From IMG/VR virus record IMGVR_UViG_3300027804_000176, positions 1-28,851 of that record: a stretch of DNA of 28,851 nt, one strand, 5' to 3'. The notes beneath the pieces are model-generated. The model had not been told where the DNA came from and ran no database searches. It worked only from the letters and a program-made list of their open reading frames with translations. Numbering within the stretch: the stretch's first letter is position 1; each line of letters opens with the position of its first letter. Source of the DNA: a virus (lineage: Duplodnaviria > Caudoviricetes). Positions 1-28,851 of the stretch are shown piece by piece. The position numbers and the translations under genes were made by a program.

Positions 1-104
1 CCCTTGGTGTAGTCGTCCATGTCCACCTCACAATTAGCCGAGCCGTCCTCGTTTTCGCTGAGTGTTTTGATGGTAAATCTAAAGTTTTCTTTTTTACGTT
101 TCAT
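1..104 (-). CDS. Partial small phage protein (MKRKKENFRFTIKTLSENEDGSANCEV...), runs off the window edge
   Basis: Read by hand. ATG at 104 overlaps the TGA of the upstream gene (ATGA); frame is open to base 1. Confidence 0.7.
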   Translation of the reverse strand, partial: MKRKKENFRFTIKTLSENEDGSANCEVDMDDYTK

Positions 105-301
105 TTTATTCCGTGCCTCCGTTCTATCGCGCGGGCAAACGCAATTATGTCGCCCTCGGTTTGCATTCTAATCCCTGTAATCTCTTCATTTGTAAGAGGT
201 TTTGACTTGTAGATTCCGCATAAAACTGGCCTTGGATCCGCGACTACGGCGTCCTCATAGCCTGGTTGCCAGGGTGCCTCTGCTACATAATTTGGTTTCA
301 T
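101..301 (-). CDS. Small phage hypothetical protein (C-terminal FARAIE motif)
   Basis: ORF track 101..319, start moved to the ATG at 301 (ATGA overlap). Confidence 0.7.
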   Translation of the reverse strand: MKPNYVAEAPWQPGYEDAVVADPRPVLCGIYKSKPLTNEEITGIRMQTEGDIIAFARAIERRHGIK

Positions 302-474
302 TCTATCTCCTCGTACCATCCACGTACATAAAAACTATCGCCGAAGTCTTCAATTAACTTCTCGGGATAACCATTGTCAATTAGCCACTTACAGGTGTCA
401 TCGACGTGCTCGGGGATCTCTTTTGGGAATCCGTACTTCCACCCGCTTGGCGGGTCAATCATTTTAACTTTCAT
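298..474 (-). CDS. Small phage hypothetical protein (IDPPSGWKYGFPK motif)
   Basis: ORF track 298..510, likely start ATG 474 overlapping the end of the upstream gene. Confidence 0.7.
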   Translation of the reverse strand: MKVKMIDPPSGWKYGFPKEIPEHVDDTCKWLIDNGYPEKLIEDFGDSFYVRGWYEEIE

Positions 475-640
475 TTTTAATCCCGTGATGTTGTTCAACT
501 GTTCGCACAAAGTCGCGCATGTTCCACATCTTGTTTGTTTTGTTTAGTGTGGTGACCATTTCGTTGATCTGTGCGTCTGTCATTGGCGTGCGGTTTACTG
601 CGTCTTCGTATTCCTGTACTGTGTGGTAGTGTGTGTCCAT
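464..640 (-). CDS. Small phage hypothetical protein
   Basis: ORF track 464..679; AGGAGA SD just upstream of ATG 640. C-terminus (FVRTVEQHHGIK) resembles that of 101..301 (FARAIERRHGIK). Confidence 0.7.
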   Translation of the reverse strand: MDTHYHTVQEYEDAVNRTPMTDAQINEMVTTLNKTNKMWNMRDFVRTVEQHHGIKNES

Positions 641-641
641 A

Positions 642-890
642 TTATCTCCTGAATCGTGTTGCCGGTTTGCGTTTGCCAAATCTTACGTATATCTTTAAAG
701 CACACAGGCGCCCGTAAGTTTGGTTGCGCCACCCCTGCGAGGCCCTGCGGTACATCTGCATTTTGGTGCGCTTGTAATGACTTGGCTTTCCGTCTTTGTT
801 AATGAATACAGTGCGACGATGGCCCACCCTGCCAAAGATTTCAGTAAAGCCATTGCGCAGGGTGGTCCTCCTGAAGTTAAACTTTTTCAT
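642..890 (-). CDS. Very basic (Arg/Lys-rich) hypothetical protein
   Basis: ORF fills the gap in a tightly packed minus-strand operon. Confidence 0.6.
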   Translation of the reverse strand: MKKFNFRRTTLRNGFTEIFGRVGHRRTVFINKDGKPSHYKRTKMQMYRRASQGWRNQTYGRLCALKIYVRFGKRKPATRFRR

Positions 891-1023
891 CGGGCTTGTG
901 GTTTAACATAAACTCGGCGTATTGCCACGCCTGTTGTCCCGCCATTGACGGCGCCTCCCCGCGCGCAACTAGCCCCATCAACGCCAGACCTGCAAAAAAC
1001 ATCAACTCATCTTTGTTATCCAT
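877..1023 (-). CDS. 48-aa phage protein (MDNKDELMFFAGLALMGLVARG...AWQYAEFML)
   Basis: Read by hand, below the ORF-track cutoff. ATG overlaps the primase stop (TAATG). Confidence 0.7.
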   Translation of the reverse strand: MDNKDELMFFAGLALMGLVARGEAPSMAGQQAWQYAEFMLNHKPDEKV

Positions 1024-3335
1024 TAGTATCCTTCCGTTTCAAATGTTTCAACTGTTTTTAAGTACTCGCCGGCCGATGTGTTAAATCGTAGCCCCAAGTA
1101 GATCGGGGTACGACTACCTTCGGACCGGCTTTCGCCTGCCTCGATGCGTTTCTCCTGTGTCGCGGCCAAGAACCTGCGCTTGAATGACATCTCCGAGCCA
1201 GGTGGCAGGCTACGTTTAAGCGCCCACCTCTTCCAACACAGGAATACGTCGTCCTTTTTAACCTGTGACACTGGGTCAAACACAAACGTGTCCTCCACGA
1301 ATGAGTTCAGTGGGTTGCCCAACTGCTCCATCAACAGCAACAACTGACGCCCCGACTGTGGTTGTATGAAGTGCCCGCCACGTGCCAGTCTGCGATCAAG
1401 TCCGGCCATCGCCCAGTTAAAGATACCGGCCAACTCGCCGGATAGCTTATTAAACAGGTCGGTGTCCTCGTTGTCGTAGAATGACTTGGTCATGCGTAGC
1501 ACCAACATACGGCCGGTGAGCGCATTACTGTTCTCGGTTAATTGCAACGCCTCGTTCGAGTATACGATGATACGCGTTGGCAGATAGCCCGACCATGCCT
1601 CCTTATTTTTGCGATTAACGGTGACAGTATCACCACCCACAATACGCAACAACTGGCTAACGACAGCGCTACGATTACGCTCAGGTGCACGAGCGTCAGT
1701 AAATGAGGCAAGGGGTTTTCCAAGCCATGGTTGTAAGCCAAATGTATCACAGAGCTCCTCCAATTGTGGTGCGACGGTGTTGTGCTGTCCGAATAACGAC
1801 ACGAGCACCTTGTTGATCGTGCCCTTACCGCTACGTCGTGGACCAATTACGTTAAAAAACTTCTGCTGTCTCGTGTCTCCCGACAGAATGTAGCCGAAGA
1901 TCTCTTGCAGTGCGTCGATCGACTCTTGATCGTCTTCCCATATTGACTGTAAGAATGCGTCCCACTGTGGGCAGGTCGCGCCTTGGTCGTACTTAAATGG
2001 TAGCGAGTGCTGTGTAAAGAACCCAAGCGAGTGTGGCAGTAAGATTTTGTCCTCTAGGTGAAAGAGGCCATTCTTGACGCTGATCAACTTCGAGGCGTCG
2101 GGTTTATTTGCCTGATACTCTTCAAACCAAATCGGTGGCTTGGTGTTTGCGTGATTGGGTAAATGCACGATCGACTTAATCGCATCCATAGAGGCCGAGA
2201 CGCTCGCCGGTGACGGGTTAAACGGCACCAAGGCACCGCCCTTGGCAGGTTTCTTACACTTATCAAGGAACGCATATAACTTCGAGCGTATCGTTGCCTC
2301 CTCGATAATCTCGTAGTGCGTGCCGGCGTGTATAAAAAAGTCTTCCGCGTAGTGCACTAGCCGGTAGCCCTCCTCGCTGGAGTAGAGCGCATCGAGAAAG
2401 GTGCGTGCGTGATTCATCGCGCCCGAGTCGAGTACTATCTCGCCCCGAGCGAGCGCATCCGCCCTCTCTTTCTGATTGACCTTAAAGATGATGCTCCGTA
2501 GAGTCGCGCCACCACTCTTGAACGTGCGCCACTTACTCTCACAGCTATTCATGCCGGTTGATGCGTACTTGCCGGATTGCGAGCTCCAACGATCCCACAG
2601 TTCACAGGCCTCGACGTCACCGCCAAACTGGTGGAAGAGCGCAAATCCCACGCCCATCCAGTCTGTGTACCCGCAGTCGGGGTCGAGCTTGGATAGTAGC
2701 TCCATCTCGACTCGGTGCAGGTCGTAGCCCTCTACCGGTGGCACGTAGTCCGCGAACGCGTCGCCTGTCACGTGCAGTGCACGCTCGGGTATGAACGCCG
2801 AGAGATCCTGCGCCTCGGTTGGTATCGTACCGCCTAGGTAGTGGCCGGTGACTGTGAAGAACCTACCCTGTGGGTAGATCTCTAGCCCTTGGCTGTGGTC
2901 GACGTGGGCGTGCGCTAGATCGGCGCGGGTAAATATCTTAATGCCAGTGCCCGATGGTGAGACCTCGTGGTATCCAAGTAGCTCGTCGGATATATGTTGC
3001 AGTGCAGCATTTGTGAAACGCGAGGTGGTATGGTCAAAGCAGTCGTCTAAGTCCACGCCGATTAGGTTGTCGGTTTGGGTGAATACAAACCCGATACCCG
3101 CAAACTTCTCGGGGTCTTCCTCGTAGGCGTGTTGGACTGACGGGAAGTCTGTCCACGTCGTCGGGTTGGTTGACGAGGCGGGTTGTCCACTTACCTGCGT
3201 TGGCAGTTTAGACCACCGCTTGTTGCCCTCGTCGCCTACCTCGACAAGGCGCCACAGTACCCACCTAGGGATTCGTTTCAATTCCAGTGGTATCGTGGCA
3301 AATTGCACGGGTAAACAAATTGGTTTATCTGTCAT
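1023..3335 (-). CDS. Primase-polymerase fused to PriCT-2 and a D5/P4-type SF3 helicase
   Basis: N-terminal prim-pol motifs (KLP...ASSTNPTTW, GIGF, GVDLD, EVSPSGTG, EIY...RFFTVTG); PriCT-2-like YTDWMGVGFAL...WDRWS; Walker A GPRRSGKGT; VGGDTVTVNRKNK. Confidence 0.9.
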   Translation of the reverse strand: MTDKPICLPVQFATIPLELKRIPRWVLWRLVEVGDEGNKRWSKLPTQVSGQPASSTNPTTWTDFPSVQHAYEEDPEKFAGIGFVFTQTDNLIGVDLDDCFDHTTSRFTNAALQHISDELLGYHEVSPSGTGIKIFTRADLAHAHVDHSQGLEIYPQGRFFTVTGHYLGGTIPTEAQDLSAFIPERALHVTGDAFADYVPPVEGYDLHRVEMELLSKLDPDCGYTDWMGVGFALFHQFGGDVEACELWDRWSSQSGKYASTGMNSCESKWRTFKSGGATLRSIIFKVNQKERADALARGEIVLDSGAMNHARTFLDALYSSEEGYRLVHYAEDFFIHAGTHYEIIEEATIRSKLYAFLDKCKKPAKGGALVPFNPSPASVSASMDAIKSIVHLPNHANTKPPIWFEEYQANKPDASKLISVKNGLFHLEDKILLPHSLGFFTQHSLPFKYDQGATCPQWDAFLQSIWEDDQESIDALQEIFGYILSGDTRQQKFFNVIGPRRSGKGTINKVLVSLFGQHNTVAPQLEELCDTFGLQPWLGKPLASFTDARAPERNRSAVVSQLLRIVGGDTVTVNRKNKEAWSGYLPTRIIVYSNEALQLTENSNALTGRMLVLRMTKSFYDNEDTDLFNKLSGELAGIFNWAMAGLDRRLARGGHFIQPQSGRQLLLLMEQLGNPLNSFVEDTFVFDPVSQVKKDDVFLCWKRWALKRSLPPGSEMSFKRRFLAATQEKRIEAGESRSEGSRTPIYLGLRFNTSAGEYLKTVETFETEGY

Positions 3336-3349
3336 AGTTTCCTTTCTTC

Positions 3350-3365
3350 ACACTTACTAATGCAA
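3350..3365 (-). promoter_or_regulatory. Phage-type promoter -10 motif (TTGCATTAGT) upstream of primase-helicase
   Basis: Same motif as four plus-strand late promoters; predicted start T/G at 3350/3349, followed by an AAGGA SD. Confidence 0.65.
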
Positions 3366-3382
3366 ATTTTTGGGTGCTGATA

Positions 3383-3579
3383 TTTCACAATGTGAAATGA
3401 GTTGCTGTAAGTCCTTGATGTTTGACGGGGATGCGGGGGTTGCGGGGGTTAATTCCAGTTTACCCTCTATCTTTATTTTTCTTTTTTAAAAAAATATAAA
3501 AATAGTAAAAGTACCCCCGCAAGTACCGCGAGCCCGTCGAAGATCAATGACTTAGCTCGTTTCGTTTCACATTGTGAAA
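3383..3579. repeat. Origin-like quasi-palindromic element, copy 1
   Basis: TTTCACAwTGTGAAA palindromes at both ends (3383-3397, 3565-3579); IHF-like ATCAAnnnnTTA sites (3408-3420, 3542-3554); GCGGGGGT/ACCCCCGC inverted repeats around a 62-bp AT-rich core (3451-3512). Confidence 0.8.
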
Positions 3580-3725
3580 AATAGGGCATAGATTACGTGT
3601 CCGATGAGGTATAAAAACAGGGCTAGCACCAGTAAATTCTCCCTGCGCCTCATTTTGTCAATTTTGGGGTCGTACTCGATGAACTTACGCCGTGACTCCT
3701 TGCCGTAGTCGTCCCCCCGTTTCAT
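3567..3725 (-). CDS. 52-aa protein with a C-terminal hydrophobic (probable transmembrane) segment
   Basis: Read by hand: MKRGDDYGKESRR...LLVLALFLYLIGHVIYALFFTM; ATGA overlap with the upstream gene. Confidence 0.6.
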   Translation of the reverse strand: MKRGDDYGKESRRKFIEYDPKIDKMRRRENLLVLALFLYLIGHVIYALFFTM

Positions 3726-3916
3726 TTAACTACCTCGTAGTCCATGCGCCTTGCCATGTCCTCGGCCCACTCCCTAAACTCTCGTCGGTTGTCTGCCGTC
3801 TGCTCGTCGGATGGGTCCCACATGGCCTGAAACTGGAATCCACCTAGCTCGTCGTAAAACTCCACACGCTCGAGGTTGCCGTCCTTGTCCAATATGTCGG
3901 TAGATATCACCCTCAT
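3722..3916 (-). CDS. Small acidic hypothetical protein
   Basis: ORF track 3722..3973, start moved to ATG 3916 (ATGA overlap, AGGAGG SD). Confidence 0.7.
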   Translation of the reverse strand: MRVISTDILDKDGNLERVEFYDELGGFQFQAMWDPSDEQTADNRREFREWAEDMARRMDYEVVK

Positions 3917-4260
3917 TTTTCCTCCTTGATCTTGTGTACAATGTCTGCCACCTTGTTGCCACGCTCTTCCCAACTGTCCTGCGTGCCGTAGTCGCCCCTG
4001 CTCATGCGCATGCGCTCCTTGTCTCTAAACTCGGGCTCAACTGCTAGCCAGTTTGAGAATGCCTCCTTGTACTCGAGCCACTCGTCGTTCTGTACGAATA
4101 GGGGGTGGTTCATGCCTGCGACGTCCACGCACGCCGAGTAGTCGGATAGTGGCACCCAACTATAATTTTTGTTTGGCTTGACCGCACCCAGTCCGACTCG
4201 GTCGCGTGCCTTGATAAAGCGTGCGTATGCCTTCTGTTGTATTTCGTTTAGTTCAATCAT
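3913..4260 (-). CDS. Hypothetical protein, translationally coupled to the sigma factor
   Basis: 115-aa ORF overlapping the sigma stop by 8 nt. Confidence 0.75.
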   Translation of the reverse strand: MIELNEIQQKAYARFIKARDRVGLGAVKPNKNYSWVPLSDYSACVDVAGMNHPLFVQNDEWLEYKEAFSNWLAVEPEFRDKERMRMSRGDYGTQDSWEERGNKVADIVHKIKEEK

Positions 4261-4825
4261 CTAAGTGCTCCTCGGTAAACTTCTCTTGGTTAATGTGGTC
4301 AAGTGAGACTGGCTCACGTGCGATGTATCCCTGCAACTGGTGCACCTTGCTCTCTGTCACGCCCATGAGTGTGGCTATCTCGTGCGTCTTGGGTTTGCGT
4401 CCCAGTACTTGGGATAGCGATCGCTCGGTGTAGTTCAACTTCTTTACCTGCTCCATGATGTTAATTGGTAGCCGTATGATGTTTGCCGTGTTGTCTAGGT
4501 CACGCCGTACGCCCTTCTCAATAAACGTTTTGGCGTAGGTGGCAAAGCGCGCGTTGTTCTTAGGCACCCACCGGCGACCTGCCGTAAACAGTGCCTCGTT
4601 ACCCATCGCGACTATGTCCTCCACTGGCACCTTGCCGTGGTTCCACGCTGTCATCTTACGGACGACGTAGACCACAAAGCGCAGGTTGTGCTTGATCAAC
4701 TTCTCTAGCGCACGCTCGTCGCCTGCCTGAATCTTTTTGGCGAGCTCGTGCTCTTCCTCAACTGTCAGTGGCTCGATGCCGTACAGTGACTTGAGGTAGT
4801 CGCTCAGTATGTCATTTTCTTTCAT
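4253..4825 (-). CDS. Phage sigma70-family (RpoD/RpoS-like) factor with regions 1.2, 2 and 3 but no region 4
   Basis: YL...PLTVEEEHELAKKIQAGDERALEKLIKHNLRFVV (1.2/2.1); DIVAMGN...RFATYA...IRLP (2.2-2.4); LSQVLGRKPKTHEIA...VSLD (3); stop follows shortly after. Confidence 0.9.
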   Translation of the reverse strand: MKENDILSDYLKSLYGIEPLTVEEEHELAKKIQAGDERALEKLIKHNLRFVVYVVRKMTAWNHGKVPVEDIVAMGNEALFTAGRRWVPKNNARFATYAKTFIEKGVRRDLDNTANIIRLPINIMEQVKKLNYTERSLSQVLGRKPKTHEIATLMGVTESKVHQLQGYIAREPVSLDHINQEKFTEEHLDD

Positions 4826-4973
4826 GTAATTTCCCTAGGTAGTAAGACAATAGGTCTCGGTATGGTATCAATATGATTAGCCCAACAATAAACCACGTCA
4901 GGTATTCCCACGAGAACTCGATGGATAGGCTGTACGACGCCAGTAATAAGATAAAGTATGCGACAATTTTCAA
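4812..4973 (-). CDS. 53-aa hydrophobic, probable membrane protein (TTG start)
   Basis: Read by hand; fills the operon gap; GGAGG SD; two hydrophobic stretches. Confidence 0.5.
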   Translation of the reverse strand: MKIVAYFILLLASYSLSIEFSWEYLTWFIVGLIILIPYRDLLSYYLGKLHERK

Positions 4974-5149
4974 AATGGTGCCTCCCCTAGCGTAAGCATT
5001 GCCTGTTGGTATAGATTCGTTTTTGGAGCCTTTGGCAGGGGCTCTAGGCGCGTTCCGTTGGTAAGGTAGGGGGTAGCCTCCACCTTACTCGCAAACTTGC
5101 GTACAGCCCCTCCAAACTCGTCGATTAGGACGAACTTGTAGTTACTCAT
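4970..5149 (-). CDS. 59-aa hypothetical protein (MSNYKFVLIDEFGG...LGEAPF)
   Basis: Read by hand; ATGA overlap with the upstream gene. Confidence 0.7.
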   Translation of the reverse strand: MSNYKFVLIDEFGGAVRKFASKVEATPYLTNGTRLEPLPKAPKTNLYQQAMLTLGEAPF

Positions 5150-5448
5150 AGCGCCTTAACTACCACGGCGTCAACTGCCTTGACCTCGGTGACCTGCTTG
5201 ACGAACTCTTCGTTGCTGAGCTTGCGCACAAGGGTTGGGCTGATCGTGGCACGATCGTAGTGTTGCACCTCGGCGAAGAACTTAGAGCCCTCGTAGGTGC
5301 CCACGCCACGCTTGATGAGCTCGGCCTTGAACTTACGTGCTGTTGCCTCGAGCTCGTCGATTGCCTGCTTGACTGCGCCCAACTGGTCGACGATGTCGTC
5401 AGTGCGTGCAGGTACTGCTGTAAATGATGGTACGTTGATTGTGTTCAT
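5146..5448 (-). CDS. Hypothetical protein with an N-terminal coiled coil
   Basis: 100-aa ORF with GGAGG SD, directly downstream of a sigma70-type promoter. Confidence 0.8.
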   Translation of the reverse strand: MNTINVPSFTAVPARTDDIVDQLGAVKQAIDELEATARKFKAELIKRGVGTYEGSKFFAEVQHYDRATISPTLVRKLSNEEFVKQVTEVKAVDAVVVKAL

Positions 5449-5469
5449 AATTCCTCCGTTAAAAGTAAT

Positions 5470-5498
5470 ATTATACAGACCTTTTTATTTCTTTGCAA
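5470..5498 (-). promoter_or_regulatory. Host sigma70-type early promoter
   Basis: TTGCAA-N17-TATAAT on the minus strand. Confidence 0.75.
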
Positions 5499-5691
5499 AG
5501 TATATTTCGACGTTCTTAGAGTCGGCGTTTATATACCCGCCAAACCCCTGCTCGACCATGTAGTCGTCCGCCTCTTCCTCGGTGGCAAACTCCCGAGTGT
5601 CGCGCACTGCGTGGATCAGCGCCACTGGATAGTAATCGTCGCCCTTCACAAAGTCGCCAAACTCCATGTCGCCAAAGTAATAGAATGCCAT
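5485..5691 (-). CDS. Small acidic early protein
   Basis: ORF track; AGGAG SD. Confidence 0.7.
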   Translation of the reverse strand: MAFYYFGDMEFGDFVKGDDYYPVALIHAVRDTREFATEEEADDYMVEQGFGGYINADSKNVEIYFAKK

Positions 5692-5693
5692 GA

Positions 5694-5804
5694 TTATTTC
5701 TCCTCTACAACAACGTTAATCGTGCGCAGTCCCTCGAATATATCTACAACGTCAAACTCGATGCCTGCCTCTTCCAATAGGTCATACAATTGCTCTGCTG
5801 TCAT
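5694..5804 (-). CDS. 36-aa early protein (MTAEQLYDLLEEAGIEFDVV...)
   Basis: Read by hand; AGGAG SD; fills the gap exactly. Confidence 0.65.
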   Translation of the reverse strand: MTAEQLYDLLEEAGIEFDVVDIFEGLRTINVVVEEK

Positions 5805-5805
5805 G

Positions 5806-6114
5806 TTATTTCACTCCTGCCATTTTGTTTGCCCATACTACGCCGTTGTGTTGCTTGACGTACTCCCATGATCCCTTGGTGCCGTCCTGTACTTGGAGGC
5901 GTGACGGGATGGTGTTGCCCCAGTAGTCACTGGCACTTTTGAGCCCGAGCAGGCATTTGCCTGCCTCTATTGCCTCCATCATGGTGCGACCATACGATCC
6001 TTGGAGTGACCACATACCGCCGTTGATTGCTCGCTGTATGGAGGCGTAGTAATCTGCCTCGCTGATCTTTTCGTCAAACTCGATATTGTTTACGTCTGCC
6101 AATGTGAATGCCAT
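5806..6114 (-). CDS. Early protein (W-x-LQGSYGR motif)
   Basis: ORF track 5806..6147, start moved to ATG 6114 behind AAGGAG. Confidence 0.75.
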   Translation of the reverse strand: MAFTLADVNNIEFDEKISEADYYASIQRAINGGMWSLQGSYGRTMMEAIEAGKCLLGLKSASDYWGNTIPSRLQVQDGTKGSWEYVKQHNGVVWANKMAGVK

Positions 6115-6125
6115 GTTGCCTCTCC

Positions 6126-6362
6126 TTATTCTGCTGTTAGTTCCCACTGTACTGGGTATGATGGTAATACTACATGATCCGACCAGTCGGTTACGTTATC
6201 TTTGGCACGATACGCCACGACGTCGTACCGGCTGTCGTCCTCTTCGTTTATTGCGATGGTGACAGTCCACGACCACAAATTGTACGACCAGTCACCGCTC
6301 TTGTAGATCTCGTGCTTGTAACGATCCTTCAAAATTTCTACTGCCTTAATTAGTTTGTTCAC
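6126..6362 (-). CDS. Early hypothetical protein (GTG start)
   Basis: ORF track; GAGGAG SD. Confidence 0.7.
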   Translation of the reverse strand: MNKLIKAVEILKDRYKHEIYKSGDWSYNLWSWTVTIAINEEDDSRYDVVAYRAKDNVTDWSDHVVLPSYPVQWELTAE

Positions 6363-6523
6363 TCTGTAATCTCCTCGTCGTCAAATTCAAAGTTAATGGT
6401 GCGACTGCAACACGTGCACCGCTCTACATATATAAAGCCATTGTTGCTAACTGCCTCCGTCCTCACCCCATCGTAGGGGCAGGTAAATGGTTGGTCGCTA
6501 TCTGCTATAAAAATGTCGGTCAT
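6359..6523 (-). CDS. 54-aa possible zinc-ribbon protein
   Basis: Read by hand: ...FTCPYDG...RCTCC...; overlaps both neighbours by 4 nt. Confidence 0.65.
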   Translation of the reverse strand: MTDIFIADSDQPFTCPYDGVRTEAVSNNGFIYVERCTCCSRTINFEFDDEEITE

Positions 6524-6789
6524 TCGTATACTCCCAGTTCGCCTGCGTTAATCCACTCTGCGTAGAGTCCGTATTTATGTAACGTGTTGGTGATCAGTGG
6601 GTTGACGCCAAACTCCCAATCTGATCCGATCGTGTGCCCGTCGTAATAGTCCGCCCACAATGTGTCACCATACTTAGGGTCGAAATTATGCTCGGCGCTG
6701 ATCTGAAAGTTTTTAATGTCATAGCGCTCGTATACTGGTGCGTTGATCTTTTTGAGTGCGTTAAATGCTAGTCTGTGTTTGCGTGTCAT
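6520..6789 (-). CDS. Early hypothetical protein (WADYY...GLYAEWIN motif)
   Basis: ORF track; GAGGAGG SD. Confidence 0.75.
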   Translation of the reverse strand: MTRKHRLAFNALKKINAPVYERYDIKNFQISAEHNFDPKYGDTLWADYYDGHTIGSDWEFGVNPLITNTLHKYGLYAEWINAGELGVYE

Positions 6790-6932
6790 TCTGTTTCCTC
6801 CTCATCTTTAACGTATTCGTTTTCTAGTTCCTGTAAATACTCGTCAATGTATTCAATGTACGGAAAATCTGTGCGAACTTCGCTAGTCCCGTCGCTCCAG
6901 TGGATTAATAATTCGTGGCTGACAACTTTCAT
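6786..6932 (-). CDS. 48-aa acidic early protein
   Basis: Read by hand: MKVVSHELLIHWSDGTSE...; AGGAGG SD; ATGA overlaps. Confidence 0.65.
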   Translation of the reverse strand: MKVVSHELLIHWSDGTSEVRTDFPYIEYIDEYLQELENEYVKDEEETE

Positions 6933-7195
6933 ACTGCCTCCTTTGTTGGGTACTCCATCTTATTAATTACATACTCCATCATGTCGATGGCGAGCTCACG
7001 CTTGATCTGCTCTTCCATGTTGGTGGCGCTAAAGCCACCCGACCATGACGACTGATTAGAACGTGCTATGCCCTGCAAATACCTGAGAGCACGCACTGGG
7101 TCTTCAATGTCATTAATCACGTTGAAGAGCTCCTCCTGATAGTCGTGGTAGAACTTCTTTGCTAGCTCACGCACGCCGAATTGTAAGTTTGCCAT
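6929..7195 (-). CDS. Early hypothetical protein
   Basis: ORF track; GGAGG SD. Confidence 0.75.
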   Translation of the reverse strand: MANLQFGVRELAKKFYHDYQEELFNVINDIEDPVRALRYLQGIARSNQSSWSGGFSATNMEEQIKRELAIDMMEYVINKMEYPTKEAV

Positions 7196-7196
7196 A

Positions 7197-7460
7197 TTAC
7201 ACCTCCCAAAATTGAATTGTTGGATCGAGTTTCTGTAACTGCTCAGCGACTCGGATTAAATTATTATACCTGCGATTGACCTCAGAGCGTGAGAGCTCGC
7301 CGTCCATGGTTAGGTTCTCGGGGCTCAGCTCGTTGTCAATGCGCCGTGCTAGGCGCTGACGATCCTCTGCGCTGTCTAAGCTCAGTGGGCGCGCGTTAAC
7401 GCGATTAAAGAGACCATCCCAGTCATTTTGACGTTTGATATATGCGTGTAGTGCTTTCAT
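7197..7460 (-). CDS. Early hypothetical protein (LSPENLTMDGE motif)
   Basis: ORF track; ATGA overlap. Confidence 0.75.
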   Translation of the reverse strand: MKALHAYIKRQNDWDGLFNRVNARPLSLDSAEDRQRLARRIDNELSPENLTMDGELSRSEVNRRYNNLIRVAEQLQKLDPTIQFWEV

Positions 7461-7654
7461 TTTGTTAACCCCTCTATAAATTGTTTTGCCTCTGCCTCAG
7501 TGTCGAACGAACGGCTGACACTGCTAGACCATCCGCCGTGATCTGCCATCACGATAAACTTATCGAGACGATAGCCGATCCTAGTAATCCGGTACGTTGG
7601 ATTTTCGGCGCGTGGTTGGTTCCAAATCTTAGCGCAATCTTTATCGTAGCTCAT
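7457..7654 (-). CDS. Early hypothetical protein
   Basis: ORF track 7457..7678, start moved to ATG 7654 behind AGGAGA. Confidence 0.7.
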   Translation of the reverse strand: MSYDKDCAKIWNQPRAENPTYRITRIGYRLDKFIVMADHGGWSSSVSRSFDTEAEAKQFIEGLTK

Positions 7655-7716
7655 ATTATCTCCTGTTGATGTGATCATTGTACTGGGTCAGTGGCTCATA
7701 GAACGAGCCACTGATT

Positions 7717-8097
7717 TTATTTTACCTGAAATGGTTTGTCGTAGTCGCCGATATTGACGTGGTAATAGTACGCCGTGTCAAAGTAGTCGACCATCGCGTC
7801 ACTGCGGTCGTAGTATCCGGCGCTTTGCATTGCCTCCATGACCTTAGCCAATACGTCGCGTGTCTTGCCATCGTAATGGTCTTGGAACCAGTAAGGGTTG
7901 ACCTGCGCGTGATCCTGTTGGAACGCGCTCAGCGCCTGCTTACGATCCGCGAGCATATTAAATGGCGCGCTCTTGATCGTGCACGTGATGCTCATGTGAT
8001 TTTGTACCCGCAGGCTAAACTTAACGCCCAGTGGCTTGAGTACCTTGTCGAGGTTTGCCTTGATTACTGCCTTTTTGTCTTGGTTCATGTATGCCAT
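7717..8097 (-). CDS. Early protein resembling large-polyvalent-protein-associated domain (LPD29-like) proteins
   Basis: KFSLR...VNPY...DRSDAMVDYFD..YY pattern, recognised from memory and not searched. Confidence 0.6.
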   Translation of the reverse strand: MAYMNQDKKAVIKANLDKVLKPLGVKFSLRVQNHMSITCTIKSAPFNMLADRKQALSAFQQDHAQVNPYWFQDHYDGKTRDVLAKVMEAMQSAGYYDRSDAMVDYFDTAYYYHVNIGDYDKPFQVK

Positions 8098-8112
8098 GGT
8101 GATATTCTCCTG

Positions 8113-8511
8113 TTATTTAGCCCTAAAACACGCCTGCACGATCGAGCGTGGTAAACCTGCCTCGGTGTTGCCGTTGTCGTGGTAGACGCCGTCAATCAGC
8201 GCCACGGCGTGTCCGCTCTTGATCACGATAAAGTTACCCTTGGGGTTGTGCTTGGCAAACGTTGCCAGTGTGCACCGGTTGCCCCGACTGTATCGCTCGA
8301 GCTTGGCGTCTTTGTTGGCGCTGAGTATTTGGATTGCCTTGTCGGTTTGGGCGCGCATCATGCCACGGCGTGGCTTGCGCCCTGCCTTGGCACATACCTC
8401 GTGCACCTCGGGATAGGCGCGGTTGAATGCGAGCGATAGCGCCCGAACTACGCAGTCTCGGGACTCTGCCTCGATTGTGCGTGGGTTGTTGCAGATGTAT
8501 TGAAAGTTCAT
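8113..8511 (-). CDS. Early protein with DCVVRA...GHAVA..DG Cys/His motif (possible peptidase-like fold)
   Basis: ORF track; AGGAG SD directly downstream of hammerhead 1. Confidence 0.7.
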   Translation of the reverse strand: MNFQYICNNPRTIEAESRDCVVRALSLAFNRAYPEVHEVCAKAGRKPRRGMMRAQTDKAIQILSANKDAKLERYSRGNRCTLATFAKHNPKGNFIVIKSGHAVALIDGVYHDNGNTEAGLPRSIVQACFRAK

Positions 8512-8534
8512 AGGCTCTCCTGTGTTGTGTGTGT

Positions 8535-8590
8535 GGTCTCATCAGTGCACGCCTAACGTGCAGACCATGGATTGTACCATGGTTTCGACC
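8535..8590 (-). ncRNA. Hammerhead ribozyme, type II (copy 1)
   Basis: Minus strand: GGUC-GAAA-CCAUGG(UACAAU)CCAUGG-UC^-UGCACG(UUAGG)CGUGCA-CUGAUGA-GACC. Complete core and all three stems; predicted cut between 8563 and 8562. Confidence 0.93.
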
Positions 8591-8592
8591 TG

Positions 8593-9012
8593 TTACTCGT
8601 CCGAAAATAAAACTTCTAATTTTGCGTCAATCATTTCAATCATCTTTTGCTTAAGATCGGCGAGGTATCTGACGCGATATGGTGTAGGGTCATCGTAGCC
8701 ACCATCAGCACCATTTAGGTATTGCCCAAGGCAAAAGTCTCGTAAATATGCCAATCTGTCCGCCTTGTACTTCTTTGCTACTTCAAAGGCAAATGCGTTG
8801 ATGTCATCTACTTCACTAGCTAGAAAGAGGTGCTCGTCTTGCCCGATGTAAATTTGATGCTTGGTCATCGTGCCGTTACTGGCATGGGAGGCAGTGCCTA
8901 CCTTTTTGCCCCAACTTTGAATGGTTAGCTTTTTGACCATCACCTTGCTGAACATTTCGTCCCATTGAACTATTGACCAAACTACGTCGCCTTTTTTGAA
9001 TTGCTTTGCCAT
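8593..9012 (-). CDS. Early hypothetical protein, flanked by hammerheads on both sides
   Basis: 139-aa ORF; AGGAG SD. Confidence 0.8.
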   Translation of the reverse strand: MAKQFKKGDVVWSIVQWDEMFSKVMVKKLTIQSWGKKVGTASHASNGTMTKHQIYIGQDEHLFLASEVDDINAFAFEVAKKYKADRLAYLRDFCLGQYLNGADGGYDDPTPYRVRYLADLKQKMIEMIDAKLEVLFSDE

Positions 9013-9033
9013 GGTGTAATCTCCTATTTAATT

Positions 9034-9086
9034 GGTCATCATCAGTCAGCGCCTAACGCTGAGACCGGATCGCTCCGGTTTCGACC
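9034..9086 (-). ncRNA. Hammerhead ribozyme, type II (copy 2)
   Basis: GGUC-GAAA-CCGGA(GCGA)UCCGG-UC^-UCAGCG(UUAGG)CGCUGA-CUGAUGA-U-GACC. One extra U after A9; predicted cut between 9063 and 9062. Confidence 0.9.
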
Positions 9087-9088
9087 TG

Positions 9089-9283
9089 TTAGCCCTCAAT
9101 TTTGATGGCTAGGATGCGCAACTGCTTGCGCTTTTCTTCGAGCTTGGCGATGTCGAGCTTGGCGAACTCAGAGTCCATGCCGTAGAGCTCTGAGAGCTCG
9201 GTGTTGATTTTGTACTCTTGATCCCAAATACCACGCATTAAAGTGTAGCGCTCGTCCCTGCTCAGTGTAATTGTAAAGTCCAT
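9089..9283 (-). CDS. Early hypothetical protein, flanked by hammerheads
   Basis: ORF track 9089..9310, start moved to ATG 9283 behind GGAGG. Confidence 0.7.
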   Translation of the reverse strand: MDFTITLSRDERYTLMRGIWDQEYKINTELSELYGMDSEFAKLDIAKLEEKRKQLRILAIKIEG

Positions 9284-9301
9284 AAAGCCTCCGTGTTGGT
9301 T

Positions 9302-9354
9302 GGTCATCATCAGTCAGCGCCTAACGCTGAGACCGGATCGCTCCGGTTTCGACC
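9302..9354 (-). ncRNA. Hammerhead ribozyme, type II (copy 3)
   Basis: Identical to copy 2 (9300-9356 = 9032-9088); predicted cut between 9331 and 9330. Confidence 0.9.
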
Positions 9355-9357
9355 TGA

Positions 9358-9552
9358 TTAAAAGGGAATGGCCATTGAGTGGCGATAAAACAAATCGCAG
9401 GCGTGGGCGCCTTGATTTGTAGCTAAGTACTGCGCATACTCTTCGGCGTTGGCCTGCTCTTCTTCGGCCAGTACAGCATCACTCTCGCCACCATAATGCC
9501 GGCAGGCTTGAGCGTAGGATTCGAATTGGTTGCCGTTGATGTCTTGGTACAT
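9358..9552 (-). CDS. First gene of the early operon, small acidic protein
   Basis: ORF track; AGGAGA SD. Confidence 0.75.
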   Translation of the reverse strand: MYQDINGNQFESYAQACRHYGGESDAVLAEEEQANAEEYAQYLATNQGAHACDLFYRHSMAIPF

Positions 9553-9729
9553 ATGATCTCCTATTGGTTAGTACTGCCTCGAGCGCCCTATTGCTAAGGC
9601 GCTCTGAGCATTACTATCTGTTAGCATACGCTGTGTTGGATAACAGCACCGGTTCTGCCGGCTCCCCCTTATAGATCGCGGTTGGGTTTGCGTTTGAGTG
9701 GATTAGCCACTGCACTTCCGATACCCTCT

Positions 9730-9759
9730 ATTGTACAGACCTTTTGGATTAAATGTAAA
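9730..9759 (-). promoter_or_regulatory. Host sigma70-type major early promoter
   Basis: TTTACA-N18-TACAAT; shares AAAAGGTCTG-TAyAAT with the promoter at 5470-5498. Confidence 0.7.
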
Positions 9760-9778
9760 TAGAATACCTGACTAAATT

Positions 9779-9803
9779 GTGGGGGATTGTGGGATACTGT
9801 GGG
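9779..9803 (+). promoter_or_regulatory. MraZ-box-like triple direct repeat
   Basis: GTGGG at 9779, 9789 and 9799, exact 10-bp period. Confidence 0.6.
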
Positions 9804-9997
9804 TTGGCAAATTGCCTAACATCTCGCCCACCCTAGCGCCCAGCCCTCGCGCCCGCAAAGCCTTTGTGGAGGCACCCCGAGTCCACCATGGCACGATCGC
9901 AGACCACTTAATACCTAACCATCAGAAAGTACGATCGTGGCGTGGCGCCCCTTTAAAACGCGTCCAATCCGTCAACTAGGGGAAACCCTAACAGCCA

Positions 9998-10159
9998 GCT
10001 AAGTTAGTTGGCACTTACTAACTTAGCACTCGGGCAATGAGAGTGCTGATAATGGGGACAGAGTCGGCGCTCGGCCATGTTAGTTAGTACTCACTAACAT
10101 ACTGGCTACTTGGCAGGGGGGCGCGGTGCCTCGATGTTAGTAAGCGCTCACTAACATCG
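9998..10159. repeat. Three palindromic operator-like sites AwGTTAGT-N8-ACTAACwT
   Basis: 10001-10024, 10077-10100, 10134-10157. Confidence 0.8.
10023..10049. promoter_or_regulatory. CIRCE element (HrcA operator)
   Basis: TTAGCACTC-GGGCAATGA-GAGTGCTGA, 17/18 match to TTAGCACTC-N9-GAGTGCTAA with the correct spacer. Confidence 0.8.
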
Positions 10160-10173
10160 GCGCGCTCGAGCTG

Positions 10174-10270
10174 TGCACCAATCTGGTGCACGTGCACCAA
10201 GGCGGTGAATTTGTGCACCATTTTGGTGCATGGGGGGCTTTTTCATGATGCGATGCACCAATTTGGGTCC
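10174..10270. promoter_or_regulatory. Cluster of NtrC-type boxes
   Basis: Perfect TGCACCA-N3-TGGTGCA at 10174-10190 and 10214-10230; imperfect at 10193-10209; half-site at 10254. Confidence 0.75.
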
Positions 10271-10362
10271 CGTGGCGGGGCGGCGGCCCGGGGGCCCCAC
10301 AGACCCCAAGCTCGTTCCATTCCCCACAAAAACCGACTTTCTAAAATTTTTTTTGTAAAATA

Positions 10363-10520
10363 TTTCACAATGTGAAACGGAATGCGCTAAGTCCTTGATG
10401 TTCGACGGGGATGCGGGGGTTGCGGGGGTTACTTTATTATTTTTATTATTTTTAAAAAATAAAAAATAAAGATAGAGGGAAACCTGGAATATACCCCCGC
10501 AAGTGCCGCAAGTGCCGCGC
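10363..10520. repeat. Origin-like element, copy 2 (core inverted relative to copy 1)
   Basis: 10363-10430 is nearly identical to 3383-3450; the 62-bp core 10431-10492 matches the reverse complement of 3451-3512. Confidence 0.8.
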
Positions 10521-10554
10521 TTCTGCGAGCAAAATTGATAGTTAAAAACTATTG

Positions 10555-10591
10555 GGGCTATAATAATCAAATGTTTGCATTAGTAGATGTA
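10555..10591 (+). promoter_or_regulatory. Phage late promoter (GGGC-N17-TGCATTAGT), leaderless
   Basis: Motif repeated at four gene-block starts; predicted +1 is the A of ATG 10591. Confidence 0.75.
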
Positions 10592-10932
10592 TGAACGAAT
10601 ATGTTTATCAGATCCAGGGTGCCCTAGAAGATTCCAATGGAAGACTTAGGGGGTTCCGTGTCTTAGTCTGTGATCTGAACTACTTTGACTCTGCCGACGC
10701 GCCAGTTGAAATATTGGACAAAGAGACGGCTAGGTACATCGAGTTTCGTTTAAAGGTCTGCGAGCACCTGGACATTAACCGGCTGCCCGTAGAAATCCAA
10801 AACAAAATTAGGACGCCGTTAGGGCGTTGGTTGGACCTGTGGGTCCTAGATAATTTTTATGGCCATACTAGCAAATCAAAAAGTCCTGACCCTGGACTAC
10901 TGGAAACCGGCAAACAAAATCCAGCCGGGTGA
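10591..10932 (+). CDS. Hypothetical protein, first gene of the late arm
   Basis: 113-aa ORF with no SD, directly behind the promoter motif. Confidence 0.7.
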   Translation: MNEYVYQIQGALEDSNGRLRGFRVLVCDLNYFDSADAPVEILDKETARYIEFRLKVCEHLDINRLPVEIQNKIRTPLGRWLDLWVLDNFYGHTSKSKSPDPGLLETGKQNPAG

Positions 10933-11851
10933 TTACCTGTTTGACCGGAACGGTAAGCCGGTGCGGGTAAAGTTGGTACAGGAATACTTCTCAGACGACT
11001 GCTACGAGGTCATGTTAAATGACTACCTGACAATCTCTGGCGACAAGCGCCTAGAATTTTTAGTGGAAAACTTTAAATATAGGGACAGAGTCATACAATA
11101 CAAGGGATACCACCCCTTTAGGCGGCCATTAAAGCCGATGAATGTGGAGATGTTGCTAGATAGCGACCTGAAAGACGAAACAAATTGTAAGATCTACTCG
11201 ATTCCTACCACAAAACCGATTGAGCTACCCCACCAGACACTACCAGTCCCGCCGTTTGTCTTTGGATTTTGGTTTATAAACCGCAAACCTAGCGGATTTT
11301 TTACGACAACCCCGTCGACACAGGAAGAAGTGGAGCGCCAGCTCAAAGATTTTGGGTATAAAATCAAAATTCGCAAGACAATACACAACGGCTGGCGCCA
11401 ATTTACCATATCGCCGACCATAGAGTCACAGTTGGCCCCCGGTATCCCAACAAAAATACCGGCAAACTACCTGCTGGCGGACAAAGAGCAGCGAATTGAG
11501 CTGCTGCGTGGCATATTATTTGCAAAACCGCGCCAATATTCGCCGCGTAGGGACCTGTTTAGGTTCTCTAGCACACATTACGGCACGGCCTTGGCAATTC
11601 AGGGCCTGGTTGAGTCGCTGGGTGGCAAAACTAACCTCGCGTTTACAGAAAAAAATAGTACCTACACACTAACCTTTAAAACTAGGTTGAAACTGGTACC
11701 TAATCAGGTATCTAAGCCGATAAAAATACACCAAGCGCGTAGGTATATTGAAAAAATTACAAAGATCCAGCCACAGACCTGTGTTCACATCGAGACAGAC
11801 GGGCCGGATAACAGCTATCTCGTAGGAGAGGGTTTTATTTCATGTCGTTAA
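10859..11851 (+). CDS. Free-standing degenerate intein-like protein (Hint plus inactive LAGLIDADG), no exteins
   Basis: Hint N-part (KVLT...IQPGDYLFDRNGKPVRV...CYEV); LAGLIDADG-like blocks (PPFVFGFW, IPANYLLADKEQRIELLRGI, LVESLGG); Hint C-part (RYIEKI...CVHIETD...SYLVGEGFISCR-stop). Confidence 0.8.
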   Translation: MAILANQKVLTLDYWKPANKIQPGDYLFDRNGKPVRVKLVQEYFSDDCYEVMLNDYLTISGDKRLEFLVENFKYRDRVIQYKGYHPFRRPLKPMNVEMLLDSDLKDETNCKIYSIPTTKPIELPHQTLPVPPFVFGFWFINRKPSGFFTTTPSTQEEVERQLKDFGYKIKIRKTIHNGWRQFTISPTIESQLAPGIPTKIPANYLLADKEQRIELLRGILFAKPRQYSPRRDLFRFSSTHYGTALAIQGLVESLGGKTNLAFTEKNSTYTLTFKTRLKLVPNQVSKPIKIHQARRYIEKITKIQPQTCVHIETDGPDNSYLVGEGFISCR

Positions 11852-13287
11852 CACCAAAACAGGAACTTGAATTAAAGAAGTTCGCACAAGCACGCACGCA
11901 CTGGCCTAAGGACCAGCTCGAGGCCGCCATTTGGCAGGTCAAGTGGCACCTACAGGCACTGCCGCACCAACGGGAGCCAGACGATGGCGAATATGACACG
12001 TTTCTTATGCTTGCCGGCCGAGGGTCGGGTAAGACGCACACTGCTAGCCACTGGATTGGTATCCGCGCTTGGGTTTATGACAACACCCGCTGGCTCGTCA
12101 CCGCTCCCACCTCAAACGATATACGTGCAACTTGTTTCGAGGGGGACTCTGGACTTCTCAATATCATTCCCCCGTCACTTATTCGAGACTACAACAAGTC
12201 CCTGTTTGAAATCACCCTTACAAATGGATCTCTTATACAGGGGATTCCGGCCTCAGAGCCCGAGCGCTACCGAGGTAAGCAATATCACGGCGCCTGGTTT
12301 GACGAGCTGTGTGCATTTGATTACATCGACGATGCCTACGATGGCGTACAGTTTACGCTCCGCTTACGGGACCCACGCATCCGTCGAGTGCAGCAGATTA
12401 TTACCACCACACCCAAGCCAAAAGAATTAATTGTAGACCTAAACGAGGGTAAAGTAGGCGGCGACGTGTACGTGTCAAACGCCTCGTCTTATGACAACAG
12501 AGCCAACCTCTCAGAGACGTTCTTCAAACAGCTTGAGACTTACGACGGCACTGACATTGGCCGCCAAGAGATCTATGGCGAGATCCTTGACCCGGAGCAG
12601 TCCGGCATCATCAAGCGCAAACAATTTAAGCTCTGGCCGGCCAATAAGCCTACCCCGACACTGGAGTATGTCATTGCGTCGTATGATCCGGCGACTTCTG
12701 AGAAGACAATGAACGACCCGACCGCCTGCACCATCTGGGGCGTGTTTGAGCAGCAAGACGCTGGCACGGCAATTATTTTATTGGACGCCTGGGACGAGCA
12801 CCTGTCCTACCCGGAGCTACGTAGGAAGGTAATCAACGACTTTAAAGAAGTTGTATACGGCGCCGATAATGACTTTGGCAAGGGCCGAAAGGCGGACCTG
12901 ATCCTGATGGAAGACAAGTCGGCGGGTATCTCGCTGATCCAAGAGCTCCAGGGCGCCGGCGTCCCGGTCCGTGGATACAACCCCGGCCGCGCCGATAAGG
13001 TACAACGATTAAACATTGTAGCACCCCTGGTGTCTAAGGGCAAGGTCTGGATACCAGAGGAACCACAACGCAAGGGAGAATATGCAGACTGGGCAAAACG
13101 TTTTCTGCGTCAAGTATGTTCATTTCCAGAGGCTGGCGGACACGACGACTACGTCGACTCACTCTCGCAAGCGCTGCGCGTTTTACGTGATTCTGGATGG
13201 ATCCAACTCGACCCGCTACCAGCTCGAGACTATAGTTACGTGGACGACGACATGAGCAAGCGATTTGTGAACCCGTACGCCCAGTAG
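11842..13287 (+). CDS. terL: Terminase large subunit
   Basis: Walker A AGRGSGKT, Walker B AWFDE, motif C TTTP; RNase H-like nuclease motifs DPA...D, EDKSAG, FP...HDDYVDSLSQAL. Confidence 0.95.
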   Translation: MSLTPKQELELKKFAQARTHWPKDQLEAAIWQVKWHLQALPHQREPDDGEYDTFLMLAGRGSGKTHTASHWIGIRAWVYDNTRWLVTAPTSNDIRATCFEGDSGLLNIIPPSLIRDYNKSLFEITLTNGSLIQGIPASEPERYRGKQYHGAWFDELCAFDYIDDAYDGVQFTLRLRDPRIRRVQQIITTTPKPKELIVDLNEGKVGGDVYVSNASSYDNRANLSETFFKQLETYDGTDIGRQEIYGEILDPEQSGIIKRKQFKLWPANKPTPTLEYVIASYDPATSEKTMNDPTACTIWGVFEQQDAGTAIILLDAWDEHLSYPELRRKVINDFKEVVYGADNDFGKGRKADLILMEDKSAGISLIQELQGAGVPVRGYNPGRADKVQRLNIVAPLVSKGKVWIPEEPQRKGEYADWAKRFLRQVCSFPEAGGHDDYVDSLSQALRVLRDSGWIQLDPLPARDYSYVDDDMSKRFVNPYAQ

Positions 13288-13323
13288 GGCGGATACCCTA
13301 AGTTTTGTGCATTAGTATAAATA
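13287..13323 (+). promoter_or_regulatory. Phage late promoter (GGGC-N17-TGCATTAGT)
   Basis: GGGC 13287-13290, TGCATTAGT 13308-13316, T/A at 13322/13323. Confidence 0.75.
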
Positions 13324-13344
13324 GGAATAACCACCCCGCCCAAC

Positions 13345-13896
13345 ATGAACTTTCTAAAGACCCCACAACAAATGCTACTGGAAGACTCCGGTTTAGGTCC
13401 GGCGTCCCCCGGCATGTTAAAGACGCCGCAACAGATGTTGTTTGAGCAGTCTGGCATACAGCCAAGGTTTTTGTCAAATGGTGGGTCTGCAAATCAAATG
13501 AGCCCCGAAATGTTGCGGGCACTAATGCAAGCATATGATTACCAAATGTCAAATCAAATGCCACAAGCTGAGCCAACCTTTCAAGCGCAACCGCAAACAG
13601 CCACAACCTGGATGCGTGATAAAATAGCAAGTTTGATTGGTGAAAAACCAGCCGATCGTTTATTTGGCACAGGCTCTGAAGGCCAACAAACAGAATATTT
13701 ACCGCTACAATTTTTAAACCCACTCTCGATGGCAACTTCTATCGTTGACGCAGGACCAGAAATGAAACGACAGTTGGAGCAAGGAGAAACTGGCGGTGCC
13801 GCCCTGACAGGTGGAATTGCTGGACTAAGTGTTCTTCCTTTTGCAAAGCCAATAAAAAAAGCGGCTAGCGCAATTTCAAAAAAGATTAAAAAATAA
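13345..13896 (+). CDS. Hypothetical protein with tandem LKTPQQML repeats, possible virion/internal protein
   Basis: 183-aa ORF, TAATG-coupled to the portal gene. Confidence 0.7.
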   Translation: MNFLKTPQQMLLEDSGLGPASPGMLKTPQQMLFEQSGIQPRFLSNGGSANQMSPEMLRALMQAYDYQMSNQMPQAEPTFQAQPQTATTWMRDKIASLIGEKPADRLFGTGSEGQQTEYLPLQFLNPLSMATSIVDAGPEMKRQLEQGETGGAALTGGIAGLSVLPFAKPIKKAASAISKKIKK

Positions 13897-16643
13897 TGGC
13901 AAACCCAATACTACCCGTTCAATCTGGCGCCAATTTACCCGGCCTTGAAACCGAACAAAATATTGCAGAGGCGGCCGCGCAAGATGCGGAGATGGACTAC
14001 TACGAAGAGACACTGGGACTAGAACCTGGCGACGTTGAAGAAGAAGTCATCGAGTTAGAAGACGGCTCGGTTGTTATCAACTACCAAGAAAAACAAAGCC
14101 CACGCAAGAACCCCGAGTTTTACGAAAACCTGGCCGAAGTGCTTGACGAAGGCACACTACAGGCACTGGCCACTGAATATTTAGATTTAATTGACGTTGA
14201 CAAAGAGTCACGTTCACAGAGAGACAAACAGTATGAAGAAGGACTGCGTAGAACTGGGCTTGGAAAAGATGCGCCTGGAGGGGCGACGTTTGACGGTGCT
14301 TCCAAGGTGGTGCACCCGGTTATGGCAGAGGCCTGCGTTGACTTCGCTGCGTCAACGGCTAAGGAATTACTTCCACCCGATGGCTTAGTTAAGTCTAACA
14401 TTAAGGGCGAGGCGGACAGATTAAAAGAAGAGACGGCAGATCGTAAGGTTAACTTCCTTAACTGGCAGTTAAGCGAGCAGGTACCCGAGTATCGCGACGA
14501 GATGGAGCAATTGTTAACTCAGTTGCCACTAGGCGGCTCACAGTTCCTTAAGTGGCGCTGGGACGAAGAGCAAAAGCGTCCAATCTGCGAATGGGTTGCA
14601 ATTGACAACATATTGTTACCATACTCGTCTACTAACTTCTACACCGCGCAACGTGTAACCGAAGTACAAGACATCACCGAAGATACATTTTTGCAACGTG
14701 TTGAGGCCGGTATCTACATCGACATCGACAGCGAGTATTCGTCTGACGCGCCGTTAAACGATCAGACAAGATCTGAAAAGGCAAACAACAAGATCGAGGG
14801 CAAAGACATGCCCTCCAAAAACATCGACGGATTGCGTCGTGTTTATGAGATTACATGCTTCATGCGTTTGGATGAAGATGACCAAACTGGCGGACAGCGT
14901 GCCCCATACATTTTAATGATTGATGAGACCACAAGCAAAGTCTTGGGTCTGTATCGTAACTGGGAAGCAAATGATGAGAAGTTTGAAAAACTGGACTGGT
15001 ATGTCGAGTTTAAATTTATCCCTTGGCGTGGCGCTTATGCTATTGGCCTTCCCCATCTTATTGGCGGCCTTAGCGCTGCTCTCACTGGCGCTCTACGTGC
15101 TCTCCTTGATGCGGCGCATATTAACAATTCCCAAACGCTACTTAAGCTCAAGGGTGGACGAATTGGTGGCCAAAGCGATCGAATCGAACCTACGCAAGTA
15201 GTAGAAATTGAGGGAGCACCTGGCGTTGATGACGTTCGCAAAATTGCGATGCCAATGCCGTTTAACCAACCGTCCAGCGTATTGTTTAACTTACTGGGCT
15301 GGTTAACTGATGCAGCCAAGGGTGTTGTTACCACCGCAGAGGAAAAGATCGGCGAGGCAAACAACAACATGCCGGTTGGTACGGCCCAGGCACTTATTGA
15401 GCAAGGCGCTAAGGTATTCTCCAGCATTCACGCACGACTACACCGCAGCCAGGCTAAGTCACTAGCAATTATTTCACGCATTAACCACTGGTACCTGGCC
15501 GACATGGACAATCAGTCCGGCGAGGCAATTGAGGTTCGTGACTTTGCGTACAACAACGACGTACGCCCAGTATCAGACCCCAACATTTTCTCTGAGACAC
15601 AACGTCTAGCTCAGAACCAGGCCATCCTTCAAATGGCAACATCGGCACCCCCTGGAATGTTTGACATTCGTGCGGCCTACCGAAGAGTTTTAAATCAGTT
15701 AAAAGTTCCTAACGTTGACGAGATATTGCCAAACCCATTAGGAGCAAAAGAATCCAATCCTGCGCTAGAAAACGTTGCCATGACCATGGGACGTCCCGCC
15801 GCAGCATACCCAGACCAAGACCACATCAGCCATATCAAGATTCACCTAGAGTATGCGATGAACCCTGCGTATGGTGGCAATCCAGTGATTGGACCAACAT
15901 TTGCACCCAACGCGTTAGAGCACATTAAACAACATTTAACGCTGCACTATTTGCAGTCCATGCGCGCGTACGTGGCACAGGCATCTGGTGGCAAAGATAC
16001 GCTAGAATTGCACCAAGAGAAGCCACTAGACTTAGAAGCTCAGCAGGCCCTGGCGCTGGCCTCACAGATGGTTGGACAAGATTCGCAAATGATTATGCAG
16101 CCATACGTACAACAAATCCAGGCACTGGCCCAAAAAGTTGCGCAGGCCCAGCAGTCTAAGATGGAACAGATTGCGTCCCAGGACCCAACCGCCCAGGTTA
16201 TACTCAAGACCCAGATGGCTGAAACTCAGCGCAAACAGCAAGAGGCTCAGTTTAAGATGCAGATGGAGCAGTCAAAAGCTCAACAAGACTACGAGCTTAA
16301 GATAGCCGAGTTACAGCGTAAAGTGCTGGAGCTACAGGGCAAGTACGAGGTGCAGACCGAGCTGGATAACCAGAAGAACTCTACCAACGTCGCAATTAAC
16401 AGCATGAACAACTCCTCGCGCGAGCGGGTAGCCGCCATGCAAACCCAGGCACAACTAACAAACCAAGAGATTGCGCTGGCACAAGAGCAGGCGATGTTAG
16501 GCATCCAGGCAGTAAACGAGGCGGAGAAAGATATACGCCAGCACGGCATCGAGATAGAGCGGCAACATTTTTTAAACGAAGCTGAGGTAGCAAAACAGGC
16601 AGTACAGGCAGCACTACAACCAAAACCCACCACAGGAGCATAA
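13896..16643 (+). CDS. Portal protein (podovirus-type, long Gln-rich coiled-coil C-terminus)
   Basis: Position after terL; 915 aa; GASKVVHPVMAEA, FIPWRGAYAIGL, PVGTAQALIEQG, PVSDPNIFS patterns. Confidence 0.88.
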   Translation: MANPILPVQSGANLPGLETEQNIAEAAAQDAEMDYYEETLGLEPGDVEEEVIELEDGSVVINYQEKQSPRKNPEFYENLAEVLDEGTLQALATEYLDLIDVDKESRSQRDKQYEEGLRRTGLGKDAPGGATFDGASKVVHPVMAEACVDFAASTAKELLPPDGLVKSNIKGEADRLKEETADRKVNFLNWQLSEQVPEYRDEMEQLLTQLPLGGSQFLKWRWDEEQKRPICEWVAIDNILLPYSSTNFYTAQRVTEVQDITEDTFLQRVEAGIYIDIDSEYSSDAPLNDQTRSEKANNKIEGKDMPSKNIDGLRRVYEITCFMRLDEDDQTGGQRAPYILMIDETTSKVLGLYRNWEANDEKFEKLDWYVEFKFIPWRGAYAIGLPHLIGGLSAALTGALRALLDAAHINNSQTLLKLKGGRIGGQSDRIEPTQVVEIEGAPGVDDVRKIAMPMPFNQPSSVLFNLLGWLTDAAKGVVTTAEEKIGEANNNMPVGTAQALIEQGAKVFSSIHARLHRSQAKSLAIISRINHWYLADMDNQSGEAIEVRDFAYNNDVRPVSDPNIFSETQRLAQNQAILQMATSAPPGMFDIRAAYRRVLNQLKVPNVDEILPNPLGAKESNPALENVAMTMGRPAAAYPDQDHISHIKIHLEYAMNPAYGGNPVIGPTFAPNALEHIKQHLTLHYLQSMRAYVAQASGGKDTLELHQEKPLDLEAQQALALASQMVGQDSQMIMQPYVQQIQALAQKVAQAQQSKMEQIASQDPTAQVILKTQMAETQRKQQEAQFKMQMEQSKAQQDYELKIAELQRKVLELQGKYEVQTELDNQKNSTNVAINSMNNSSRERVAAMQTQAQLTNQEIALAQEQAMLGIQAVNEAEKDIRQHGIEIERQHFLNEAEVAKQAVQAALQPKPTTGA

Positions 16644-16644
16644 C

Positions 16645-16863
16645 ATGGCCGAAAATTTAAAAGGCTTCCGTCAAACATACCAGGAGACTGGTCAACTATC
16701 TAGCGGCGGCGGCCCAGAAGACAAAACCCTAGACGCTGGCGCGTCTGGTAGCCACCGCGACAACAACTGGAAGCGGGGCGCAGCCCAAGCTAAATTAAGA
16801 AATGGCAAGCCAGTCGGTCCAGGCAAAAATCTTAATGAACTTAAAGGCGGCAATTTTTATTAA
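16645..16863 (+). CDS. Small basic hypothetical protein
   Basis: ORF track; AGGAG SD. Confidence 0.7.
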   Translation: MAENLKGFRQTYQETGQLSSGGGPEDKTLDAGASGSHRDNNWKRGAAQAKLRNGKPVGPGKNLNELKGGNFY

Positions 16864-16868
16864 TTTTA

Positions 16869-16905
16869 GGGCGGAATCCTTCATATACTTGCATTAGTGA
16901 GATTA
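16869..16905 (+). promoter_or_regulatory. Phage late promoter (GGGC-N17-TGCATTAGT), leaderless
   Basis: GGGC 16869-16872, TGCATTAGT 16890-16898; predicted +1 is the A of ATG 16905. Confidence 0.75.
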
Positions 16906-17099
16906 TGAAGGACTTTTTATCTGAAATTATCGGTCGTGTAAAGGCTGAGCAAAAATCACTAGCGGAATCCGTTACCGCGGGAACTAACGTAAATTCGTTT
17001 GAGGACTACCAGAGATTGGTTGGCCGACACGAGGGTTTTAAGATTACGTTGGATATTATTAACGAGATTTTAACGGAAGACGACGAAGACGAATCGTAA
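16905..17099 (+). CDS. Small head-module protein (G...SFEDYQRLVG..EG motif)
   Basis: 64-aa ORF between the portal and GroES-like genes. Confidence 0.75.
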   Translation: MKDFLSEIIGRVKAEQKSLAESVTAGTNVNSFEDYQRLVGRHEGFKITLDIINEILTEDDEDES

Positions 17100-17121
17100 G
17101 ATTCAAGAAAGGAGATGCCGC

Positions 17122-17562
17122 ATGGCATTTGATATATCACAAAAGGAAGACCCAGATCTTCGTTCGGAAGCGGAATGCTTTCCAGACATAGATCCAGGTA
17201 TTGAAGTAGCCGGAGACCGCGTGTTAGTACAATTACGACGGGAGAAGGCAAAAAGTAAGGGCGGAATCATTTTAGTTGACGAAACCCGACAGACGTTACG
17301 TTTCAATGAGACTGTAGCTAAGGTACGCCAGATTGGCCCACTAGCATATAAGTCGCCAGATACCTTAGAGCCTTGGATTGAAGGCCCCTGGTGTAAAGAA
17401 GGCGATTTGGTTAGAACCATCAAGTACGGCGGTGACCGTTTCGTTGTTAATCCGGATGATGATGGCTCCCCCGTGGTGTTTATTACCATCCAGGCACGTG
17501 AAATCATCTCACGCATCAAGTCGTTTGACCACGCGCAGAAGATGAAAGCGTTTGTAGACTAA
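17122..17562 (+). CDS. groES: GroES/Cpn10-like co-chaperonin
   Basis: GDRVLVQ...KSKGGIILVD...AKVRQIGP...KEGDLV...KYGG. Confidence 0.85.
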   Translation: MAFDISQKEDPDLRSEAECFPDIDPGIEVAGDRVLVQLRREKAKSKGGIILVDETRQTLRFNETVAKVRQIGPLAYKSPDTLEPWIEGPWCKEGDLVRTIKYGGDRFVVNPDDDGSPVVFITIQAREIISRIKSFDHAQKMKAFVD

Positions 17563-17577
17563 TTTTGAAAGAAAATT

Positions 17578-18576
17578 ATGGCAGATAATGAAAAAGACGT
17601 TCCAATTAAAGAACAAGATGACGGCTCCGTTTTAGCCAAACTGGAAGAGCATATTGATCATTTTCCAGAAGAAGAAAAAGAAAAACAAAAAGATAATGCT
17701 GTCGAAGACAGCGATCAGGACGACGATGAGCCCGTAGAAGCCGCTGAAAGTGGTGAGGTGGACTCTGATCCTGAAGAGACCGACGAAGACCGCGAAAAGA
17801 TTCGAGAGGCGCGCAGAGAAGAGCGTAGACTCAAAAAAGAATTAAATAAACAACGCGACGCAACGTCCCGCAACAAAATTAGTGCACTCGAGCGACGTAA
17901 TGCTGAATTAGCAGAGCGTTTAATTAAGCTAGAGAACACCGCGGCATCGTATCAGTTTGCACAGATCGATAAGGCAATCGAAGACGAGGCAACTCGTGTA
18001 GAGTACGCCAAGATGAAAATGTTGCAGGCCGCACAAGAAAATGATGCGGCGGGACAGGTAGAGTACTTAGAGCAGTTAACAGACGCAAAACAGCGACTAC
18101 AACAAGCTCAGTACTACAAAAAACAACAAATCGAGCAGGCAAAAGCTCCCAAGCAAAACGTACCAACCCCGATTGCAGAAGAAGTACAACGCAACGCGAC
18201 CCAGTGGTTAAAGAAAAACTCTTGGTACGACCCGCAGGCTCGAGACACAGATAGTAGAATCGCCAAGGTAATTGATCAAGAACTCGCCCAAGATGGCTGG
18301 GATCCAAGTGATTCCGAGTACTGGGAAGAGTTAGACAATCGTTTATCGGCACGTCTGCCACACCGCTACACAGCAAAGGGCGGTCAGCAAACCCGTAGAG
18401 CGGGGCCAACGGCTTCTAGCCGGGTGGCAAACACAACCAGCGCAAAACCTGGAACCATCACGCTAAGCCGTGACCGCGTTCAGGCAATTAAAGACGCGGG
18501 TGCATGGGACGATGTTGAGAAACGAAACAAAATGATCCGCGCATACGCATCGTATGATCGCGCTAACAAAGGATAA
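17578..18576 (+). CDS. Probable capsid scaffolding protein
   Basis: Acidic N-terminus, long coiled coil, W...N.W motif; lies upstream of the capsid genes. Confidence 0.7.
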   Translation: MADNEKDVPIKEQDDGSVLAKLEEHIDHFPEEEKEKQKDNAVEDSDQDDDEPVEAAESGEVDSDPEETDEDREKIREARREERRLKKELNKQRDATSRNKISALERRNAELAERLIKLENTAASYQFAQIDKAIEDEATRVEYAKMKMLQAAQENDAAGQVEYLEQLTDAKQRLQQAQYYKKQQIEQAKAPKQNVPTPIAEEVQRNATQWLKKNSWYDPQARDTDSRIAKVIDQELAQDGWDPSDSEYWEELDNRLSARLPHRYTAKGGQQTRRAGPTASSRVANTTSAKPGTITLSRDRVQAIKDAGAWDDVEKRNKMIRAYASYDRANKG

Positions 18577-18581
18577 TTATC

Positions 18582-19136
18582 ATGGCAAATACAAGAATCA
18601 AACGCGACTTAGAAGATCGTTTAATGGATCGAGTCGAAGAAGTAAAAGACCGTATGGCATCGGAAGATCCAAACGCAAAATCAAAGCGCGAACGTGCAGA
18701 GGCGTTCAGAGATAAATGGCAAAATAGCGCGTTGCCAGACCTTCCAGCCGGAGCAATCCCTGGATTCCATTTGTGTTGGCTATCCACCACAAATAATTAT
18801 GACAGTATCGACAAACGCATGGCGTTGGGTTATGAGCCAGTGAAAGCCGCAGAATTAGGAAAAGGCTTTGAATCGCTAGGTAAAATGAGCTCGGGCAAGT
18901 TTGAAGGCTGTGTTAGCTGTAACGAAATGGTTCTCTTCAAATTACCAGAAGAAATCTATCAAGAAGTGATGCGTATGCTGCACCTTGAGGATCCCCTCGA
19001 GCACCAGCGTAACATTACCGCAGCCGTCCGGAGCACTGCTCAGGAAGGTAAGGGCGGTAGATCAATTCTTGAGGGTGGAATTTTGGAAATGGACAAAGAG
19101 GCCGCAAAGGCGAATAGTAATATTCGTTTCTCATAA
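18582..19136 (+). CDS. Head-module hypothetical protein
   Basis: 184-aa ORF (PGFHLCW...RMALGYEPV) between scaffold and capsid genes. Confidence 0.75.
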   Translation: MANTRIKRDLEDRLMDRVEEVKDRMASEDPNAKSKRERAEAFRDKWQNSALPDLPAGAIPGFHLCWLSTTNNYDSIDKRMALGYEPVKAAELGKGFESLGKMSSGKFEGCVSCNEMVLFKLPEEIYQEVMRMLHLEDPLEHQRNITAAVRSTAQEGKGGRSILEGGILEMDKEAAKANSNIRFS

Positions 19137-19169
19137 CATTCTTCAAAAATTAACAAAGGAAAACTATAA

Positions 19170-19832
19170 ATGTCCACAACATTTAAACCCTTTGGTCTGA
19201 AGCCGGTGTATCATCCAAGTGGTCTTGATCGTGCTGTTCCATTCGTTGGAACCAACACTTTCGTCACTGGTACTACATTTACAGCTCCTTACTCTTTGAG
19301 TGCTGGCGAAACTTTTTACCAGTACCAACCAGTAAGCCTTACCGCTTCGGGTCAATTGACCATTGCAAACCAAACCGCCGCCTCTGGCACCGTGTACGGC
19401 GTATTTGACGGTGTAGAGTATACAACCGCTGAAGGTCGTCGCACCGTAGGTAAGTCTGCATCTAAGGCAACCCTTGACGCCGCCACACAAATCGTATTCT
19501 GGATCTTTGCAGACCCAGCAATCGTTTACGAGGCACAAGTTAATGGTTCCGCATCTACCGGCTCTATCGGTCGTCAGTACAACTTTGATACAACCACAGG
19601 TTCAAGAGTAACCGACGGTTATACCATTGGTACAGGCGGCGCTGGCTTCTCCACCACAGCATTGTTGGCAACCCCTGTTGCTACCACTGTTCAAGGACAA
19701 GTTCGCGTAGTAGGTCTAGGCCGTGAAGTAGCTTACCCAACAGGCGAGTTAAACGCTTGGGGTGACACATTCACGATTGTTCAGGTCCAAATCGCTAACA
19801 ACACGTTTGTAGCGCCTAAGGTCTCGATTTAA
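19170..19832 (+). CDS. Probable capsid decoration/minor capsid protein
   Basis: PFGLKPV N-terminus, GVFDGVEY, DP..VYEAQ; Thr/Gly-rich; immediately before the major capsid gene. Confidence 0.65.
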   Translation: MSTTFKPFGLKPVYHPSGLDRAVPFVGTNTFVTGTTFTAPYSLSAGETFYQYQPVSLTASGQLTIANQTAASGTVYGVFDGVEYTTAEGRRTVGKSASKATLDAATQIVFWIFADPAIVYEAQVNGSASTGSIGRQYNFDTTTGSRVTDGYTIGTGGAGFSTTALLATPVATTVQGQVRVVGLGREVAYPTGELNAWGDTFTIVQVQIANNTFVAPKVSI

Positions 19833-19854
19833 TTAATAACGAAAGGAACTAAAC

Positions 19855-20772
19855 ATGGCAACCCCAATGCGTAGTACAGACTTTCGTGCGGTAGTCGAGC
19901 CGATTATCAACGAAGTCTTTGATGGCGTTTATGAACAACGCGCTGACGAGTGGAAAGGATTTGTAGAGCAGATCCAAGGTATTCCACGTAATTATCACGA
20001 AGAAGTAATGCTGTTCGGTATGAATGCCGCACCTGCGATGCCTGACGGAACTCCTGTCAGCTATGACCAGGGTGGTACTCTGTACATCACACGTTTCATC
20101 TATCAAATCTATGGCTTGGCATATGCCTTGACCAAGGTATTGATGGAAGACGGTGATCACATCCGTATCGGCAGCACCTTCGCCAAGCACTTAGCTCAGT
20201 CTATGATTGAGACCAAAGAAACATTGTGCGCTAACTTATTAAACTTTGCATTCACAGCCGGCTATGTTGGCGGTGACGGCGTAACTTTAGTAAACACAGC
20301 CCACCCTGTAGCTAACGGTCTGACATACAGCAACCAGTTAAGCACTGCTGCTAGCTTGTCACAGACTTCTGTTGAGCAGATCCTCATCCAGATCCGCAGC
20401 GCTATTGACAACAATGGTAAGCGTATCCGTTTGAAGGCAGAGCAGTTAGTAGTTCCCCCAGCACTCGAGTTCCAGGCAGAGGTAATCCTCAAGTCTGTTC
20501 TCCGTTCTGGTACTGCTGACAATGATCTCAACCCAATCAAGTCCACTGGAATGCTTCCAAAGGGTACACACGTTGTAACCCGTTTGAGCTCTTCCAAGGC
20601 ATGGTGGGTACAGACCGATGCTGAGAATGGTCTCATGCTCGTAATGCGTCGTCCAATGGAGAAATCCATGGAAGGTGATTTCGAGACTGATTCTATGCGC
20701 TACAAAGCCACCGAGCGTTATGCGACCGGCTGGCACGATGCCCGTAACATCTACGGCACCGCTGGCGTTTAA
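19855..20772 (+). CDS. Major capsid protein (HK97 fold, Mu gpT-like)
   Basis: 305 aa; GGDGVTL...HP, LVVPPALEFQAEVILKS, YKATERY..GW; strong SD; followed by a terminator. Confidence 0.88.
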   Translation: MATPMRSTDFRAVVEPIINEVFDGVYEQRADEWKGFVEQIQGIPRNYHEEVMLFGMNAAPAMPDGTPVSYDQGGTLYITRFIYQIYGLAYALTKVLMEDGDHIRIGSTFAKHLAQSMIETKETLCANLLNFAFTAGYVGGDGVTLVNTAHPVANGLTYSNQLSTAASLSQTSVEQILIQIRSAIDNNGKRIRLKAEQLVVPPALEFQAEVILKSVLRSGTADNDLNPIKSTGMLPKGTHVVTRLSSSKAWWVQTDAENGLMLVMRRPMEKSMEGDFETDSMRYKATERYATGWHDARNIYGTAGV

Positions 20773-20791
20773 TTAGCACCTCCGTAGTCCT

Positions 20792-20820
20792 AAAAGCCAC
20801 CCCACAAGGGTGGCTTTTTT
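20792..20820 (+). terminator. Intrinsic terminator after the major capsid gene
   Basis: AAAAGCCACCC-CACAA-GGGTGGC-TTTTTT. Confidence 0.9.
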
Positions 20821-20828
20821 ACTATTTG

Positions 20829-20865
20829 GGGCGCAATTGATCTAATATTTGCATTAGTAGTTATA
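20829..20865 (+). promoter_or_regulatory. Phage late promoter (GGGC-N17-TGCATTAGT)
   Basis: GGGC 20829-20832, TGCATTAGT 20850-20858, T/A at 20864/20865; directly after the terminator. Confidence 0.78.
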
Positions 20866-20940
20866 GGAAGATTAATCCCATCCTGACCACCGACCCTTCC
20901 CGGTGAGACGACTCAGAGACAGTTTGGGATACCCACTGAG
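20865..20940 (+). ncRNA. Candidate structured 5' leader RNA with two possible pseudoknots
   Basis: ATCCCA/TGGGAT, CTG/CAG and CACCG/CGGTG stems; GGAAG/CTTCC and CTCAG/CTGAG cross-pairings. Confidence 0.5.
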
Positions 20941-20953
20941 ATAAGGAAACATA

Positions 20954-21526
20954 ATGTCATCTACATTTACACAACCAATTCGTGTATTTAAGCGTAACAA
21001 CCCAACAAACGACGGCACAATCGCCCCAGACAACACCGGCGCCGTCCGTTTAAGTCAACAACAGTACATCACCAACCCAATTACCGCCGTTACCGCTGGT
21101 GCAACAACGTTAACAACGGCCGACATTGGAACAACCACCGCTGTCCCATTTGTATTACCGGCCGGCTCTATTATTGAGTCATTTGCGCTGTACCAAGACG
21201 TAGCCGCTGGTGGTTTAACTGGTGGCGTGATCACTGTATCGATCAGCATCACCAACCCATCAACTGGCGCCATTACTACCACCACCATTGGCACAATTAC
21301 CCCAACAGCGGCCGGTGGCCGTATCGCCGGTGCGTTTACCGCCAGCGCGGCAGTTGCCAACATCATCGAAAACATTGGACCACTTGACGCCACGTTGACG
21401 TTCTCTGCAGCAGCCGTGACAGTATTGTCAAGCGGCTCTTTGGGCGGCGTATTGGATGTTAACTACACGGCACGTAACAATGATGGCTCTATCATCGCCT
21501 ACGGTTCTGGTTATACCAATAACTAA
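20954..21526 (+). CDS. Virion structural protein (probable head decoration)
   Basis: Thr/Ala/Gly-rich; LPAGSII motif; AAGGA SD. Confidence 0.7.
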   Translation: MSSTFTQPIRVFKRNNPTNDGTIAPDNTGAVRLSQQQYITNPITAVTAGATTLTTADIGTTTAVPFVLPAGSIIESFALYQDVAAGGLTGGVITVSISITNPSTGAITTTTIGTITPTAAGGRIAGAFTASAAVANIIENIGPLDATLTFSAAAVTVLSSGSLGGVLDVNYTARNNDGSIIAYGSGYTNN

Positions 21527-21533
21527 TTAAGGT

Positions 21534-21555
21534 GGCGGGGCAACCCGCCTCTTTC
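21534..21555 (+). terminator. GNRA-capped hairpin, possible weak terminator
   Basis: GGCGGG-GCAA-CCCGCC-TCTTTC just after the stop codon. Confidence 0.5.
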
Positions 21556-21572
21556 ACCGTCTAGGAGAAATT

Positions 21573-21884
21573 ATGAGACAGCAAGTAGTATCAAAAACTG
21601 GAGTTGGTTCCAGCGCCACTATCCCAATGAATTTGGATTCAACTCCATTTAACGTTGGCTTTGGTGTTGTTGTAACTGGCACAGTAACTTATACCGTTCA
21701 GCATTCATTTGACAACCCATGGACAACAGCAAATCCCGTGTGGTTTGATCACCCAACAGTTGCGTCTGTAGTAGATGTTAACGCCGATGGTAACTATGCG
21801 TTCCCAGTGGCTGCAATTAAAGTTGCGGTTACATCTGGATCTGGCACAGCTACACTAACCGTAATACAAGCCGGTATCGCCTAA
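21573..21884 (+). CDS. Small beta-rich virion protein
   Basis: YTVQHSFD...WFDHP...NYAFPVAAI...VIQAG; AGGAG SD. Confidence 0.75.
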   Translation: MRQQVVSKTGVGSSATIPMNLDSTPFNVGFGVVVTGTVTYTVQHSFDNPWTTANPVWFDHPTVASVVDVNADGNYAFPVAAIKVAVTSGSGTATLTVIQAGIA

Positions 21885-21885
21885 T

Positions 21886-22128
21886 ATGCCATACGTTGGA
21901 TTCTCTGGCGTAGCAAATCAAGCAAACACCACCGACGGGTTCGCCCTCGGTGTTGGCGCTCAAAATGCTCCGGCGGCGGTAAACGAATTTGGATTAGACG
22001 TTGGCGACGGCGGCGTTGTAGATTTGTACCACAACGGCACACCGGTGGTGTATAGTTTTATATTAATGGAAAACTCAGGCTACGTGCGTGAGGAAGACAA
22101 TTCCAAAATTCAATTAGAGGTAGGCTAA
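21886..22128 (+). CDS. Small virion protein with C-terminal ILMENSGYVREED..IQLE motif
   Basis: ORF track; tightly packed with neighbours. Confidence 0.7.
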   Translation: MPYVGFSGVANQANTTDGFALGVGAQNAPAAVNEFGLDVGDGGVVDLYHNGTPVVYSFILMENSGYVREEDNSKIQLEVG

Positions 22129-22129
22129 A

Positions 22130-22684
22130 ATGGCAGACACAAAAATATCGGCAATGACCGCCGCAACAACTCCTTTAACTGGCGCGGAGTTAGTTCCACT
22201 AGTACAAAGTGGTGTAAACGTGCAAACGACTATAAGTACTATAAGCACTTTTACTCGTGGATACGGTAGTATTTATGTGGCCGGCGGTTCAACTGTGCAA
22301 ACAACAAGTGGAACAGCCAATACTTACACACAGGTCGCCGCATTTACTACGAACGGTGTTGCTGCCGGAGGCGTGACTCCTGTAGCCGCTTCCGATAAAC
22401 TTACTCTTGCAGCGGGTGTGTACTCGATAACTTTTAACGCATCGTTTACAGCTTCAAACAACCATACATTTTTATTTCGTTGTTTTAACTCAACGGCAGG
22501 CACTGCGTTTGTTAATACAGTCGGAAAAAATCACACCCAATCAACCGACCCGCATCAAGTTGGTTTTTCTGCAATAATTTCTGTTGCATCAACTTCTGAT
22601 GTAATTGTCCAGGTTGCTTCTACTGATACTAGCCAATCGTTTACAATTACTGACGCAAACTTTATTGCTTTAGCAATAGGATAG
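22130..22684 (+). CDS. Short fibre/decoration protein with a C1q/BclA-like beta domain
   Basis: N-terminal KISAM..ATTPLTGAELVPLVQSG motif; C-terminal AGVYSITFNASF strand pattern. Confidence 0.6.
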   Translation: MADTKISAMTAATTPLTGAELVPLVQSGVNVQTTISTISTFTRGYGSIYVAGGSTVQTTSGTANTYTQVAAFTTNGVAAGGVTPVAASDKLTLAAGVYSITFNASFTASNNHTFLFRCFNSTAGTAFVNTVGKNHTQSTDPHQVGFSAIISVASTSDVIVQVASTDTSQSFTITDANFIALAIG

Positions 22685-22685
22685 T

Positions 22686-23297
22686 ATGCCAGTCTACCTT
22701 GATACTCGAGGTAACAGCGTACTATCTGTAGCGATCTGTGATCGCTGTAGCAGGAAGTTTGCGTACACCGAACTCATGCCCGACCCCAACTTTCCGGGGA
22801 TGCGGGTGTGCAAGGACGACCTAGATAATTATGATCCCTGGCGCCTTCCTGCGCGCCAGACTGAAAACATCGCCTTGCGCTTCCCAAGACCTGACGTGTC
22901 TGTCGCAGTAACGCCCAACATGCTTAACACCCAGGGCAATCCAAACAACCCACAACAGTACAACAATATGTTCTTAGAGGGTATACTCCCAGCCGCTGCC
23001 GCACAGGGCGATCTAACGACCGCCAGCGGTGTCGACCCGACGCTAAGAATATCAATCAACTCCATCACGCCAAGTGTTGGAACTCGAATTGGTGGGTACA
23101 CAGCAAATATTTTAGGCAGCAACTTTAATAACATAGTAAGTGTAAGCGTTGGCGGCGCTCCCGCAGAGTTTAATGTGATTGACCCAAACAACATGCAGAT
23201 AACACTGCCACCGTATGGTGTGGCGGGGAATGTGACCATTATTGTGACTTCAAGAACAGACTCAACGATTGCGTTAAACATATTTAGGTACACCTAA
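22686..23297 (+). CDS. Virion protein with an N-terminal Cys motif and a C-terminal IPT/TIG Ig-like domain
   Basis: ICDRC...RVC..D.D..DP; [11 protein letters not shown]...GG....ILGSNF....V.VGG...F.V. Confidence 0.7.
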
Positions 23298-23298
23298 C

Positions 23299-26200
23299 AT
23301 GGCAAACCAGTCAATAACACAACTACCCGTCGCCGGCGCGCTCACCGGCGAAGAGGTGACCGTTGTCGTCCAGCGCGGTGTCACCAAGCAAACCGCACTA
23401 CAAAATGTTTCAAATCTTGGCGGACCCACCGGACCAACAGGACCAGTCGGCCCCACCGGCCCCACCGGGCCACAAGGACCGACGGGAAGCACAGGCGCGC
23501 CGTCTAATGTGACAGGCCCCACCGGACCGCAAGGAGACATCGGACCCACCGGCCCAACCGGGCCGACAGGCGCAGCGTCAAGTGTGGTAGGCCCCACAGG
23601 GCCCACGGGCGCGCAGGGATCAACAGGCCCCACAGGGCCCACCGGGCCGCTAGGTAACACTGGCGGCATAGGCCCACAAGGCCCCGTCGGCTCAACAGGG
23701 CCAACAGGACCCACCGGACCAGTGGGACCTCAGGGACCGCAGGGCTCAATTGGCCCCACCGGAGACACCGGACCAACAGGGCCTCAGGGGTACTCGTCTA
23801 GTTTATTTTTATACAACGCAAAAACTACAATTACAAGTGGCAACCCGGGCGCTGGTTTTATTATTTGGAACAACTCCGCGCAAACCAGCTCGACGCAGAT
23901 TAATATTCAGCACCTAACAAGTAATAATATTGACATTGATATTTTCTTGGCAACATTAGAAAATACCGAAGTCATCACGATCCAAGACCAAGCCGTTAGT
24001 GGAAACTTTCAGACCTGGACAATCAACGGCACGCCGACAAACATCAACCCCAACACAGTAAATAGTTACTGGACGGTGCCGGTAACGTTGACTGCCTCGG
24101 GCGGCACGGGGGCAACCAACTTCGCCAATAACTTGCCAATATTCTTGGCGATAGTTAGCGGCGCCCAGGGACCCACCGGACCGCAAGGCCCAACCGGCCC
24201 AACAGGTCCGACAGGCCCAACCGGGGCCACACCGGCAATCGGCGGATCTAACACGCAGATTCAGTACAATAACGCCGGTTCATTGGGTGGGGTGCCGCTG
24301 CTGACATACAACGGCACAACGTTGGCAATGACCGGCTCAACCATCAACAACACCTCTATCGGTGCTACTACCCCGTCTACGGGCGTATTTACTACTGTAG
24401 ACATTGCCACTAGTGGGACAGACGCACAAGTAGCCCCAAACACAGGCATTGCTGGCTGGAATTACTCAGGTTTAAGTAAATTTATTGGTGCTGAGGAAAA
24501 TGCTCCTACTGGACTGTTTATTAGCCCCGATGGTTTAAATATGTATGTCAACGGCACAACTGGCGATGATATAAACCAATATACGCTATCAACTGCATGG
24601 GATGTATCAACAGCTACTTTTGTAAGGTTGTTTTCTACTGCATCACAAGATTCCGCACCAGCAGATATTTTCTTTAAACCTGATGGTTTATCCATGTTTA
24701 TTATGGGCGGTACTAACGATACTGTGTTTCAATACACATTATCATCTGCTTTTGATATTTCTACTGCATCCTACGCATCTAAGTCGTTTAGTGTAACTTC
24801 CCAAGACACTAACCCAAATGGTTTATGGTTTAAACCTGACGGGACAATTATGTATATTGTTGGCTCAACAAACGATACAGTATTTCAATATACTTTAGGA
24901 ACGGCTTGGGATGTTTCAACTGCTTCTTACGCAAGTATTTCGTTTAGTGTTGCATCTCAAGAAACAGTTCCAAACCAAGTAAACCTAAGTGCTGATGGCT
25001 TAACCATGTGGATTACTGGTACTGCTGGTGATGATATTAACGAATACACACTAGGAACTGCTTGGAATGTCAGTACCGCTACCTTTGTAAATAACTTTTA
25101 TGTTGGCTTTCAAGATATTGCACCTACAGGTTTGTTTATTGATTCTACTGCCGCCAATCGTGTTTACATAGTTGGTCAAACAAATGACACAGTATTTCAA
25201 TACAACACCGCAACTAGCTCAATAAGTGCAGTAACCGATGTATTTAACACGACTAACAACGCTAGGGTACAAGGTAACTTAGCAGTACAAGGTAGTGCTT
25301 ATGTAGATGGATTGCAAACTGTTCAGGGAGTTTCTACTTTTAACGGTTCTACTACTTTTAATAGTGGATTAACTAGCACTTCAACAACAACTCTTGCTGT
25401 AGCAACAGGCTCACAATCTTCTGCTTTTGGTTCGGGGGCAACAGTATCAGGTTCTACTAAAACATTGAGCTTTGGAACAAATGGCGTATCAGGCTCTACT
25501 ACTACTATTACTATTGGGTCTGCGGTATCAGGCTCGCTTGGAACGACTACTATTCAAGCGCCCACAGTTAACATTGGACAGACAGCTACACAGTTCCAAG
25601 TAACTAACACAGCATCCGCAGTTAATTATGTACAAACAACTGGCTCACTTACTGGCTTTGGTGCTAAATTACTTTCCGCTGGAACAGACACTAACATCCC
25701 ATTAGTCTTACAACCAAAAGGCACAGGCGCCCTACAAGCACAACAAACAGACTCTACTGCTACAGGTGGTAATGCTAGGGGTGCTAATGCTGTTGATTGG
25801 TCTACTTCAAGAGCAGCCGCTTCAAATGTGGCAAGTGGCGCATATTCTACTTTAGCTGGTGGTTATGGTAATACTGCGAGTGGTGCTTATTCCATAATTA
25901 GTGGTGGATTAAGTAATGCAACTTCCGCTACTGGTTCGTCAGTTTTAGGTGGAAATCAAAATTCAGCTGGTGGTACTTATTCATCAATTGCTGGTGGTAA
26001 TATAAATACTGCAAATGGCTATTTTAATTTTATTGGCGGTGGTTTTACTAATAGTGGAACTTCGTCTTCTGCGGTAACCACGCAAAGCGGTACAATGAAC
26101 GGCACAACAGCCGTAACGCTGTCAGGTTCAAATGCTTCAATTAAAGTAGGACAACTAATAACTGGCACAAGTATTGCAAACTTTACTTATGTAGCCGCCA

Positions 26201-27180
26201 TATCAGGAACAAGCCTTACCCTTTCTCAAGCAGCATCAGGCTCATCTACAAGCACTCTATCTTTCTTTACTCCTCATGGAGTAGTAGTAGGCGGTGGTAA
26301 TAACCAAGCTACAGGTAGTTATTCATTTATCGGTGGTGGTGGTGATGCTGGTACTGCGGCATATAGAAACAGAGCATCAGGTGATTGGGCGGCTATTGCT
26401 GGTGGTAGGACTGGATTAGCAAGCGGACAGTTTTCATTTATTGGTGGTGGTTATGGTGGCACTGCATCTGGTTCAGGTGCAGTAGTATGTGGTGGCGGTC
26501 TTTACGGAACAGACGGATATTATTTTAATACATCAAGTGGTCAGTCATCTTTTTTAGGTGCTGGATATGGAAATACTGCCGCAGGATACTGTTCTTCAAT
26601 AGTTGGTGGCGCAAGTAATAACACTTCTTTAAACTTTTCGTTTATTGGGTGTGGTAGTAATAACACAGCAAACGGCTCAAATTCTGGAATTATTGCTGGT
26701 GCTTACGGCAGCACTAGAAGCATAGAAGGAAACCATGTATTTCCAGCAGTTTATCCAATAGCTCAAGCATCAGGTGTATCTCAAGCAGGTTTACTTGTAT
26801 TAGGAGTTCAAACCACAGATGCTACAGCAACAGCATTGCGGTCTAACACATCAGCCGCAGGAACAACAAACCAAGTAATACTACCTAACAACTCTGCCTA
26901 TTACTTCAAAGGCTCGTGTATTGCCAATGTGACTGGTGCGGCTAATGGTGCGGCATGGTCTTTTGAAGGTGCAATTATGCGTGGTGCTAACGCAGCATCT
27001 ACAGTCCTAATCGACACCCCATCGGTTAATCGTGTAGCGGCATCTGCTGGTGCAACAGCTTGGGTTTTAGCAATTACTGCTGATACAACCAACGGCGGAC
27101 TTACTGTAACTGTAACAGGCGTAGCATCCACTACGATACGCTGGGTCGCTAAGGTAGAAACAACTGAGGTAACATTCTAA
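23299..27180 (+). CDS. Long fibre/receptor-binding protein: collagen repeats, beta-propeller-like repeats, Gly-rich beta-solenoid
   Basis: (GPT/GPQ)n at about 23420-23790 and 24165-24230; repeated PDG..M...G.T.D...QYTL..AWDVSTA units; repeated ASG.YS...GG..N units. Confidence 0.85.
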
Positions 27181-28697
27181 TGACTATTCAATACGACAAC
27201 CTAAACAGCACTATCTCTGCGGTAGGCTCTGCCACTAACATACCGATTAACATCCAACCAAAAGGCACAGGCGCACTACAAGCCCAACAAACAGACTCTA
27301 CCGCTACTGGTGGTAATGCTCGTGGAGCTAGTTCTGTTGATTTACAAAGAGTAAGAGGAAGCGCAAGTCAAGTAGCTTCAGGACAATATTCTGTAGTTGG
27401 GGGCGGTAACTCTAATACTGGTTCTGCTTATGGCGGTTTTATTGGAGGAGGCGAAGCAAATACAGCGTCAGGATATGATTCTGTTTGTGTTGCTGGTGCA
27501 TCAAACCAAGCAAGTGCTGGGTATACTTTTGCTGGGGGTGGTTTAAATAATTTAGCTACAGGAAGTAATGCTGTTGTGGTTGGTGGTTATTTTAATACGG
27601 CATCAGGTTTTAACACTTTTATAGGCGGTGGTGAAAGAAACTCAGGAGCATCTAGTAGCGCAGTAACTACTCAAACAACTACTACCGTTACAAACGGTTC
27701 TACTGCCGTTACATTGTCAGGTTCTAACGCTAGTATCAAGGTTGGACAATTAATTGGTGGCACAGGAATGGTTTCTTACCCTAACCAAACCTATGTTGCT
27801 GCAATATCAGGAACTTCATTAACATTATCTCAAAATGCAAATGCAAGCGGTTCTCCAACCCTATCTTTTTATACACCAAACAGTGTTGTAGTCGGTGGCG
27901 GTAACAATCAGGCAACTGGCTCATATAGCTTCATAGGTGGTGGTGGTGATGCTGGTACTGCTAGTTTACGAAATACAGCATCAGGGGATTGGTCAGTAGT
28001 TTGTGGTGGTCAAAGAAACACGGCTAGTGGAATTGCTTCTTTTGTTGGTAGTGGTGGAACTCTTCCCCCTTTTGGGACTTTTCCAAACACCGCTTCAGGA
28101 AATGCCGCATCTATTGTTGGAGGGTATCAAAACACAGCTTCAAATCAAGGTACTTTTATTGGTGCTGGGTATACAAATATTGCAAATGGTGTGTATTCAG
28201 CAATCATGGGTGGTGCTTTTGGCACGGCTAGAAGTATTACTGGAAATCATGTTTTTGCTGCTTGTGAAAACCCTACAAATTCTTTTACTTCAGGTGCATC
28301 TCAAGCAGCTTTATTAGTTCTTGGTGTTCAAACTACCGATGCTACAGCTACAGCATTACGCTCAACAACAGCAGCCGCAGGAACAACAAACCAAGTAATC
28401 TTGCCAAACAACTCTGCTTACTTCTTTAGAGGTGAAGTTATCTCAGGAGTAACTGGCGGTGGAGATACTAAAGGCTGGACTATCGAGGGTGTAATTAAAC
28501 GAGGTGCTAATGCTGCAGCTACTACCCTTGTTGGAGTTACAGTAATGTCTTCTTACGCTGATGTAGGTGCGGCAACATGGACTATTGCAGTAACAGCAGA
28601 TACGACCAATGGTGGTTTAAGAGTTACCTTTACTGGACAAGCAGGAACTACAATTAGAACCGTAGCACAAATCCGTACAACCGAAATGACTTATTAA
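27180..28697 (+). CDS. Second fibre protein, paralogue of the C-terminal part of 23299..27180
   Basis: Shared blocks [85 protein letters not shown]; TAATG coupling. Confidence 0.85.
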   Translation: MTIQYDNLNSTISAVGSATNIPINIQPKGTGALQAQQTDSTATGGNARGASSVDLQRVRGSASQVASGQYSVVGGGNSNTGSAYGGFIGGGEANTASGYDSVCVAGASNQASAGYTFAGGGLNNLATGSNAVVVGGYFNTASGFNTFIGGGERNSGASSSAVTTQTTTTVTNGSTAVTLSGSNASIKVGQLIGGTGMVSYPNQTYVAAISGTSLTLSQNANASGSPTLSFYTPNSVVVGGGNNQATGSYSFIGGGGDAGTASLRNTASGDWSVVCGGQRNTASGIASFVGSGGTLPPFGTFPNTASGNAASIVGGYQNTASNQGTFIGAGYTNIANGVYSAIMGGAFGTARSITGNHVFAACENPTNSFTSGASQAALLVLGVQTTDATATALRSTTAAAGTTNQVILPNNSAYFFRGEVISGVTGGGDTKGWTIEGVIKRGANAAATTLVGVTVMSSYADVGAATWTIAVTADTTNGGLRVTFTGQAGTTIRTVAQIRTTEMTY

Positions 28698-28708
28698 GGA
28701 GCAATATC

Positions 28709-28851
28709 ATGGCATTAAAACTATCTGTACAAACCCAATTTGGCGTACCAGCCCCACAAGCCTACGCTAGAATCACTAACTTCTTTGGCACTAAAGACCA
28801 AATCCAAGTCCAAGTCGCTATTCATTATGACGAGTCGGCAAGGCATGGCAA
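28709..28851 (+). CDS. Partial ORF (MALKLSVQTQFGVPAPQAYARI...), possible fibre-associated protein or chaperone
   Basis: AAGGAG SD; open to the window end. Confidence 0.65.
   Translation, partial: MALKLSVQTQFGVPAPQAYARITNFFGTKDQIQVQVAIHYDESARHG

Follow-up and report, generated by a model that had tools for sequence, protein, structure and literature searches.

Type II hammerhead motifs at the first three gene junctions of a tailed-phage operon and their retention near the promoter in relatives

The minus strand of a partial tailed-phage genome carries three type II hammerhead motifs, one at each of the first three gene junctions of a leftward operon. Judged from its sequence, the feature is real and well conserved; it is of the hammerhead class in type II order and has a clustered arrangement already known from phages. 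The reading that we consider reasonably probable is that the three motifs self-cleave the transcript and that the hairpin-protected ends slow the decay of the released messages. Cleavage by these three copies is very probable and processing in infected cells is probable, and stabilisation as the purpose of cleavage is favoured only slightly. Self-processing is likely because the core is intact, the stems covary across the family, the elements are intergenic and on the sense strand, and similar arrays have published activity.

The three elements and the operon that carries them

The window, meaning the whole stretch of DNA analysed, is a single contig of 28,851 nt (IMGVR_UViG_3300027804_000176). 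Terminase, portal, major head and tail fibre genes lie on the plus strand from 10591, and the minus strand below 9552 carries small genes without assigned function, a sigma-factor gene and a primase. Two adjacent plus-strand ORFs of 330 and 481 aa (10859–13287) both match terminase large-subunit profiles. The closest named terminase, at 42% identity, belongs to Caulobacter phages, and none of the 43 ORFs scanned on this partial contig matched an integrase. The stretch or parts of it are present in the runs of 12 studies, mostly recorded as freshwater metagenomes. Contigs from the runs of other studies contain the same gene-to-ribozyme joins with 0–3 differences, so an assembly artefact is unlikely; joints that skip between ribozyme repeats were left out of this comparison because their sides are short (18–30 nt) and possibly come from other phages. 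The parts of the operon are as follows.

9730..9759, minus strand: sigma70-type promoter-like site (TTTACA, 18 nt, TACAAT), the likely start of the leftward operon
9569..9616, minus strand: conserved, imperfect leader hairpin just before the Shine-Dalgarno sequence (SD) of gene 1
9358..9552, minus strand: gene 1, 64 aa, without PHROGs/Pfam match, with homologues in loci L014 and L005
9302..9355, minus strand: hammerhead A (type II), with an extra U following A9 and a predicted cut at 9331/9330
9089..9283, minus strand: gene 2, 64 aa, SD-led ATG at 9283, without PHROGs/Pfam match
9034..9087, minus strand: hammerhead B (type II), with an extra U following A9 and a predicted cut at 9063/9062
8593..9012, minus strand: gene 3, 139 aa, without PHROGs/Pfam name
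8535..8591, minus strand: type II hammerhead C, canonical core, predicted cut 8563/8562
8113..8511, minus strand: gene 4, 132 aa, phrog_3754 (unknown function), predicted to head the remaining long transcript

A descriptor scan of both strands in three circular permutations placed all three elements on the minus strand in type II order, and no type I, II or III match was found in 200 dinucleotide-preserving shuffles of the whole window; the central claim of an earlier note on this DNA, three type II hammerheads at the first three gene junctions, is thereby confirmed. Each element consists of the stem II 5' arm GGUC (beginning at 9354, 9086 and 8590), GAAA, stem III, GUC, stem I with its loop, CUGAUGA, and the stem II 3' arm GACC. 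CUGAUGA, GAAA and the GUC triplet are present in all three copies, and folding predicted three helices around the core, with loops closing stems I and III and stem II open, as type II order demands. Stem I has 6 bp and the loop UUAGG throughout, and stem III extends 5, 5 and 6 bp past A15.1–U16.1 in the copies at 9354, 9086 and 8590. Position C17 falls at 9331, 9063 and 8563, and the predicted 3' products begin at 9330, 9062 and 8562, in agreement with the ends given in the earlier note. The compensatory changes in stems I and III that it described between the copies are present. Its statement that the core is constant does not hold, as the copies at 9354 and 9086, which are identical across 57 nt, carry an extra U between A9 and G10.1 that the third copy lacks. 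A conserved A (9355 in hammerhead A) lies directly 5' of stem II.

The elements begin 3, 2 and 2 nt behind the UAA stops of genes 1, 2 and 3, within the 2–3 nt noted previously. The spacer that follows had been called A/C-rich, which does not apply to the copy at 9086, where it is A/U-rich. The gene 2 start proposed by the ORF caller (9310) falls within the ribozyme core, and the SD-led start is 9283. Gene 2 with both flanking ribozymes has 91% identity in locus L321. A search with gene 3 gave one partial relative; there is also a weak lead from gene 3 to phage ProQ-C-like clusters (scores < 0.9). Gene 4 (8113–8511, minus strand) contains Cys and His motifs, and the Atlas links it weakly to Peptidase_C39, an assignment carried by 15% of one cluster's members.

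The promoter-like site has 10 of 12 consensus matches, which is weak evidence by itself, as the scan found 10 such sites against 8.2 expected, and recurs with a varying spacer in 6 of 20 mapped related loci (two near-identical). From this site and the small genes without assigned function we infer that the operon is early. A second promoter-like site on the minus strand (5470–5499) has its 3' half in common with the 9730–9759 site and is followed by no hammerhead. The phage also encodes a sigma70-family protein of 190 aa (4253–4825, minus strand).

A covariance model of the subfamily recovered exactly these three elements in the window at 67–72 bits, the next match scoring 8.5 bits; because its training set included a relative's copy with an identical core, the match tests for extra copies and is not independent proof. 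Neither the model nor the descriptor scan found a fourth or degenerate copy in the window. A search of Rfam, which the earlier note had suggested as a check, returned no match for the window at E up to 1 and no hammerhead match for 8400–9900 at E up to 10, nor any hammerhead at gathering score in 20 related loci that included the published element of Burkholderia phage Bcep176. This null reflects the library, since the published Bcep176 hammerhead was missed too. The elements are outside the pseudoknot-type II consensus and outside any Rfam model tested.

Conservation and position across viruses

The subfamily was surveyed with a pattern in which the core and stem II were fixed, with no constraint on the 17 nt of stem I or on the flanks. 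The pattern matched 124 loci in 11 of the 64 parts of the viral collection, giving an estimate of about 720 stretches, and a slightly stricter pattern found about 150 in prokaryotic genomes. The viral loci counted here and below include related phages, so the counts do not represent independent events. That a subfamily common in viruses is missed by Rfam and lacks a pseudoknot signal is new here, and a new model would improve annotation, since the subfamily is common yet invisible to Rfam. Many of the matches in the genome collection (L175–L254) are in Gastranaerophilales/Melainabacteria, often paired about 360 nt apart. The part covered of one contig (L031 and L032) has nine distinct hammerheads, eight of type II and one of type III, in about 3.8 kb, and most of them precede a small gene.

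Although stem I was unconstrained, its six pairs form in 141–142 of the 142 different elements compared from viruses. The pattern also prescribed neither the base before stem II nor the first base of loop I, and yet the former is A and the latter U in 141 of the 142 each. An extra core base occurs in 30 of these elements and is always U, and the fourth base of loop I is a pyrimidine in 91, i.e. it is not fixed. Among the 48 elements with a 14-nt stem III region, which formed the covariation set, 99.8% of 480 cells pair and two-sided changes occur at all 10 free pairs; none of 500 shuffles reached this score and slid controls pair at 26–48%. The covariation of stems I and III thus exceeds both controls. 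Stem II was set by the pattern, and variant pairs of it occur in neighbouring copies.

The pseudoknot described for type II elements by Perreault et al. appears to be absent, as pairing between loop I and the tails showed no excess over permutation: pairing of 4 or more bp with the 3' tail occurred in 7.1% of 141 elements against 8.1% when permuted, and pairing with the 5' tail in 11.3% against 10.8%. The tails of the window ribozymes contain no complement of UUAGG. Two candidate interactions, pairing of the UAA stop with the loop UUA as a 5' pseudoknot and a pseudoknot with the 3' tail, were ruled out by the same lack of excess. The conserved loop I U and the A before stem II match in position the known reverse-Hoogsteen contact in which a 5' U of loop 1 pairs with a 3' A of loop 2 (PMC2632901); the invariance of both bases gives no covariation signal for a tertiary contact. 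As in that motif, loop I begins with U and an A occupies the position that the 3' A has in loop II; unlike it, stem II is open here, so the A is supplied by the 5' flank and in some relatives belongs to the stop codon.

The genetic context of the subfamily was compared in the 98 elements with enough flank. An SD and start codon lie within 60 nt downstream of 83 of them, against 3 of 98 on the opposite strand, an upstream stop lies within −1 to +4 nt of 67, and 6 are within a long sense ORF.

Retention was assessed in relatives chosen by their leader hairpin with ribozymes ignored. This hairpin, the base of which is invariant, was found in 57 viral loci, of which 41 were left after removal of duplicates and of loci with < 1 kb downstream. 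One to four type II copies lie within 1.5 kb in 39 of the 41, none of them antisense. The other two have no copy within 1.5 kb and no covariance-model match either. A single copy within 1.5 kb is found in 16 of the 41. Junction 1 carries a ribozyme in 37 of 46 loci with a complete first gene, and one of the nine misses is a truncated copy. The 56 gene 1 proteins belong to 22 families, and 19 of these families are followed by a ribozyme in at least one locus, and the proteins encoded downstream of ribozymes comprise 216 distinct sequences in 169 clusters. Across 20 mapped loci, the same gene family has a preceding ribozyme in some relatives and none in others. Position, not gene identity, therefore predicts the ribozyme, since 39 of 41 relatives keep a copy while gene 1 spans 22 families; retention tied to promoter-proximal position, measured across relatives, is new here. 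A Pfam match was obtained for only 12 of 123 ribozyme-adjacent proteins from other loci (these represent most of the 169 clusters) and one of the 12 is ArdA, so an anti-defence role is not supported.

Predicted processing and competing explanations

Cuts after C9331, C9063 and C8563 would release three short single-gene messages, for gene 1 with the leader, gene 2 and gene 3, of about 390, 268 and 500 nt respectively, and leave one long downstream message. Owing to the type II order, the first base of the stem I hairpin would be the 5' end of each downstream piece and carry a 5'-OH, with a 30–34-nt spacer bearing the SD behind the hairpin, and the stem III hairpin with a 2',3'-cyclic phosphate would form the end of each upstream piece, an end chemistry established for the hammerhead class (PMC6765202). 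The predicted 3' products have leaders of 47–51 nt that terminate in a GGAG SD and ATG. In the active fold, the A 5' of stem II would contact the U that opens loop I, and a pseudoknot would not be used. From 8511, gene 4 and the genes that follow would remain on the long RNA with no further hammerhead. Self-processing of the whole polycistron into single-gene mRNAs, as proposed in the earlier note, is thus likely as a prediction for genes 1–3 and does not extend to the genes from 8511 onward. The accompanying statement that no host nuclease is needed stands for the three cuts and is less secure for the leader, whose hairpin may be a host RNase III site. One RNA run contains a small share of the stretch and, over the span 7400–10200, gave two contigs, one of them identical over 8123–8344; these are evidence neither way, since they cover no ribozyme and carry neither strand nor ends.

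Hairpin ends without a single-stranded overhang resist decay, and the ends predicted for both products are hairpins of this kind, with no unpaired 5' extension. A substrate with a 5'-OH is a poor one for RNase E, and ends made by hammerheads are apparently not phosphorylated in E. coli; direct entry of RNase E is a major route that does not depend on the 5' end (PMC4191395). Given a host with RNase E, resistance to 5'-monophosphate-dependent decay is plausible, and 5'-OH hairpin ends would likely slow decay. In a host with RNase J the effect of 5'-OH ends could be the opposite. Relief of SD occlusion by cleavage was considered and is unsupported, as predicted SD accessibility hardly changes between the uncut and cut RNA (0.46 to 0.41, 0.67 to 0.71 and 0.49 to 0.52).

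The same cuts could serve to shorten or uncouple expression, by creating decay entry points or by breaking coupling and polarity, such that the first genes are expressed in a short independent pulse. Cleavage by the glmS ribozyme in Bacillus leaves a 5'-OH that makes the downstream RNA a target of RNase J1 (PMC3328962), and a 2019 review leaves differing stabilities or translation efficiencies open (PMC6765202). The ribozyme junctions measure 74–81 nt and 6 of the 10 following mapped junctions measure −4 to +1 nt, so that coupling is absent at exactly the ribozyme junctions. Each downstream gene nevertheless keeps its own GGAG SD, and hairpins at both product ends speak against decay entry points; we regard shortening or uncoupling as unlikely, if deserving of some weight. 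A bolder and unlikely proposal is that promoter-proximal junctions in this freshwater phage clade are obligatory cutting slots for any gene, with cleavage gated by the ribosome and coupled to translation. The slots would be filled interchangeably by a type II hammerhead, a type III hammerhead or an RNase III-like hairpin, and a terminating ribosome would gate folding and so couple cleavage to translation of the preceding gene. Gating is proposed because the contact A and the stem II 5' arm lie 0–4 nt behind the upstream stop or inside it; the proposal is held at a low probability because a compact phage genome also gives tight spacing between stop and ribozyme.

A further explanation is that the ribozyme repeats act mainly as DNA, as homologous boundaries of 55–70 bp for swapping SD-bearing promoter-proximal cassettes, with cleavage secondary. 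Unrelated genes replace gene 2 between the same two ribozymes in L014 and L005, with similarity to L014 ending at 9299 and resuming at 9088, and L321 matches exactly from ribozyme to ribozyme (9032–9356, 91%). Copies within a genome are also more alike (0.83, 37 pairs) than copies from different genomes (0.79, 824 pairs; permutation p = 0.002; 42 ribozymes from 17 loci), though this excess is small and partly a matter of lineage. Breakpoints that are exact to the gene occur at ribozyme-free genes too (8113–8511, 6520–6799, 6929–7196 and 7193–7461), and recombination therefore looks like a side effect. Moreover, recombination requires identity and not compensatory changes around an invariant catalytic core, and 16 of the 41 relatives have just one copy within 1.5 kb. 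On this evidence a primary role as DNA is quite unlikely. We give still less credence to religation of the 5'-OH and cyclic-phosphate ends, by the ribozyme or by a host RtcB-type ligase, into circular or spliced single-gene RNAs. Ends of this chemistry are ligatable, and a piece bounded by two ribozymes would regain a complete hammerhead once circularised. The last ribozyme of an array and the single-copy genomes cannot form such a two-ribozyme circle. Perreault et al., who raised the idea, found by their account neither circles nor spliced products (PMC3088659). That the elements are catalytically intact and useless passengers, copied along with the adjacent SD, is very unlikely: a copy number of 0 to 4 that is not tied to gene identity would suit it, and against it stand retention in 39 of 41 relatives, a position that is always sense and intergenic, strict stem covariation, and the lack of a mobility gene near the ribozymes. 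Cleavage with stabilisation of the released messages remains the reading that we prefer.

Known systems and the leader hairpin

Phage hammerheads had been described in the earlier note as isolated cases. Perreault et al. (2011) had already reported that individual prophage genes are often flanked by multiple hammerheads and that the identity of these genes varies, and had suggested that processing of long phage transcripts may yield single-gene mRNAs (PMC3088659). Their examples include the Agrobacterium tumefaciens triple with ardA and the arrays of Clostridium scindens and Azorhizobium caulinodans; in vitro they observed cleavage in three prophage arrays, and in E. coli in one, and 4 of 18 tested consensus hammerheads failed to cleave (PMC3088659). 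In the window, too, several hammerheads lie close together and flank single genes, and the flanked genes are not constant. As in the published arrays, same-strand hammerheads stand between small phage genes of varying identity for which a single-gene-mRNA role has been proposed, and the related locus L001 has an ArdA gene right after a ribozyme, like the Agrobacterium tumefaciens array. The window differs in coming from a metagenomic freshwater phage, in having all three elements of type II with no pseudoknot signal, and in the extra U of two copies, which the type II alignment of 2011 may already hold. Arrangement and interpretation have therefore been in print since 2011, and the locus is a clean further example and not a new system.

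The Bcep176 hammerhead, weakly matched in a blastn search of phage records (E 0.9) and among those tested by Perreault et al., scores 41.4 bits on the subfamily model and by this score and its sequence is a member of the same compact subfamily. It resembles the window copies in the A before GGUC, a 6-bp stem I closed by G–C, a 5-nt loop I beginning with U and a 4-bp stem II. A6C, a longer stem III and a location between convergent genes are found in Bcep176 only, and the window copies have the consensus A6. Despite A6C, Bcep176 has low but detectable activity (kobs < 0.1 per min; PMC3088659). An extra base at the same core position is known from the CChMVd (+) viroid hammerhead, where an extra U between A9 and G10.1 makes trans cleavage 3–4-fold faster according to a review (PMC3705267). 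In contrast to CChMVd, the extra base is always U in the present subfamily, and loop I has 5 nt with a fourth base that is not fixed.

Two further comparisons concern function. The early polycistron of T7 is cut between genes by RNase III into mono- and dicistronic messages, as is proposed here for the hammerheads; there a host protein leaves a 5'-phosphate and a 3'-OH, whereas hammerheads act without protein and leave a 5'-OH and a cyclic phosphate (PMC4858673). RiboJ, like the window elements, is a hammerhead cut upstream of an SD that gives a uniform 5' end bearing a hairpin; it is engineered, placed after a promoter and supplied with an added 23-nt hairpin (PMC7536230), while the window elements are natural and intergenic and, unlike RiboJ, would also shape the 3' end of the upstream message. 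Engineered hammerhead insulators mostly reach cleavage efficiencies of 0.84–0.94 in E. coli (PMC7536230). The subfamily members, which measure 53–57 nt and provide a hairpin at the 5' end and an A-rich stretch ahead of the SD, are candidate natural insulators.

The purpose of phage hammerheads is given as still unknown in a 2019 review (PMC6765202) and a 2023 paper (PMC10085705), and searches of mostly open-access literature gave no study on what phage hammerhead arrays serve for in vivo. The locus, where a single promoter-like site is followed by three consensus ribozymes within 820 bp, is a compact test case for this purpose, and the clade offers natural variation in copy number (0–4) and flanking genes.

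The leader hairpin is predicted to form 19 pairs, interrupted by one mismatch and a 2x2 internal loop. The folding z of the leader is −3.75, and none of 200 shuffles was equally stable. In an alignment of 17 sequences, two-sided changes occur in 8 of the 19 pairs, all in the apical helix. It has no Rfam match. RNase III sites are imperfect helices of about two turns, and the leader helix is about two turns long, with apical covariation; it may be an RNase III-type processing site. In L023 and L042 a type III hammerhead occupies the slot of the leader hairpin, which hints that the hairpin is a cutting signal.

Four related loci (L004, L025, L045 and L007) contain, between leader anchor and hairpin, an additional structured segment that is well over 100 nt long, is absent from the window and has no Rfam gathering match in L004, L025 and L045. 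Its position in two of them is given below.

L004, about 2510–2690, plus strand: structured insert
L025, about 2505–2670, plus strand: structured insert

In the window, the junction after a 126-aa gene carries a hairpin of 13 bp (7685–7717), which may terminate opposite-strand transcription or be a further processing site. Three copies of a 70–150-nt element, direct and inverted, lie at the two ends of the leftward operon (3380–3582 and 10360–10510).

Follow-up and report, generated by a model that had tools for sequence, protein, structure and literature searches.

We identified, in the intergenic DNA of a lytic freshwater phage, a dense array of sites resembling the operators of unrelated host regulators, which is located between the leftward early promoter and the terminase operon. 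Judged from sequence comparisons, the array is real, selected and widespread, and its boxes are very probably selected host-protein sites. Across relatives, it is the position and the density of the array that are conserved, not the identity of the binder. In our preferred reading, to which we give a probability of roughly 0.45, the array would be an occupancy-type docking patch at or near the chromosome end, which holds, ratchets or shields the entering DNA.

The window, that is, the whole 28.9-kb stretch of DNA analysed here, is a tailed-phage fragment that is 44% complete. Its left side carries small leftward early genes and a primase, and its right side carries terminase, portal, GroES-like, capsid and tail genes. 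The array is housed in a 1-kb divergent gap (9553-10590), where it lies between a leftward and a rightward promoter-like site (Table 1). As the initial annotation had stated, this segment contains no credible gene: neither of its ORFs, at 9779-9979 and 10151-10570, matches PHROG or Pfam. The 113-aa ORF that opens the terminase operon has 382 homologues, of which the 120 listed are all unnamed or hypothetical; it is at most a candidate small terminase, as it shows no similarity to the small terminase of Caulobacter phage RW and has no family or atlas assignment. Phage RW and its kin also carry the nearest cultured TerL (42%). A 330-aa ORF (10859-11851) overlaps the start of terL and weakly matches a terminase profile; by eye it resembles a free-standing intein or homing-endonuclease piece, and it diverges far faster than TerL.

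The metagenomes carrying this phage DNA are freshwater or aquatic wherever they are labelled. A complete relative (G304; 65.8 kb, TerL 88%) encodes PolA, an SNF2 helicase, a class II ribonucleotide reductase and lysis genes, and no integrase or regulator family was detectable with Pfam among the 75 ORFs tested, so the phage looks strictly lytic. The host is probably betaproteobacterial, and the box repertoire fits the order of the freshwater betaproteobacterial metagenome-assembled genome G001, presumably Burkholderiales. A TerL search of 401 genomes returned a single match, a 56% relative within G001. The intergenic DNA and two related arrays gave no match to cultured phages apart from one weak hit, and the sigma-factor gene of the phage, considered as a host clue, gave distant matches only. 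The CIRCE element of genome G320 shares 24 consecutive bases with the phage site; as spacers vary within that genus and G320 lacks SlmA, we regard the match as a curiosity.

Several other features of the window were observed. The sigma-70-like protein (190 aa; 4253-4825, minus strand) matches regions 1.2, 2 and 3, with no match to region 4. A GroES-like co-chaperonin is encoded at 17122-17562, which is of interest next to a CIRCE site because titration of HrcA would free host groESL. The first early genes are separated by three intergenic repeats on the minus strand (8535-8590, 9035-9087 and 9302-9354), which fold as type II hammerhead ribozymes with a conserved core, using what we take to be the hammerhead core motif; Rfam returned no match for them. 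Run contigs contain joints between these repeats, which may also drive early-gene shuffling. Moreover, a strong hairpin in the early leader (9560-9625, minus strand; z -6.0) is conserved in relatives with different neighbouring genes.

All elements listed in the initial annotation are present in the array, at the positions that it gave. The motifs used for CIRCE, NtrC, MraZ, IscR, Fur, sigma54, PhaR, IHF, DnaA and LexA are those that we take to be the accepted consensus. The IclR group-1 and SlmA consensus sequences were taken from the passages of PMC8222616 and PMC3020112, respectively, that describe them. None of 2000 dinucleotide shuffles of 9764-10270 equalled the array in its CIRCE element (one mismatch), its pair of perfect NtrC-type boxes, its MraZ-type triple repeat, its IscR half-site, its three N8 palindromes or its palindrome at 9977-9990, in tests that are post hoc in that the patterns came from the tested sequence itself. 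The same six motifs are absent from the remaining 27.8 kb of the window. Additionally, the array contains eight palindromes with arms of at least 6, compared with a mean of 1.1 and a maximum of 7 in 500 shuffles. Not every annotated element was equally convincing: the palindromes at 9806-9816 and 9931-9938 are present but weak, being reached in 2 and 4 of the 2000 shuffles, and the proposed likeness to IscR holds for the half-site but not for the full 25-bp site, which had no match at ≤5 mismatches. No exact sigma54 site was found between 9560 and 10590, and no DnaA box in the array.

The array extends slightly beyond 10270, to the IclR-type box and the IHF-like site, and the IclR-type box is found twice more in the window, at 3383 and 3565. 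The G/C run that forms the right anchor is a candidate packaging or end signal. The unit of the short direct repeats beyond it differs between relatives, suggesting that these repeats are probably bound by a phage protein and are origin- or pac-like.

Table 1. Features of the divergent gap and the start of the terminase operon (positions in the window)
Feature	Position	Strand	Remarks
Sigma70-type promoter-like site	9730-9759	-	Faces leftward early genes; 10/12 consensus matches; kept in close relatives
IscR type-1 half-site look-alike	9764-9778	+	5 bp upstream of -35 box; 12/32 terL-selected arrays
MraZ-type triple repeat, 10-bp period	9779-9803	+	19/32 arrays
Short palindrome, poorly conserved	9806-9816	.	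2/2000 shuffles; exact in 2/43 upstream regions
C-rich non-palindromic left anchor of the variable array	9823-9856	+	Invariant column block in 17-sequence alignment; core in most arrays
8-bp palindrome, probably incidental	9931-9938	.	4/2000 shuffles; exact in 6/43 upstream regions; one further copy in window
N4 palindrome, host intergenic motif	9977-9990	.	21/32 arrays
SlmA-type (TetR-family) site	10003-10022	.	2 mismatches in 12-bp core
CIRCE (HrcA operator)	10023-10049	.	1 mismatch; 11/32 arrays
Recurrent G-rich non-palindromic module	10050-10065	+	15/67 arrays
SlmA-type site	10079-10098	.	1 mismatch in core
SlmA-type site	10136-10155	.	Perfect 12-bp core; exact core in 23/32 arrays
NtrC-type boxes	10174-10230	.	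10174-10190 and 10214-10230 perfect; 10193-10209 with 2 mismatches; 27/32 arrays
G/C-run right anchor, then A/T tracts	10265-10298	+	Invariant columns in 17-sequence alignment
IclR-family group-1 type box	10362-10378	.	16/17 consensus positions; 25/32 arrays at ≤2 mismatches
IHF-like site	10388-10400	-	1 mismatch; exact sites cluster ~190-260 bp upstream of the 113-aa ORF in relatives
Short direct repeats, inverted arrangement around A/T-rich palindrome	10412-10519	.	Repeat unit differs between relatives
Sigma70-type promoter-like site	10535-10564	+	Faces late operon; 11/12 matches
Conserved 113-aa ORF, first in terminase operon	10591-10932	+	382 homologues
Terminase large subunit	11842-13287	+	PHROGs 38 and 2; 42% identity to Caulobacter phage RW TerL

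As relatives, we analysed the best 80 of the 383 IMG/VR stretches that were confirmed by TerL. An alignment of 17 of them revealed a fixed scaffold, in which the left and right anchors enclose a freely changing interior. Together with loci from later pattern scans, the relatives provided 107 loci and, after removal of redundancy, 67 arrays, each with 2-8 types of boxes that are swapped and duplicated (per array, 0-8 NtrC-type, 0-6 Fur-type and 0-5 SlmA-type copies). Thus, relatives do carry shuffled sets of boxes at the equivalent position, a check that the initial annotation had itself proposed. Fur, sigma54, PhaR and IclR types are added in relatives, and where sigma54 sites occur they are repeated in the middle of the array. 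Because many of the other loci had been selected by motif, box frequencies were taken from the 32 arrays selected by TerL alone; in addition to those in Table 1, these contain Fur in 15, IHF in 13, PhaR in 12 and sigma54 in 4, and the SlmA-type count rises to 25 when one mismatch is allowed. An exact DnaA box is present in 2 of the 67 arrays. The same patterns are nearly absent from 271.5 kb of downstream coding DNA (NtrC 2; Fur, sigma54, SlmA-type and CIRCE 0 each), and in two complete relatives the box motifs are concentrated at this single locus. Moreover, tandem perfect NtrC-type pairs were found in 61 stretches of the viral collection, 54 of which adjoin terminase genes of the phage family of the window. 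In some relatives (L032 1150-1700, L076), the left edge of the array carries an inserted ORF that by eye resembles a homing endonuclease.

The spacing within the boxes is fixed. NtrC-type arms occur 134 times at one spacing versus at most 9 times at any other, CIRCE arms 10 times versus 0, sigma54 elements 18 times versus at most 2, and IclR-type arms 21 times at theirs. Deviations from the consensus in the 67 arrays are asymmetric in 174 cases and symmetric in 7. The fixed spacers and asymmetric deviations suggest that the boxes are protein sites rather than RNA hairpins.

The likeness of the boxes to host-regulator sites, proposed initially from the phage sequence, was borne out in betaproteobacterial chromosomes, where CIRCE lies at groES or an rpoH-like sigma gene and the NtrC-type box at glutamine synthetase. 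Of the 41 genomes examined from the presumed host order, 33 contain CIRCE (control, 0), and 11 of the 12 host loci tested adjoin groES or a sigma-70-family gene; the 9-9-9 inverted repeat of the phage array is thus found before groES in the host group as well. The exact NtrC-type box occurs in 3 of the 41 genomes, in two of them upstream of glutamine synthetase (glnA), and looser MraZ-like repeats with a 10-bp period were found, under loose scoring, upstream of mraZ in four of five betaproteobacterial genomes. Seven host loci with the IscR half-site were tested, and their neighbours include an Rrf2 gene and two glutaredoxin genes; genome-wide the half-site is not enriched over the control. The 9977-9990 palindrome is found in 18 of 61 genomes of the G001 family versus 6 for the reversed control, with varied neighbouring genes. 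Among 101 genomes of the host order, the G-rich module (10050-10065) is no more frequent than its control.

For the three N8 palindromes, which the initial annotation had left unassigned, sites of the nucleoid-occlusion protein SlmA are the best candidate that sequence comparison offers, with another TetR protein as the alternative. The palindromes have the 12-bp core of the SlmA site, in which position 3 may be either purine and position 6 either pyrimidine. The column profile was built from 146 sites gathered with that pattern at one mismatch, so that rare variants are under-sampled in it; its preferences at positions 3 and 6 agree with the measured tolerances of SlmA sites in the relevant passages of PMC3020112. 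A protein scoring above the SlmA cut-off is encoded by 30 of the 41 genomes from the presumed host order. Five SlmA-positive chromosomes show no enrichment of the exact 12-bp core (4 sites versus 10 in the control, exact matches alone being scored). In GTDB, the 20-bp palindrome occurs 72 times; in 48 cases the neighbouring ORF that was chosen has a Pfam TetR domain, and a TetR head lies within 400 bp in 64 of the 72 loci, by a profile made from 22 of these same loci, and in 2 of 128 control windows. None of the 14 neighbours tested reaches the SlmA cut-off.

Similar arrays are found in unrelated phages. When stored viral DNA was scanned for the SlmA-type palindrome, for Fur-type tandems and for sigma54 tandems, an estimated 170, 170 and 330 stretches matched, of which 80 each were analysed. 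In the 48 clusters outside the family of the window, a terminase gene was present in 28, as judged from hand-picked ORFs, and the SlmA-, Fur- or NtrC-type locus was upstream of a terminase gene in 25. Under a single protocol for test and control, 22 of 56 clusters had tandem sigma54 sites ≤3 kb upstream of terL, versus 1 of 39 clusters of a shuffled-palindrome control (Fisher p 1.7e-5); three or four of the 22 look like the family of the window. The motif lay outside long ORFs in 46 of the 56 sigma54 clusters versus 16 of the 39 control clusters; since the control is more often inside ORFs, part of the terminase contrast may reflect the location of gene-free space. Three unrelated phages (L151, L251, L188) have the same order as the window, with the array followed by a G/C run, a T tract and the terminase genes, and in an unrelated cluster of 22 loci SlmA-type sites are nearly alone. 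In Manatee Spring phage MW202545, the gap upstream of the terminase holds unannotated ORFs and no array by eye. Additionally, Fur-type arrays occur in cultured phi92-like and T5-like enterobacterial phages (L479, L411), with 93 records matching one array query; CIRCE lies within ~110 bp of the record start in L730, L731, L744, L751, L755, L772, L773 and L795, most of which come from one data set; and L786 has three CIRCE elements in tandem.

Interchangeable boxes at a fixed position favour occupancy over regulon logic. In the simplest model, the chromosome end would lie at the G/C run near 10265-10298, with packaging proceeding into the terminase genes, and the array would then be on the end that is packaged last and enters first, in front of the early promoter. 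Upon entry into the cytoplasm, before phage gene expression, whichever host proteins are present would bind the array, and boxes for factors of differing conditions (such as iron, nitrogen, carbon storage and heat) would keep it occupied in any host state. Bound proteins can ratchet DNA or slow RecBCD/AddAB, and a patch of bound proteins may act as a clamp, ratchet or exonuclease shield, which aids entry or slows exonucleases. For Caulobacter phage RW, the sequence record stops within the corresponding divergent gap; the passages on RW make no statement of how the record ends were set. Read depth over 7500-10420 in four runs, assembled from contigs only, rises at ~9850 in three of them (X1, 238 to 670; X2, 5 to ~22; X3, 4.7 to 12-16) and goes from 32 to 39 in X5. 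This step was rejected as evidence of a genome end, because X1 may be the source sample, co-occurring strains can share the array, and X1 lacks a long piece covering the right side.

Several points count against a docking patch. Contig ends of relatives are scattered, with no shared end position. The link to terminase genes may simply arise because no gene-free space is larger than the early/late junction. SlmA-type and NtrC-type boxes greatly outnumber the others, which hints at specific roles. Finally, the array of T5, described below, is ~9.5 kb inside the first-entering end and not at its tip.

Among the functions offered by the initial annotation were a sponge that reprograms host regulons and a coating of the segment by host proteins. 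Of these, deliberate reprogramming of chaperone, division and nitrogen regulons is less supported by the sequence comparisons, and the coating alternative appears to fit better, because the box set varies freely between close relatives, mixes sites for activators, repressors and a sigma factor, and occupies one genomic position. A manipulation of the host by DNA alone would work as follows: the array, amplified during replication, would draw SlmA off the nucleoid and activate it everywhere, which would block Z-ring formation, and would also titrate scarce regulators (MraZ, HrcA, IscR, NtrC and Fur). Such a scheme is feasible, and it finds support in the position-by-position match of the phage columns to the SlmA tolerances reported in passages of PMC3020112, in the presence of SlmA in most genomes of the presumed host order, in the SlmA-type sites of 23-25 of the 32 arrays and the cluster in which they are nearly alone, and in the description in PMC4117426, as far as its passages on this plasmid go, of a multicopy plasmid with two SlmA sites that blocks Z rings at 4-fold SlmA. 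A sponge has no need of a fixed position, yet the position is conserved. Moreover, 7-9 of the 32 arrays have no SlmA-type site, and the patchy presence of these sites and of CIRCE (11), the IscR half-site (12) and Fur (15) indicates that the arrays do not target any regulon consistently. According to the A1 annotation, host DNA is degraded early in T5 infection, which would make titration of host genes pointless there. The lack of enrichment of the exact core in SlmA-positive chromosomes also weighs against this scheme, and the GTDB palindrome marks non-SlmA TetR-family genes, so that the binder may be another TetR protein. We consider a division block or a general sponge unlikely as the main function; it could be a second use of the same array DNA.

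We hold it to be rather improbable that the array is a sensor or timer of the phage, in which bound host factors would adjust the early promoter or keep the packaging signal and the late promoter hidden until genomes outnumber host proteins. In its favour, the two promoter-proximal boxes, the IscR half-site and the MraZ-type repeat, are 5-44 bp upstream of the early -35 box, the NtrC-type boxes together with the IHF-like site look like an enhancer, the candidate packaging signal directly adjoins the array, and passages of PMC2731898 describe phi29 promoters repressed via host Spo0A boxes. However, most boxes are 220-500 bp from either promoter, the promoter-proximal ones are absent in 13-20 of the 32 relatives, the window array has no sigma54 site while those of relatives are repeated mid-array, and the phage looks strictly lytic. 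Far less credible is the reading of the palindromes as structured RNA, a cruciform or phage-protein operators that resemble host boxes incidentally: the plus strand of the array does fold with z -6.1, as any palindrome-rich DNA would, and the IclR-type box is found at other intergenic places of these phages, but the fixed spacers, uncompensated deviations, loop-less palindromes, non-palindromic sigma54 and MraZ modules and free reordering, together with the lack of an Rfam match at gathering level, the agreement with six or more host consensus sites that were each defined independently, and the failure to detect a phage regulator, speak against it.

Among known systems, occupancy by host proteins is best compared with the injection stop signal of T5, which the tandem Fur-type scan matched (AY543070; L470 2410-2720). 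The annotated signal spans 9140-10149, within a terminal repeat that extends to 10219. With what we take to be the LexA-type and Fur-type consensus, it contains a perfect LexA-type palindrome (9409-9428), DnaA boxes and a Fur-type cluster (~9555-9720), and the calculated first-step shear point falls within the repeats of that cluster. The preprint by Davison (bioRxiv 10.1101/866236), in its passages on the signal, reports DnaA boxes only, proposes a stop by a host protein and calls the host factor unsolved; a text search of the preprint found no mention of LexA, and the matches to 'fur' examined were ordinary words. Passages of work on BF23 from 2023 (PMC10644984) state that experimental studies of such sites are still lacking. 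Like the window array, the T5 signal is gene-free and repeat-rich, has host-protein boxes next to short phage-specific repeats, and in T5 lies at the edge of the terminal repeat. By eye, an element with a period of roughly 10 bp is visible to the left of the boxes both in T5 and in the family of the window. In contrast to it, the window array has no DnaA box, and the box repertoire differs; the window array directly adjoins the terminase operon, unlike that of T5; and two-step entry and a long terminal repeat are T5 features, whereas the window phage is known from assembled contigs alone. The T5 A1 and A2 genes gave no match at E 0.01 in four family records, two of them complete, in a search run without a positive control. 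The window array thus does not appear to be a member of the T5 system, but it may work like it.

Other known systems share single aspects with the array. In phi29 and Nf, according to passages of PMC2731898, lytic phage DNA recruits host DNA-binding proteins via its own sites; these are Spo0A boxes and parS, for two factors, at defined promoters, origins and dispersed sites and with a known outcome, whereas the family of the window appears to pack sites of up to eight unrelated factors together, reshuffled and duplicated. The 12-bp core and the tolerated substitutions match those of SlmA sites and of multicopy SlmA-binding-site (SBS) plasmids in passages of PMC3020112 and PMC4117426, but a natural phage cluster differs from dispersed chromosomal sites or a laboratory plasmid, and the measured specificity may not be betaproteobacterial. 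Each module fits the consensus of a single host operator (CIRCE/HrcA, NtrC enhancer, MraZ box, IscR type 1, IclR group 1), although the phage boxes are detached from the cognate genes and are mostly far from any promoter. Unlike an NtrC/sigma54 enhancer-promoter pair, the window array is not followed by a sigma54 promoter that faces a gene. That lytic phage DNA can carry host-protein sites is already known (phi29, T5 DnaA boxes); what appears to be new is a multiplexed, reshuffling array beside packaging genes, with an architecture common to unrelated families and the T5 signal. Neither multiplexed host-site arrays nor Fur or LexA sites in the T5 signal were found in the open-access literature searched.

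Taken together, we tentatively propose, at less than even odds, that lytic phages of many families convergently evolved a protein-free device, namely end arrays of interchangeable host sites that use host proteins as entry clamp and end cap, and that the SlmA sites have a second role as a division inhibitor encoded in DNA; the injection stop signal of T5 would be one instance, and the stop would be a patch bound by LexA, DnaA and Fur. What the array defines is a class of cis-acting phage element that is widespread and so far unnamed; its box repertoire offers a possible way to infer the hosts of uncultured phages. If the SlmA branch is true, the phage would block host division by DNA alone. 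Moreover, the array gives a direct test for the half-century-old question of which host component stops T5 DNA at the injection stop signal.
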